Below, one piece after another: positions 1 to 64,000 of a stretch of DNA of 64,000 nucleotides. Under the pieces are notes generated by a model. It searched no databases. It saw only the letters and a program-made list of their open reading frames with translations, and was not told the origin of the DNA. How positions within the stretch are numbered: position 1 is the stretch's first letter; every line of letters starts with the position of its first letter. Both the position numbers and the translations under genes were made by a program. This DNA comes from Bdellovibrionales bacterium (GTDB lineage Bacteria; Bdellovibrionota; Bdellovibrionia; Bdellovibrionales; UBA1609), in assembly GCA_965261545.1 (NCBI GenBank), contig CBDHDF010000007.1, positions 448,001-512,000 of the forward strand. Reading direction: 5' to 3'.

Positions 1-46
1 AAAGTAGATCACCAAGGAGTGAGCAGTTATCAGGAATATATCGAAT

Positions 47-2185
47 TTATTCCTGACCTCCATCGTTAAACGTCCAACCCTTTCCCATTAAACTTGTACG
101 AGATGATGCGGCACTGGATCTATATTTTAATGTGCCCACATCAATTGTCTTATCGAGGACTCTAGGTGTGCTTTTATTGAGTTGTATTAGAAGTTTTGAA
201 TAATTTTCAATGGATAGAGATGAATATTGTAAGAAATTACTTAAATTGATCTTCACCTTCGTAAAGTTCCACCCACTTGTATCTGGATTTGCTTTTCTTG
301 CATAGTAAAACATATCTAGCATATTTTTGACATTGGAAGTACTCCACCCACTTGTATCTGGCTTAGCTTGGATTGCAGAAGAAAACATCCTTGCCATATC
401 TGTGACATTGGAAGTATTCCACCCACTTGTATCTGGGGTGGCTTGGGTTGCAGCAGAAAACATACTTGCCATATTTGTGACATTGGAAGTATTCCACCCA
501 CTTGTATCTGGGGTGGCTTGGGTTGCAGAAGAAAACATAAATGCCATATTTATGACATTGGAAGTGTTCCACCCACTTGTATCTGGGGTGGCTTCGTATG
601 CAGAAGAAAACATACTTGCCATATTTGTGACATTGGAAGTATTCCACCCACTTGTATCTGGGGTGGCTTGGATTGCATAAAAAAACATCCTTGCCATATT
701 TGTGACATTGGAAGTATTCCACCCACTTGTATCTGGGGTGGCTTGGACTGCATAGTAAAACATACTTGCCATATTTATGACATTGGAAGTGTTCCACCCA
801 CTTGTATCTGGGGTGGCTTCGTATGCAGAAGAAAACATAAATTCCATATTTGTGACATTGGAAGTATTCCACCCACTTGTATCTGGGGTGGCTTGGATTG
901 CAGCAGAAAACATACTTGCCATATTTGTGACATTGGAAGTATTCCACCCACTTGTATCTGGCTTGGCTTGGGTTGCAGAAGCAAACATACTTGCCATATT
1001 TGTGACATTGGAAGTATTCCACCCACTTGTATCTGGCTTGGCTTGGGTTGCAGAAGAAAACATGCTTGCCATATTTGTGACATTGGAAGTATTCCACCCA
1101 CTTGTATCTGGCTTGGCTTGGGTTGCAGAAGAAAACATAAATGCCATATTTATGACATTGGAAGTGTTCCACCCACTTGTATCTGGGGTGGCTTCGTATG
1201 CAGAAGAAAACATAAATTCCATATTTGTGACATTGGAAGTATTCCACCCACTTGTATCTGGGGTGGCTTGGACTGCATAGTAAAACATACTTTCCATATT
1301 TGTGACATTGGAGGTACTCCATCCACTTGTATCTGTCTTGGCTTGGGTTGCAGCAGAAAACATAGATTCCATATTTGTGACATTGGAAGTATTTCCTCCA
1401 AGAACTTTTGTGAGAGAATCATTATTATGAAAGGCATAGGACAAATCTCTCCATCCTACATTTCCAAGATCGGTCACCTCAATCAAAAAATTTCTTGAGG
1501 ATTCCACGTTATTTTGAAATCCCTCACAAAGTCCCATAATGGTGATGGTATATGTTCCCTCTGTGGCATAAATATGTACCTTATCGGGATCATCAAAAGA
1601 CGTCACTTCACTGACACCACTTTTATCTCCCCAATCCACAATGAAATTATATTTTAAATTTGATGTGTCATTTTCTTTAAGTGGAAGAGTGAATGTATGG
1701 TTATTGTTGTCAAACTTCCATTTTGTTACAAAATGATTAATATCATTGGCAACAGTGACACTGTGTGTGTCCTTTCCATGTGTCACTGTGACTATGACTT
1801 CGTCTGATGTCTCTTGGCTCACATCGAAAGTTCCTGTAAAGACATTGGAACTGCAAGGCACTTCTACAGAAGTGATCTGAGGCTCTCCAACAACCACCGA
1901 CACGTCTCCATTCACATTTGAATCACAGGTTCCTTGTATCGTGTAGGACCTTGAATTGGATGAAAGAAGAGAGGCCAATGGTTCATTGACACTTAGGGGG
2001 CTCGATATAGGGTTGGAATTCGACGTAGGAACCGTATTTGATGTGGGAACGGTAACAACACCACTTTCTTTATTTTTCTTGTGACTATCGTTCTTCTTGC
2101 AACCCATAAGGGTCGTCAAAAATAAGATGAGTAAGATGGTGAGTAAAATCTCATAGATTATCTTCGCGTTGTTACTTTTTCTCAT
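47..2185 (-). CDS. DUF285/BspA-like surface repeat lipoprotein
   Basis: N-terminal hydrophobic stretch ending LMGC, Ser/Thr/Pro linker, PKD-like 'FIVDWGD' segment, then 15 repeats of 25 aa (WNTSNVTNMxxMFxxAxxAxPDTSG). Confidence 0.85.
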   Translation of the reverse strand: MRKSNNAKIIYEILLTILLILFLTTLMGCKKNDSHKKNKESGVVTVPTSNTVPTSNSNPISSPLSVNEPLASLLSSNSRSYTIQGTCDSNVNGDVSVVVGEPQITSVEVPCSSNVFTGTFDVSQETSDEVIVTVTHGKDTHSVTVANDINHFVTKWKFDNNNHTFTLPLKENDTSNLKYNFIVDWGDKSGVSEVTSFDDPDKVHIYATEGTYTITIMGLCEGFQNNVESSRNFLIEVTDLGNVGWRDLSYAFHNNDSLTKVLGGNTSNVTNMESMFSAATQAKTDTSGWSTSNVTNMESMFYYAVQATPDTSGWNTSNVTNMEFMFSSAYEATPDTSGWNTSNVINMAFMFSSATQAKPDTSGWNTSNVTNMASMFSSATQAKPDTSGWNTSNVTNMASMFASATQAKPDTSGWNTSNVTNMASMFSAAIQATPDTSGWNTSNVTNMEFMFSSAYEATPDTSGWNTSNVINMASMFYYAVQATPDTSGWNTSNVTNMARMFFYAIQATPDTSGWNTSNVTNMASMFSSAYEATPDTSGWNTSNVINMAFMFSSATQATPDTSGWNTSNVTNMASMFSAATQATPDTSGWNTSNVTDMARMFSSAIQAKPDTSGWSTSNVKNMLDMFYYARKANPDTSGWNFTKVKINLSNFLQYSSLSIENYSKLLIQLNKSTPRVLDKTIDVGTLKYRSSAASSRTSLMGKGWTFNDGGQE
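268..1393. repeat. 15 x 75-bp intragenic tandem repeat
   Basis: gacattggaagtattccacccacttgtatctgg recurs every 75 bp; in frame; boundaries approximate. Confidence 0.95.
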
Positions 2186-2696
2186 TTTCTACCTTGATCT
2201 TCAAAGAAGGGAGTCGTTCCATTACGACTTCTACTCAATAATTCGGTAAATAGTTTGATTGAATGAAATCAAAAGTGGAATGAACTCATGGGCGGTGGGA
2301 TGGAGGAATTTTTACATTGAGACCCCAAAATGTATTGTTTTGTACACCTAGAGATTCTTCTTCTACACATCAGCTTGGATACAACGAAACTAAAAGCCTA
2401 GCTGGACTTTAGTATTGAAATCTCAACCCGAGGGGCATCTATCCATATCTACATCTATTAAGTATCTCTACAAAATCTATAAAAAGATAAACAAATCCTA
2501 TGAAAACCTCTTGATAAATAAACAATTAATTATTACCATAACATTCAGTAATAACTATTATTCTCCGATTTGTTTTATGAATGAACCTATGAATGAAACA
2601 TAGACCATCGGGACGAGAGACAATCCACGACTTAAGGAGTTGTGTCATGCATAGTATACTCCAAACCCATCACTATATCCGAGGGAGAAAAGTAAC

Positions 2697-3458
2697 TTGA
2701 AGGCTTTGAAATGGAAAACACTCCGATACACTCTTGCTTCACCCAGCAAGTTGCAGAAAATTATGAAACTTCCCATAGCAATACCTATATCTGTACCTGT
2801 CATAAGGACTCTTGCTCCACTCCTTGTTGGATTATCTCCACTTTTCATATCTGTTCCAACCTTGGCAAAAAAGTTTATGATCGACCCTGCCCATAGCTCC
2901 ATTGAATTTAGTGTGAAACATTTAGGGATTGCCCCTGTGAAAGGTCGCTTCAAGGTCTTTGAGGGTAGCTTTGATTTTTATGAGAAAACAGGCGTGGCAA
3001 AAAATCTCATAGTGAAGATGGATGTTGACTCCATCGATACCAATGAGTCTAACCGGGACGCCCACCTACGAAGCAAAGACTTTTTTCATGTACGAAATGA
3101 TACATATGATATCATTGAAGAAAATCGGTATCTCATTTTTAAAGCCGCTTCCACCTCTATCAAGAGTAAAGAAATCGCAGGACGCCTTAAAATATTAAAG
3201 ACCACTCGACCGGTCGTACTTACATCTCAGGTACGCCCCCTCAAAAATGGTGCAAATACAGAGAGGATTGGAGTTCAAGCCGAAGGAATGGTAAATCGTC
3301 AACACTTTGGGCTCACTTGGCAAAAGCCCTCCACTGGTTTCTTAGCCAAGGCTGCCGGCAAATTTGTGGGTGATGAAGTCAAAATCATCATCCATGCGTT
3401 AGCCAAACCAGAGCCAGAAAAAAAATCAAAACTAAAGGCAAAACTAAAACATAATTAA
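2697..3458 (+). CDS. yceI: YceI family periplasmic protein
   Basis: IDPAHSSIEFSVKHLG, VKGRF, SIDT..RDAHLRSKDFF, NRQHFGL, VGDEV motifs; start may be ATG 2763. Confidence 0.9.
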   Translation: MKALKWKTLRYTLASPSKLQKIMKLPIAIPISVPVIRTLAPLLVGLSPLFISVPTLAKKFMIDPAHSSIEFSVKHLGIAPVKGRFKVFEGSFDFYEKTGVAKNLIVKMDVDSIDTNESNRDAHLRSKDFFHVRNDTYDIIEENRYLIFKAASTSIKSKEIAGRLKILKTTRPVVLTSQVRPLKNGANTERIGVQAEGMVNRQHFGLTWQKPSTGFLAKAAGKFVGDEVKIIIHALAKPEPEKKSKLKAKLKHN

Positions 3459-3503
3459 AACCATAACTAATAACCATAAAATCCACTCAAAAAGGAGAAA
3501 AAA

Positions 3504-3821
3504 ATGAAAAAAAGAATATCCAAGAAAATTGCTCTCGGCGGACTTATCCTTACAAGTTGCACTCTTTCAGCCATGGAAGCGACCCAAGCAGAAACTCACT
3601 GTAAAGGGGTCGCCACAAAATGGGTGAACGACTGTAAAGCCAATGGACACGGATGCTCCATGCACGCTGAAGCCAACTTTGATGCCAATGAGTGGCTCAA
3701 ACTATCCTCTAAGGATTGCAAACAAGTCCAAGAGGCTATCAAAAACCCTGTCGTCAAACGCTATATAGAACGCATTCAAAAAGGCACTGTGACAGCAGTA
3801 AAACGTGGCAAAAAGTTCTAG
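3504..3821 (+). CDS. BufA1/DUF2282-like MNIO RiPP precursor
   Basis: Signal peptide; four-Cys core HCKGV..NDC..HGC..EW..C resembling DUF2282; aaggag RBS; overlaps the DUF692 gene. Confidence 0.8.
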   Translation: MKKRISKKIALGGLILTSCTLSAMEATQAETHCKGVATKWVNDCKANGHGCSMHAEANFDANEWLKLSSKDCKQVQEAIKNPVVKRYIERIQKGTVTAVKRGKKF

Positions 3822-4698
3822 TCACCATCCAATCACAGGGGTGGGGGTCAGTGCCCGACCACAGCACTTTGAAGAACTACTGAATTCAGAGGTTCCTGCT
3901 TTCCCTTGGCTTGAGGTTTTAGCAGATAACTATCTCCATGAAGACAGTATCAGTCACCAAAGGCTTAGGGCTTTGACCCCATCCTACCCCCTTGTCTTTC
4001 ACTGTGTGGGAATGTCTCTTGGATCTTCCACGGACTTTCATTGGGATTATTTAAAAAAACTTAAAAAACTGATTCGCCTTATCAAGCCCCAGTGGATCTC
4101 AGACCATTTATGTTTTTCTTCCTTTGGCCCGTCCCATTACCATGATCTCATTCCCCTCCCCTACACCCAAAGCATGGTCAAACATATAAAGAAGAAGTTG
4201 AGTATTCTCCAAGACTTCTTTGAAATTCCCCTCTTGCTAGAAAATGTAACAAACTATATGAGTTATGCTTCCAATGAAATGAGTGAAGCTGAATTCCTCA
4301 ATGAGATTCTCGCTCACACCCATGTGGACCTACTCCTTGACATCAATAATATATACGTCAATTCATTCAATCATAAGTTTGACCCCTATGCATTTGTGAA
4401 CCAAATTGACTTTTCAAGGGTCAAGCAAATCCACCTTGCAGGCTTCACAGACAATGGGTCTTATCTCGTGGACACGCATTCAAAGCCCGTCCATCAAGAA
4501 GTTCAAAAACTCTACCAACACACACTCCAGCGATCCCATAAGCCCATCCCCGTTTGCTTAGAATGGGACGAAGACATACCAGATTTTCCAACTTTTCAAA
4601 GAGAACAAAAGAAAATAGAACAAATATTTCAGAGCCAAGAAAATATTTTTAGGAGCACCATTGAGCCAAGATATTGCGAAAATCCAACGGGCCTATGA
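3805..4698 (+). CDS. DUF692 multinuclear non-heme iron oxidase (MNIO, BufB-like)
   Basis: FHCVGMSLGS, WISDHLCF, LLLENV, LLLDINNIYVN, IHLAG, VDTH, LEWD motifs. Confidence 0.93.
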   Translation: MAKSSSHHPITGVGVSARPQHFEELLNSEVPAFPWLEVLADNYLHEDSISHQRLRALTPSYPLVFHCVGMSLGSSTDFHWDYLKKLKKLIRLIKPQWISDHLCFSSFGPSHYHDLIPLPYTQSMVKHIKKKLSILQDFFEIPLLLENVTNYMSYASNEMSEAEFLNEILAHTHVDLLLDINNIYVNSFNHKFDPYAFVNQIDFSRVKQIHLAGFTDNGSYLVDTHSKPVHQEVQKLYQHTLQRSHKPIPVCLEWDEDIPDFPTFQREQKKIEQIFQSQENIFRSTIEPRYCENPTGL

Positions 4699-5362
4699 AA
4701 AGTGGATCACCAAAGGAGCCCCTCAAGAACTCCTTGATGTCCTATCACCTCTCCCCACAATGAATAAAAACATATCTCTTCAAATCTATAAGAACAATTA
4801 CATATCTTCTCTGCTAAAGTCCATGACAGACACATACAGCGCATGTGAGAAGCTTCTAGAAAATGAGACCTTTACAAGGCTGATATTGGATTATATTTCA
4901 CAAACTCCCTCTCCCCACCCCTTACTTTCATCCTATGGTGAAACATTTCCCACCTTTTTGAGCCACTCTGTGATTCATAGAGAAATTCCCTTCTTATCAG
5001 AACTTGCAAGGTATGAATGGACCCTTAAAAAGGTCATTCTTGGTACCTTTCCCTCCCATGAAAAGGGCATAAACTTTTCTTCAAGCCATCCCGTCAGCGA
5101 AATCTGGTCTGCCATCACACACTCTGAAGATATCTTTGAGGACTCCTCTGAGGACAGATCTCAGAGTACCTCTCAAGACAGTTCGAACACTTCCCAAGGT
5201 CGCTCTCAAGACAGTTCCCAGGACAACTCTGATAGAGCCAAAATATCTGAAATACCCGAAGCACCTCCCATGGGCGAAAAACACTTCACCTACTTGATAA
5301 CTAAAACAAACCATGGTTGTAAAACGATCCCTTTCCTCCCTTCTTTGACATCCTTATATTAG
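4661..5362 (+). CDS. DUF2063 MNIO partner protein (BufC/HvfC-like)
   Basis: LQIYKNN, YGETFP, FLSELARYEW motifs; overlaps the end of the MNIO gene. Confidence 0.85.
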   Translation: MSQDIAKIQRAYEKWITKGAPQELLDVLSPLPTMNKNISLQIYKNNYISSLLKSMTDTYSACEKLLENETFTRLILDYISQTPSPHPLLSSYGETFPTFLSHSVIHREIPFLSELARYEWTLKKVILGTFPSHEKGINFSSSHPVSEIWSAITHSEDIFEDSSEDRSQSTSQDSSNTSQGRSQDSSQDNSDRAKISEIPEAPPMGEKHFTYLITKTNHGCKTIPFLPSLTSLY

Positions 5363-5567
5363 GATGAATTTCTTTCAAATCTGTGGATCATTTTAACACA
5401 CCTGATCCAAAAGCAAATAGGCTATTATATTCAATAGGTTAGAGACTCTCACAGGTCTAAAACGACACAAACGACACAAAGCGTATATAAAATATACAAA
5501 TAGCCAGCCTAAGCAGGGCTATTCAATCCTCTGAAAGTCCATACAAAGCACTTTGAGACATCCACTT

Positions 5568-5583
5568 TGGCATGCAATTTGCT
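5568..5583 (+). promoter_or_regulatory. sigma54 (-24/-12) promoter candidate
   Basis: TGGCATGCAATTTGCT: GG-N10-GC, close to consensus TGGCAC-N5-TTGCW. Confidence 0.6.
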
Positions 5584-5593
5584 ATATAGTAAG

Positions 5594-5645
5594 TTTCCCC
5601 CCTTGGCGACCTGGCCCCCCCTTTTTACCAGGTCGCCATTTTTTT
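5594..5645 (+). ncRNA. candidate ~50-nt C-rich small RNA ending in an intrinsic terminator
   Basis: Predicted +1 about 12 nt after the sigma54 GC; C6 tract, perfect 11-bp stem 5604-5614/5628-5638 with C7-containing loop, then T7. Confidence 0.4.
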
Positions 5646-5742
5646 ATCTCCTTGTGCCATCTCGTAAAGCTGAATCTCCCAGATTGTATCCATTACCAGA
5701 TTGTATCCATCATCTGTCAGGCTCACTACTTTTATCTGAGGC

Positions 5743-6654
5743 TCACTTACTTTCTTCAATCACCTCAATACCTAGCTGAGTTTCAATATCTCGTTGTAGC
5801 TTTTCCATGGGGGTAAGAGCTTTAGGAGGAAGTTTGCCATCAGAAAGGCTAAGAGCTTGATAAAGAGTCAGAAATTGTGGGGTATGAGCAAAATTTATCA
5901 TAAAAGTTCGCCTTCCACATTGAGCTCTAAATTGAGTTTCTCCCAAAAAGGATGGATGAGAGTAAAACTTAAAGCTCTTAGAACGAGACTCCAAAACCAT
6001 TTTAAGAGAGGAGGGAACAGACACTGAAGCCACAGACGTCGCCATACATGGCAACTGAATATGAGAGATAGAGTCACCTGCCATACCAATGGTTTTTTTA
6101 TTTAAAAGTAGAGGCTTTTGCCAAAGAACTTGCTCCTCCCAATGGGATATCCATTTTTTCTGAGGTAGAGTTGATAACTTCAACTTCAATTCAATCCAAT
6201 AATTCCTTTTTTCTTTTTTTGGGAATTTTTGCTCAACAGATAAATAGGCTATATAGAGACCAAGCTTATGATTCCTGATAATTTTGTGAATAAAAAGGAA
6301 TTGTTCTCCTCCTTGAGCCTGGAAGTAATCTAAAGTACGAGAGTATTTATCAGAAATAACTTCTCTAAGATCCACTGAAAATCTTCTGTAAATCATGATT
6401 CGTTTTTTTTCTTTTGAACCTCTTGAAATAATATCTCCATGTATTTCATAGTAATCCTCCAGAAAAGATTTTAGAAATGAGTATTCAGCTTCTAAGTTAA
6501 GAGGGACCTCCATAGGCACTTCTTCTTGAAATTGTGATCGAATCCATAGAAGAGCATCCATATCATAGATCAAGGAGTAGGTGACAAGCCCTCCCCAAGA
6601 ACTCAGAGCAAGAAGAAAAATATGATAGAGAATATTTTTCTTTAACAATAACAA
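5743..6654 (-). CDS. hypothetical membrane-anchored protein
   Basis: 303-aa ORF, one N-terminal TM segment, 5 bp after the kinase gene. Confidence 0.6.
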   Translation of the reverse strand: MLLLKKNILYHIFLLALSSWGGLVTYSLIYDMDALLWIRSQFQEEVPMEVPLNLEAEYSFLKSFLEDYYEIHGDIISRGSKEKKRIMIYRRFSVDLREVISDKYSRTLDYFQAQGGEQFLFIHKIIRNHKLGLYIAYLSVEQKFPKKEKRNYWIELKLKLSTLPQKKWISHWEEQVLWQKPLLLNKKTIGMAGDSISHIQLPCMATSVASVSVPSSLKMVLESRSKSFKFYSHPSFLGETQFRAQCGRRTFMINFAHTPQFLTLYQALSLSDGKLPPKALTPMEKLQRDIETQLGIEVIEESK

Positions 6655-6659
6655 ATTTC

Positions 6660-8099
6660 TTAGCTCCTTAGCTCCAATGGAGTTTTCAAAGTCAACTCAA
6701 GGGTGGTTCCCTGGTAAACTTTAGAGTGCACATGAATGGAGCCCCCCCACTCTTTAACTTTCTGACTTACATAGTACAAACCAAGACCTGTGCCTGAAGA
6801 CTTTCCCCTCGTAAAGTGCTCTTCAAAGACCTTATCCAAATCTTCAAAAGGCATTCCCTGTCCATTATCAGTGAAAGTGATTCGACAAAAATCTCCCTCT
6901 GTCACTGCCCGGCATGAGATCAAGCCCTCACAAGGTGGGAGCTGCGCCTCCATACTATTATTCATAATATTAGAAAAACACCGTATAAGTTCCACAGGAG
7001 AACTTATGACCTTAATATTCTCAGGAATCTCGACAACAAACCGAATGCTCTTATTAAGAACCTGCTTCTCCTGAATGAGACTCTGAACCAAGGGTGCCAA
7101 TCTCAAAGAACGAACCTTTCGCTCCATTTGGTAGGGGCTTTGCTCCCCAGGGTTGAGGAGATCACGACTGGTGTCCACAATTCTTTGAATGGAGGATCGA
7201 ACAAGGTCCATTTGAGGGAGAGGCATTTGAAAGTTTCCCTGCATGGCAATATCTAAGGCCATAGCTGGAGACAAAATATCGTGGGCCACTTGCCTTGTGA
7301 TCTTAGAAATCTCTTTCTCTGTTTCTAGTTCCATTTGAGTTTCCTTGAGATCTATACGCAAATCCAACCCCTGTTTCACAAGGTGAACAAGTTCAAGAGT
7401 GACTTTGTCTCCACGATCTTGATCTTCCATGGGAAATTTGTTTTCGGGATTCTGACTCCACTTTTTGAGAATATCCAAAGTGAAAACCAGGGCCTTTTTA
7501 TAACCCAAGAGAGGAAAGATGGCCGCCCCAATCACCAAGGCGATCATCACAAGAATGACAGAGATAAAAAGAGGAGAGAACAAAGTCGCTTGAATGAAGT
7601 GTTGAGGAGCAAGGCATGAACGAATCTTGCCAAGATGAAGACCCTGCATTGTGAGGGAGATTTCAACAGGTTGTAAGCAAGTTGCACCCTCTGAAATCAA
7701 ATTCTCTGAAATCGAACCCTCTGAAAATATCCTAGAAGAGGACTCAAAAGAGGGCTTAGAAACCCACCTGTAAAGACTTTTCCCTTGAACAATAACTTCA
7801 TAGCTAGATATGGGGAAGACCCTTAAACCATGAACGAGTTTTTCCACAAGGACTTCATTTGTTTGGTCAAAAATATTTCGTGCTATTTCATACTCCCACT
7901 GAGAAGCGTAAGCATGAATATCAGAGCGAGCCTTCTCATATTGGGAGTAGAGCAAAGCCATGTAAAGAAAACCCACAAAAAAAGCCACGGACGGGAGTAT
8001 GACAAAAAAGGGTTTTCTAAAAAGCTTCAGCAAGTGATCCTCTTTGGAATGACGACTCTCTGTGATTCCCTTAGGAGTGATACAGATGGGCTTCTTCAC
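6660..8099 (-). CDS. membrane sensor histidine kinase
   Basis: Two TM segments; H-box VAHDILSP; N-box NIMNNS; DNGQG and GTGLGL G-boxes. Confidence 0.9.
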   Translation of the reverse strand: MKKPICITPKGITESRHSKEDHLLKLFRKPFFVILPSVAFFVGFLYMALLYSQYEKARSDIHAYASQWEYEIARNIFDQTNEVLVEKLVHGLRVFPISSYEVIVQGKSLYRWVSKPSFESSSRIFSEGSISENLISEGATCLQPVEISLTMQGLHLGKIRSCLAPQHFIQATLFSPLFISVILVMIALVIGAAIFPLLGYKKALVFTLDILKKWSQNPENKFPMEDQDRGDKVTLELVHLVKQGLDLRIDLKETQMELETEKEISKITRQVAHDILSPAMALDIAMQGNFQMPLPQMDLVRSSIQRIVDTSRDLLNPGEQSPYQMERKVRSLRLAPLVQSLIQEKQVLNKSIRFVVEIPENIKVISSPVELIRCFSNIMNNSMEAQLPPCEGLISCRAVTEGDFCRITFTDNGQGMPFEDLDKVFEEHFTRGKSSGTGLGLYYVSQKVKEWGGSIHVHSKVYQGTTLELTLKTPLELRS

Positions 8100-8202
8100 T
8101 TGTGATGGGCTTCACCAGTGAATCACTTTCACTAGAAAGTGATTCACTTGGGAGTGATAGTAATACCGATACCTTTAGAAGTCACTCTTAAGGGATTGTT
8201 GC

Positions 8203-8682
8203 CTATGGATCCAGTGACAAAAGTTTAAAACCCTTTTGAAGAACCTGGCCCACCTCGGATTTAGGTATTTCATAAATATTAATTTGACCTGTCATGGTTC
8301 CGCATTGTTGAATGTGAAGCGTCCCATCCAAACGATTTTCCTTAGAAAAAATCTGAAGTCCCTTGAGTTCAAGCGCCATGACATCTAAGGGAATGGCTTT
8401 TCCCATACCACACTGAAGACTCCCATCATACTTGTATACAAAAGCTGTTGGAACATTACTGTCATAGGGAGTGGCTATTTTTAAGTCTTCCCCCATGAAA
8501 ATAGAAGAGGAAGGATCCACGGAAGGACGCCTCCTCGTATGGCGACAGTCGGATGAAGAACAGGCAATGAAGAAGATGAAAGATATAAGTAAAAAAAGAC
8601 TCCCATGCATCTGTTTTATGTTCTTTATGTTCATGGTGATGCTCATAACTTTACTCCTCCTCCCACGGCCAAATATCAACAC
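8203..8682 (-). CDS. putative lipoprotein
   Basis: Hydrophobic stretch ending FIAC; conserved-looking YKYDGSLQC..CG..TG..N motif; true start probably later. Confidence 0.6.
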   Translation of the reverse strand: MLIFGRGRRSKVMSITMNIKNIKQMHGSLFLLISFIFFIACSSSDCRHTRRRPSVDPSSSIFMGEDLKIATPYDSNVPTAFVYKYDGSLQCGMGKAIPLDVMALELKGLQIFSKENRLDGTLHIQQCGTMTGQINIYEIPKSEVGQVLQKGFKLLSLDP

Positions 8683-9988
8683 TTCTCTTCCAACCCATTT
8701 TCAAAGCAAAAAGGTTGGCCCCTTGAGAAATAAAATAAACCTCACCCGTCTTTGCATCCAGAGAGGGAGCACTCGCAATTCCTCTCCCTGGTGAGTATTT
8801 TCCCACTTCGCTACCATGAGTGGCATCAACAACCCTTAGGCCACCTTGGGAAACACCAAAGACCACAAGACCCCTAAAAAACTTGGGTTGGGAAGCCACG
8901 CCATGGATGAGTTTGATTTTCCATAACTCTTTTCCCGACTTTTTGTCTAAAGCTTTTACAAAACCACTGGAGGTTGAGTAAAACAGACGATCCCCTTCAA
9001 TAGTCACTGCCGTGTGGCCACCACCTTCCACTTTCCATAGAGTTTGACCCGTTCGAGCATTAAGGCAAAATAAGTTCCCATCATAGCTGGAAATGTAAAT
9101 ACGATTCCCCTCCTTGACAGGGAAGGCATCAATATCTTGAAACCTTTTATTTTGACTAAGTTGCCTCTCCCAAAGAACTTGCCCCCTCTTGGAAGATCCA
9201 CTGGAGCTTGTGCCACTGGAGTCTTTGCCGCCAGCAACCAATGCGACCAAGAAACCATCCGTAAATCCCACATAGAGAACTCCATCATGAAACAAGGGGC
9301 GACTGGAAGCTTGAATTGTAAGATCCGAAGGACTTGGCCTCGCATAAAGCCATTTTTGACGACCTGTTTGAGTATCTAAAGCATAGACAGTATTATTGCC
9401 CGAGAGAAAATACACAACCCTATTGTGGACAAAGGGCCTTCCAAGGGTAGGATACTTAGTGAAAAAAGTCCATTGGATATCTCCTGTACGAGCATCCAAA
9501 GAGTAAAAATATCCATTGCCCCCTCCAAAGTAGAGGCTGCTCCCGACGAACTGAGCCCCTCCATCCACACCATGGAGAATATGCTTTCTCCAAATAAGAT
9601 CCCCAGACTTACGCTCATAAGCAGACATCCCATCTTTGGCATTACCCTGGTAAAGAATATCATCTGTCACCACAGTTTCCATGCGGTGGTCGTGGAAAAA
9701 ACCCATAGAGCCTTGGGTCGTGGTATCACGAACCCACTTCTTTTCAATCATAAAGTAACGCTCAACAACGGGTTGACCCAAATAGCGACTTAGATGGCTA
9801 CAAGAAGTCAGTCCCCCTAAAAAACCAGCAAGCAATACAAACAGGGCCAGCCGCCACCATAAGCCATCATGTGACCCATATAATCCATGCAATCTATATG
9901 ATCCATACCCATGTAACCTCCACAAGTCCAAGTCATAGATTCTTGAAACGGTATTTTTCTGATATAAGCTATCCATCATCGCTTGCAA
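8651..9988 (-). CDS. bamB: BamB-like PQQ beta-propeller lipoprotein
   Basis: Lipobox LTSC; repeated LDARTG..W propeller motifs; downstream of a YfgM-like gene. Confidence 0.75.
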   Translation of the reverse strand: MQAMMDSLYQKNTVSRIYDLDLWRLHGYGSYRLHGLYGSHDGLWWRLALFVLLAGFLGGLTSCSHLSRYLGQPVVERYFMIEKKWVRDTTTQGSMGFFHDHRMETVVTDDILYQGNAKDGMSAYERKSGDLIWRKHILHGVDGGAQFVGSSLYFGGGNGYFYSLDARTGDIQWTFFTKYPTLGRPFVHNRVVYFLSGNNTVYALDTQTGRQKWLYARPSPSDLTIQASSRPLFHDGVLYVGFTDGFLVALVAGGKDSSGTSSSGSSKRGQVLWERQLSQNKRFQDIDAFPVKEGNRIYISSYDGNLFCLNARTGQTLWKVEGGGHTAVTIEGDRLFYSTSSGFVKALDKKSGKELWKIKLIHGVASQPKFFRGLVVFGVSQGGLRVVDATHGSEVGKYSPGRGIASAPSLDAKTGEVYFISQGANLFALKMGWKRSVDIWPWEEE

Positions 9989-10018
9989 TCTCCATGGTCA
10001 CAGTCATCTTTAAAGAAA

Positions 10019-10876
10019 CTAAGGAACTTGTTTGAATTTCATATACCTAAGATAGACCTTGGCCTGCTTTCCGGCCTCAGTATCCTTATAATCTTGAACT
10101 GCCTGCTCATAAGCCGCCTTGGCTTGCTCCATTTGGCCCAGCTTTTCATGGCTTAATCCTTTTTTAACCCAAACATCTCCATGGAGATAACTGTGCTGTT
10201 TGGAAGAAAGCACCTTACCATAACTGACAATCGCCTTCTCATATTCAGACATCTCTAGCCAAGCCCTTCCAAGCCCCGTATGAATCAGCCCATAAAATAA
10301 GTTGTTTTTCGAAAGATTCGGAGTCATCATAGAGAGGACGCTTTGAGCCTTTTCCCACTTGTTGTACTCGCCATAGAGAGAGGCCAAAAAGAGAGCCCCT
10401 TGAAAAGCTGTGGAAGTACTTAAATGTGATGAAATGACAGAAATGTACTCTTGGGTCACAGACGCAAAATGAGCTTCAAAAATTGCCTCCAGTGACAAAG
10501 AAGAGGCAGCCTTAGAGGAGTTCCTTGAATCCTTGGCTTTATCTCCAGACTTACCATCTGAGAATTCTTTCTCTTTGGTTTGATCTTCTAATTTAGCTTG
10601 ATCCTCTGATTTAGCCTGATTTTCTAACTTCTCCTTAATCTGCACAATTCTCTCTTGAAAGGGAGCCAAAGACTCACTGGCTTTATTTTCCCTGTATTTT
10701 TTAAACAAGTCGGTGGCCGTGAGACCTATACCCAAAAACAAAGCCACGCCAAGGACAATAAGAATGGGAATCTTAAATGCACTTAAAGAATCAAAGGTCT
10801 TGTGCGTTGCTGCAATAAACACATCAGGCTGATGAACTTCTTGCTTTGTTAATTTTTTACTTCGCTTTTTAGTCAT
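10019..10876 (-). CDS. YfgM-like TPR membrane protein
   Basis: Single TM followed by TPR-like helices; yfgM-bamB synteny. Confidence 0.75.
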   Translation of the reverse strand: MTKKRSKKLTKQEVHQPDVFIAATHKTFDSLSAFKIPILIVLGVALFLGIGLTATDLFKKYRENKASESLAPFQERIVQIKEKLENQAKSEDQAKLEDQTKEKEFSDGKSGDKAKDSRNSSKAASSLSLEAIFEAHFASVTQEYISVISSHLSTSTAFQGALFLASLYGEYNKWEKAQSVLSMMTPNLSKNNLFYGLIHTGLGRAWLEMSEYEKAIVSYGKVLSSKQHSYLHGDVWVKKGLSHEKLGQMEQAKAAYEQAVQDYKDTEAGKQAKVYLRYMKFKQVP

Positions 10877-10937
10877 TACGACCCCATACTTCCTAGAGGA
10901 TAGTTATAAATTCTATAAATACAAGTATCCTCATTCT

Positions 10938-12077
10938 CTACTTTTGACGTTTTGTCATTTCTCTAAGGGTGGAGAAGGCACGCACTGATTTTCCATTGTG
11001 GAACTTCTTTAAGCCCCCCATGGAGCTAAGCCTTTTTTCAGCAATATAATTTGCCGCACGATCCGTATTTATATTTTTGTCTCTTGCAGTGGAAAAAATT
11101 TGCAACATATTCTCATAGATTTTAGCTGTTTTCTCAAGGGCTCGCTCATGGGAGTAGCCCTCTAGTTCTACAAAAACATTCATAAGCCCTCCCGCATTGG
11201 CCACATAGTCGGGGGCATAAAGAATCCCTAACTCACGGAGAGCCTCACTGTGGTGAGACTCTGCCAATTGATTATTGGCGGCACCTGCAATAATTTTGCA
11301 CTTTAGTTGGACAAGGGTATCATTATTAATAATAGAACCCAGTGCACAGGGAGCAAAAACATCACATTCTTTAGAAACAATTTCGTTGGGGTTCACATTC
11401 TCAATATTGTGCTCTTGACAAAACTTTTTCACCTTTTTCTGATCAATATCCCCCACACTTACAACAGCTCCTTCCTTTATGAGGTCTTGAACAAGGTAAT
11501 AACCCACATTGCCTAAGCCCTGAACGGCAACACGAATATCCTTCAAGCTGTCTTCATTTAACTTTTCCTTGACCGAAGCCTTAATGGCCATAAGAACTCC
11601 ATGGGCTGTGTGCGGACTGGGGTCCCCAGAGCCTCCAAAAACTTTAGGAATACCAGTGACATAGGGAGTCTCCATAAAAACGTACTCCATATCCCTCACG
11701 GTGGTGCCCACATCTTCGGCTGTAATGTATTTCCCTTGAAGAGAGTTAACATAGGCACCAAAAGCACGAAAAAGAAGTTCTGTTTTTTGCTTTTTGGGAT
11801 CCCCAATAATAACCGCTTTGCCTCCCCCAAGGTTGAGCCCTGCGACAGCTGCCTTATAAGTCATACCTTTGGAAAGCCTAAGAACATCCACTAAGGCTTC
11901 ATTCTCACTTTCATAATTCCACATACGAGTGCCACCTAGGGCAGGGCCTAAAGTTGTGTCATGAATAGCAATAATAGCCTTAAGACCCGAAGTCTTATCA
12001 TAACAAAGTACCACTTGTTCATGTTCACCGTGCTTCTCTATAAGCTCAAAGTTCATATATAAATCCTCCGTAGCCAT
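10938..12077 (-). CDS. leucine dehydrogenase (Glu/Leu/Phe/Val dehydrogenase family)
   Basis: GPALGGTR, GMTYK, GGGKAV, AEDVG, GLGNVG, GAANNQL motifs. Confidence 0.92.
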   Translation of the reverse strand: MATEDLYMNFELIEKHGEHEQVVLCYDKTSGLKAIIAIHDTTLGPALGGTRMWNYESENEALVDVLRLSKGMTYKAAVAGLNLGGGKAVIIGDPKKQKTELLFRAFGAYVNSLQGKYITAEDVGTTVRDMEYVFMETPYVTGIPKVFGGSGDPSPHTAHGVLMAIKASVKEKLNEDSLKDIRVAVQGLGNVGYYLVQDLIKEGAVVSVGDIDQKKVKKFCQEHNIENVNPNEIVSKECDVFAPCALGSIINNDTLVQLKCKIIAGAANNQLAESHHSEALRELGILYAPDYVANAGGLMNVFVELEGYSHERALEKTAKIYENMLQIFSTARDKNINTDRAANYIAEKRLSSMGGLKKFHNGKSVRAFSTLREMTKRQK

Positions 12078-12264
12078 GAGAGAATAGAAAAAGAGGGGGA
12101 TAAGGGCAAGAAAAAAGGTAGGTATCCCAAGTCATTTACCAGCCAGGTTGACACGGCGCATTTTTATTGCCGGGCCATAAAGTACCGTAAGGGTCATAAA
12201 AACCTGAAATCCCCTCAGTTATGGCTGATTTAGAGGGAGCCCAAGAAAGAATCCAAGAATACCC

Positions 12265-13035
12265 TCAAGAAAGAGATCCAAGGAATTTTTTCAAAGAAGC
12301 CACAACTTCTAAAGGAATCTCGTGCTTTCCTTGGAAGGCATGAAACTCTCCCCTCCATTGAGATGCCATAAGCATATGAAACAAATTTTCAGCATGTTGA
12401 AAGCTTAATAAGTGGTCCTGTCCACCATGGCTTTGAAAAAATCTCATACCCGGCCCCTGCAATGCCCATTGAGACCATTGCTTTTGTGACAGCAAAGTCC
12501 CCGATAAGATGACCAAAGCCCTAAGCTTTGCCGATGTGGCCAACATTGCCGGCATTTCCGATGCTGCCGACGCTCTTAAAGCCACCTCTGTGCTCAACAT
12601 AGCACCCTGACTAAAACCACCTAAAATAACTTCATCAAACCTTGAAGCCACTTCATCAAAAAATACACAAACCTTTTGATAAATACTTTCTATATCCAAA
12701 GGCCGATGTTCAGACAAATCCCTGTAAGCCCCCTGCATTAAAGCTTGTTCAAATGAATCAACATCCACTTTAAACCAAGCTCTCCCCATGGAATCTGGAA
12801 TCTCCAGAACTCCATTGGGAAAAATCCAGGTAAAGTCCCCACCTACCTCTTTCGCAAGAGGGGTAAGGTTTGTACAATCTGCTCCATAGCCATGAAAGAG
12901 AACCACACATGAGGATGAAGGACCACCCACCACACAGCAGTCTAAAGGACCAATTTTCTTTACTTCCACACCTAACTCCACAGTGTCATAATAAACATGA
13001 TACATACTTGTAGATAAACATCCAAATAAAATCAA
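12265..13035 (-). CDS. phospholipase/carboxylesterase (alpha/beta hydrolase)
   Basis: FHGYG, GFSQG nucleophile, HG..D, terminal HEI. Confidence 0.88.
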   Translation of the reverse strand: MILFGCLSTSMYHVYYDTVELGVEVKKIGPLDCCVVGGPSSSCVVLFHGYGADCTNLTPLAKEVGGDFTWIFPNGVLEIPDSMGRAWFKVDVDSFEQALMQGAYRDLSEHRPLDIESIYQKVCVFFDEVASRFDEVILGGFSQGAMLSTEVALRASAASEMPAMLATSAKLRALVILSGTLLSQKQWSQWALQGPGMRFFQSHGGQDHLLSFQHAENLFHMLMASQWRGEFHAFQGKHEIPLEVVASLKKFLGSLS

Positions 13036-13090
13036 AGATTTTACTATGATGAGACAAAGATTTTATGATATATAGAAAGAAATTAATCAT

Positions 13091-13726
13091 ATGACAAAAG
13101 AAAGAATTATTGATATTTCCCCCATGCTCAGTGAAAAAACAGCTGTTTTTCCTGGAGATGAAGCCTTTTCAAGAGATGTGGTGATGGACTTTGCCAACAA
13201 TAACCACCTCACCCTCTCCTCTGTAAAGTCGACACTTCATATAGGAGCCCATGTGGATGCTCCAAGCCACTATCACCCCCATGGCGAGAGCATTGAAAAA
13301 AGAAGCCTTCACATTTATATAGGTCCATGCCAAGTGATTAAAGTTCCCACGGTCCAAGGCGAAAAGATTTCCCTCGACGACATCAAAGACACCTCTATCC
13401 AATGCCCCAGAGTCTTGTTTAAGACAGACTCCTTTCCCAACCCCAACCAATGGAACGACAACTTTTGCTCTATCTCCCCCCAAGTGGTGGAATCCCTTGC
13501 CAATTTGGGGGTTATCCTCGTAGGCATTGATACCCCCTCCATGGACCCGGCCTCCTCTATTCAACTGGAGTCCCATAAAATGATTTACTCCAAAGATATG
13601 GCCATTTTAGAAGGTATTATTTTAGAGCATGTTCCAGAAGGAGTCTACAAACTCATCGCACTGCCTTTAAAAATCCAAGGAGGAGATGCTTCCCCTGTCC
13701 GTGCCGTTCTCATTGAATCAAAATAG
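13091..13726 (+). CDS. kynB: kynurenine formamidase / cyclase family
   Basis: HIGAHVDAPSH, GIDTPS, ILEG, DASPVRAVL motifs. Confidence 0.85.
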   Translation: MTKERIIDISPMLSEKTAVFPGDEAFSRDVVMDFANNNHLTLSSVKSTLHIGAHVDAPSHYHPHGESIEKRSLHIYIGPCQVIKVPTVQGEKISLDDIKDTSIQCPRVLFKTDSFPNPNQWNDNFCSISPQVVESLANLGVILVGIDTPSMDPASSIQLESHKMIYSKDMAILEGIILEHVPEGVYKLIALPLKIQGGDASPVRAVLIESK

Positions 13727-13739
13727 AGACGAACTTTGT

Positions 13740-15803
13740 TTACTGTGACAACGACTTATCTTCTTGAGAAGTGGTCTCAAAGCTCTGTGCAAACTCTCTA
13801 TACCCCTCCTCCTCAAGCTTCTCCGCAGGAATAAACCTCAAAGATGCGGAATTAATGCAATACCTTAAACCCGTGGGGCCAGGTCCATCATCAAAAATAT
13901 GGCCCAAATGGTTATCTCCATGCTTAGACCTCACCTCTGTTCTCTTCATGAAGTACTTTCGATCTGTCTTTTCCACAATATTATCGGAGACAAGGGGGCG
14001 CACAAAAGAAGGCCAACCCGTTCCTGAATCAAACTTATCTTTAGAGCTAAAAAGAGGTTTACCTGAAACCACATCCACATATATACCATTCTCCTTATGG
14101 TCCCAAAATTTATTTTTAAACGGGGGCTCAGTCCCATCTTTTTGAGTGACATAAAACTGCATCTGATTCAATGTCTTTTTTAGCTCTTCTCTTGAAGGTT
14201 TCACATAAATCTCCTTGGATTTTTCTTTTGATTTCTCTTTTGATTTCTCTTTTTTCAATTCTTCTTTATGTTTTAATTCTTTTTTATGTTGAGGCTCTTT
14301 TGCAAGTATATCTTTCATCGACTTAAAAATTTTATAGTTTTGACGCTCTGACCAAACCCTCGATAACACCTTATCACGCCCCGATCCATTTCGATAAAAA
14401 CCATATCGCAAGGGATTCTTCTTATAATAATCTTGGTGATAACCTTCGGCAATATAATAAGCACTCACAGGCTTGATTTCTAAGGTGATGGGCTTACTGT
14501 AAACTTTGTCTTTGGTGAGCATGCGCTTGGCCTCAAGAGCAAGTTCCCTCTGCTGAGAGTTGTGATAGTAAATTCCAGGTCGATACTGATTCCCCCTATC
14601 CACAAACTGCCCCTGTGAATCTGTGGGGTCCATATTGCGCCAGAAAATTTCCAACAAATCTTTATAAGTCACCTGCCTTGGGTCGTAAACCACGCGTATG
14701 GCCTCGGTATGCCCAGTGGCCCCCCAAGAAACATCTTCATATGTGGGCTGGGATGTTTTGCCATCGGTGTACCCAGAGATCACTTCCACAACACCAGGCA
14801 CTTTTTCAAAGGGCGATTCCATACACCAAAAACAACCCCCCGCAAAAGTGGCAAATTCAAGGGAGGGAATAAGCACTCCCCCCGTGGCTTGAAGAGGCAC
14901 TCCCTTGCTTTCCACCCAAAAAGCCACACTTAGGGAGCGAGGGCTTGCTGTCAACTCCAGTTTCATTTCAAGCGGCCCCCTGTAAACTCCTTTTTGGGGA
15001 TCAAAAGTGAGTTCTTTCTCGCCTAAATGTAACACAACAAACTCATGCTGAAGTGTTTGCCCCTTATTTTCACCCTTGAAAACTTGACTCTCTAAACCGT
15101 GACCAAGAATTCCTCCAAAAACCTTCAAGTTTTTCAAATTTTTTAAGCCTTTGCCATTTAAACTCTTTAAATCCCCATGGGAACCATGGGAAGAAGCTCC
15201 TTGAGAGCGAAGAGGTTTATACTCAATCTCAAATTTATAGTTCCCTTGAGAAATATGGGAACTTGTGACCTTCGACACCACTTTGAGAATGCCAGTCCGT
15301 GGAGACACTTCTTTCCCCTTGCCTCTTTTTGACTGAAGATGAAGATTTTGAAAGCTCCACTCCTTCCCATTTTTAACAAAACTCGGTGTGTAGATCCGAG
15401 AAGAACCCCATAATCTGGCATAGTTTTTTTGCCTCTTTGTCCAGCGTTTATTTGCAAAGGGGTCCACCCAGCCCAAGCGATTCCAATAGTCCACATGAAA
15501 AGCCACGGGAACCACAGATTTCCATAGATGAGGGTGGTTCTTTAGCTGAGAAAGCCAGGCATCAGCGGGAGGGCAACTGCTGCAACCCTCAGAACTATAA
15601 AGCTCAATAAGCTCCGCTTGAGTTTCTTCTGAAATATAAGAGACCTGGGAGTTGAAATCTTGAGACCAACCCGATGAAGCCACATCCTGAGGTCCATCGA
15701 CCTTATTGGAATTGGATTTGAAGCCTAAAACCCACCCTGAAATACAAGCTAGTGACAATGACATAGATGTTATAATAACGACTAAATAAGCTCTTTTCCA
15801 CAT
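13740..15803 (-). CDS. msrAB: DUF1223 (CxxC thioredoxin-like)-MsrA-MsrB fusion with export signal
   Basis: [24 protein letters not shown] (DUF1223); GCFWC..YHQDYY (MsrA); [14 protein letters not shown] (MsrB). Confidence 0.9.
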
Positions 15804-16281
15804 ATTCTCTCCTTATGACCTCAACTTACTATGGTGCGAGTTGATGATTCTATCTCAACAGGGAAATACAGGGGCTTACTCTCAACTTTTAAAAGCAGTT
15901 ATGCCTTATATATTATATATATTCGGAAGAAAGTCACAATCAAATGAGGTTATTGTAGTTTATTGAGAGACCTCTCGGATGACCTCGTTCAAGACGATTG
16001 GGTAGAAAAGCGGTTGCCCGACCCAAGTCCGAGTTCTAATGCTAGTATCCCTGCAACCCATCTCTTTTGAGACTCACTTAAAGTGGGAATCACTTTGAGC
16101 CATTCTCTACCTATTCCCTGAATAGAAATTAAACACTGTATGCCAAAAAATGTAACTTTTTCCAATTCAAGATTGTCTATAGGTCAATATAATATGAAAT
16201 AATATGAAATATGTATTTCCATAATTTTCATGAATATATTACATTTATGAAAGGTTATAATATTTTCTTAATAAAAAATTT

Positions 16282-18378
16282 GTGAGTTCTGACTGAAAGT
16301 AAAATTTGGCTAGGCGGAGGGGATGAAGTTGGCATCCCTTTCACACGACCATAGTCTAGTCTGAGCGAACGGAAAAGAACTCTCTATTATGACAAGGGCC
16401 ACAGCATGAATATTTCATGGAGGGAAACTCTTCGTGGGAAGAGTTCCAGACAAGAGGCAAATCCAAAAATTCAGGCTATACCTGAGATTCATAGCTATCA
16501 GTAGAGTGAAAAAAAATCATGAATATTCAAAATTTTTCTGTACAAAGGAGATCGCCTTGGTATTATTTCAAAATGCACAATCATTTTGACATTTGTCTGA
16601 CCCATAAAGAAATTAAGAGATTCCCTAGAAAGGACCTAGAGAATGAATTTATGAATGTGCAAGAGAAGGTCTTTAAACAGAATGAAGAGATGATCAAAAA
16701 AGACCAAGAAATTATCAAGAAAGACCAAGAAATTATCAAGAAAGACCAAGAGATTCAAGAACTAAAAGAAGAGCTCAACCATCTGAAAAAGGATGTTGAG
16801 TCCAAAGGAATCCAAGAGGTCAATAAGTTGGCTAATGAACCCTCTTCAAAAAAGCCTGAGTGGGATAAGGATGGCAATCCTAAGAAAAAAGGCAAGAAAC
16901 AAAAGAAAAAGAATGGTGGTTCTCGAAAGGGTTCTGGCAACAAGAAGAAGAATTTAACTCCTGATGAGAAAAATACAACTCCCTTAGACACTTGTCCTGA
17001 ATGTGGTGAGGACTTAGAAGATAGAATTGTCTATGAGAGTCCCTCAAGAATCATAGAAGATCTTCCAGATACTCAACAAGCTATTGTATACCAGGAAACG
17101 ACAGAAAAAAAATGGTGTCCTATTTGTCAGAAGATTGTATCTTCAAAGAGTGAGAAAGGGCTTCCAAGCAGTGATTATGGTTTGAACACAATGACCTTAT
17201 GTGCTTATTTTTGGGTGATCACAGCTATTTCCCTTCCCAATATTTCAAAGTATCTCATGAATTTTTTTAGAATGCCTCTGTCAACCTCTGGAATTTCAAA
17301 AATGATGTGTCGCTTAGGTGATATTTTAACCCCAGTTTATGAAGAAATTTTACAAGATGTGAAATCAGGGTCCTGTATTTGGGCGGATGAGACGGGTTGG
17401 CGAATCAGGGGACAACTTCATTGGTTGTGGGCCTTTGCGAACAAAAAATCTGCTTATTATTGGGTAGACAAGTCCAGGGGTAGCGATGTGGTTAATCGAA
17501 TTCTAGGTGATATCTTCTCAGGAGTTTTGATAACTGATGCATGGTCAGGTTACTTTAAAATTGAGAGTTACAAGCAAACTTGTATGGCTCATATCTTTAG
17601 GAAGATACGTAAATTCATAGATGCTCATCCGGATTATAGGTCTATCTTAAAGTTTTACATCAAATTACGTCGAATATTGAGAGACGCTCAGAAACTCAAG
17701 GAAAATCGTGAAGAGTTGGGAGAGTTTGTTTTCAAAAGACGATTGGATCTCTTGAAAAGTCGCCTATCCGAGATTTTAAAATGGAAGAATCCTAACTCCA
17801 TTTTGAAGGAAGTCATTGCAAAAGTAAAACGCCAACAAGAGTACATTTTAACCTTTGTTGAGCATAAAGATGCCACTTCCCACAATAACTATGCAGAGTA
17901 TATTATTAAGAAGGGCGTTTTAAAACGTAAAATTTCAGGTGGAAGTATGTCAATGAAGGGTGCTAAAGCCTACTCTATCCTTATTTCCATAGGTCAGACT
18001 TGTCATTTACGAGGTCTATCCTTTCATGGATTTCTCAAAGATTCTCTGTTGGAATATATTAGGACCGGCAAGCCCATGTCACTTTCCAAATATGAGTTGA
18101 CCCAAGAGCAACAAAGGAAAGCCGTTTAATCTCTTGAGGCAACTCTTTGATAAACCACAAGATAAAGAAAGCAACGATTCGCCCCATTCTTTCGTGCCCC
18201 CCTTTACAGAGTCTAGTCAAACTTCTTCAATGATGTCAGCATCACTTCCACTCTCCTTGGCCACTTGACGTCATGATAAAGAGATATTAGAGGATTGTCC
18301 ACCCATCTGCTAGCAAGCAGGGAAGTTTGACTCCCGCTCCTCCCCCCTAGCCAGATTTTACTTTCAGTCAGAACTCAC
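16282..18378 (+). mobile_element. IS66-family element (single-ORF, ISBst12-like)
   Basis: 33-bp terminal IR GTGAGTTCTGACTGAAAGTAAAATyTGGCTAGG (1 mismatch); 8-bp TSD AAAAATTT at 16274-16281 and 18379-18386. Confidence 0.93.
16519..18129 (+). CDS. IS66 transposase (TnpC)
   Basis: Coiled coil, PSS, CPEC/CPIC zinc finger, ADETGW, ITDAW, CMAH, NNYAE. Confidence 0.93.
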   Translation: MNIQNFSVQRRSPWYYFKMHNHFDICLTHKEIKRFPRKDLENEFMNVQEKVFKQNEEMIKKDQEIIKKDQEIIKKDQEIQELKEELNHLKKDVESKGIQEVNKLANEPSSKKPEWDKDGNPKKKGKKQKKKNGGSRKGSGNKKKNLTPDEKNTTPLDTCPECGEDLEDRIVYESPSRIIEDLPDTQQAIVYQETTEKKWCPICQKIVSSKSEKGLPSSDYGLNTMTLCAYFWVITAISLPNISKYLMNFFRMPLSTSGISKMMCRLGDILTPVYEEILQDVKSGSCIWADETGWRIRGQLHWLWAFANKKSAYYWVDKSRGSDVVNRILGDIFSGVLITDAWSGYFKIESYKQTCMAHIFRKIRKFIDAHPDYRSILKFYIKLRRILRDAQKLKENREELGEFVFKRRLDLLKSRLSEILKWKNPNSILKEVIAKVKRQQEYILTFVEHKDATSHNNYAEYIIKKGVLKRKISGGSMSMKGAKAYSILISIGQTCHLRGLSFHGFLKDSLLEYIRTGKPMSLSKYELTQEQQRKAV

Positions 18379-18519
18379 AAAAATTTTAACAAAACACAAC
18401 TGTAAGATTGACTATTAGTGGTTATTTCTATATTCATTTTTACGACTGATCGGACCCTCATTTATAGAAGCTTGTGGATTCACAATTTTATTCACAATTC
18501 CACCTATGGAAGTGCCGCC

Positions 18520-19361
18520 GATGTGTTGGTGAGTTCCCGGACGTAGGTCCCCATTTAGATCGTCTGTTTTCAAAATTCGTCCTTGAACCCGACTATCCGC
18601 AATCTTGTTTCTATATCTGTTTTCTCACTGATACAGAAACAACCCACATGTAGGCTTCCTCGCTGCTGATCTTTATCCGGAAATCAAGTCTCTCAACTTA
18701 CCGAAACTTACCAAAACTATCAGCCCGTGGAACGAATTTCACACGATCCTATATTTAACTTACTCGGCTCTCTATTTCTCACGCTTGAGATGTTTTTTAC
18801 ATTCAAGCTGGTTTTCTTTAATTATCAGGTACATAAAACAGCTGTGTCTTGCTCACCTATTCAAGGTCTTCACCCTTACGGGATCGCCTTATCCTGTTCC
18901 CCCTGCCGCCCATGTCAACATGCAGTAAATATCAGAGTCATAATTGCTCTATGGAGGTTCGTTGTCCATGGGGCGAGGCTCGTCACCGTTTTTATCAAGA
19001 AAATTTCAAGATTTACGAAGCTATTCAATCTTTTATCAAATTACATTATTTCATATTTCATAACTCCTCCCCCTCAGAAATGCCTAGCCACAGTCATTTG
19101 TAATGTAAAAGGCATAATTAAACTCCTGGGTATTCCTATTCCACCCAATGACTGCGTTACATGCAGCATACTAAGACCACTGAGGTGAGTCAGTTATCCA
19201 CAGACTCATCCATGGTGACGCTGCGGCTATGGCCCTAGGGGAGCCAATAAGGCAGCGCTGCTGTGGATGAGTCTGTGGATAACTGCGACGGAGTCTCCAC
19301 ACAAGTGTGTTGGCAACTCTGTCCTCCGTGGTTTCATGTACAAAGCTCGGATCCTGAAATG
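18520..19361 (-). ncRNA. 3' non-coding region of the IS1111-type element; candidate bridge/seekRNA locus
   Basis: ~840 nt between the recombinase stop and the IR, no sense ORF of 60 aa or more, several hairpins; exact RNA limits unknown. Confidence 0.5.
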
Positions 19362-21608
19362 CTAGGCTCCCATCTTCTCCAAATTGGCTTGGAAAGCATA
19401 TTCCTTATAGCCACGGTTGTCCCGCAGCATCGCATAGCAGATACAGCTCATCTTGCGAGCCAGGGCCACAACAGCCTTATTGGTTCCCCTCCTCGACTCA
19501 ACCTCTAAGGCCCATTTCCGAACAGGATCATCACATTTAGTGCTCTTTTTGAGCCAAGCCCGCGCCCCATGGATGAGATAGCGACGTAATATCTCATTGC
19601 CACTTTTGGTGATGGAGCCCATCATACGAGTGTTTGCTGAAGAGCTAACACTGGGAACTAAACCCAGGTAGCTGGCAAACTTACTGGCATCATCAAAACG
19701 ACTGATATCATCCACCACTGCCACCATAGCCGCAGCCGTGAGAAGACCAACTCCAGGCAAAGTTCTCAATTGTTTTACAGACTCTTTCTCCTGAACTAAA
19801 AACTCAATCCGGTGGGTGATAGACTTTTCTTGCTGTTGGAGGGCTTCGGCCTGACCGTACAATTCCTGAAGCAATGCCGTTTCCTTAAGCCACCACACCC
19901 CTCTGCCTCTGCGTTAAGCTATTTCTTTTAAAAGAACTCCCAGCCCTTTTGATAGACCTTTCATAGCTTCTTTTGAAGTGCCTCCTCTTCTCCATTGAAA
20001 TCTTCATCAGCAACTTTATCTGCTTCCTAAATTTCTGATAGAGCCCCGCAACAAAAAGGGGGATGCTATCCATTATGAAATCAAGAATCAGTTTAAAGTT
20101 AGGTTTTTTGTAGTCATTTTTTACCAACTGATTCACACTGTCTTCATCCTCATTTATGCTCATTTGAATCTTTGTATAATTGAAGAGCCAAAAATAAGAA
20201 TACAGCTCTTGCAATATTCCATTAAGGCTTGTTGAGTGCCACTGCTCCATTTTCATTGTCGATGTAAAATCACGAAATGTCGTTTCTATTTCCCAACGAC
20301 GAGAGTAAAGAGCAACCATATCCTTCTTGTCCAAGGAGCCATGCGGAAGATTAGTGGCCAAAACAGAGAACTCCCCAGTCTTTGGGTTTTTATACTTATA
20401 GAGATGAATGACCACCCCCTCAATAACCATTCGTGAATACCAACCTGGGCCATTAAATAAATTTACGATGGGGATAAAAGTAGAGCCTCGCTTACAACGC
20501 GCAATAACCCTCCTTTAAAAGATCTTTAGAGCGAGGAAGTGCTAATTGGTCGCCATCTATGGCATAGATATAAAAGCCATGAAACGTTTTTCTCAATGGT
20601 TCGTAGTCTGTAATCAGAGATTCAAAGATATTTTTAAAAAATAGGTAAGAAATACTTTGACGTATCTTGCTGAGACTGCTTTTGACTGGCATGAGAAGCA
20701 GGTCACCAAAATGAGTCCATACCGTCTTAAGAGCGATTTGGTAGCCTTCGTAATTTGTTCCGGAAATAAGATAGATAATAGTAAAAAAGAAAATTTGAGG
20801 ATTAAATTTTCGATTCCTTTTTTGTTTTTCTGGATCGACAAGGTGCTCTGGCTTGAAGGAAGAATCAAGTTTTGGTAGAATAAAATGGTCATCTGTGACG
20901 CGAACTCGTCATTTGGGGGCTTTCGAGATCAATATTGGATTGCATGTGACTTACTCCTTGGTTGAGGGTTGGGTGTAAAATAAAACAAGTCTTATTCTTG
21001 TCGATTTATCTAATAATTTCAAGAGATTTTTCTTAAGGAAACGGCATTGATTCCTGAAGAGTGCTGCGAATAAAAGGATTGGGCACTTTGGAAATAGTCG
21101 CTGGTGCTTTCACCCAAAACTGATTTGCTCCCACGGGAATCGTAAGACCCTGTTCCCTCAAAAGACCTCTGATGTGGTTTGTTAAACTCACCCGTGTGCC
21201 TACAGTAAGTTCACGGGAAACGAGCAGACTCTTTATGTCTCTGGAACCAGGACTACGGAGATGAACCTCACAATCACTATCAGGGTTCAGGCGCAGAAAA
21301 GTATTTAAAGCCTTGGCATCCCGCTCGTCGGTTTTCTTGCCGCTGATACCTATGCCCCTAAACTTGTTTGGGTTGATGATGTGAACAGTGTGACCCAAAT
21401 CCTGTAATTTCTGGACATAGGGGTTAACCCCTCCTGTGGCCTCAATGGCTATCTCACAGGGTTCTCTATTTGAGAAATAGCGAGGAAGATTCTTCGTCTG
21501 AATACAACTGACTCTAGGGACTCCTTGAACCATTTCTCCCTTTTGATCTGTAGCATAAAGAACTGAGTTATTCTTGTGAAAATCGACTCCTATGTATAAC
21601 TTGGGCAT
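19362..21608 (-). pseudogene. IS110 recombinase split by an IS4 insertion
   Basis: N-part IGVDFHK/IEATG/KTDERDA; C-part LPGVG, YLGLVPSVSSS, YLIHGARA; removing the IS4 plus one TSD restores STLQELYGQ (352 aa). Confidence 0.9.
19872..21049 (-). mobile_element. IS4-family element with decayed transposase
   Basis: Perfect 18-bp IR CAATGCCGTTTCCTTAAG; 10-bp TSD ATTCCTGAAG; fragments with YAIDG and YSRRWEIETTFR in different frames; only 1178 bp long. Confidence 0.9.
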
Positions 21609-21709
21609 TGCCGCTCCTTTCGTTTGTGAGCCTTTTGAGCTCGGTTTTTGTGTGGATAAGTATAACAACTTAGACCACGATGAAAAGGGGCGGCACTTCC
21701 ATGCCTCCA

Positions 21710-22179
21710 GAAGAAAGTCACAATCAAATGAGGTTATTGTAGTTTATTGAGAGACCTCTCGGATGACCTCGTTCAAGACGATTGGGTAGAAAAGCGGTTG
21801 CCCGACCCAAGTCCGAGTTCTAATGCTAGTATCCCTGCAACCCATCTCTTTTGAGACTCACTTAAAGTGGGAATCACTTTGAGCCATTCTCTACCTATTC
21901 CCTGAATAGAAATTAAACACTGTATGCCAAAAAATGTAACTTTTTCCAATTCAAGATTGTCTATAGGTCAATATAATATGAAATAATATGAAATATGTAT
22001 TTCCATAATTTTCATGAATATATTACATTTATGAAAGGTTATAATATTTTCTTAATAAAAAATTTTAACAAAACACAACTGTAAGATTGACTATTAGTGG
22101 TTATTTCTATATTCATTTTTACGACTGATCGGACCCTCATTTATAGAAGCTTGTGGATTCACAATTTTATTCACAATTC
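21710..22179. repeat. 470-bp direct repeat, copy 2 (intact; shows the empty IS66 site)
   Basis: Matches copy 1 with a single AAAAATTT. Confidence 0.93.
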
Positions 22180-22396
22180 TATACTGTCCTCTTGAAGAGG
22201 CTTAGGTGTGAGAAGTTACAAATAAAGTTAAGTCGTTAAGAAAGAATAAAAATAAACAATCATTTTTTTAAATAACTTGGACTGGAGGTATCATCAAACA
22301 AAGTAAATTTATTTAACAAATAATTATTTTTTTATAAACTTAAAAGTAATAATAAACTTAAAAGTAATAATTTAGATAATTTTAAACTTTATTTAA

Positions 22397-23146
22397 ATGA
22401 AAAGGAGTTATACTATGATAAAATTAAAAGTGGTAATTAGATCTATTTTTATTTTCAGCTTATTTCAAATGATTATGATTTCTTCATCTCAAGCCGATTC
22501 TGAAGCGCAAAATACTCAGCAGGTTGATGGTTGGTACATTTCAGGAAGTGTCGTCAGACCTTTAAATACAGACAATGATTTTTCAGTTGAAGACTCTGCT
22601 CTTGACCGTTCAGGAAATGTGAGCTTGAGTGCAGATGGTATCGGTATGAGTTTGGCTCTTGGACGTAAAATCAATGAGAACATTCGTATAGAAGGTGAAC
22701 TTTTTTGGGTGCCTCGTAGTCTTGATAATGCAACATATTCTAGTGTGTCGAGACCTGGTCTTGGTCTTGTAGACATGGTAAATAAAACAAGTGAAATATC
22801 AGGAGATACAGATACACAAGGTGCTATGCTCAATTTCGCCTATGATTTTGATACGGGAACTCCTTTCAAACCTTATGTTGCTGTTGGTGTGGGCTTTGCT
22901 AAAGTTGAACTCGATGGTACAGTCACAATCCTAGGCCGAGAAGGTACTCTTTCAGGTTCCGATACAGTTCTTGCTCTTCAAGGGCAGGTAGGTATGGCCT
23001 ACGAAGTAGCTGAGAATACAAATCTTATTTTTGTCTATCGACTTCTTAGCCTTCAAGATGGTGAAGTCGAAGATTCACGCGGTACTACAAAAGTGGATGG
23101 AAACACCCATGATGAAATCATGGTAGGAATTCGATACCACTTTTAG
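22397..23146 (+). CDS. outer-membrane beta-barrel protein (OmpA/opacity-like)
   Basis: Signal peptide, GWYISG, RIEGE, NFAYDF, KPYVAVGVG, terminal GIRYHF. Confidence 0.85.
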   Translation: MKRSYTMIKLKVVIRSIFIFSLFQMIMISSSQADSEAQNTQQVDGWYISGSVVRPLNTDNDFSVEDSALDRSGNVSLSADGIGMSLALGRKINENIRIEGELFWVPRSLDNATYSSVSRPGLGLVDMVNKTSEISGDTDTQGAMLNFAYDFDTGTPFKPYVAVGVGFAKVELDGTVTILGREGTLSGSDTVLALQGQVGMAYEVAENTNLIFVYRLLSLQDGEVEDSRGTTKVDGNTHDEIMVGIRYHF

Positions 23147-23236
23147 TTCAAGCTAAGTTATTCAAGAGTGTGCGCATTTTCAAAGAAAGAATGCGCATTC
23201 TCAGTGTCTGAAATTACTAGACTTACTAAGGTAGGG

Positions 23237-24184
23237 CTAGGGCCCTCTCAAGTGAGGCCAATATGTGGCTGTGGTCACCTTTGAGGGTAGCGCCCTTCCC
23301 ACTTTTTCTTCTATCCAAGGCTTGATATCTATGAGCTTTTTAAGGTCAATCCCCGTTTCAAGGCCCATCCCATGAAGCATATAAACCAGATCTTCTGTGG
23401 GAAGGTTCCCCGTGGCCCCCTTGGCATAGGGGCAGCCTCCCAAGCCCCCCAAACTGGAGTCAAAAATTGTAACTTCATGAGACAAAGCTGCCATCACATT
23501 GGCCAAGGCCATTCCTCTTGTGTCATGCAAATGAAGAGCCACTTTGCTCAAGGGAAGCCCTTGGATATCAAATGCATTCAATAATTTATTGATCTGCCCC
23601 GGAGTAGCCACACCAATGGTATCTCCAACGGAAATTTCGTAGACACCGAGATGAAACATTCTTTGGGTGAGTTCCACCACCTGCCTTACAGAAACCCTTC
23701 CTTCATAGGGACAACCAAAAGCCGTGCTCAAGTAACCACGCACTCGAATATTGTTTTTTTGAGCCAGTTCTATAATTTTTTGAAATCGCTGGAAACTTTC
23801 TTCAACATTACAGTTAATATTTTTTTGAGAAAAAGTGTTGGAGCAAGCCCCAAAGATAGCAATCTCTTTCACAAACGTATCCATGGCCTGAAGCATCCCA
23901 TTTTCATTGGGAACTAAAACAGAATAGTCTTCAGAGACTCTTAATTTTTCAAGAATTTTTTCTGTGTTTGCCATTTGGGGGACCCACTTTGGGGAAACAA
24001 AGGCCCCAACCTCAATTTTTTGGAGACCCGTGGAAGATAGTTTCTGTATAAACTCCACTCGAGTGTCCACAGGCAAAGATTTGACTTCGTTTTGAAGCCC
24101 ATCTCTCGCCCCCACCTCAACAATTTTTATAAAATTTCTCGCCTCCATGTTTTCTGTCATGCCGTCCTTCACACCTTCTGTCAT
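23237..24184 (-). CDS. liuE: hydroxymethylglutaryl-CoA lyase
   Basis: EVGARDGLQNE, HLHDTRG, GGCPYAKGATGN. Confidence 0.93.
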   Translation of the reverse strand: MTEGVKDGMTENMEARNFIKIVEVGARDGLQNEVKSLPVDTRVEFIQKLSSTGLQKIEVGAFVSPKWVPQMANTEKILEKLRVSEDYSVLVPNENGMLQAMDTFVKEIAIFGACSNTFSQKNINCNVEESFQRFQKIIELAQKNNIRVRGYLSTAFGCPYEGRVSVRQVVELTQRMFHLGVYEISVGDTIGVATPGQINKLLNAFDIQGLPLSKVALHLHDTRGMALANVMAALSHEVTIFDSSLGGLGGCPYAKGATGNLPTEDLVYMLHGMGLETGIDLKKLIDIKPWIEEKVGRALPSKVTTATYWPHLRGP

Positions 24185-24594
24185 TTGATAAGCACCAATT
24201 CTTGATCAAGAGCCACTTGCTGGCCTTCCCGACACGATATCTTGTGGACTCTTCCAGAAATTTCGGCGCAAAGACTGTATTCCATTTTCATGGCCTCCAT
24301 AACCACCACCCTGTGACCAACTTCTACGCTTTCACCCTCAGAAACATCAATTTTAATAATTTTTCCTGGCATGGGAGCCGATAAAAGGCCACTAGAAGCC
24401 TTAAGCTTTCGGCGACGGGCTCTTTGAATATGCGAGGCTTGTAGCACTTGAGGCGAGGACGAGTGGGACACAGTCACGTTTTCACACTCCCAGACAAAGG
24501 TTTTCCCACGGGCATGAATCCATAACTGAGACTCAGATTTTTCTACCCACACTCGAAGCTTTTTTCCCTGGTAATCAATTTCTAAAAACTTCAT
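24181..24594 (-). CDS. biotin carboxyl carrier subunit
   Basis: APMPG and EAMKM biotinylation motif. Confidence 0.9.
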   Translation of the reverse strand: MKFLEIDYQGKKLRVWVEKSESQLWIHARGKTFVWECENVTVSHSSSPQVLQASHIQRARRRKLKASSGLLSAPMPGKIIKIDVSEGESVEVGHRVVVMEAMKMEYSLCAEISGRVHKISCREGQQVALDQELVLIK

Positions 24595-26219
24595 GAATGG
24601 TTTCCCCTATTATTTACCTCGCCTTTATGAACTCCATGACTTTCATTATCTCCACTCTTCCCACAACCACTATTATTTCCACCATCCCCATGGCCTGCCC
24701 ATGGACTCATCCATGGGTTGGAATTGGAAAAATTCCATGGTTTTATGGAGGCGTTCCATGGCTCTTTGGAACTTTCTTCTCCTGAACTTTCTTCTCCTGA
24801 ACTCTCTCCCATTTTTTGATTTAGAATCTCAGCAACTTCTTTGTCAGAGCTTGAAATCTCTTCTCCTTCTAAACCTTGGGGAAAATTTTCTTGAATAAAC
24901 CCCGTGGTCATCTCACCTGAAACAAAATCAGGGTGGGATAGGATTCTTTGTAGATAGGGGATATTTGTTTTAAGACCAAAGATCACTGTATCCTCTAAAG
25001 TCCTCATCATCTGACGAATGGCACGAACTCTTGTTTCCCCCCAAACAACGACCTTCGCTATCATCGAATCGTAATAGGCTGTTATTTCATCCTTGGCTTC
25101 AAAGCCCACTTCAAAACGTCGGCCGGGCCCGTGAGGCCAATGACAGCCTCCCAAAACACCCGTGCTAGGCAATCCATTTTTATAGGGATCCTCTGCATAA
25201 ATGCGACATTCTATAGCATGCCCCCGTGGCAACAGCTCTTCTTGATGCCACATGGGACTCTGCCCTTGGGCCACAAGAATTTGGGCTTTGACTAAATCCA
25301 CACCAAGAATAAACTCTGTCACTGGATGCTCCACCTGCAAACGAGTATTCATTTCTAGAAAATAAAACTTACCATCCTCCACGAGAAATTCCACAGTTCC
25401 AGCCCCTACATACTGGGCTTTCTTTGCAATATTGACCGCTGTTTGAACCATTTTCTCCTTGAGTTCGAAACCCACCAAGCAAGAAGTTGCCTCTTCAATG
25501 ATTTTTTGGTGCCTTCTTTGAATAGAGCATTCCCGGTCCCACAAATTGTAAATACGCCCTCCCGGTTCACCAAAAATCTGAAACTCAACATGCTTAGCGT
25601 GGGTGAGATATTTTTCTAAAAACACCTGCTCTGAACCAAAGGCGTTGAGACATTCTCTGCGTGCCGATTCAATCGCTTCCCCAATTTCATCGCTTTTGTG
25701 AATAACTTTGAGGCCACGACCTCCACCGCCTCCCGCCGCCTTAACCATGACAGGATAGCCTATTTTTTGGGCAGCAAGACAAAGAGACTCCAGACTTTGG
25801 CTTGCTCCAAAATCACCAGAGATCGTGGGAGCGCCCACTTCTTGCACAAGTTTTTTTGCTGAAATTTTATCTCCGAAAAGTTTTATGCTCTCAGCACTGG
25901 GCCCCACAAAAATGAGATTATTTTCTACACAGGCTTTGGCAAAATCGGCATTCTCAGAAAGAAAACCAAAACCCGGATGAATGGCGTCAGCCTCGGCACT
26001 CAAGGCGCCGTGAATAACATTTTCTATATTTAAATAGCTTTCTAGGACAAAGGGGGGACCAATGCATACTCTGTGATCGGCCACCCGATAAGCCATGGTG
26101 TTCACATCCACCTCGGAGTGAAGCAGCACACTTTGAATTCCCATATCTTGGCAAGCTCGTATGATTCTTAGAGCAATTTCGCCTCTATTTGCAATGGCAA
26201 GCTTTTGAATACGCCTCAT
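24591..26219 (-). CDS. biotin carboxylase (methylcrotonyl-CoA carboxylase alpha, BC part)
   Basis: ANRGEIA, GGGGRG, RECSIQRRHQK, EMNTRLQVEH; no biotinyl domain. Confidence 0.9.
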   Translation of the reverse strand: MRRIQKLAIANRGEIALRIIRACQDMGIQSVLLHSEVDVNTMAYRVADHRVCIGPPFVLESYLNIENVIHGALSAEADAIHPGFGFLSENADFAKACVENNLIFVGPSAESIKLFGDKISAKKLVQEVGAPTISGDFGASQSLESLCLAAQKIGYPVMVKAAGGGGGRGLKVIHKSDEIGEAIESARRECLNAFGSEQVFLEKYLTHAKHVEFQIFGEPGGRIYNLWDRECSIQRRHQKIIEEATSCLVGFELKEKMVQTAVNIAKKAQYVGAGTVEFLVEDGKFYFLEMNTRLQVEHPVTEFILGVDLVKAQILVAQGQSPMWHQEELLPRGHAIECRIYAEDPYKNGLPSTGVLGGCHWPHGPGRRFEVGFEAKDEITAYYDSMIAKVVVWGETRVRAIRQMMRTLEDTVIFGLKTNIPYLQRILSHPDFVSGEMTTGFIQENFPQGLEGEEISSSDKEVAEILNQKMGESSGEESSGEESSKEPWNASIKPWNFSNSNPWMSPWAGHGDGGNNSGCGKSGDNESHGVHKGEVNNRGNHS

Positions 26220-27133
26220 ACCCCAGAACCTCGCTTTTCCCGACCAGAGCTTTGTTTTTTTAGAAATGACTGAAGACCCCTTTGCCCTTCAACACTCACC
26301 CTTCTCTCGGCAATGGTTCTCGTCACCTCACCCTTGATATCGCCCCAGGACTTCCCTGAATAATGACTTAAGCAACCGTTGGTAAGTTTCTTTGTGGCTC
26401 GAACAGCTTCTAGCCCTGAGGATAAAAACCGATCCAAAGTTTTTTGAACCATTTCATCCACCTCTTTCAAAGAGCCCACACCATGAATAAGACGAGACTC
26501 CTTGGCCTCACTAGGTCCAAAGAATTGTCCCGTCAACATCCATGAAGAGACTATGGATGAACAACCAACTTTGTTAAAAACAAAAGGACTAATCACAGCA
26601 GGAGCCAATCCCAGCTTGACCTCGCTGAAGCAGAATCTTGTTTTTGATTCAGCAAAAGCTATATCGCAAATGGCCACCAAGCCAAGAGCACCTCCCATAA
26701 CATAACCATGGAGCTTTCCTACAATCGGGCAGGGGCAGTGGAGGCCCGCTTCAAACATCTCAAAGAGTTGACATGAATCGGCCACATTTTCTTCAAACTT
26801 GTAATTCACCATAGACTTCATCCAATTTAAATCAGCTCCTGCACTAAAACTAGGTCCTCTTCCCTGCAAAACAAGAGCATGACAACTTTTATCCACATGG
26901 GTGAAAACTTCGGTCAATGCTGCAATCATGGATGGATTCAAGGCATTGTGTAAGTGGGGACGATTTAAGTCGACATATAAAATAGAGTTCTGTTTTGTCA
27001 CAAGGAGAGTGGGTTCATTTTTTTCTGTCTTGAGTGTTTCTAGTGTCTCTGGTACTCCTCGTGTCTCTTCGGCTCCCGTTCGCATTTCTTTTTTCGTCAT
27101 AGGTTCTCCCAACACCATAAATACACCCCACAA
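26216..27133 (-). CDS. liuC: methylglutaconyl-CoA hydratase (crotonase family)
   Basis: FSAGADLNWM, GGALGL, SEVKLGL; liu context. Confidence 0.85.
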   Translation of the reverse strand: MWGVFMVLGEPMTKKEMRTGAEETRGVPETLETLKTEKNEPTLLVTKQNSILYVDLNRPHLHNALNPSMIAALTEVFTHVDKSCHALVLQGRGPSFSAGADLNWMKSMVNYKFEENVADSCQLFEMFEAGLHCPCPIVGKLHGYVMGGALGLVAICDIAFAESKTRFCFSEVKLGLAPAVISPFVFNKVGCSSIVSSWMLTGQFFGPSEAKESRLIHGVGSLKEVDEMVQKTLDRFLSSGLEAVRATKKLTNGCLSHYSGKSWGDIKGEVTRTIAERRVSVEGQRGLQSFLKKQSSGREKRGSGV

Positions 27134-27207
27134 CCACCCTACAGCCTAACCCCGCTCACCCACAATAATCACCACACACACACTCTCTCTCTCGATACAA
27201 CTCCATT

Positions 27208-28836
27208 CTACATTCTAAAGACACCCTGTTGTGGCTCTGGCCATGGGGCATTCATGGAGGCTGAGAGGCCAAGGGCGAGAACTTTACGTGTATCTACGGG
27301 ATCGATAATACCATCATCCCAAATATGCGCTGTTGAATAATAAGCTGAGGATTCTTTTTCATATTTCTTAAGAATAGGATCCTTAAATTCATTTTGTTCA
27401 TGGAGGGACATGGGGTCGTTTTTCTTCTGATCCATTTTAACGGTGAGAAGGACATTGGCCGCCTGCTCTCCCCCCATGACAGAAATCCGAGCGTTGGGCC
27501 ACATCCAAAGCTGCCTGGGCTGAAAGGCCCGACCACACATACCGTAATTTCCAGCTCCATAGGAACCACCAACCACAACAGTGAATTTGGGAACGCAAGC
27601 ATTGCTCACAGCCATCACCATTTTGGCACCATGCTTGGCAATTCCTTCGTTCTCATATTTTTGTCCCACCATAAAGCCTGTTATGTTTTGTAAAAATATA
27701 AGAGGTATTTTTCTCTGACTGCAAAGCTCTATAAAGTGAGTCGCTTTCATAGCACTTTCACTAAATAAAACTCCATTATTGGCGACAATACCCACGGGAT
27801 AACCCCATATGTGGGCCCAACATGTAATAATTGTGGAACCATAATTTTCTTTAAACTCATGAAAGAAACTTTGGTCCACAAGACGTGCCACAATTTCTTT
27901 CATATCAAAGGGAAGCCGGGGGTCTTTGGAGACAATACCATAAATTTCTTGGGCCTTGTAAGTGGGATCAATCACAGGCCTTGTGTTGATCTGAACTTGT
28001 TTTTGACGATTTAAGTACGTCACAATCAGACGGGCGAGTTCTAGGGCCTCTTCATCGTTTTCAGCAAAGTGATCGGTCACTCCCGATTTCTTACAATGAA
28101 CATGGGCACCACCTAAATCTTCAGATGTCACTTCCTCACCTGTTGCAGCTTTGACAAGGGGGGGGCCTCCAAGAAATATCGTACCTGTATCTTTGACAAT
28201 AATATTTTCGTCACTCATGGCAGGAAGGTAAGCTCCACCTGCTGTACAACTTCCCATGACCACAGAAATTTGAGGAATCTTTTGAGCAGACATACGAGCT
28301 TGATTATAAAAGATTCGGCCAAAGTGATCTCGATCGGGAAACACCTCATCTTGCATGGGTAGAAAAGCTCCCCCACTATCTACAAGGTACAAACAGGGCA
28401 AGTGGTTTTCCATAGCTATCTCTTGGGCACGCAAGTGCTTTTTAACGGTCATGGGGAAGTAGGCCCCCCCTTTGACTGTGGCATCATTGGCAATAATAAT
28501 GCACTCCTGACCACTGATAAGACCCATGCCCGTGACAATGCCAGCACAAGGAGCTTGGTTTTTGTACATTCCCCAAGCAGCAAGACTTGAAAATTCCAAG
28601 AAGCTCGCCCCCTCATCTATGAGCTTATCAATACGCTCCCGGGCCGTTTGTTTTCCCCGAAAACGATGCTTTTCTATGGCTTGAGTCCCTCCCCCTTTTC
28701 TCACTTCATCTTGATTTTTTTGCCATTGCTTTACCAGCTGTCGCATCGCTTTATAGTTATCAGAATACTGTGACGAAGAGGCGTCCACCTGGCTATCCCA
28801 CTGGTAATATTGACTTGAGTTTTTGTCTGCACTCAA
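27208..28836 (-). CDS. liuB: methylcrotonyl-CoA carboxylase beta (carboxyltransferase)
   Basis: [39 protein letters not shown] terminus. Confidence 0.93.
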
Positions 28837-28909
28837 GGCCTCCTCCTTTCACTTTTTGTAACACCATGGCACTGTCAGAATGGCGTGTTAATGGCAGGCC
28901 CCCTAAGTA

Positions 28910-30241
28910 TCACGGAATCTCAGGAACCGTGCTCTCTTTTAGAAAAAACTTGGAAAAAGAAAGCTCACCAGAATCGTCTTTTGGTTCATCATCGTCGTAA
29001 CGCTCTACTTCGAGGAGGCGTTTTTTATTGCGCTCTGCATAATAATTTCTATATACGATGTTATTTATTCCTCTAGTTGCATAAAGTCCATTGCCCTTTA
29101 AAAATTGAGCTGTATCTAGTGTCGCCATGAGGCTGTCTGTAAAATAACTCTTACTTCGTTGACTCCATTTTAAAGGCGTGCTGAATTCTATATTCATGAA
29201 ATTCCTGTTTGATTCTTTACTCACAAGACCCATCAGATAGGGGGAGCTCACAACACGATCCAGGTTTGAAAAATGCGGATAGCCCTCCCTTGCCAGTGCT
29301 GAGTTTTCGATAAGAAATCTATCTGCAAAAGAAGGTCTGTTCCCACAAGAAGCACCTCCCAGACATGCAAACAAAGTAATGGTACTTACCTGCTCCACCC
29401 CCAGTGAATCTATTTCATTTACACGATGAAGTAAATGACCAAGGAAACTCTCTGGGCCCATATATGTTCCTCTTCCAGCAATCGCTACCACATCTTGGCT
29501 TCCATGAGCATTGACTACAATGGATCCCAAACGAACATCCTCAGAAAATATATGCCCTCTCACTGGCGTCGTATCAGCTAAGGCAAGATCACCAAACACG
29601 ATTCCCCTAGGATCACCTGAGGCAGTAGATCTATACCTACTCGTAAATTCCATCATTGATGTATAATATGTGTCAGTACTACTCACTTTCTGATTAAGCC
29701 AAAGGGTGAGGTATTGTGGTTGTGCCCCTGTGGGATCCGTAAAATTGGTGGGATTACTGTTGCTGTAAATGTAAGGAGATTCATTGTACCTAGATGGGTC
29801 CATACTTGTAAATCGAAGAGTATTTGGGTCGTATTCTCTTTGATAGAAGTGGTAGTTATTGAATCCGGAATTCATGGGTTGACCCACGTAGCGATACTGC
29901 ACAGAATCCACGTCGCCCGTAGAAATCGTCTCTCCATAGGGAGTGTAGTCAAAGCTTCCCAATAGACTGTTGTCTTCTTTAAGGACAACCCTAGTGGAGC
30001 GTCCATGGTCCGCAAGCAAATAGCCTGTTTCACCGTTTGCCACTTGGGCCAATATCTGGCCTCCAGGGCCAAAAATATGAAGCGTTTGGGTTTGAGTCTG
30101 CCCTTGAGTAAAAATCTCTACAAGGGGGTGACGTCCTGATCCATAAATAGTGGATACAGTTTGGGCCGAAAGAGTATGTGCCCAAAAAAAGAAAATTAAA
30201 AATTTCAATATAACCTTCAAGTTTTTTTCCGCATTTATCAC
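28910..30241 (-). CDS. short RHS repeat-associated core protein with C-terminal putative cysteine protease
   Basis: Signal peptide; DYTPYG, REYDP..RFTSMDP, YIYSNSNPTNFTDPTG core end; tip with NAHGS and LFAC. Confidence 0.8.
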   Translation of the reverse strand: MINAEKNLKVILKFLIFFFWAHTLSAQTVSTIYGSGRHPLVEIFTQGQTQTQTLHIFGPGGQILAQVANGETGYLLADHGRSTRVVLKEDNSLLGSFDYTPYGETISTGDVDSVQYRYVGQPMNSGFNNYHFYQREYDPNTLRFTSMDPSRYNESPYIYSNSNPTNFTDPTGAQPQYLTLWLNQKVSSTDTYYTSMMEFTSRYRSTASGDPRGIVFGDLALADTTPVRGHIFSEDVRLGSIVVNAHGSQDVVAIAGRGTYMGPESFLGHLLHRVNEIDSLGVEQVSTITLFACLGGASCGNRPSFADRFLIENSALAREGYPHFSNLDRVVSSPYLMGLVSKESNRNFMNIEFSTPLKWSQRSKSYFTDSLMATLDTAQFLKGNGLYATRGINNIVYRNYYAERNKKRLLEVERYDDDEPKDDSGELSFSKFFLKESTVPEIP

Positions 30242-30482
30242 TTGTTTACTGTTTGCGAAATTAAGCCTAACATAAGGTGACTCTACTTTAATTGTTTTAA
30301 TTTCAATTGTGTCAATTGATACTGCTCGTCATTTCAAGCCTATTCATCATAGGTTTTAGGATTATTTGTCATAAACTCGCATTTTCTCGCCTTCTCTTAC
30401 TTTGTCTTTGGTCTTCCCCGTTTTCCTCAAATTTTTAATTTAATGATAGACGTCTTTTGGGCTCCTCTATATTCTCTGGCCT

Positions 30483-32600
30483 ATGTCCTACAAATCTCCT
30501 CAAACTCTCAAAGACCTCCACAGGACTCGTAATATAGGGATTATGGCTCATATTGATGCTGGCAAAACCACCACCACCGAGCGCATTCTTTACTACACTG
30601 GCAAGAATCACAAGATGGGGGAAGTCCACGACGGGGATACCACTATGGACTGGATGGAGCAGGAGCAGGAACGAGGGATTACAATTACGGCGGCGGCCAC
30701 CACTTGTTACTGGTCTGAGCATCGCATTAACATTATTGATACTCCAGGTCATGTTGACTTTACAGTGGAGGTGGAAAGGTCGCTTCGTGTTCTTGATGGG
30801 ACTATTGCCGTCTTTGATGGGGTGAGTGGCGTGGAGTCCCAGTCAGAAACTGTTTGGCGACAGGCCAACCGTTACCATGTTCCGAGAATTTGCTTTATCA
30901 ACAAGATGGACAGAGCCAGTGCCAATTTTCACACAAGCCTTCAGTCCATTGCTGAAAAGCTGAAGGCCACTCCTGTGGCTTTACAAATTCCTGTGGGTAG
31001 CGAGAGCCAGTTTCGGGGAGTTGTCGATCTCGTTGAAAACAAGGCTTATATTTGGAGTGACGATGATTGTGGTGAAAATTCTAATCGTGAAGAGAGCTTT
31101 AAAAAAGTGGAGGTTCCCCCCGAATTGGAGGAAGAGGCGTCTTTGGCCCGTGAGGCACTGCTTGAAGCCGTGTCTGAGTTTGATGACGTCGTGATGGCAA
31201 AATATCTCGATGGTGAGGCCATAGCCCCCACGGAGCTGCGGCAAGCCATTCGCCAAGCCACACTCTCCCTTTCTATCACTCCCGTATTGTGTGGATCTGC
31301 CTTTAAAAATAAAGGAATCCAGCCCCTTTTGGATGCCATTCTCTTTTACCTTCCAAGTCCCTTAGATGTCGCAGATATCGTGGGTTGGGACCCTAGAGAG
31401 GAAGACCGAGAGATTCTTTGCTCCACGGACTTTGATACGCCCACCACAGCCTTGGCTTTTAAAATCACTTCAGACTCTTTTGCAGGGTCTTTGAGCTTTG
31501 TGAGGGTTTACTCGGGTGTGGTGAAGGCAGGTAGCCAGCTTCTAAATCCTCGGAAAAACAAAAAAGAGCGGATTCAGCGTCTTGTGAAAATGCATGCGAA
31601 CAACCGTGAAGAAATCAAGGAACTCAAGGCTGGAGACATTGGAGCCGTGGTGGGACTTAAGTTCACTGGAACGGGGGATACCCTGTGTGCATCTGAAAGG
31701 CCCGTGGTTTTGGAGTCTATTCATTTTCCTGAACCCGTGATTTCAGTGGCCATTGAGGCCAAATCCACAGGGGATCAAAAGAAAATGGAAGAGGCTCTCG
31801 CCAGGCTTCAAAAAGAGGACCCCTCCTGTGGGGTACGCACAGATGCAGAGACAGGCCAGATGCTTTTATCGGGTATGGGGGAGCTTCACTTAGAAGTTCT
31901 TGTGCATCGCTTGCTTCGTGAATACAAAATCAAAGCCAATGTGGGAATCCCTCAGATTTCCTACCGTGAAACTCTTTGCTCTCTTGTGAAGGGAAAAGCA
32001 ACTTTTGAAAAGGAAGTGGCGGGAAAGCTTCACTACGCCGCTTGTTCCATTTGTGTTTCTCCCACAGAGCGAGGTAAGGGTATCTGTTTTGTCAATTCAG
32101 TTTCTCCTTCTTCCTTGGCCAAGAAATTTGTCGATGCCATTGAGGCTGGGGTGAAAGAGGCAGCCGAAGTGGGACCTCTCATGAGTGCAGCTATGACAGA
32201 TATTTCTATTGAACTCACCCATGTGGACCAAAGAGAGACGGAGTCCTCAGAAATGGCTTTTAAGGTGGCCTCGGCCACAGCTTTTCGAAGGGCTGTTCAA
32301 GATGGAGAGAGCCAGCTCTTAGAACCCATTTTTAAGGTTGAGGTTGTGACTCCTGAAGCTTACATGGGCAATATCATGGGAGATTTAAATGGCCGGCGAG
32401 GCAAGGTTCACCACATGTTTCCAAGGAGGGGGGGAGAGCAGGTTGTATCAGGGGAGGCTCCACTTATAAGTCTTTTTGGGTATGCCACAGACATACGCTC
32501 TCTCAGCCAAGGACGAGCCACTTTTAGCATGGAGTTTTTGGAGTACAGCCCTATGCCCCTCAAAGTGGTAGGAGAAATTCTTTCAAAGGTAGGGCGATAA
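30483..32600 (+). CDS. fusA: elongation factor G paralog (stand-alone)
   Basis: [31 protein letters not shown]; no rpsL/rpsG/tuf neighbours. Confidence 0.93.
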
Positions 32601-32770
32601 AGTTCCAAAATTTAAGGTAACTGCACCCTTGGCGATCCACTTCGTTACCTACGGCGGTGGCTCCTTTCAACGTACCTGAATTCCCCTCCAGTTATAACTA
32701 GGTTTATTGGGTAGAAGGGCCGGTTACCCGACCCAAACCCCCATTACCACCACATTGTGAAAACTCTGGA

Positions 32771-32806
32771 GAGCCACTCGGTGTCCATCCCTGACCCAAG
32801 TGGCTC
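32771..32806. terminator. hairpin between convergent genes
   Basis: gagccactcgg ... ccaagtggctc stem; no clear T-tract. Confidence 0.35.
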
Positions 32807-32901
32807 CTCCTCTTGCTCCACTCAAACTTCCATTCTATTCCACTCAATTCAATTTTAAAGTCTCAATGATAATACATTAATAAAATAATAAAATAATAAA
32901 A

Positions 32902-34617
32902 TTAATGGTAAGTCATAATTTCCATATGGCGCAAGCCTGCCATCTGGCCTCTTGAAACAAGCATAACTTCAGCAGCCATATTGTTCACAAAAACTTGATG
33001 AGAGCCAGCCTTCGTCAAGGTTTCCACCACGACGCCATTGACAACAACATCAATGGCAATGGCATTCTTGCCAAACCACATGGATCGAATATCGACAATC
33101 ACTTTCTTAATGGGCATCACTCGACCTAAAGTAAAGGAGTGGGTGGTGCCTCTAAAAAGGTTCATATCTCCTTCAAATATGTTAAAGATGCGGAGGTGGT
33201 GATCGTGATGACGACCGTCGTGCTCGTGGTGGCCACCTTCAAAGGAATGATCATGGTGGTGGTGGCCATCGTCGCTTTCATGATAATGGCCATCATGGTG
33301 GTGGCCGCCTTTTCCAGGTTCTTCGGGAGTCATATCCTCATCTTCACCTTCATCGGGAATATCCTCTGGGGGAAGATCATCCGCATCATCGGGAGTCTCT
33401 TCGGGAGACTCTCCTGGCTCCGTGGGAACGAGATCCTCCGGGGGGAGATCATCCGCATCATCGGGAGTCTCTTCGGGAGAATCTCCTGGCTCCGTGGGAA
33501 CGAGGTCCTCTGGGGGAAGATCATCCGAACCATCGGGAGTCTCTTCGGGAAAGTCTCCTGGCTCCGTGGGAACGAGGTCCTCTGGGGGAAGATCATCCGA
33601 ACCATCGGGAGTCTCTTCGGGAAAGTCTCCTGGCTCCGTGGGGACTAGATCCTTTGGGGGAAGATCATCCGAACCATCGGGAGTTTCTTCGGGAAAGTCT
33701 CCTGGCTCCGTGGGGACTAGATCCTCTGGAGGAAGATCATCCGAACCATCGGGAGTCTCTTCGGGAAAGTCTCCTGGCTCCACTCCGCAAGAAAGGAAAT
33801 TGTGAGACACTTCATGGATAGAGTGAGCTGCAAATTGAAACGCTTCGTAGCTATCTGGAAACTCAGAAGAAGCATTGTTCAATCGACCCTTAATATATTG
33901 GAGTTCATCAATCACACAAGCAAATCGGCTTGCAAAAATAGAGTCCATAAGATCGGTGATAGTAAACTCTACGAACATAACGAAAGTCACAAGAAGAAGC
34001 TCTGGAGGCCCCATGGGATGATAAATTGCATGACCCGAGTCTCCATCCATAGATGATGTGGTCAACTTGGAAATCATCATATCAAGTTGCCACTTGGCAA
34101 ACTTTGCTTGATTCTTTTCTAACTGAAGACTTTCCTCCAACTCACAATCGTAGCAATCCCCATATTTGGTGATCTTCGAGTCCAGTTCCACAGAAGCAAA
34201 GGTAATAAACCTGTAAGCTTCAAAAAGAAAGTAATTCAATGCCTTTTCAACCTGAAGATTCGCCGAAGCATTGTCCATAATCACATGAGTCACTTCAGAA
34301 ACTCTATGTATGGCCTTGCTCGTAAAAGTATGACTGTAATAAGGCTTGATATTCTGGAGGGATATTTCAATTCCCCTCATTAAGGCTTTGACAGAGCCCT
34401 CGTAGTTCCCATAGATAAGGTGCCTCTGAGCCTCTTTATGGGCACGCCTGAGAATTCTTAATTGTTGACGATACCAAGCGCCAGTATCACCTTGACTATT
34501 GCGAGCGACGAGTGCTTTGATACCCTCCCTAGGTGAGTAAGAATCAATAACTTCATCAGCCATAGATACATTAAAACCTGCAAAAATTAAAATAAGCGAT
34601 ATAATGATCGATTTCAT
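32902..34617 (-). CDS. secreted protein with 24-aa acidic repeats and a His-rich tract
   Basis: ATG 34617 with ggagg RBS and signal peptide MKSIIISL..SMA; 6x EPGDFPEETPDGSDDLPPEDLVPT; His cluster; C-terminal beta-rich domain. Confidence 0.8.
   Translation of the reverse strand: MKSIIISLILIFAGFNVSMADEVIDSYSPREGIKALVARNSQGDTGAWYRQQLRILRRAHKEAQRHLIYGNYEGSVKALMRGIEISLQNIKPYYSHTFTSKAIHRVSEVTHVIMDNASANLQVEKALNYFLFEAYRFITFASVELDSKITKYGDCYDCELEESLQLEKNQAKFAKWQLDMMISKLTTSSMDGDSGHAIYHPMGPPELLLVTFVMFVEFTITDLMDSIFASRFACVIDELQYIKGRLNNASSEFPDSYEAFQFAAHSIHEVSHNFLSCGVEPGDFPEETPDGSDDLPPEDLVPTEPGDFPEETPDGSDDLPPKDLVPTEPGDFPEETPDGSDDLPPEDLVPTEPGDFPEETPDGSDDLPPEDLVPTEPGDSPEETPDDADDLPPEDLVPTEPGESPEETPDDADDLPPEDIPDEGEDEDMTPEEPGKGGHHHDGHYHESDDGHHHHDHSFEGGHHEHDGRHHDHHLRIFNIFEGDMNLFRGTTHSFTLGRVMPIKKVIVDIRSMWFGKNAIAIDVVVNGVVVETLTKAGSHQVFVNNMAAEVMLVSRGQMAGLRHMEIMTYH
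33355..33780. repeat. 6 x 72-bp intragenic tandem repeat
   Basis: catcgggagtctcttcggga unit recurs every 72 bp. Confidence 0.92.
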
Positions 34618-35016
34618 TTTTCCTCCAATAAGTAGTGAGAGTACACAGGCCACGTGGTACAAATTCCATGGGAACAAATGTGAACCTCTACTAAAATCAT
34701 CGTTTTGTTGCCTATTACGACGTACATCCCTGAAAATACCTACTGTCAAATTTATCTAAAGTACAAAGTCATAAGCCCCTTGTGCTCCGAAGGACTGTCT
34801 GTTGACAGACTGTGTAAACTCGCCCCCCCCCAGTTCGAGTTGTCACAATAATTCAAAACATAATATAATTATAAATATTAGAAAAAATTTTACATCCAAG
34901 CAAGTGAGCTATGAAAAATACTTATGATTATTATGCAATACGCCATGATTTTATGGGTCTATTAAAAATGGCCAAATTTAATTGTTGTCTAACAGTATTG
35001 GATCACATGAAAAAAT

Positions 35017-35679
35017 TCATAGTTTAGGGGGACCCCATGAGTCTCTCTGAATCTCATCAAAGTTTGAAATATCATCAGAACTTGGAATTTCATCAAAATC
35101 TAGAGTCTCATCAAAATCTGGCATATCCACCATCGGCTCTCGCATAACAGAATCTAGAAACTTATCCCTAGACACCTTTTGAAGGGAAGGCTGCCTATCT
35201 TTAGTGGAGATAGGAGGGGGAGTTGAGGCAGAAGTGGAGGTAGAAGTTGTCGCTGAAGAAGCCCTTTGAGTGGAACCAGAAGAGGCACCGACGTTGGCCA
35301 CAAATTTCCCTTGGGATTCCTTAAATAATTCCAGACCAGAAATACGAATCCATTTTTTCATCCCCGAGCACCAAGCAAAATCTGTACCACGAATAAAACC
35401 ATCTTTCACAAGATCTTTCAACTCACTGCTTGAAAACAAACCCCTTTGAATATATTTCCCATCCTCATTTTTCAGAACCACCCAGTCACCACTGGTGTTT
35501 GGAGATTCAAACTGTGAAGCAAATTCCTTAAAAGTTCCCGCTCCCATCCAGTAGTCCTCACCCTCTCGACAAATAAGATCCAAAGCACCCATTTCATATT
35601 GATTGATGCGTCGAGACAATTTTTCTATAGCCACGGGCCCATAGACCCTGCCTCTCTCTAAAAAAAACCACCCTCTCAT
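35017..35679 (-). CDS. tandem GYF_2 (DUF4339) domain protein
   Basis: W.....YGP..DLICREG..W and W..QRG..TDFAWCSGM..W patterns. Confidence 0.75.
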   Translation of the reverse strand: MRGWFFLERGRVYGPVAIEKLSRRINQYEMGALDLICREGEDYWMGAGTFKEFASQFESPNTSGDWVVLKNEDGKYIQRGLFSSSELKDLVKDGFIRGTDFAWCSGMKKWIRISGLELFKESQGKFVANVGASSGSTQRASSATTSTSTSASTPPPISTKDRQPSLQKVSRDKFLDSVMREPMVDMPDFDETLDFDEIPSSDDISNFDEIQRDSWGPPKL

Positions 35680-37376
35680 ACAATCCCTTCCTTGTGATTT
35701 GATTTGTTATTGGTCTCGTATTCATTATCTTTTAATTTTAATTTCGCTTGCAACATAAAATACGTCTTCATAAAGTCACTCCCCACCACATCATATCCCA
35801 ATATTTCATAAAGTTCTAACAAAGGCAGTTGCTTCTGCCTGTACTTATTATACAGCCGGTCCCCCAACATTTGTCCCAATATTCGAGAAGCCTCTAAATA
35901 ACTCGCCTTACGTTGAGGCTTAAAGCCTGCCTTCTGTAAATCCTGATCCTGGGAGGCCAAAAGTTCTCTCACTCTTTGATCCAGACTCAACTGCAAAGCC
36001 TCACGCCCCTTATCATCCACATGGGAAGCTGCAAGCAGAGCTTGGATATCTTGCACAGACTCCGTTTTGCGACGATAATTAATCAGCTTACTCATAAAAT
36101 AACTCACTCCCTCCACCCATATCGCAGAGAGAAAATTCTCAGGAAAGCTCCAGCACAATGACTTCCGTCCACTGAGCTTCCCATGGATGTACTGCCCCGC
36201 CATGGCGGCGGCATGATTGATCGTCCCCCGCGACAAATAAACCAATCCCTCACTGGGGAGATAAAAGCTTCTATCGTTACTCATAAGCCAATGGGCCAAG
36301 TCGAGTTCCTCAGAAGTCATTTTTGTAGGTAACAATTCCTCTAGATAGTCTTGATCCGCAGGGCAATAAACTGATAAATCGCTGGTATCGATCTCAATGC
36401 TAAGATCTCTAGCAAGAAATTCAATCAAAGACTGAACAGAGTCCGTGTAGTCGATGCCTTCTATGAGATCTTCCCCATCCAGATCCAGGTGTTTATCATG
36501 AGTTCTCTCCAGGTAAATAAGGTAGCTCTGCCATTTGACCCAAGGAGGGGAGGCCATGACGCAAAATCTTTCTCCAAACCTCTGCTCGGACCTCTCCCCT
36601 TTGGAATCATCTCCCCCACTGCGCATGACCTCTGGCCTGGACTCGGGGCTCTGTTCCGCCAGTTGAAAATAAAGTTGCTCCAAATTTTGATGAACCACAA
36701 TGGGCCAATGACCTGTCAACTTGTGGATTCTTTGGGGAAGGTGTTCCCTGGCCAAGTGGTATTCACCCACAATTCCATAAATGGTACCCCCCTCTAAAAC
36801 ATGGGACATACCATAGGACACCAAGTGCTGAGCCATAATCTCATCCCTCTTCTCAAGAATGCCACCCATATCATTGTCATGGGAAAAAACCTCATTGATC
36901 CCCAGCACGGAAAGAGAGTGCTCCTTTGCAAAGTCCATAAGCCCCTTATAGTGAGACCATGGAAAACCCCAGTGGGCTTCCCATTGGATCTGTTCCAGAA
37001 ATGTCTCGTCATCCACCTTATGGGAAAGATAATTGTCGATAAGAGGTTGGTGGCAAGACTCAAAGCACTCCAAAGCCAAAACCAAGGTCCCCGACCTTAG
37101 GGTCCTCGACCCCAGGGTCACCAATTGTCTCAAAATCCGAAGATGGGTTCTCTGGGACTGGGGAAAAGCATGAAAATCAGCGCCAAGGATCAAGGGAGAA
37201 CTCCTTAAAGTCCCTATCATTTGAGATGGAGGGCATGCCTGCCAAGAACCTTTATGCTCATCCATAAACTTTGACCTATAGGCGGCAAGTTCTTTGTCTT
37301 CATGGCCTACGTGGAGTTTCACTTGTTTTTTGAGCTGGTCCAACAAAGCTCGGCGCCGCAAGAGCCAAGTTCCCAT
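35676..37376 (-). CDS. ChaN-like family protein
   Basis: GADFH, LALECF, W..HWGFPW..Y, RDE.MA, GEYH motifs. Confidence 0.7.
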   Translation of the reverse strand: MGTWLLRRRALLDQLKKQVKLHVGHEDKELAAYRSKFMDEHKGSWQACPPSQMIGTLRSSPLILGADFHAFPQSQRTHLRILRQLVTLGSRTLRSGTLVLALECFESCHQPLIDNYLSHKVDDETFLEQIQWEAHWGFPWSHYKGLMDFAKEHSLSVLGINEVFSHDNDMGGILEKRDEIMAQHLVSYGMSHVLEGGTIYGIVGEYHLAREHLPQRIHKLTGHWPIVVHQNLEQLYFQLAEQSPESRPEVMRSGGDDSKGERSEQRFGERFCVMASPPWVKWQSYLIYLERTHDKHLDLDGEDLIEGIDYTDSVQSLIEFLARDLSIEIDTSDLSVYCPADQDYLEELLPTKMTSEELDLAHWLMSNDRSFYLPSEGLVYLSRGTINHAAAMAGQYIHGKLSGRKSLCWSFPENFLSAIWVEGVSYFMSKLINYRRKTESVQDIQALLAASHVDDKGREALQLSLDQRVRELLASQDQDLQKAGFKPQRKASYLEASRILGQMLGDRLYNKYRQKQLPLLELYEILGYDVVGSDFMKTYFMLQAKLKLKDNEYETNNKSNHKEGIV

Positions 37377-37493
37377 TTTTCTCCTTTGTTATCATTCATA
37401 TCTTTTATTTAAGCGAAGTCTTTTATTGAAACGAAACCTTTTATTGAAACGAAACCTTTTCGGCGAACAGAACCCTGTAACACTCATATTCAC

Positions 37494-38201
37494 TCATTCG
37501 GTAGAAAATATAATAAAATTTCCTTCAAACCGCTCACTTTCGTTGAGAAGGGCCTGGGCTGGATCCGTTTCATCACTAAAAAAACCCAAGAGCTCCAACT
37601 TGACGTGATAAACAAAACTATTATCATTTTCGGGAAGACTCTGGACATAGAACACAATGGGAAGAGTATGCACATCACTTCCTGGTGCCAAAACAGCATA
37701 GGTGTTGGGATCCACAAGATCGCAGGGGTTTTTATTCTCCTCATAAACACAATCCGAAGGAAGATATTCTTGGGTGGCCGTAGGAGCCTCACCTTTCCGG
37801 CTATTATTTTTAGATATCTCTAAAACAAAGCCCGTCACAACCAGTGTTTTACTGGCTTTATTTTCAATACTGAGAACAAAACTAAAGTGGGGAGGAGTTA
37901 CCTCTTCGTACTCAATGGGGTTTGTTCCAGGAAGAGGGATCCTCTTCTTATTTGTCGACACTCGCGGCTTGCCATTGATACTTACTTTCACCTTAGACGA
38001 AAGTGTATTCGAGTCACCACAAGATCCACACCAAAAAAGAACTCCGCCCACCATGAGCACTTTCATCATGAAGTATCTTATTTTCATAAAAGATCTTATT
38101 TTCATGAAAGATCTTATTTTCATGAAAGACTTTATGCAAAAAGCCACCCAAAAAGCCAAAGTCAATTCCATAACAATAGCCCCCCGTGAATTGAACCACA
38201 T
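37494..38201 (-). CDS. hypothetical lipoprotein
   Basis: Hydrophobic stretch ending CGSC; upstream MKIRSF x3 18-bp repeat makes the start uncertain. Confidence 0.6.
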   Translation of the reverse strand: MWFNSRGAIVMELTLAFWVAFCIKSFMKIRSFMKIRSFMKIRYFMMKVLMVGGVLFWCGSCGDSNTLSSKVKVSINGKPRVSTNKKRIPLPGTNPIEYEEVTPPHFSFVLSIENKASKTLVVTGFVLEISKNNSRKGEAPTATQEYLPSDCVYEENKNPCDLVDPNTYAVLAPGSDVHTLPIVFYVQSLPENDNSFVYHVKLELLGFFSDETDPAQALLNESERFEGNFIIFSTE

Positions 38202-38272
38202 ATATTTATACTAACCATGATATTTAATACTAACCATATATTAACCCATATACTTATCATTAACATTTATTA

Positions 38273-40732
38273 TTATAACTTCTGCCCCATAATTCTTGGA
38301 GTCAAGAAGAGAAGAAGTTCATTCTTATCTTTCTCATGGGAACGACTCTTAAACAGCCAGCCAAAAAAAGGAATGTCCTTGAAAAAAGGAACACCCACTT
38401 CTGAATCGCCCTCCCTTGTACTGTAAATTCCACCTATCACGGCAGTTTGCCCATGTTGCACCAAAACCTTGGTCTTTGCGGATCGCGAGTTCACAGACCT
38501 GGCAAGAGATGTAAGGTCCTCAAGAGCCCCTGGAAACTGGCGTGTCACATCCACATCCATGATAATTCCACCCGAAGAAGTGATCTGAGGAGTCACCTTG
38601 AGGCTGAGAGTCACAGGAGTTCTATTTACTTGAGTGGTTGTCACCCCATTGTTATTCACAGCACTCAAAGATAAAATCTCACCACTTTGACTGATCTCTG
38701 AGGCCTGTTTATTCAAAGTGACAATTCTTGGAGAAGATATCACCCTAGCCACACTGTCGGACTCTGCCAAGGCCAGAGCCGCATCCAAGTCACCGAGAAA
38801 ATCTAAAGTTCCAATATTGAGGTTCATCACGGCGGTTCCACTCACGGTGTCTGCCACAGGACGAATACCTAAACTGGGAGTGATCGTCAAAGGACCTGAA
38901 GCTCCTGATCCCAAATTTGTCTGCGCTCCCGAAAGTCCCCAACTCACACCAAGGCTCTTGGAAAAAGCCTCCGTGGCTTCAACAACTTTACCCTCAATCA
39001 TCACTTGCTCGGGCGGGGTATCAAGTTGCTTAATCAAAGCCGATACACGAGCGAGGACTTCCTTGGTGTCAGTGATAATCACCGAGTTTGTGCGAGCATC
39101 CACAGCCACCTTCCCCCTGTTGGGAGTTAAGAAAGGAGACACCTGACCACTTAAATTCTCCACCTTGGCATAACTCACTGGTATGACTCGAACCAAAACG
39201 GGCTGTAAAGACCTTTGCGACTCAATGATGGATTTAGAAGTCGCAGCCTCTTCTTGCAATTGACTGATGGAGGCAATGCGAATGACATTTCCCTGTCTCA
39301 CATAGCCCAACTTATGGGTTCGTAACAAGATGACCAAAACCTGATCCCAGGGCACTTCCCTAAGATTCATGGTCACCTCTCCCTTGACCTCTTGGGAAAC
39401 CACTAAATTAGCCCCACTTTCAGCCATGATAAAGTTAATGGCATCAATGATAGGCACACCTTGGAGGTTCATTGAAATTTTCTTTCCATAAAATTTATTG
39501 TTATTGACAAGAAACTCCTCCAAACTTCTCACTCCAAGAGGCTGTCCTCTAGACGAAGAGCTATTTCCTCCAACAGTGGGCACCTCTGAGTCGCCACCAA
39601 TATCTCCATTTCCTCCAATATCTTCTCCAACACTCTCCTCAAAAACTTCCCCAGACTCCCCTTCCTCAGAGTCATTATCAGCAAGCAGAGTTCCTCCTCC
39701 ATCTCCAGAGGACAAAACATAAATCATATTTCCCTCCTTCTGCACACTGGGACTCACCGAAGAATCCTTCAGTTGCACAACAACACTCACCTTACTATCT
39801 CCATCTTCCTGATAGGCATTGATGGCTCCAAAAGGTGAGGAGGAAAAATCCTTCATAATGAAAGGACGACGCAAACTCTCAGGCAAAAAAGCATTAAATA
39901 TATCGACAGTGTATTGATTGGTGCTCTTATTAAAGCGAGTTTCATACTCCATCTCACCATCTCCAGTGATAGCCACTGTACCACCACCTTGATCCGCTAA
40001 AAACTGAATATTTGTTATGCCCAATCCACTTTCTGAAGCCGCATCTCCGGCATCTGCATATTCCTCTTGGCCTTCCTCTGCAAGAAAGTCATCTCCACCA
40101 CCTCCCACATCTTGATCCACAGGTTCTTCAGCGAAATCCTCAGAATCAGAAATATCCTCCTCAACACCGGCCACTTCCTGGCCATCATCTTCAGCCCATT
40201 CTTCTTCTAAGGATTCTTCACCGGCAAATTCTTCTTCATCTAACTCCTCATCACCTTGCCCTACGCCCTCCTGGGCTAAGTCACTACCTTCCTCAAAGTC
40301 TGAATCGAGCTCAACATCACTGGATGCAATATCTCCATCATCCAACCCCTCACTAGTTTCACTGTCTTCTTCACTGTTTGCATCCTCATCAAAGTCGGCA
40401 AACTCATCTTCAAAATCCGCAAGTTCCCCTTCGCTATTGCCTTCTGCATCCTCTTCGTTATCAGTATCAGCCCAATCTTCACCAGCCCCCTCCCCCTCTT
40501 GATCGTCAAGGCCCTCAAGCTCTCCATCATCCTCGGCGTCATCTTCGGCACCAGCGTCTTCAGCAAGATCACCCACCTTTTCCTCCAAGGCAAACTCGTC
40601 ACTTTCAGACGAAGAGAGGCTTAGCATGGAACACGAAACCCCACCACTTAACACACCTGTAAGAAGAACAATAAGATAGAAAGTATGTCTTGAAAATTTC
40701 ATCCTTAAAACTCCTTCATATTTAACTTGCAA
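38273..40732 (-). CDS. pilQ: type IV pilus secretin
   Basis: VPWDQ, VDARTNS, QVMIEGKVVE, SSPRIVT, GVPFFKDIPFFGWLF, ELLLFLTPRI. Confidence 0.95.
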   Translation of the reverse strand: MQVKYEGVLRMKFSRHTFYLIVLLTGVLSGGVSCSMLSLSSSESDEFALEEKVGDLAEDAGAEDDAEDDGELEGLDDQEGEGAGEDWADTDNEEDAEGNSEGELADFEDEFADFDEDANSEEDSETSEGLDDGDIASSDVELDSDFEEGSDLAQEGVGQGDEELDEEEFAGEESLEEEWAEDDGQEVAGVEEDISDSEDFAEEPVDQDVGGGGDDFLAEEGQEEYADAGDAASESGLGITNIQFLADQGGGTVAITGDGEMEYETRFNKSTNQYTVDIFNAFLPESLRRPFIMKDFSSSPFGAINAYQEDGDSKVSVVVQLKDSSVSPSVQKEGNMIYVLSSGDGGGTLLADNDSEEGESGEVFEESVGEDIGGNGDIGGDSEVPTVGGNSSSSRGQPLGVRSLEEFLVNNNKFYGKKISMNLQGVPIIDAINFIMAESGANLVVSQEVKGEVTMNLREVPWDQVLVILLRTHKLGYVRQGNVIRIASISQLQEEAATSKSIIESQRSLQPVLVRVIPVSYAKVENLSGQVSPFLTPNRGKVAVDARTNSVIITDTKEVLARVSALIKQLDTPPEQVMIEGKVVEATEAFSKSLGVSWGLSGAQTNLGSGASGPLTITPSLGIRPVADTVSGTAVMNLNIGTLDFLGDLDAALALAESDSVARVISSPRIVTLNKQASEISQSGEILSLSAVNNNGVTTTQVNRTPVTLSLKVTPQITSSGGIIMDVDVTRQFPGALEDLTSLARSVNSRSAKTKVLVQHGQTAVIGGIYSTREGDSEVGVPFFKDIPFFGWLFKSRSHEKDKNELLLFLTPRIMGQKL

Positions 40733-40775
40733 CTCTTTAGAATTCTGCAGGGCTAACCTCTGGAAAGGCCCTTCA

Positions 40776-41537
40776 CTACTTTTTTTTCAATCTCATAATT
40801 CTTGTTATAAAACTGGACTCTCCCCGAACTGAAACAGGCTCAACAACAACAACCTCCATCTCCCGAATGACTCCAATATAACCATTGTTCCTGCCTATTC
40901 TCTCATCTTTTTCCAAAATAAAATACTTGTTATCAGGAGACCGAAACATAGCCTTTGGATGGGTGGAATTCCATAAAATGCCAATAAGTTGGATCTGCTC
41001 AATATCCCACTTCCCCAAGGGAATCGACGGACCGGCTCCTTCACCGAATTCTGCCTCCCCCGGTTGAACTTGCTGATAAGGCTTAAAAGGATTTCGCCGG
41101 CCTTCCCCATCATATCTAAAGGGCTGGAGCAATGGGAACACTTCCTGCTCCCAAGCCTGAGCTGGCGAAAGTGAACCTGCCACAGGTCCTCCTCCAGAAG
41201 AAGGAGAAGTGCCCGTTCCGGGGGGGGGTGGAATATCTGTGCCAGGCGGAAGAGGCACGCCTCCTTCGGGGGGAGGCTCATTGGAAAAATCTGGCGGAGA
41301 AGGAGGAGGCACGCCTCCGCCGGGGGGAGGCTCATTGGAAAAATCTGGCGGAGGTGGAGGAGGCTCATTGGAAAAGTCTGGCGGAGGTGAAGGAGGCACG
41401 CCTCCGCCCGGGGGAGGCTCATTGGAAAAGTCTGGCGGAGGAGGCAAAGGGTCTTCCTCCTGTTGAGCCACAAGCTCACAAATTCCTAAAAATAAGAGAA
41501 GAAATGAAAGTGCAAAGGTCCACAAAATCGACCTCAT
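40776..41537 (-). CDS. pilP: type IV pilus protein PilP
   Basis: RRNPF, LIGILW, IGRNNG; position between pilO and pilQ. Confidence 0.88.
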   Translation of the reverse strand: MRSILWTFALSFLLLFLGICELVAQQEEDPLPPPPDFSNEPPPGGGVPPSPPPDFSNEPPPPPPDFSNEPPPGGGVPPPSPPDFSNEPPPEGGVPLPPGTDIPPPPGTGTSPSSGGGPVAGSLSPAQAWEQEVFPLLQPFRYDGEGRRNPFKPYQQVQPGEAEFGEGAGPSIPLGKWDIEQIQLIGILWNSTHPKAMFRSPDNKYFILEKDERIGRNNGYIGVIREMEVVVVEPVSVRGESSFITRIMRLKKK

Positions 41538-42163
41538 TTCTCCCCCTCTTTTTCTTCTTTCTCTTCTTTACTTGGTATATATGTATACCCCACCACTGTG
41601 GCCGAAAGCTTCACCTCTGAACCACTTGTTCGACTCTCCCCTCGATAAGTCGCATAAGACATATTTTTCACAGTATAAATACGCTCCCCTTGGGTCAACT
41701 GGGCAAGAAAAGACATCATTTGGCCATAGGTGCCCACAAGTTCAATGCCCACAGGAATCTCCACATATAAGCCACTGGACGAATCCACTCGACTTTTACT
41801 ACTAATACTCACAACCTTCGCCCCCACAGCACGGGCTGCCGATGACAAGTTTTTCACCAATTCCGAATCTGTTAATTTCTCAGGAATGTACTTAGCAACC
41901 CTGTTCATACTTTCGCCCATTTCCTCAGCGATTTTGGTAAGCCTACTGGCATCGGTAAAAGTGCCTTCTAAAATTGATATCTCACGACTCATTTTTTTTA
42001 ATTCCTCCTCTGTCGAAGCAATGCGACGTGCCGTCTCTCCCCCATCATTAAAAAGAAGAATATAATAAGCTCCTGCGATACCAAGCCCAATCACCCCCGC
42101 TTTTAACGCCGTCATAGATTGAATTTTTTCAGTCAACCCCACTATGTGTTCTCCAATATGCAA
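41534..42163 (-). CDS. pilO: type IV pilus protein PilO
   Basis: TM + coiled coil; YVEIPV...GTY..FL...ERI; synteny. Confidence 0.88.
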   Translation of the reverse strand: MHIGEHIVGLTEKIQSMTALKAGVIGLGIAGAYYILLFNDGGETARRIASTEEELKKMSREISILEGTFTDASRLTKIAEEMGESMNRVAKYIPEKLTDSELVKNLSSAARAVGAKVVSISSKSRVDSSSGLYVEIPVGIELVGTYGQMMSFLAQLTQGERIYTVKNMSYATYRGESRTSGSEVKLSATVVGYTYIPSKEEKEEKEGEK

Positions 42164-42738
42164 GTCACTGTAAAGGATTTACCCTTTCCCGACCCCAAGG
42201 AAGATTCTATCAAGCGTACAGGAACAATTTTTTGAAAAACTCCCCCCTCTTCCAAACGAGAAAGAAACAAGTTAAAGTCATTGTCGGATAAAGCAACTCC
42301 TTCAAAGCTAAATTTTTTATTCACATAGTTCAATCGGGTAAACCAAACACGATCGGGAATAATGGTCTGCAAATAATCCAAGGCTTTGAGTTCGAGCAAC
42401 CTCGACTTAGCAAGCTCTTTGAGAATATTCATTTTTTCTTCAAGAGAACTCACTCTCTTCTGAGCCTCTTTGGCCTTATCTGCATTCTTTTTTAGTTTCT
42501 CAAGCTTCTCCCGTGAAACATTCAAAAGATTATTCTTATTCTGATAAGTCACCTCAAGACCAACCAAACCCCAAAACTCATAAAAATACAGAGCCCCCAC
42601 AATCCCCAGAAGAAGAGTCATGTTTACAAGGAGACTGGTGCGACTATCTCCACCACCCACTGAGGCCATAGAGGTACTTAATGTTGCATCTGCTTGACGG
42701 GCGGACACTCGGCCCCTGAGAAGGTTGACCCTAATCAT
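42142..42738 (-). CDS. pilN: type IV pilus protein PilN
   Basis: MIRVNLL N-terminus, TM, IPDRVW. Confidence 0.9.
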   Translation of the reverse strand: MIRVNLLRGRVSARQADATLSTSMASVGGGDSRTSLLVNMTLLLGIVGALYFYEFWGLVGLEVTYQNKNNLLNVSREKLEKLKKNADKAKEAQKRVSSLEEKMNILKELAKSRLLELKALDYLQTIIPDRVWFTRLNYVNKKFSFEGVALSDNDFNLFLSRLEEGGVFQKIVPVRLIESSLGSGKGKSFTVTCILENT

Positions 42739-43790
42739 GTTGTATCACCTAGCTCCCTCAACCCTAAACCAATAGCAATGGCTCCAAAATCCCGAGCTTG
42801 CTCAACCATATCCACTCCAAGAGCTTTTCCACACTTGATATGATTGAAAGGGTTTAATCTCACAGCCCCATAGGCATCTTTCATATAGGATTCGAGGCCA
42901 AGAGTTCGGCTCCCTCCCCCAGAGATATAACTCTCCTTCAACTCTTGGGAGCCCGTCCCCATATTGGCAAAAAACTCCATGGCGGATCTCAATTCTTCAA
43001 GAACCACCTCGTGGGTGGAGCCAATCACAGAAATGGCTTCATCAGGCGTCGCCTGGCCCATGGAAGCACTCATTTTAATGGACTCGGCCTCTTCCATGCT
43101 AATGCCCATGGCTCGATGCAAAGCTGAAGTATAAGCAGCTCCCCCAATGAGCATATCCCTAGAAAAGACAACCTGTCCGTTTTCTATAACTACAAAGTTG
43201 GTGGTGGTGGAACCAATATTAAAAAGACCAATGGGACCTGATTGAGGAACCCCACCATAATTCTTCTCAAAACAATTGGCTAAAGCGAAGCCCTCAACAT
43301 CTAAAATGCGACAACTAAGGCCCGACATCTCCACAGCTTCAGCCAACTTAAAAATAGACTCTTGCATAGCAGCGACAAGCAATATCTCCATATTGTCATC
43401 ACCCACAGTCCCTGAAGGTTCTAGTATTTTATAATCAATATTGACTTCGTTAATATCAAAGGGAATGTACTGTTCGGCCTCCCAGCGTATTTGCTCACTC
43501 ACCAAGTTTTCTTCCATACTTGGCATTACAATGCGTTTCACCACCACTGATGAGCCCCAAATTCCTGCCGCCACCAGTTTTCTCTTTGATTTGAGGTCAG
43601 CAAAAGCCTGCCTCACCACATCGGCGATAAGTTCTCCCTCGGCAATCGCCCCATGAACCATGGCTGCGGGCGGTGTCGGCACCATGCTAAAGCTATTGAG
43701 AATCACTTGACGAGAAGAGACATCGAGTTCGGCCAGCTTGACAGAACTTGTACCAATGTCTAAACCTATGAGCTTTTTCTTTCCAAACAT
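42735..43790 (-). CDS. pilM: type IV pilus protein PilM
   Basis: GLDIGTSSVK, WEAEQYIPF, SGGGS, AIGLGLR. Confidence 0.93.
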   Translation of the reverse strand: MFGKKKLIGLDIGTSSVKLAELDVSSRQVILNSFSMVPTPPAAMVHGAIAEGELIADVVRQAFADLKSKRKLVAAGIWGSSVVVKRIVMPSMEENLVSEQIRWEAEQYIPFDINEVNIDYKILEPSGTVGDDNMEILLVAAMQESIFKLAEAVEMSGLSCRILDVEGFALANCFEKNYGGVPQSGPIGLFNIGSTTTNFVVIENGQVVFSRDMLIGGAAYTSALHRAMGISMEEAESIKMSASMGQATPDEAISVIGSTHEVVLEELRSAMEFFANMGTGSQELKESYISGGGSRTLGLESYMKDAYGAVRLNPFNHIKCGKALGVDMVEQARDFGAIAIGLGLRELGDTT

Positions 43791-44019
43791 GACAACACCC
43801 ACGCAAATCAGCACTTCTATTGGATAACTCATACTGAACTTCTTTTTCAGTCACTCACAGAACTCCCATTTAACAAAACTGAGAAGTTCAACAAACCTTA
43901 CAAAAATTAAATCGAATTCGACATGAAATGTCAAACCCTAGTTTTCATTGATTTTTTTTAAAAGCTCAGGCCACCAACTTAAGTAGAGAAACATCCAAAA
44001 ACATTGCAAAAAAATACTC

Positions 44020-44817
44020 TTACAGCAAAATAAAAACACCCCAGTACCACTCCATGATTTGCTCTCCCCAAAACATATACAAAAGAGCACCAAGGGCTAG
44101 GTACGGACCAAAGGGAATCTTTGTTTGCAAACCTTGCCTTGTCTTCATGGAGACAACAAGACCAACAATTCCCCCTGACAAAGAAGCTGCTAAGATGACA
44201 AAAGGAATTCCCTTCCAACCCAACAAAGCACCGATCCATGCCAAAAGTTTAATATCTCCTCCCCCCATCGCCTCCACTCGTTTCCAAGCATAATAAACAT
44301 AAGCCACGCTCCACAAACTCCCCCCACCCAGTAAAAAACCCCATAGAGCATCCCAAAAAATCCTATCAGGATTGATCCAGGCTCCTAACAAACCTAGGAT
44401 AATACCTGAAAGAGTAAAAACATCGGGCAAGATATAGTGATCAAAGTCAATAAAACTGGCTGTAACTAGACAAAAAATAAAAACCAAAGCTTCTAAAGTA
44501 AACCACTGCCAACCATACCAGAAAAAAGTGTAAGCAAAGAGAATTCCCATGAGGCATTCCACCACGGGGTATTTCCAAGAAATAAATGTGCGACAATAAC
44601 GACACTTCCCAGCGAGGATCAACCAGGAAAAAACAGGTATATTATCAAACCACCGCACAAGTCTGTTGCAAGAACGACAAGCGCTTCGAGGCCGAATAAC
44701 ACTCTCTCCACGAGGAAGACGCACGATGACCACATTGGCAAAACTTCCCAACAACGCACCTAGAAGACCAAATATTGCAACAATAAATGCCTCTGGTAGA
44801 ATCTGAAGACCTCCCAT
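44020..44817 (-). CDS. pilD: prepilin peptidase
   Basis: GSFANVVI.RLP, CxxC pairs, DFDHYILPD, MGGGDIKL, IPFGPYL. Confidence 0.95.
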   Translation of the reverse strand: MGGLQILPEAFIVAIFGLLGALLGSFANVVIVRLPRGESVIRPRSACRSCNRLVRWFDNIPVFSWLILAGKCRYCRTFISWKYPVVECLMGILFAYTFFWYGWQWFTLEALVFIFCLVTASFIDFDHYILPDVFTLSGIILGLLGAWINPDRIFWDALWGFLLGGGSLWSVAYVYYAWKRVEAMGGGDIKLLAWIGALLGWKGIPFVILAASLSGGIVGLVVSMKTRQGLQTKIPFGPYLALGALLYMFWGEQIMEWYWGVFILL

Positions 44818-45584
44818 CAAGCGAAGTCTTTTTTGCTGAGAATAAGAGTTGCACCTAAGATGAACATCGTTCCCCAAGCCAAAACACTGAAGCTTGCAAG
44901 CCCCACTTGCCCCCAGGGAACTTCGCTGGAATATATAAAGATGGATCTCCAATTGTACCACTCAAGGTTGGGAACAAGAGCCAAAACAACTTTCCCAAAG
45001 TAGTAAAAAGCCATGGATTCGCTGGCCTCAGAAAAGTGCTTGAGGCTATTGAGCCAATGACCAATGAGAAAAAAGCCTCCGGCAAAAGTGACCACCATGA
45101 TGGGCCGGGTAAAACAACTGAGCATCACTGTCATGGAGAGAAGAACACAGGACTCCAAAAAAATCCCAAACAAACCTACAAAAAAACGAATATTGATGGA
45201 GACATCTAGCTTCCAAAAAATAAAAAATAGCACGAGCGAGAGACCCAACATCATCGTAAAAATCACCAACAACAGCCCCACATATTTACCGGCAATAAAT
45301 TGCACCTTTGTAATGGGACGAACTAAAATTGTAAATATGGTTTTTTTTTCTATTTCTTTGGCCACAAGGGTGCAGCCCACAAAAATGGACATCACCATGA
45401 CACTTAGATGAATGGCTGTAAAACCAAAGTTCGCCGAAATACGACTCTGCTCAGCGTAACTCAATTGACCAAGGGCGAGACTTAAACCAATAAGCAACAC
45501 GGCAAAGACCACCAGTCCATAAAGAATGCGGTCACGAATAATCTCTCGATAAGTGTTTAAAGCGATCATAAAAATGGAGTGCAT
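44817..45584 (-). CDS. pilI: ABC permease (PilI-like)
   Basis: Multi-TM; EIEKKTI..RPI..GKY; Myxococcus-type pilHI-pilD order. Confidence 0.75.
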   Translation of the reverse strand: MHSIFMIALNTYREIIRDRILYGLVVFAVLLIGLSLALGQLSYAEQSRISANFGFTAIHLSVMVMSIFVGCTLVAKEIEKKTIFTILVRPITKVQFIAGKYVGLLLVIFTMMLGLSLVLFFIFWKLDVSINIRFFVGLFGIFLESCVLLSMTVMLSCFTRPIMVVTFAGGFFLIGHWLNSLKHFSEASESMAFYYFGKVVLALVPNLEWYNWRSIFIYSSEVPWGQVGLASFSVLAWGTMFILGATLILSKKDFA

Positions 45585-45632
45585 AATAAAAAACCTACCT
45601 TATTTCAAACTCTCAACCTTTACGCCCCATGC

Positions 45633-46523
45633 TTATGGTCCATGCTTATGGTCCATAGTCAGTTCGACAAAAGCCTCTTCAAGACTCTTTTTTTGTACAT
45701 GAATTCTTTCAATAACAAGATTCTGCCCACGAAGTTTGTCGATGCTTCTTTGAACTTCTTCTTGAGAGACGACCACCTGAGTTTTTCTCTCCCCATTTTC
45801 CAAAAAAGTGACCACTCTCTTTGAACTCAATTGCAAAAGAAAGCTCTCCATACTCCCATTAAACTCAACCGCACCCTTTTTAAGAATGACGAGGTTCTGA
45901 CACAATCTCTCCGTATCGTGCAAGAGGTGGCTGCTAAAAAATACAGCCGTTCCCTGCCTGGCCGTCTCCTGAATGATTTCACTCAAATAATAACGACCAT
46001 CGGGATCAAGACCCGCCATGGGTTCATCGAGAATAATAAAGTCAGGCTTGTGGATAAGCGCCTGGGCAAGACCAATTTTTTGTAGCATCCCCTTGGAGTA
46101 GGAGCGAAGAGGCTTATCTTTGGCATGGGTGAGATCCACCTTGGCCAAGAGAACTCGAATCCTCTCGTCGACCTCCCGACGAGATAGCTTCCCATCCATG
46201 CGGCCATAAAATCTTAAGAACTCAACTCCTGTTAAGTAATCATAAAAATAAGGACGCTCAGGTAAAAAACCAATTCTTGCTCGAACCTCCTTAGTCAATT
46301 TTTGGCCGTTAAAAAATGAAATTTGCCCCTTCTCCCAGTGACAAAGCCCAAGCATACACTTCAAAGTGGTTGTTTTTCCCGCTCCATTTCCACCCAAAAA
46401 ACCCGTAATAACACCTGGTTCGACCTTAAAGCTCACACCCTTGAGAACCTTCTGCCGTCGCCCCCAAAAACCCACTGAATAAGATTTCTCTAATCCTTCA
46501 ATTTCCAAAACATCCATGGACAT
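45633..46523 (-). CDS. pilH: ABC ATPase (PilH-like)
   Basis: GGNGAGKTT, YSKGM, ILDEP, SSH. Confidence 0.8.
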   Translation of the reverse strand: MSMDVLEIEGLEKSYSVGFWGRRQKVLKGVSFKVEPGVITGFLGGNGAGKTTTLKCMLGLCHWEKGQISFFNGQKLTKEVRARIGFLPERPYFYDYLTGVEFLRFYGRMDGKLSRREVDERIRVLLAKVDLTHAKDKPLRSYSKGMLQKIGLAQALIHKPDFIILDEPMAGLDPDGRYYLSEIIQETARQGTAVFFSSHLLHDTERLCQNLVILKKGAVEFNGSMESFLLQLSSKRVVTFLENGERKTQVVVSQEEVQRSIDKLRGQNLVIERIHVQKKSLEEAFVELTMDHKHGP

Positions 46524-46643
46524 GAAGATATTGTAATTAGAAATGAGATCAATGTGTACGACACAATTTAAACTTTATAAATTTTTGTGCTCTGCGTAAT
46601 TAAGCCCCCATACAAGAAAGTGGCCCAAAAACTCACAAGAGAT

Positions 46644-47387
46644 TCACAAAGTCTCCGAGTTGCCAGACGAACAAGATGTATGAAAACCTGTATTGACCCC
46701 ACTTTTTCCAAAGGAGTTGGGCTTATCAGTGTAAATTTCTCCTATGGACACATGCTTATAATACTCCACCTTGTAGCGCATACAAAATAACTTATGGACC
46801 AAGCCCCTTCGTGCGGCCTCCAATTCTACTTCATCGGAAAAGCTCTTCAACTGCACCTTCTTAACCTCTTTTTCAATATATCTCACCGCCTGTGGAGGGT
46901 GAAAACAAAAAGAATTTGAAAAAACAAAACCTTCCTGATCAGCAATAAGGCGTGCCTCAAAAATATCACCCTTTGTGAGCCCATGAATAATGGGAGAGTC
47001 TTTGATAGTGAACTTATAACCAGAAAATATGTCTTTGATGTAAAGATCATTTTTCTTCACCTTAAGAAACTCAAATAAGCTACAGCGACTTGTCACCAAC
47101 CTTTCATAAAGATCACTCCAAGCGGGCTTAAGTTTCAAGCCACTCTCCTTAAAGGTCCATTGAATAGGGGGTCTTGCCCAATCACCACAAGGGCGAACAA
47201 ATAAATACCAATCTGTAAATTGAGCCACCTTAACTTCAAAATCTGGTGACATCTCATCAAAATTCCCTGCCCACTCACTAAAAGCCAATTTAGCCATAAC
47301 CGCTTCCTCAACAAAAGGAGGCGAAGAAAAATGCTCCATGACTCTATCTATAATCATTTCATAACCCATTGATAATGGCCCTTTCAC
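46644..47387 (-). CDS. hypothetical protein
   Basis: 247-aa ORF co-oriented between pyrB and pilH. Confidence 0.65.
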   Translation of the reverse strand: MKGPLSMGYEMIIDRVMEHFSSPPFVEEAVMAKLAFSEWAGNFDEMSPDFEVKVAQFTDWYLFVRPCGDWARPPIQWTFKESGLKLKPAWSDLYERLVTSRCSLFEFLKVKKNDLYIKDIFSGYKFTIKDSPIIHGLTKGDIFEARLIADQEGFVFSNSFCFHPPQAVRYIEKEVKKVQLKSFSDEVELEAARRGLVHKLFCMRYKVEYYKHVSIGEIYTDKPNSFGKSGVNTGFHTSCSSGNSETL

Positions 47388-47416
47388 GATCTTTATTTAT
47401 AATTTATTTTTATTCA

Positions 47417-48490
47417 TTACAAATGAGGAAGAAGGACCTTGTCGGCAGCCCCCATAAGTATAGCAATCAAAGCCACCCGGGTCCACATTCCATTGCGCTC
47501 TTGACGCCAGTACATAGCACGAGGGTCATTATCAATCTGTCGATCGATTTCATCTCTTCGAGGAAGAGGGTGCATGATAATACAATCCGAAGCCATCATA
47601 TCCAAGTGCTTTCGAGTCAAAGAAAACGGAGTTATCTTCTCCAAACCTTCACCTCTTCTTTTTCCATCTCTTCTTACATCTTCATCTCTATCTCTCTCCC
47701 TATCCCCATCTTTGCATTCATGATCCTCCATGATCCCATCCTCACTCTGACTCTTATACTCATCTTGAAGACGAGTCATATAAATCACATTGGCCTGGCA
47801 GATAGCTCCTTCAAAATCACAGGTCTCTGTAAAGTCAATTTTGTAACTTTCTAACTCACTTCTAAGATCGCTCTTCATTTTTAAATTTGAGGGAGATACA
47901 AACAACATTTTGATGCTATGAAACTGACACAACATCTTCGCCAACGAACGAACTGTTCTCCCTCGTTGGAGATCACCTACAAAGCAAAACGTCTTTCCAT
48001 CCACCTGGTCTGGCCCCTTAAAACTACGCATAATGGTGTACATATCTAAAACAGCCTGGGTGGGATGCTCGTCAGGCCCACTTCCAGCATTAATAATGGG
48101 CACAGGACGAGGTGTTTGATCTAAATGAGCTGCCGTACGATCACAAAGTCCTGCAACTGGAGATCGCATAATAATCAAATCCACATAGCTAGAAAAAGTT
48201 CGAATGGAATCATGGATATCCTCACCCTTGACCTCGGAACTCGTCGAAGGGTCGCGAATCTCCAAGGGCTGCAAACCAAGAATGTAGCAAGCGGACTGAA
48301 AGGAGAGAAAGGTTCTCGTAGATACCTGAGTGAAATACAGCATCGCTCTCTTATCACTCAACAGACCCCTCAAATAAAGTAACCCCTCCCTGTGCTTATC
48401 AAACTGACGAATTCGATTGGTGAGATGATAAATAAATTCGAGATCCTGCCGGCCAAATTGACTGGCCCTTAGAACATGCTTTAAGTACAA
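47417..48490 (-). CDS. pyrB: aspartate carbamoyltransferase
   Basis: STRT, HPTQA, GDL..GRTVRS, YMTRLQ, HPLPR. Confidence 0.92.
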   Translation of the reverse strand: MYLKHVLRASQFGRQDLEFIYHLTNRIRQFDKHREGLLYLRGLLSDKRAMLYFTQVSTRTFLSFQSACYILGLQPLEIRDPSTSSEVKGEDIHDSIRTFSSYVDLIIMRSPVAGLCDRTAAHLDQTPRPVPIINAGSGPDEHPTQAVLDMYTIMRSFKGPDQVDGKTFCFVGDLQRGRTVRSLAKMLCQFHSIKMLFVSPSNLKMKSDLRSELESYKIDFTETCDFEGAICQANVIYMTRLQDEYKSQSEDGIMEDHECKDGDRERDRDEDVRRDGKRRGEGLEKITPFSLTRKHLDMMASDCIIMHPLPRRDEIDRQIDNDPRAMYWRQERNGMWTRVALIAILMGAADKVLLPHL

Positions 48491-51400
48491 TAGTTCCTCC
48501 TGTTGGTAGATCTTGTGGAGGATGCAGATGGTGTCGTGGAGGGCTCTATGGATTGTATGGATTGTAAAGTTCGCACAGTGAGTGATTCAACTTTTGAATG
48601 AGGTATAGCTTCCAAAGCCAACATCACCGCTTCATGAGTTGAAAAATAAGTGATCCGATTTTCCACCAAAGCACGACGAAAACCTTTGAGTTCCTGACTG
48701 CGATCCGTACAAGCCACAAAGGCAAGCTTTCCCGATTGCATAAATTCACAAAATGACATTCCCAATTTCTTTAAGACCGAACTCAAGGTCCATGAAAAGT
48801 CATGGGATGTCACTTTTTCCATTTCTCCCACGAGCGCCACCTCAAAGCCCAATCCCCTCAAACGAGAAGCCACTTGAAGTCCCATATCTAACTCATCCTG
48901 ACCATAAGCCACACAAGCCCAACCCTCACCTACAAGTCCATTGGATACCGAAAGCTGAGCCTTTGCAAAAGCCTTTCGCCAATCCTTGTCCCATCCCATA
49001 ACCTCCCCTGTGGACTTCATCTCAGGTCCTAAAAGAATATCCGAATGAGGAAACCGAGCAAATGGAAGCTGAACCTCCTTCACAGCATAGTGAGTGGGGG
49101 CGGAAGAATCTGTGGGAGCCCTGGCTGTGGGACCCTGTGGCAAGTGAAACTCCGCAAGCTTGTGGCCCACCATCACCTGGGCCGCCACCTTCACCAAGGG
49201 AATCCCTGTGGCCTTGGCCACAAAGGGAGTTGTTCGTGAAGCCCTGGGATTGGCTTCCAAAACATACAGCTCTTCATCCTTCACCGCATACTGAATATTA
49301 ACCAAGCCCACAGCCCCTAGGGCCTTTGCCAAGCGACAGGTACTCTCCTTGATCTCCAACATTATTGAAGTCGAAAGGCTTATGGGAGGAAGCACGCAAG
49401 CCGAATCACCAGAGTGAACCCCTGCGTGCTCCACATGCTCCAACACACCTGCGATGAATACCTCTTCCCCATCGCAAATGGCATCCACATCCACCTCTAT
49501 GGCTTGATTCAAAAAACGCTCGACCAAAATGGGCCCATTCATCACACTCTGACCATGCTCAAACAAATATTTTTCAAGATCCTCATCCCCCTGCAAAACA
49601 GCCATGGCCCGCCCACCAAGAACATGGGAGGGTCTCACAACCGCAGGGTAATCAATCTTCTCTTTGATGGCAGAGACCATGCCATCCAAACCATGGCAGA
49701 TCATGTTCTTAGGTTGCTTTAATCCCAGCCTGAGAATAAGAGGCCCTGAAACCTCTCCCTGTCCTCAGCTAAGTCGATACTCTCCGGAGAAGTCCAAATG
49801 ATGGGAATTCCCTGATCTTGAAGAAAGCCCGCAAGCGCTTAAGGGGTGTCTGCCCCCCCAATTGCACAATCACACCCACAAGTTCACCATTTTGCTGCTC
49901 ACGGCGAAGAATTTCTAAAACATGTTCACGGCTCAAGGGCTCAAAATAAAGCTTGTCCGATGAGTCATAATCCGTAGACACAGTCTCTGGATTGCAGTTT
50001 ACCATGATGGTTTCATAACCTATGGAGGACAGGGCCTGCGCAGCATGAACGCAGGTATAGTCAAACTCGATCCCCTGCCCAATGCGGTTGGGACCACTGC
50101 CAAGAATCACCACTTTACGCCGCCCACTGGGTCCAGCTTCACATTCAGGCTCCATAAAGCCGTTTCCCTCATAAGTGGAGTATAGACAAAAAACAGAGGA
50201 TTCAAACTCAGCAGCACAGGTATCCACGGCCTTGTACACGGGAGAAACCCCCTGTTGATGACGTCGAGCCCTTACATCTTCCTCCGTCAGATGAGTTTCC
50301 ACTCCATGGGTTTTCGTCCCATGGGGCTCCTTGACCTGAGTCAACTGAGCAAGCCGGGCATCAGAAAAACCCATCTTCTTGCACTGCACCCAAGCCGACT
50401 TATCCTTGGGTAAACCACTGCGGAGAATCTGATCTTCGGCTCTCACAATACGCTCAATTTCTTGTAAGAACCACATATCAATGGAGGTGATTTCTTGAAT
50501 TTCCTCCAAAGAAAAACCCTGGCGCATAGCCTCTGCTGTTATAAGAAGGCGATCGGGCACGGGTTGCTGTAAAATGCGGCGAAGAATGGAGCACCTTTCC
50601 TCAGACTGAGTAACCCCCTCTAGTTCCTTTATGGGAGGTGCTCCTAAACCTACAATTTCGGATCTCTCTAGAGAGTCAAAGCCCTTTTGAAGACTCTCCC
50701 CAAAGCTACGCCCTAGAGACATCACCTCCCCCACGGAGCGCATGGAGGTCGATAAGAGAGGAGTTGTATCCATAAATTTTTCAAAATTAAAACGCGGGAT
50801 TTTTGTCACCACATAATCAATGGCAGGCTCAAAGGCTGCCGGAACCAAATGAGTCACCTGATCCCCAAGATGACCCTGATGATTCCCATGGCTATAGTCC
50901 CCCTGACGATCCCCCCCATAGCTCTGAGAACTACAATGATCCTGGTGACCTTGGTGGCCTCGATGCCCCTTAGATGTCTCACCCACAAAACTCCCACCTG
51001 AGGAGGGAAGAGGAGGTTTCTTCACAGCCGAATAGGACAATTCGTCAAGAGTGTAACCAAGGGCGAGTTTTGCCGCCACCTTCGCAATGGGAAACCCCGT
51101 GGCCTTAGAAGCAAGAGCCGATGAACGAGAAACTCTAGGATTCATTTCAATGACAAGCAAACGACCATTCCGTGGATTCACTGCAAACTGAACATTGGAA
51201 CCCCCCGATTCCACACCCACTTCCCTCAGCACAGCAATAGCAGCATTGCGCATGATCTGAAACTCCTTATCTGTAAGGGTCAGTGCGGGAGCGACAGTGA
51301 TGCTGTCCCCGGTATGAATTCCCATGGGATCTATATTCTCAATAGAACAAACAATCATGGCATTATCATTTCTATCCCGAACAACCTCCATTTCATACTC

Positions 51401-52066
51401 TTTCCACCCAAGTACAGACTCATCAATAAGCACTTGGTGAGTGGGGGATACCTCCAAGCCATAGCTGACGATCTCTCGAAGCTCATCCATGTTTTTGGCA
51501 ATCCCTCCCCCTTGCCCTCCCAAAGTAAAGGAGGGGCGAATCACAGCAGGAAAACCAATAAAGCCCACGGCCTCAATGGCCTTCTCCAAAGAAGAAACCA
51601 TGGTGTTCCGTGGAACCTCAAGACCAATGCGAGACATAGCCTTGTTAAACATTTCACGATTTTCAGCCTTTTCAATAGCCTCAGGAGTCGCTCCAATCAT
51701 TTGGACATTGTGCTTTTCAAGCACTCCCAGCCGCACCAACTCCAAGCTACAGTTGAGAGCTGTCTGCCCTCCCACTGTGCTAAGAAGAGCTTCGGGCTTT
51801 TCAATTTCAATGATCTTTTCCACCACTTCAGGAGTGATAGGCTCCATATAAGTGGCATCTGCGACCTCAGGATCTGTCATGATAGTTGCTGGGTTGGAGT
51901 TGATCAAAATAACTCTCAGCCCCTCCTCTCGCAGAGCCTTGCATGCCTGAGTCCCCGAATAATCAAACTCACAAGCCTGACCAATGACAATCGGGCCTGC
52001 TCCCACCACAAGTACCGAGGAAATATCTATTTTTTTATCCACGCTTGGATTCCCTTTTTTGTCCAT
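48481..52066 (-). pseudogene. carB: carbamoyl-phosphate synthase large subunit, frameshifted near 49740-49840
   Basis: [10 protein letters not shown]...GGQTPL in one ORF, missing [15 protein letters not shown] in a second frame, RPSHVLGG...MKSTGEV in a third; may be a sequencing error. Confidence 0.85.
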
Positions 52067-52081
52067 CTTGGGTGCCTTGGT

Positions 52082-53500
52082 TTATCCACCTTGGATCCCT
52101 TTGGACTTTTCAATCATCTTGTAAAAATCTTGAAATAAATAATAGCTATCGTGGGGGCCAGGAGAACTCTCGGGGTGGTATTGAACAGCAAATGCGTACT
52201 TATCCTTACGACGAATTCCCTCTACACTCCCATCAAAGATGGATTCATGGGTAATCTCCACATTTTCAGGAACATCTTTTCTGCTCACACAAAATCCATG
52301 GTTTTGGCTCGTGATCTCAACCTTATTGGTGAGGAGGTTCCTCACAGGGTGATTCCCGCCACGATGCCCACGGTGGAGTTTCACCGTCTTGAGCCCAGAA
52401 GCAAGGGCGAGAAGCTGCTGACCTAGACAAACACCAAAAAGAGGTATGTTGCGCTCTAAAATACCCTCAATGACCTGACGCACATACTCGGAAGTCTTAA
52501 AGGGATCCCCCGGCCCATTGGAAAGAAAAACACCATCGGGCTTGTACAGAACCAACTCCTCAATGTGAGTGAGAGCAGGTACCACAGTGACCCAAAAGCC
52601 AGACTCCACAAGACAGCGGAGAATATTTGTCTTCACCCCATAATCAATAACAACCACATGGTATTCACCACTAGGGTTGAATTCGCCACTATGTGAAGAT
52701 TTATAATTCTTTAAAGGTTCGCCACTATATGATGAAGATTTATAATTCTTTAAAGATTCGCCACTGTGTGAAGATTCGTAACTCTTTGGCCGGTCCCGAG
52801 ACCATCTATAGGCTCCTTCCTTCCAAGAATAAGGCTCTTCCATACTCACCTTGGCAGCCAAGTCCTTACCCAAAAGGGTGGACTCCCCCTTGACTTCTTC
52901 ACACAGATTAACCACAGAAACCACTTCACCTGGGGAAGCAAAATAGATCATGGCGCTACGAGCGCCCTTTCTTCGCACATTGCAGGTAATCGCCCGAGTA
53001 TCTACTCCACAGATACCCACAATTGCCTGCCCCTCCAGCCAAGAAGTAAAAGACTCTGATGCCCTAAAATTCGATGGAACCGTAATAGGTTCCCTTAAAA
53101 TGACCCCCTTGCAGAAGGCCTGCCGAGACTCCTGATCCCAGTCATTACAACCCACATTGCCCACATGAGGAAAAGTAAAGTTAATAATCTGCCCGGCATA
53201 GGAGGGGTCTGTTATGATTTCTTGATACCCCACCATAGAGACGTTGAAGCAAACCTCTCCTTTAGCCTTGCCTCGGGCCCCCTGTCCCTTACCCAGCCAA
53301 AAATCACCATCAGAAAGGACAAGGACCGCATCAACAATTTCATTGGCCGTAAAAGAAATAAGCGACTGTTGAGGCGCCATTCCCATTTGCGGAATCGACG
53401 AACATGAACTTGGACTTGGCTGACTCGACGTATGTTGATTCGAAGGTTGATTCGAAGGAAATGGGTTTGACTGAAATTGACTTGAAACACCCTTCGCCAC
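52082..53500 (-). CDS. carA: carbamoyl-phosphate synthase small subunit
   Basis: GYQEIITDPSY, SNGPGDP, GVCLG, SQNHGF, QYHPE. Confidence 0.95.
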   Translation of the reverse strand: MAKGVSSQFQSNPFPSNQPSNQHTSSQPSPSSCSSIPQMGMAPQQSLISFTANEIVDAVLVLSDGDFWLGKGQGARGKAKGEVCFNVSMVGYQEIITDPSYAGQIINFTFPHVGNVGCNDWDQESRQAFCKGVILREPITVPSNFRASESFTSWLEGQAIVGICGVDTRAITCNVRRKGARSAMIYFASPGEVVSVVNLCEEVKGESTLLGKDLAAKVSMEEPYSWKEGAYRWSRDRPKSYESSHSGESLKNYKSSSYSGEPLKNYKSSHSGEFNPSGEYHVVVIDYGVKTNILRCLVESGFWVTVVPALTHIEELVLYKPDGVFLSNGPGDPFKTSEYVRQVIEGILERNIPLFGVCLGQQLLALASGLKTVKLHRGHRGGNHPVRNLLTNKVEITSQNHGFCVSRKDVPENVEITHESIFDGSVEGIRRKDKYAFAVQYHPESSPGPHDSYYLFQDFYKMIEKSKGIQGG

Positions 53501-53558
53501 AGTGACTACAACACTCTCTCACTTTGGATAAAGAATCAATAAGAATCATAGCCTCCAT

Positions 53559-55241
53559 TCACCCATTTTCTATGCACCGCAAAGGAGTCCTCTTTGTATC
53601 ATGGGGGAATTCCACAGGGGGATAGACCTTCACCCCCTCCATGCTAGAAACCCTATACCCATGAACGACAGGAGTTCCATAGCGCCTGCGAAACTCCATC
53701 CCTTTCATCATCTTGTAGTTCATTATAGGAGTTCCCATCCACTGCTTGGGAAACACCACCAAAGACCTCCCTAAAACTTCTTCACCTTGAACCGCCCTTC
53801 GTTGAACAGTGAGGTCACTGGCCCACACCCACATGCCTTGCTCCCTCTTAACGTAAGAGCCCATGGAGTGAGATATTTCCTTTGAACAATAAAGTCGAGG
53901 AATATTCACCCATATTCTAAGACTTACAGTTTGATGGGGTGGAAGCTTTATGAAAAAGCCATGCTCTTTCCTCTTACCACGACCATCCTCTTTTTTCTTC
54001 ACCAGTCTCTCCACCAAAAAAACAGGATCCCATTGAAATTCAGCCTCTTTAATGAAGTCCGCCACGGGAGTAACTCCATTGACTTTAGCAGCCTCAATGG
54101 GCCAGTAGTGGACAGAGTGAGGGTAAGAAGAAGTCGACGTAGCAGAGGACGTCGCCGCAGGAGAAGTGTCCGGGACCCACAAGTGAAGGGGCACAGGGTG
54201 AGGGTTGTGTATGTGAAGAGCCTGCACAGGCACTCTTTGAGCCACCCCGGGTCGATACCCATGGGGAACCAAGGGCTGCTGACTGATCTCTGCTTGTAAA
54301 ACGGGAAACTCAAGCTTGAAATTCTTTGAAAGAAATTTCACATAAGAAACATTCCCATGGAGCCCCTTGCTCTCCTTGCCCTCCTCCCGTTTCTCAGCCA
54401 CCACAAATCGACACTCTCTTTGAGGCTCGCTCAGAAGTTCTATCAAAAAATGCTCTCCATACTTGGAGGCCAAAAGGGACGGAATATCTTCTTCTATAAA
54501 TTCTAGGGGAAGGGGGGAGATTTGAAAGGCTTCACAAAAGAGATAAGACCGCCAGAGGTCTGTTTTTCTGATATTTTCAAAGATTTTTGCAAAACCGCTT
54601 ATTTTTATGATTTCGCCCAACTTTGGCTCTGATACAAAAACAGGTATTTGAGAAGGCTGCATAGACTCATAAATATCAGAGGATCCGAAAATCGAAATCT
54701 CTCTAAAATCAAAAGAATGTTTGACCCCATCTTTATTTTCAACAGTAAAGTCCATATTACAAACCATGAGCAGTTTCTCGTCTTGACCAAGGGGGAGGTG
54801 AATATCCTTGTACATTTGACGTGGAATAAGCTCCCAAAAGTTCAACCACGGTCTAAGTTCTCTCACCCAAGACTCTTCCACAGGCTGTAGGTGGGGATCA
54901 TTGCTTCTTCTCTTCCACAAAAGTCTCTTTGCACCACCACGGCCCATGGAAGATTTACCATCTCTCCACTCCTTGATAGAACCCACAGAATTTATAGAAT
55001 CCACAGAGTGGTCAAGCCTTCCCAGACCCAATTTGGCACTTTGCTCCCTTGTGTAACATGAACTTTTTATAGCCAAGATGGCTTTGGCGGGGATTTCTAA
55101 AAACCTTATTCCATAGGTTATCTTGAGAGGAGGAGTGGCGGCTTCATTAAAGGTTTTGACAGGCCAACTCTGACTTTGATCTTTGTGGGTGAACACCTGA
55201 GGCTCCTTACTTGAATTCGTGGCCATTTTTATACACAACAT
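53559..55241 (-). CDS. hypothetical protein, probably 5'-truncated
   Basis: 560-aa ORF whose first codons fall in AT-rich IS-adjacent sequence. Confidence 0.55.
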   Translation of the reverse strand: MLCIKMATNSSKEPQVFTHKDQSQSWPVKTFNEAATPPLKITYGIRFLEIPAKAILAIKSSCYTREQSAKLGLGRLDHSVDSINSVGSIKEWRDGKSSMGRGGAKRLLWKRRSNDPHLQPVEESWVRELRPWLNFWELIPRQMYKDIHLPLGQDEKLLMVCNMDFTVENKDGVKHSFDFREISIFGSSDIYESMQPSQIPVFVSEPKLGEIIKISGFAKIFENIRKTDLWRSYLFCEAFQISPLPLEFIEEDIPSLLASKYGEHFLIELLSEPQRECRFVVAEKREEGKESKGLHGNVSYVKFLSKNFKLEFPVLQAEISQQPLVPHGYRPGVAQRVPVQALHIHNPHPVPLHLWVPDTSPAATSSATSTSSYPHSVHYWPIEAAKVNGVTPVADFIKEAEFQWDPVFLVERLVKKKEDGRGKRKEHGFFIKLPPHQTVSLRIWVNIPRLYCSKEISHSMGSYVKREQGMWVWASDLTVQRRAVQGEEVLGRSLVVFPKQWMGTPIMNYKMMKGMEFRRRYGTPVVHGYRVSSMEGVKVYPPVEFPHDTKRTPLRCIENG

Positions 55242-56522
55242 TTATAGACTATCTTTATATTTTTTCATAACATGCCCTTCTCCTTCTGAAAAATCATTAT
55301 TTTTTTAGAAAATTCTCATAAATTACTATTGCCTCCCTTTATTTTGTTGTGTATAAATTATACACAACACTAGTGAGAGGGGAAATATGAGTTACATCAG
55401 AAAAATAAAAAAAATGGAAAAACATATTTAGCAGAAGTAGAAGGTAAGAGAATTAATGGAAAAGTAGTACAGAAACATATTCGTTACATTGGGAAAGAGG
55501 TAGATGAAAAAAAGGTAATATCGATATCATCTGATGACCTTCAAGTCAATGAGGTGAAAGTATATGGACCATTATTGGTTTTAGATAGTATTTCTAAAAA
55601 ATTAGAACTACAAAATATGTTGGGGTCTTACTCTAATGAAATATTAAGTATGGTATATGCCCACTGTCTAAACTATCAGAGCCTAAATAATATGCCTGAA
55701 TGGTTTGAGAGAACAGATTTAAATAATATATTGGATTTAGATGGTTTAACAGAATATCGGTTGCTAACATCTCTAGATACTTTAACTGAAAGTAAGATAG
55801 AGTCTATTCAGAGGAATGTATTTAATGTTGCCAAAAGAAAATATAAGCTGTCTTTGCGAGGAATGGTGTATGATGTTACTAATACATATTTATATGGGAA
55901 AAAATGCACAATAGGAAAGCTAGGTCATAGCAAAGAAGGAAAAAAAGATAAACCGCTTATTCAAGTAGGTCTATGTGTAACTCAGAAAGAAGGGGTTCCT
56001 GTTTTCCACAAGACATTTGATGGAAATATTGCCGACAGCAAAACCCTATCTGGCAGATTTAAATAATATATTGGATTTAGATGGTTTAACTTGTACAAGA
56101 ATTCTCTCACTATAATCTCCGCTCAGGTCTTCTTGTGTATGATAGAGGAATTCCTTCTGGAGAAAACCTAAGAGAGGTCAAGAAATTGGGGTGGAACACG
56201 CTATGTGGAGTTCCAATGAACAGTAAAGAAAAAAGCACAGTCCGAGAGGTTATAAATGATGGTGGGATAAAAAATGTTTCAAATATGATCCCATTAGAGA
56301 AAAGAGTATTCTCATAGGTGTTCGTGGTTTTTTTCTAATTTTAATTCCGAATTAATGGAAATACTTTTCAAGCCTCCTTTTTTACATAGAGGGAAGTGGG
56401 CGATTTATAAATATTTATAGATGGTATTTTGAGAAATGGACGCAGATTGACATTTGATATCCACGACAAGCCATGTGTTTTAAGAGACTTAATTGTGTAA
56501 CGAAAGAACTGTGGACTTTTGG

Positions 56523-58410
56523 GAGCCTGTAAACTATTTTGTGTAACTGCCGAATCATATTAGGATGAACTATCATCCTGAAAGGAGAAGGCAGAATGGA
56601 TATCAAGACAATAGGCAAGGAACTAGCGAAGAACGTCAAGACCCAAAAGGATTTATCCGACATAACGGGTCAACTGATGAAGGTTGTTTTAGAGACGGCC
56701 CTTAATGCGGAAATGGACGATCACCTAGGTTATGAGAGGCATGAGAAGTCTGAGACCCGCAAATCCAACACTCGCAATGGTTACAGTAGAAAGACCATAA
56801 AGGGAGAGAAAGGCGAGGTGGAGCTTCAGGTCCCCCGTGACCGAAGTGCCTCCTTTGAACCTCAAGTCATTCCCAAGGGTAAGACTCGTCTTGAGGGCTT
56901 TGAAGACAGTATCCTGACCCTCTATGCGAGGGGAATGACGACCAGGGATATTCAAGGAGCTATCAAAGACCTCTACCATGGTGCAGAGATATCCCACTCA
57001 GTGATAGCCAACGTGACGGATGCTGTTATTGATGAAGTTACGGCTTGGCAGAACCGCCCCTTGGATAGCACTTACCCTATCGTATTTTTGGACTGTATCG
57101 TGGTGAAGGTCCATCAAGACAAGAGAGTTATTAATAAGGCGATTTACCTAGCTCTTGGTATTACAGAGGAGGGTCAGAAAGACTTGTTGGGCCTATGGAT
57201 TTCTGAAAATGAGGGTTCAAAGTTTTGGTTGAGTGTTTTGACTGAGCTGCAAAATCGAGGGTTGAAAGATGTATTTATATTTTCTGTAGATGGTCTTACA
57301 GGTTTTCCTCAAGCCATTTCAGCGGCTTTTCCCAAGTCTAAAGTGCAACTGTGCATTGTCCATATGGTCCGCAATTCCCTTCGCTATGTTCCTTCCAAGG
57401 ATATGAAAGCTGTCGCCCAAGACCTCAAGTCCATTTATGGCTCTACGACTCTGACAGAAGCTGAAAAGGCCCTTGAGGAATTTTGTACCAAGTGGTCTTC
57501 AAAGTATCCTAATATTGAAAAGTCTTGGCGTAGGAATTGGGACAATCTCATCACTATTTTCGATTATCCGGATGAAATCAGAAAGATTTTTTATACCACA
57601 AACGCCATAGAGTCGTTAAATAGCGTGATCCGCAAGGCGATCAGAAATCGTAAGATATTTCCCAGTGATCGGTCGGCTTTAAAAGTTGTATATTTAGCGA
57701 TAAAAATGGCCTCTAAGCGATGGACACGACCATTACACAACTGGAAGCCAGCCATGAACAGGTTTGCCATTGAATACGGTGACCGTTTTGACAACTAAGT
57801 TTTTTAATAAGGTCCACCACCTGCCTTATAAGGGGGCTTAAAAGCCCCTCTAAGGCGTTGACAGAAGTACTGGAATACCGAGACTATGGTTAGGGTAATA
57901 TAGTATGGGAACCTAAATACATGCCCTCTTGGTGCAGATTTGGGTTTCCATTTTTTTTCATATTTCATCCCAATTCTGGTATTTCTCGAATATCCTAAGT
58001 TAAAAAAAATAAAAAAAAGGGGGTAATATAGTATGGGAACCTAAACACATGAACCCTTTGATGAGATTGGAATTTCCATTTTTTTGAGAGAGCCATTGCT
58101 GATTTTTTTTCAACCAAGATGATAATTATTTATTTGAGTTCTTTCCAGTTCTGATATGATCCCATTACGGCTCCATAATACAATCAAAAGTCCAGAGTAA
58201 CTAAAGAGGCCATTATATAGACCAGCGAAGATGTCCACCTCCCCATTAACTTATAATGCATTGTGACTGACAAAATCGCTTGAAGGAAAAAATGTCAATT
58301 ATACATTGACGAATAATATGGGACTGTGCTTTTTACCAGGAGTGGAGCCACATAAGTGGCTTTAAGATTTAAGAAAAAAATTGCAGTTACACAATTATTT
58401 TTACAGTCCC
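56523..58410 (+). mobile_element. IS256-family element
   Basis: Imperfect 28-bp IRs (GAGCCTGTAAA..TTGTGTAACTGC / GGGACTGTAAA..TTGTGTAACTGC); 8-bp TSD ACTTTTGG. Confidence 0.92.
56596..57798 (+). CDS. IS256 transposase
   Basis: RNGY, VPRDR, LYARGMTTRDI, DGLTG, QLCIVH, YTTNAIES. Confidence 0.95.
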   Translation: MDIKTIGKELAKNVKTQKDLSDITGQLMKVVLETALNAEMDDHLGYERHEKSETRKSNTRNGYSRKTIKGEKGEVELQVPRDRSASFEPQVIPKGKTRLEGFEDSILTLYARGMTTRDIQGAIKDLYHGAEISHSVIANVTDAVIDEVTAWQNRPLDSTYPIVFLDCIVVKVHQDKRVINKAIYLALGITEEGQKDLLGLWISENEGSKFWLSVLTELQNRGLKDVFIFSVDGLTGFPQAISAAFPKSKVQLCIVHMVRNSLRYVPSKDMKAVAQDLKSIYGSTTLTEAEKALEEFCTKWSSKYPNIEKSWRRNWDNLITIFDYPDEIRKIFYTTNAIESLNSVIRKAIRNRKIFPSDRSALKVVYLAIKMASKRWTRPLHNWKPAMNRFAIEYGDRFDN

Positions 58411-58849
58411 ACTTTTGGGAACAACAGAATTTAAATTTCTTTCCACTTCCGCATGGACAGGATTGATTTCTTCCAATTTTTTCGCTTTGGTCATTTTTCT
58501 GCTGTGATGCAGACATATCTTCAGTTACAATTTTTTTTTGCTTTTCATCTTCCAAATCCTCATCCAAATTATCAAAAAGAATATCTCCTAGATTCTGGTG
58601 AAAGTAACGATTTTTAAATTGAGATATGAGCATCATAAAAATACATGTAAGAACCAAAAGTGTGAGTGAAGCAAAAAACAAAGAAGATGCTTGCATCTGA
58701 GTTAATGGGAGGATGAGTGCCAGTAAATAACCAAATCCAAATACCAATAAGGAAATAAGAAGAGATATAAAGGATCCCAAAGAAAGTAATATTAAAAGTC
58801 CAAAAATCATTGCTATTTTTTGCTCCTGTCGAATACAATGAATCCGCAT
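58295..58849 (-). CDS. small membrane protein with SEC-C motif (passenger; C-terminus altered by IS256)
   Basis: 2-3 TM segments, acidic linker, KIGRNQSCPCGSGKKFKFCC. Confidence 0.8.
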   Translation of the reverse strand: MRIHCIRQEQKIAMIFGLLILLSLGSFISLLISLLVFGFGYLLALILPLTQMQASSLFFASLTLLVLTCIFMMLISQFKNRYFHQNLGDILFDNLDEDLEDEKQKKIVTEDMSASQQKNDQSEKIGRNQSCPCGSGKKFKFCCSQKWDCKNNCVTAIFFLNLKATYVAPLLVKSTVPYYSSMYN

Positions 58850-58954
58850 AGATACAAGTGAGTTATCTACAGACTTAATGATTCTCGCGTTAGTATCTTA
58901 ATAGGTCAAGATTAATTGGAGGAAATTTTTATTTTTTAAACGCAGGGGGCAAAT

Positions 58955-60199
58955 ATGAGCACGGAAGCTCAAACACTTAAAACGATCAAAAAATGTTTCA
59001 AGAAAGTTATTCCTGAAAAGGACTCTCGGGCAACCATTCCACCTCTTGAGTTTATTGTGGCTCTTGTCTTGTCATTCCAGGGAGACTCTAAGACATATTC
59101 AATAGAGGGAATTAGGAGGTTTATGATAAGTCATTTAGGATTAAGAATTGAAAGACACAGCTTCTGGGAAAGACTCTCTAGAAAAAGATTAAAAGAGCTT
59201 CTGAGTAAACTGGTTGAAATGCTCATGATAAAGCTATCTCATGGAGCTTTTCATGGGAGCAAAGCCATATTATTACAACTGGGAGTCTCAGACGTTCTTC
59301 TTGTTGACTCAAGCACAATAAGCCTTTGGGATGGAGCATCTGAGAATTTTCCAGGGACAAGAACAAACGCAGGAATTAAATGGCACGCTTGTTTCAGTTT
59401 ATTCAGTGGTATAATGACTTGGTTCGAATTAACTCCGTCTTCCACTAACGATAGGAAGTGCTTTCCTGATATAAAGGAACTCGTTGGAAAATTAGTCATC
59501 TTTGATTTGGGATATTGGGACTATGGCTTATTGTCATCTATTCATGAAGCTAAAGGATTTTTCTTGTCTAGAGTGAAGTCAAATGCCTCTATTCTTATTG
59601 ATGCTGTTGTTGAAGGTTTGCCAGATTACTATGTTGGAAAAGAGTTCTCTGATATTAAACTCAAGAAAAAAAACGATGTTGTTGAATTTATAGGCAGTGT
59701 CTTGTCCAATGGTAAATGGGTAAGTTTGAGAATTGTAGGCTTCTGGAATTCCTCCGAAAAACGCTATCATTGGTATTGCACGAATTTAGATGTGGCAGCG
59801 GAGTCCATATATCCAATTTATCGTTTACGTTGGCAATGTGAACTTATTTTCAAATCTTGTAAGAATTCTTTGAATGCAAATCAGATCACCTCAAACGATC
59901 AAAATATCATAGAGAGTCTTCTTCTTGCTTCATTAGCGGCTCACCTCACATCAAGTGTTGTTTTGAGGATAGGAAGAACTAAACTCAATAAGGAACAAAA
60001 TGACTCCACATCGTTTCAAAGAGTTGCTAAGGTTACCGTCTTATTAGCCTCTGATTTTATCAAATATCTCCTAAGCTCATCTCAAAAGTATTTAAATATT
60101 TTGATAGAGAAGATCAAGATATTCTCCCATGAAATTTATGACACAAACTACCGACGGCGAAAAACATCAATGAATATGGCTAAAAAGGTCTTGCTATGA
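58955..60199 (+). CDS. IS4-family transposase
   Basis: DSSTISL, GIKWH, FDLGY, FLSRVK, YRLRWQCELIFK. Confidence 0.92.
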   Translation: MSTEAQTLKTIKKCFKKVIPEKDSRATIPPLEFIVALVLSFQGDSKTYSIEGIRRFMISHLGLRIERHSFWERLSRKRLKELLSKLVEMLMIKLSHGAFHGSKAILLQLGVSDVLLVDSSTISLWDGASENFPGTRTNAGIKWHACFSLFSGIMTWFELTPSSTNDRKCFPDIKELVGKLVIFDLGYWDYGLLSSIHEAKGFFLSRVKSNASILIDAVVEGLPDYYVGKEFSDIKLKKKNDVVEFIGSVLSNGKWVSLRIVGFWNSSEKRYHWYCTNLDVAAESIYPIYRLRWQCELIFKSCKNSLNANQITSNDQNIIESLLLASLAAHLTSSVVLRIGRTKLNKEQNDSTSFQRVAKVTVLLASDFIKYLLSSSQKYLNILIEKIKIFSHEIYDTNYRRRKTSMNMAKKVLL

Positions 60200-60608
60200 A
60201 AGAATAAAAAACCACGAACACCTATGAGAGTATTCTATATAAAAAAAGTAGACTATTCATTTAACAGAGTTAAAGGAAAGTTGGCTATTTGTTATAATGA
60301 TCGGAAAAGAGTTGAAATACAAGAGTCTCGTCATCGTGAGATACAGCATGCTCAAAAATCATTATCTAAAGGGAAACCTATTAAGGCATGTTTAGAAAAG
60401 TATTTTACCCCCTCAGGAAGGATAAGGAAAAATATATTGGAGAGTGACGAAGAGATTGATGGATATTTTTGCCTTTTCTGCACAAAAAATATTCAAAACA
60501 AAGAAATGATAAAACTATACTTTGATAAAGATATAGTAGAAAAATCTTTTCGTACTTTGAAGGGAGTATCTAATTTGCGTCCAGTACGTCATTGGCTTTC
60601 AAATAGAG

Positions 60609-61733
60609 TTACTTGCTGGGCAAATCACCTGGAACCCGTCCCTCACAAATCGCCTGAACTATTTTCAAATGATTGGGGTGCCCAATCATAGAAAGCGACT
60701 GAGACAAGTGAGGTGGGTCGACTTGAGTGAGTCGAAAGGACTTTAACTCCATAATACGAGAGTAAGACTCTGCAACCCTCTGAGCTAAGGTGGGGTCTGA
60801 ATCAACAGCCGAGCGAAGACTTTCAAGAGCCACTCGAGGACTCTCAGGCTTGTTGCAGTAAAGCAAAATATCACAACCCGCCTTTAAAGCTTGGATGGGA
60901 ATGTCCTCACCCTTATGGTGAAGGCTAAGGGCTCCCATGTCCAAATCATCACTGACAATAAGGCCCTTATATCGAAGCTCTTCTCGTATCAAATCTTGTA
61001 AGAAGAACTTTGAGAAAGTCACGGGAGACTTTTCATCTATATTTGGAAAATGAATGTGAGCCGTCATGATAAGATCAATTTTAGTGCGAACAATCTTTTT
61101 AAAAACAAGTAACTCTCGATTTCTCAAGGTTTCCAAGTCGGCAAGCTCCACAGGAAGTTCCTCGTGACTATCAACTGTCGTGTTGCCATGGCCAGGAAAA
61201 TGCTTGGCACAGGGTAAGATATCCGATTTAATATACCCGCGAGCGAGGGCAGAAGAAATTTTACTAACAACTTCCTGGGTGATCCCTGGAGAACGGTCTC
61301 CAATGACTTCATTGGCCTCGTTCATAAGAATATCGGCACAGGGGGCAAAATTGAGATTAATACCCACAGATTTGAGTTCTGCGCCCATACAACGGGCAAA
61401 ATTAAAAGCTAGCAAGGTCGAATCTAAATCAGCCATTTTCCGAACAGATGGCCAGGAAGTAAAAGGAGGCTGAAGCCTTTGAACTCTTCCACCCTCCATA
61501 TCAACACCTATAAAAAAGGGGGCCTTTTCTGGAAGTTGGTACCTTAAAGCTTGCAGTTGACTACAGATTTTATGAACTTGCTCTGGTGATTCACAATTTC
61601 TTGAAAATAAGATGACACCACCCACATTGTTTTGGATGATAAAGTCAACCTCTTCCTTAGTGAGTTCTGTGCCAGAAATTCCTATAATAAATAATTGACC
61701 TATTTTATTATCTTTATCTTTCATTGGGACCAC
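60609..61733 (-). CDS. nagZ: beta-N-acetylhexosaminidase (GH3)
   Basis: GGVILFSRN, DMEGGRVQR, KHFPGHG..DSH, SDDLDM. Confidence 0.93.
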   Translation of the reverse strand: MVPMKDKDNKIGQLFIIGISGTELTKEEVDFIIQNNVGGVILFSRNCESPEQVHKICSQLQALRYQLPEKAPFFIGVDMEGGRVQRLQPPFTSWPSVRKMADLDSTLLAFNFARCMGAELKSVGINLNFAPCADILMNEANEVIGDRSPGITQEVVSKISSALARGYIKSDILPCAKHFPGHGNTTVDSHEELPVELADLETLRNRELLVFKKIVRTKIDLIMTAHIHFPNIDEKSPVTFSKFFLQDLIREELRYKGLIVSDDLDMGALSLHHKGEDIPIQALKAGCDILLYCNKPESPRVALESLRSAVDSDPTLAQRVAESYSRIMELKSFRLTQVDPPHLSQSLSMIGHPNHLKIVQAICEGRVPGDLPSK

Positions 61734-61821
61734 CTACGTTCGAGTTTGCTCATTCATTAAAATTATGTACTATAAGAAAGAGTTTGACAACATATCATTT
61801 TCCATGAATTTGCTAAGCCCT

Positions 61822-62865
61822 CTAACCCTTCTCATCAAGCTTATGAGACTTGTCAGACAACCGAGCTTTAGGACGAACGCGATGGATAGAACGAGGGTCG
61901 GCAAGGCGAGTGGGATAGGTGGAGCGTAATGGACGAGCATCACCTTGAGATCCTCCTGGCCCTAAAGGTTGAGCCGGTTGAGAGTGGGAGGACAAAGAGC
62001 GAGAGGGAGTCGTCGAGTGAGAAGGCATAAATTGTTGAGCGTAGACATTTTGCTGTCCTTTCGGTAGACCTCCAAAAAGAGCGGCGATTTTTTTATGGTT
62101 GATTTTATAACCCTGCTGAGTCACCCTTTCAAAATCGGTGATTTTTGTAGAAATCTTTTGCACAGGGGATTCTGTAGACAAAATATCACCTTTAGGACCT
62201 ACAATGCTTATAAAGTGAACTCCATTAAACTTGTTTATCAGCTTAAATGCCTTCAAACGACTTATATAGTAAAGGGATTTTTCAATATAAGCTTCACCAA
62301 GAACAACTTTGCCCTCCTCTTCAGAAATGGCAGAAAATGTAAACTTAACCCCCTTTCTGTACCCCTTGTTGAGCATAAGGTACCCTAAAAAGGTGCTAAG
62401 AAAGGCTCCCTCTGGAAGCCTCTCTTGAATCCTTTCCTTAACCCCTCCATCACTTCTATAACCAATCATCCTATTGTTTTTAAAGTAGGCAACGATTTTT
62501 TTTGTATGGCGAGGACCTTCGTCGGTATAGCGATAAGAAATGGGTCGAAAATCTTCCGTACACCTTGCTCGAAGCGTTTCTATGACTCCTCCTAAATTGG
62601 AAGAGGTTTGAATATAGTAGGTTGAAATCAGTTCTTTCTTCTGGAGATCATGTTCATACCTTTGAATAATAAAGCCCTCAGGCTTTGAGTCTGCAAAAAT
62701 CTGCGCATAACTCTCAAAAAGAGTGGCTCCTAGGGCTGGTGAGGTCACCATAAAAGCCATCGAAACTATAGAAACCATCAAAACTAAGACAAAAGCTATG
62801 AAGACCTTTAAAGCTTTGGTATGATACATATCTGATGATGTGGCACTTTGACTCTTTCCTATCAC
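61822..62865 (-). CDS. hypothetical secreted protein
   Basis: Hydrophobic N-terminus ending PALG; low-complexity tail. Confidence 0.6.
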   Translation of the reverse strand: MIGKSQSATSSDMYHTKALKVFIAFVLVLMVSIVSMAFMVTSPALGATLFESYAQIFADSKPEGFIIQRYEHDLQKKELISTYYIQTSSNLGGVIETLRARCTEDFRPISYRYTDEGPRHTKKIVAYFKNNRMIGYRSDGGVKERIQERLPEGAFLSTFLGYLMLNKGYRKGVKFTFSAISEEEGKVVLGEAYIEKSLYYISRLKAFKLINKFNGVHFISIVGPKGDILSTESPVQKISTKITDFERVTQQGYKINHKKIAALFGGLPKGQQNVYAQQFMPSHSTTPSRSLSSHSQPAQPLGPGGSQGDARPLRSTYPTRLADPRSIHRVRPKARLSDKSHKLDEKG

Positions 62866-62942
62866 TTGATGACCCCCCCCTTTTTTCTCTCTTAAACTCT
62901 ATCTTAAATGAATGGAAGCGACTTGCCAACTCCCAAGGGCAA

Positions 62943-64000
62943 ATGGCCATTTTTGTCGCCTTGATCTTTCAAGTTCTCTTTGTCTTTTTCGCCATGGCTA
63001 TCAATGTCGCTCTTGTGGTCCACGATAAAATCAATCTCCAAAATGCCACAGACCTTGCCGCCTACTACGGGGCCCAAAAGCAAGCTGAAATGCTCAATAT
63101 CATGGCTCACAAAAACTACCAAATTCGTCAATCTTGGAAACTTCTCACATGGAGATATCGGGTTTTAGGGGGCTTGGGCTTGCAACGGCCCCCTCACCCT
63201 GCCACTGTGGGTGGCCCCCTTGAAGATCAGGCAAGCTTTGGGCACCCCCCCTCCATTTGTATCACCTACAAACCCTGGGCGGAAGTCCAAGGGCAAGATA
63301 ACTTATGCAAAGAACCTGAGACGGTGATTCCCCCTCTGCCCAGAGTTCCCATTATCGCTGGCTTCAATGGCATCAATGCACAAATTCACGCCTTTGCCAC
63401 AGCCCTGAGACGTCGTGTGAGCCAAAACTGTGACAGTCATGGAGCCTTTAATTACTGGTTTGCAGCCACCATATTAAAGGCCTTCCGAGAAGATCAAAAA
63501 AACCGCAAAGATATTATGTATGCCTTGGCCGACAACCTATCTCAAAAGAACTTTAGGGATTTGAACGGACACCCCGTGGTGACGGGAGTTCAGTCCACAT
63601 TTCTCAAAAATCTCACCTACGGAAACAGTGAGGGGCAGCCCCATTTGGAATTTTTCAACTCACTTGAGGGGCGAGCCAGAAAGGAGTGGCTCTCCGAAAT
63701 TCGCATCAGCCCCACACTCCTTTACATCGACAATGCGCCGGGGGAGGGCTGTCGTGGTCACCACCAATCCGTGGTTTATCTTCCTCAAAGACCAGGATCC
63801 CTGAGCCTTTTGGACTTACAACTCGATCCCCCTCCCCACCACCTTAGACAGTTTGCCATGGATAGCACCACCTTTGGTCCCGATAATAACTATGCCTACT
63901 CCCTAGGGGTGGAAAAAAACCCTTGGATTTGGGCCTATGTAGGAATCAAAGCTGAGACAACACCTCGCCCCCTGTTTTTTCCCATAGGGCCCCATGTGCG
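62943..64000 (+). CDS. Tad/TadG-like pilus assembly protein (partial, runs off the window)
   Basis: Manual translation GQ-MAIFVALIFQVLFVFFAMAINVALVVHDKINLQNATDLAAYYGA; true start probably slightly upstream. Confidence 0.75.
   Translation, partial: MAIFVALIFQVLFVFFAMAINVALVVHDKINLQNATDLAAYYGAQKQAEMLNIMAHKNYQIRQSWKLLTWRYRVLGGLGLQRPPHPATVGGPLEDQASFGHPPSICITYKPWAEVQGQDNLCKEPETVIPPLPRVPIIAGFNGINAQIHAFATALRRRVSQNCDSHGAFNYWFAATILKAFREDQKNRKDIMYALADNLSQKNFRDLNGHPVVTGVQSTFLKNLTYGNSEGQPHLEFFNSLEGRARKEWLSEIRISPTLLYIDNAPGEGCRGHHQSVVYLPQRPGSLSLLDLQLDPPPHHLRQFAMDSTTFGPDNNYAYSLGVEKNPWIWAYVGIKAETTPRPLFFPIGPHV

Follow-up and report, generated by a model that had tools for sequence, protein, structure and literature searches.

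A candidate IS1111-derived, RNA-guided insertion lineage with two bridge-RNA-like modules and long variable target duplications

A 64,000-nt stretch of a Bdellovibrionales genome (hereinafter the window) contains an IS1111-type recombinase gene followed by an unusually long non-coding region, and this raises the question of what that region encodes and how it bears on the insertion of the element. Comparison with two intact copies from the same genome delimits the element, whose principal parts in the window are:

18499-21709, minus strand: whole IS1111-derived element
21689-21709, minus strand: left end, TGGAGGC followed by a 14-bp subterminal inverted repeat (IR)
18499-18519, minus strand: right end, the 14-bp IR, AGG and then TGGA, which copies the first four bases of the left end
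19362-21608, minus strand: DEDD/Tnp recombinase gene, 352 aa in the intact copies, interrupted here by an IS4-type element
19872-21049, minus strand: IS4-type element (PF01609) splitting the recombinase ORF, with a 10-bp target duplication; unrelated to the finding

The element is 2023 bp long when uninterrupted; the intact copies differ mutually at 1 base, and each differs from the right part of the window copy at 1 base. The 352-aa ORF, which the first-pass annotation had proposed could be rebuilt, is natively uninterrupted in both of these copies (C7:185640-187662 and C11:752300-754322). Its product combines the RuvC-like DEDD and Tnp domains (PF01548, E=4e-15; PF02371, E=7e-23), conserves D9, E56, D94, D97, and the catalytic serine S261 in an alignment of relatives, and has an IS621-like fold (E=6e-14; TM about 0.62), which, along with the subterminal IRs, confirms the original recognition of an IS1111-type recombinase. 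The perfect 14-bp IRs (21689-21702 and 18506-18519) lie within the 7-17 bp range of the IS1111 group, and the left end has the 7-nt terminal extension of that group; the right extension comprises the customary 3 nt plus TGGA, and the initial delimitation at 7 and 3 nt beyond the IRs is hence corrected to an element with TGGA at both ends. The right-end TGGA, present in 31 of 32 aligned tails, is element-derived, given that in 3 of 10 cases the host copy has no GA. The predicted 10-nt circle junction fits these ends but is absent from four short-read contig sets of one sample; neither a circle with abutted ends nor an empty-site joint was found there, in contigs that drop rare forms. In these contigs, whose sample is possibly the source sample, both element ends are joined to the flanks seen in the window and in C11. 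One set (run X3) additionally has a left-end flank (L001:3882) that is absent from the assembly and may represent a further insertion in part of the population. The IS4-type element has many copies in the genome, and the one at 19872-21049 is without ~230 bp found in most of them; the IS4, IS66, and IS110 family labels used here rest on Pfam.

A protein search with the recombinase returned 750 matches at E<=1e-30; 40 sequences were aligned, and 16 genome and 59 metagenome loci were fetched. The named host records are mostly Bdellovibrionales, Bacteriovoracaceae, and Pseudobdellovibrionaceae, with one Chloroflexota bin. Loci with recombinases at least 38% identical have common ends of the form C^TGGA-N3-ATGG ... 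CCAT-N3-TGGA (^ marking the junction), and 30 related elements with recombinases 38-55% identical formed the comparison set; duplicate fetches were removed before counting, the covariation tests leave out L039 and L041 (the same element as L038), the tail alignment is without L036 and L079 (large insertions), and the tree without L046. The sister elements L033, L065, and L066 have tails of 277-332 nt with one RNA module. Their junctions are canonical (C^TG...AGA^CGAT) and use the same CGAT target, and an anchored repeat was seen at none of these three loci, whose flanks are short. No new full element was recovered from the order (301 genomes), the phylum (401 genomes by protein, 151 by RNA model), or the genomes of two families (237 and 34), these wider searches adding three RNA-model matches to right-end remnants that have neither a left end nor a repeat. 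The viral collection yielded no relative by protein, and 0 of its 25 motif matches had a recombinase; the best matches in the plasmid collection, 32-33% identical, are ordinary IS110-type elements. The genome itself has three full copies and three short right-end remnants (G000:C2:566047-566227, C2:686885-686943, and C11:725713-725772), and L153, L154, and L155 are likewise right-end remnants; the remnants carry no gene, left end, or repeat, some keep the whole of the RNA module closest to the right end (module 2, below), and two of those in this genome derive from a diverged sister element.

The recombinase stop codon ends at 19362 and is followed by a non-coding tail of 863 nt to the element end, or 842 nt to the IR; the ~840-nt 3' non-coding region that first drew attention is thus real, and is mostly conserved structured RNA. 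A long region downstream of the gene is expected of IS1111 elements, but the tails of this clade span 476-1002 nt (median about 590; 30 distinct elements) as against mostly 250-420 nt in more distant IS1111s, which makes the long tail a lineage trait. The window element lies at the long end of this range because ~370 nt at the 5' end of its tail, which are lineage-specific and not conserved, precede the conserved part; the corresponding stretch measures 3-146 nt in 27 of the other 29 elements. This region includes a further piece:

19167-19347, no strand assigned: 181-nt accessory hairpin piece with 34-bp arms and two TTATCCACA boxes

At 84-89%, the piece resembles the 3' end of an ISL3 element; part of it is also shared with IS21 elements of the genome, the hairpin occurring beside IS21 genes as well. 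By BLAST, the boxed hairpin (19188-19285) has ~130 genomic occurrences, including the 3' ends of ISL3- and IS21-like elements, and is a shared accessory module; the ISL3 and IS21 labels are our assignments by sequence recognition, and we take the TTATCCACA boxes to be DnaA-box-like. The boxed hairpin was found in none of the other clade members, a few of which have single near-matches to TTATCCACA, and we accordingly rejected the boxes as a clue to the duplications described below. A decayed passenger gene was also rejected: none of the three ORFs tested in the tail has a Pfam match, and a comparison of 32 tails showed no conservation of long open frames. The reservation that most of the region might be a decayed gene or an unrelated insertion therefore does not hold for the conserved part, though 181 nt are indeed shared with an ISL3 element. 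An Rfam scan of the tail gave nothing at gathering score, only chance hairpin matches, and a promoter scan found 4 sites against 1.8 expected.

The conserved part of the tail comprises two RNA modules:

18839-18993, minus strand: RNA module 1 (putatively extra), with loop 1 guides matching the left junction at 18958-18952 and 18929-18923 and a loop 2 guide matching the right end at 18860-18854
18575-18742, minus strand: RNA module 2 (the putative ancestral bridge RNA), with covarying stems and guides
18707-18701 and 18685-18678, minus strand: target-loop guides of module 2
18655-18649 and 18596-18590, minus strand: donor-loop guides of module 2

Each module is ~150-170 nt long and consists of two hairpins flanked by short conserved loop strands; in place of the single RNA with one target and one donor loop of bridge/seek RNA systems, there are thus two modules and four loops, as against the one module of the sister group. 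Compensatory changes keep 94% of the stem cells paired in each module, a level reached in 0 of 500 shuffles, while slid controls have 29-48% paired; the structures were derived from the same alignments. A covariance model of module 2 finds the single modules of L065 (E=3e-8) and L066 (E=4e-7), neither of which was in its training set, and module 2 is apparently the ancestral IS1111 bridge RNA, with module 1 as the extra component. The same model (R1) reaches module 1 weakly (3 of 30 elements, E=0.01-0.6), and module 1 may be a duplicate of module 2, given a likeness that is weak by sequence and lies mainly in the layout and the GATCACGGATAR motif. In folding comparisons with shuffled sequences, module 1 of this element does no better than the shuffles (z=0.06), while module 2 has a z of -3.3; in module 2, pairing is also possible between the two invariant TCG motifs. 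The enlarged or multi-module RNA region envisaged by the first-pass annotation is hence conserved and structured, with loops that covary with donor and target, and the two checks it suggested, a covariance model and guide covariation, respectively yielded computational evidence for covarying stems and for guides tracking donor and target.

The guides were evaluated by permutation across the 30 distinct elements, restricted where necessary to those for which the end in question is available, with p-values that ignore relatedness. In module 2, the 5' strand of loop 1 reads WTCGG, the reverse complement of the target CCGAW, and its 3' strand reads ..CC-GGATAG or ..CCG-GGATAG; from the register of this target loop, the form of the left junction (NC^TG or CC^TG) is correctly predicted in 24 of 24 cases, with 6 changes on the tree. 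The bases preceding this register match the left flank at -5 to -3 more often than expected (31 matches, 22 expected, p=0.005). The 5' strand of loop 2 agrees with the first three bases of the left end (64/72, null 47), and its 3' strand, ATAR-T-CG, equals the right end plus the target core; in the sister group, the equivalent strand exactly matches the canonical right junction ATAGA^CG. The extension of the right-target guide of module 2 fits moderately, with L054 off the exact register. In module 1, loop 2 (ATAGGTG here) equals the right end including TG in 28 of 30 elements, the A/G change in the right end having only 2 changes on the tree, and loop 1 has an invariant CCA on one strand, with (C)CTG on its 3' strand tracking the left flank (18/22, p=0.008) and not the right end (p=0.9). 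These loop matches suggest that module 2 reads the target and the circle junction, and that module 1 reads both junctions of the element once it is inserted.

The two motifs that had initially been noticed, CCTCCA (18957-18952) and ATAGGTG (18860-18854), are where they were said to be and occur once each; they arise jointly in 0.6% of 20,000 base shuffles and singly in about 7.5%, so the accompanying caution that such short matches could be chance was justified, and, as they are weak alone, the case rests on the cross-family covariation. Both are guides of module 1, but they sit in different loops of it and form no single donor loop; in CCTCCA, moreover, the CCA is invariant, but the extension beyond it covaries weakly (p=0.08). 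The loop best fitting the circle junction is the one in module 2 formed by 18655-18649 and 18596-18590.

The most unusual trait of the element, omitted from that early account, is the long direct repeat of host DNA that flanks it:

21710-22177, no strand assigned: left-end copy of the direct repeat, 468 bp
15926-18498 (15926-16281 and 18387-18498), no strand assigned: right-end copy, identical to the other minus a later IS66-type insertion
16282-18378, plus strand: IS66-type element inside this copy of the long repeat, with an 8-bp duplication
15921-15929, minus strand: intact guided target site CTTC^CGAAT at the far end of the repeat

The IS66-type element, with an 8-bp duplication of its own, inserted into one repeat copy and hence arrived after the long duplication had formed. 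Each of the genome's three full copies is flanked by such host-DNA repeats, which measure 468 bp in the window and 78 and 512 bp at the other two loci. The 512-bp duplication, at L002 (G000:C11:752300-755300), lies at the degenerate end of an array with a 36-nt repeat, which we take to be CRISPR by sequence recognition; it took in three CRISPR repeats and the trailer, and its copies now differ in spacers, one having lost some. Adjoining copy L001, at G000:C7:187663-187880, is a 217-bp tandem duplication that contains the 78-bp repeat together with the left end's first 108 bp. The host stretch duplicated in the window encodes a 58-aa ORF (15989-16165 and 21773-21949) without a Pfam match, which presumably resembles the start of another transposase. 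Tandem repeats that probably belong to protein-coding genes also occur at 192-1466, 33290-33853, and 41215-41442 of the window (periods of 75, 72, and 54-87 nt).

Both ends are available for 27 distinct insertions of the clade, 13 with at least 500 bp on both flanks and 14 with shorter ones. Among the former, 10 have long repeats, of 78, 88, 126, ~128, 240, 302, ~340, 468, 512, and 517 bp, so that the absence of target duplication typical of the IS1111 group does not hold here; L032, L064, and L078 have adequate flanks and no repeat. One of the 14 short-flank loci has a 13-bp repeat, and in the other 13, with their short flanks and possibly collapsed assemblies, none was seen; L054 and L055 have a common left flank and different right flanks. 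The repeats are spread over six different elements across the tree and six assemblies, with 7 of the 11 coming from two genomes, and it is very likely that the two modules and the long repeats characterize the lineage as such. The two ends of the repeats differ in their sequence preference: the host copy at the left junction reads CCGA(A/T) in all 11 (genome background about 0.001 per bp), whereas the site of the right joint is loose: of the 10 readable cases, 7 have GA there (background 0.067) and none has CCGA, the TGGA-like distal sites being TTGA, TAGA, AGGA, CAGA, and ATGA. An identical two-sided repeat was found in 0 of 10 copies of the other IS110 element in the genome, 0 of 8 single IS1111 elements (three of which had a flank under 400 bp), and 0 of 6 G234 copies; in two of the G234 copies, repeats at 83-86% do lie close to both junctions. 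Matches of 137-138 bp beside three copies of the genome's other IS110 were dismissed, being that element's own left end. Our searches found no independent empty allele.

These sequence comparisons point to what is probably a distinct IS1111-derived, RNA-guided lineage, with two bridge-RNA-like modules, that inserts with a long variable target duplication. As in an ordinary IS1111, the left junction consists of the left arm of the target, the donor core TG, and the left end, while the ordinary partner junction, i.e., the right end plus CG and the target right arm, is absent, and the right end keeps TGGA and abuts upstream host DNA. In the scheme that we propose, module 2 would pair the circle junction with the short target C^CGAW or CC^GAW, the RNA setting the register, and the recombinase would join the left end to the target on one strand, as in an ordinary IS1111. 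The reciprocal joint would not be made at the target; instead, the right end including TGGA would be joined 13-517 bp upstream, at a loosely chosen site that usually has GA, either by a second one-sided strand transfer or by a host polymerase that extends the free target 3' end and switches template onto the element at GA, both routes being compatible with the data. At each joint, an element 3' end would then meet a host 5' end, the two joints being on opposite strands and separated by a long stagger, and fill-in from the free host 3' ends would duplicate the stretch between the two sites. For excision, the ancestral RNA would need right-hand target sequence, which the resulting right junction would not have; the right target arm now being far away, a duplicated module adapted to the new junctions would make sense, and module 1, retuned to the left flank plus TGGA and to the right end plus TG, would guide circle formation. 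We consider this scheme as a whole somewhat more likely than not, and give an even chance to its most far-reaching reading, under which a bridge lineage gave up reciprocal exchange in favor of one RNA-programmed joint, a replication-built duplication, and a second guide RNA for excision.

An alternative that retains the same element and its duplications, but has module 1 act in integration by holding the right end and choosing the TGGA-like distal site, with excision occurring otherwise, would accommodate the resemblance of the distal sites to TGGA (GA in 7/10), where the CCA/UCCA guide of module 1 could pair; as the other guide of that loop tracks the left flank, with no clear match upstream of the distal sites, and three distal sites are without GA, we regard it as unlikely, if a serious contender. 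Less probable still is a canonical insertion with repeats produced later by host recombination, whether through unequal crossover between nearby copies or through re-integration, into an empty sister chromosome, of an aberrant circle with flanking DNA. There are reports of one-sided IS110 reactions, of partial circles, and of adjacent tandem expansions (bioRxiv 10.64898/2026.08.14.744561), one of our copies has the 217-bp tandem with a partial left end, and three insertions are without repeats; however, such a route needs a second guided target, and CCGA occurs at 0 of the 10 readable distal sites. It also fits poorly with the low copy number (3-4 per genome), with repeats that are the rule (10/13) and in part short (13, 78, and 88 bp), and with the TGGA that follows the right end (31 of 32 tails) at the position occupied by the target CGAT in the sister group. 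A third reading takes the tail for one ordinary bridge RNA with decayed or unrelated DNA as filler, and attributes the repeats to assembly artefacts; it has in its favor the ~370 unconserved nt and the 181 nt from another element's end, but is largely refuted, and highly improbable, in view of the compensatory stems and covarying guides of both modules, the tail's lack of Pfam matches and conserved long ORFs, the private IS66 insertion in one repeat copy and spacer loss in another, and the recurrence of the repeats in six assemblies.

Set against known systems, the element apparently descends from an IS1111 bridge system and departs from it in three usual features, viz., the lack of duplication, the 7+3 ends, and the one RNA. 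With the IS1111 elements that use seekRNAs, it has in common the DEDD/Tnp recombinase, the subterminal IRs, the 7-nt left extension, and a guide region downstream of the gene in which the right-hand guide precedes the left-hand one in each loop (PMC11187229). According to that source, target duplication is not characteristic of ISEc11, ISKpn4, and ISPa11, their right extension is 3 bp, and the region deleted from ISEc11 was about 200 bp (PMC11187229); unlike these, the present element has two modules, a right end in TGGA, and duplications of 13-517 bp. It resembles IS621 in the protein fold and in a two-loop RNA pairing target and donor (PMC11208160, PMC13626964), but the recombinases are 23% identical, and IS621 has its RNA upstream, a shared core, and no duplication (PMC11208160, PMC13626964). 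IS621 uses one RNA for insertion and excision alike, and in excision this RNA is described as spanning both junctions and needing the right target arm (PMC13626964). Here, the donor and target cores differ (TG vs CG), and the second module appears to read the inserted junctions.

A precedent for the proposed one-strand integration and stepwise joints is CazIS110-1, for which copy-out with one-strand transfer and single-strand integration with joints made in separate steps are reported; it puts both joints at one target, and the main text mentions no duplications or direct repeats (bioRxiv 10.1101/2025.10.25.684509). The closest match in product is found in IS1549 and IS1634, whose direct repeats of 8-514 bp almost equal the range of this lineage and had no proposed mechanistic model as of the cited study (PMC2266710); the likeness is in the product only, as these elements have unrelated DDE transposases and no guide RNA, unlike the DEDD/Tnp recombinase and guide-fixed repeat end seen here. 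Expanded IS110 loci show one-sided donor matches, adjacent tandem repeats, and, at one locus, several donor-binding loops, but represent occasional locus growth rather than a lineage usually inserting between two copies of host DNA, and their description makes no mention in its text of direct repeats, TSDs, or IS1111 (bioRxiv 10.64898/2026.08.14.744561). In the literature that we searched, neither long target duplications nor bridge RNAs in tandem were described for IS110/IS1111 elements, though supplements, subscription papers, and ISfinder may mention them.

IS110/IS1111 recombinases are regarded as scarless, reciprocal, and one-RNA systems, and are under development as genome editors. If the proposed account is true, the unmatched cores, the half-reciprocal joining, and the separate RNA modules for entry and exit would illustrate the reach of the enzyme and how direction may be split between RNAs. 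The lineage would then be a bridge system, found in nature, that divides direction between two RNAs, as well as the first insertion element with long repeats whose guide can be read, and, because one end of the repeat is guide-fixed and reprogrammable, would offer a handle on how long variable target duplications form. Pipelines seeking scarless empty sites would tend to miss such elements. On the host side, the repeats would keep an intact copy of the region that was hit and permit clean loss of the element by recombination.
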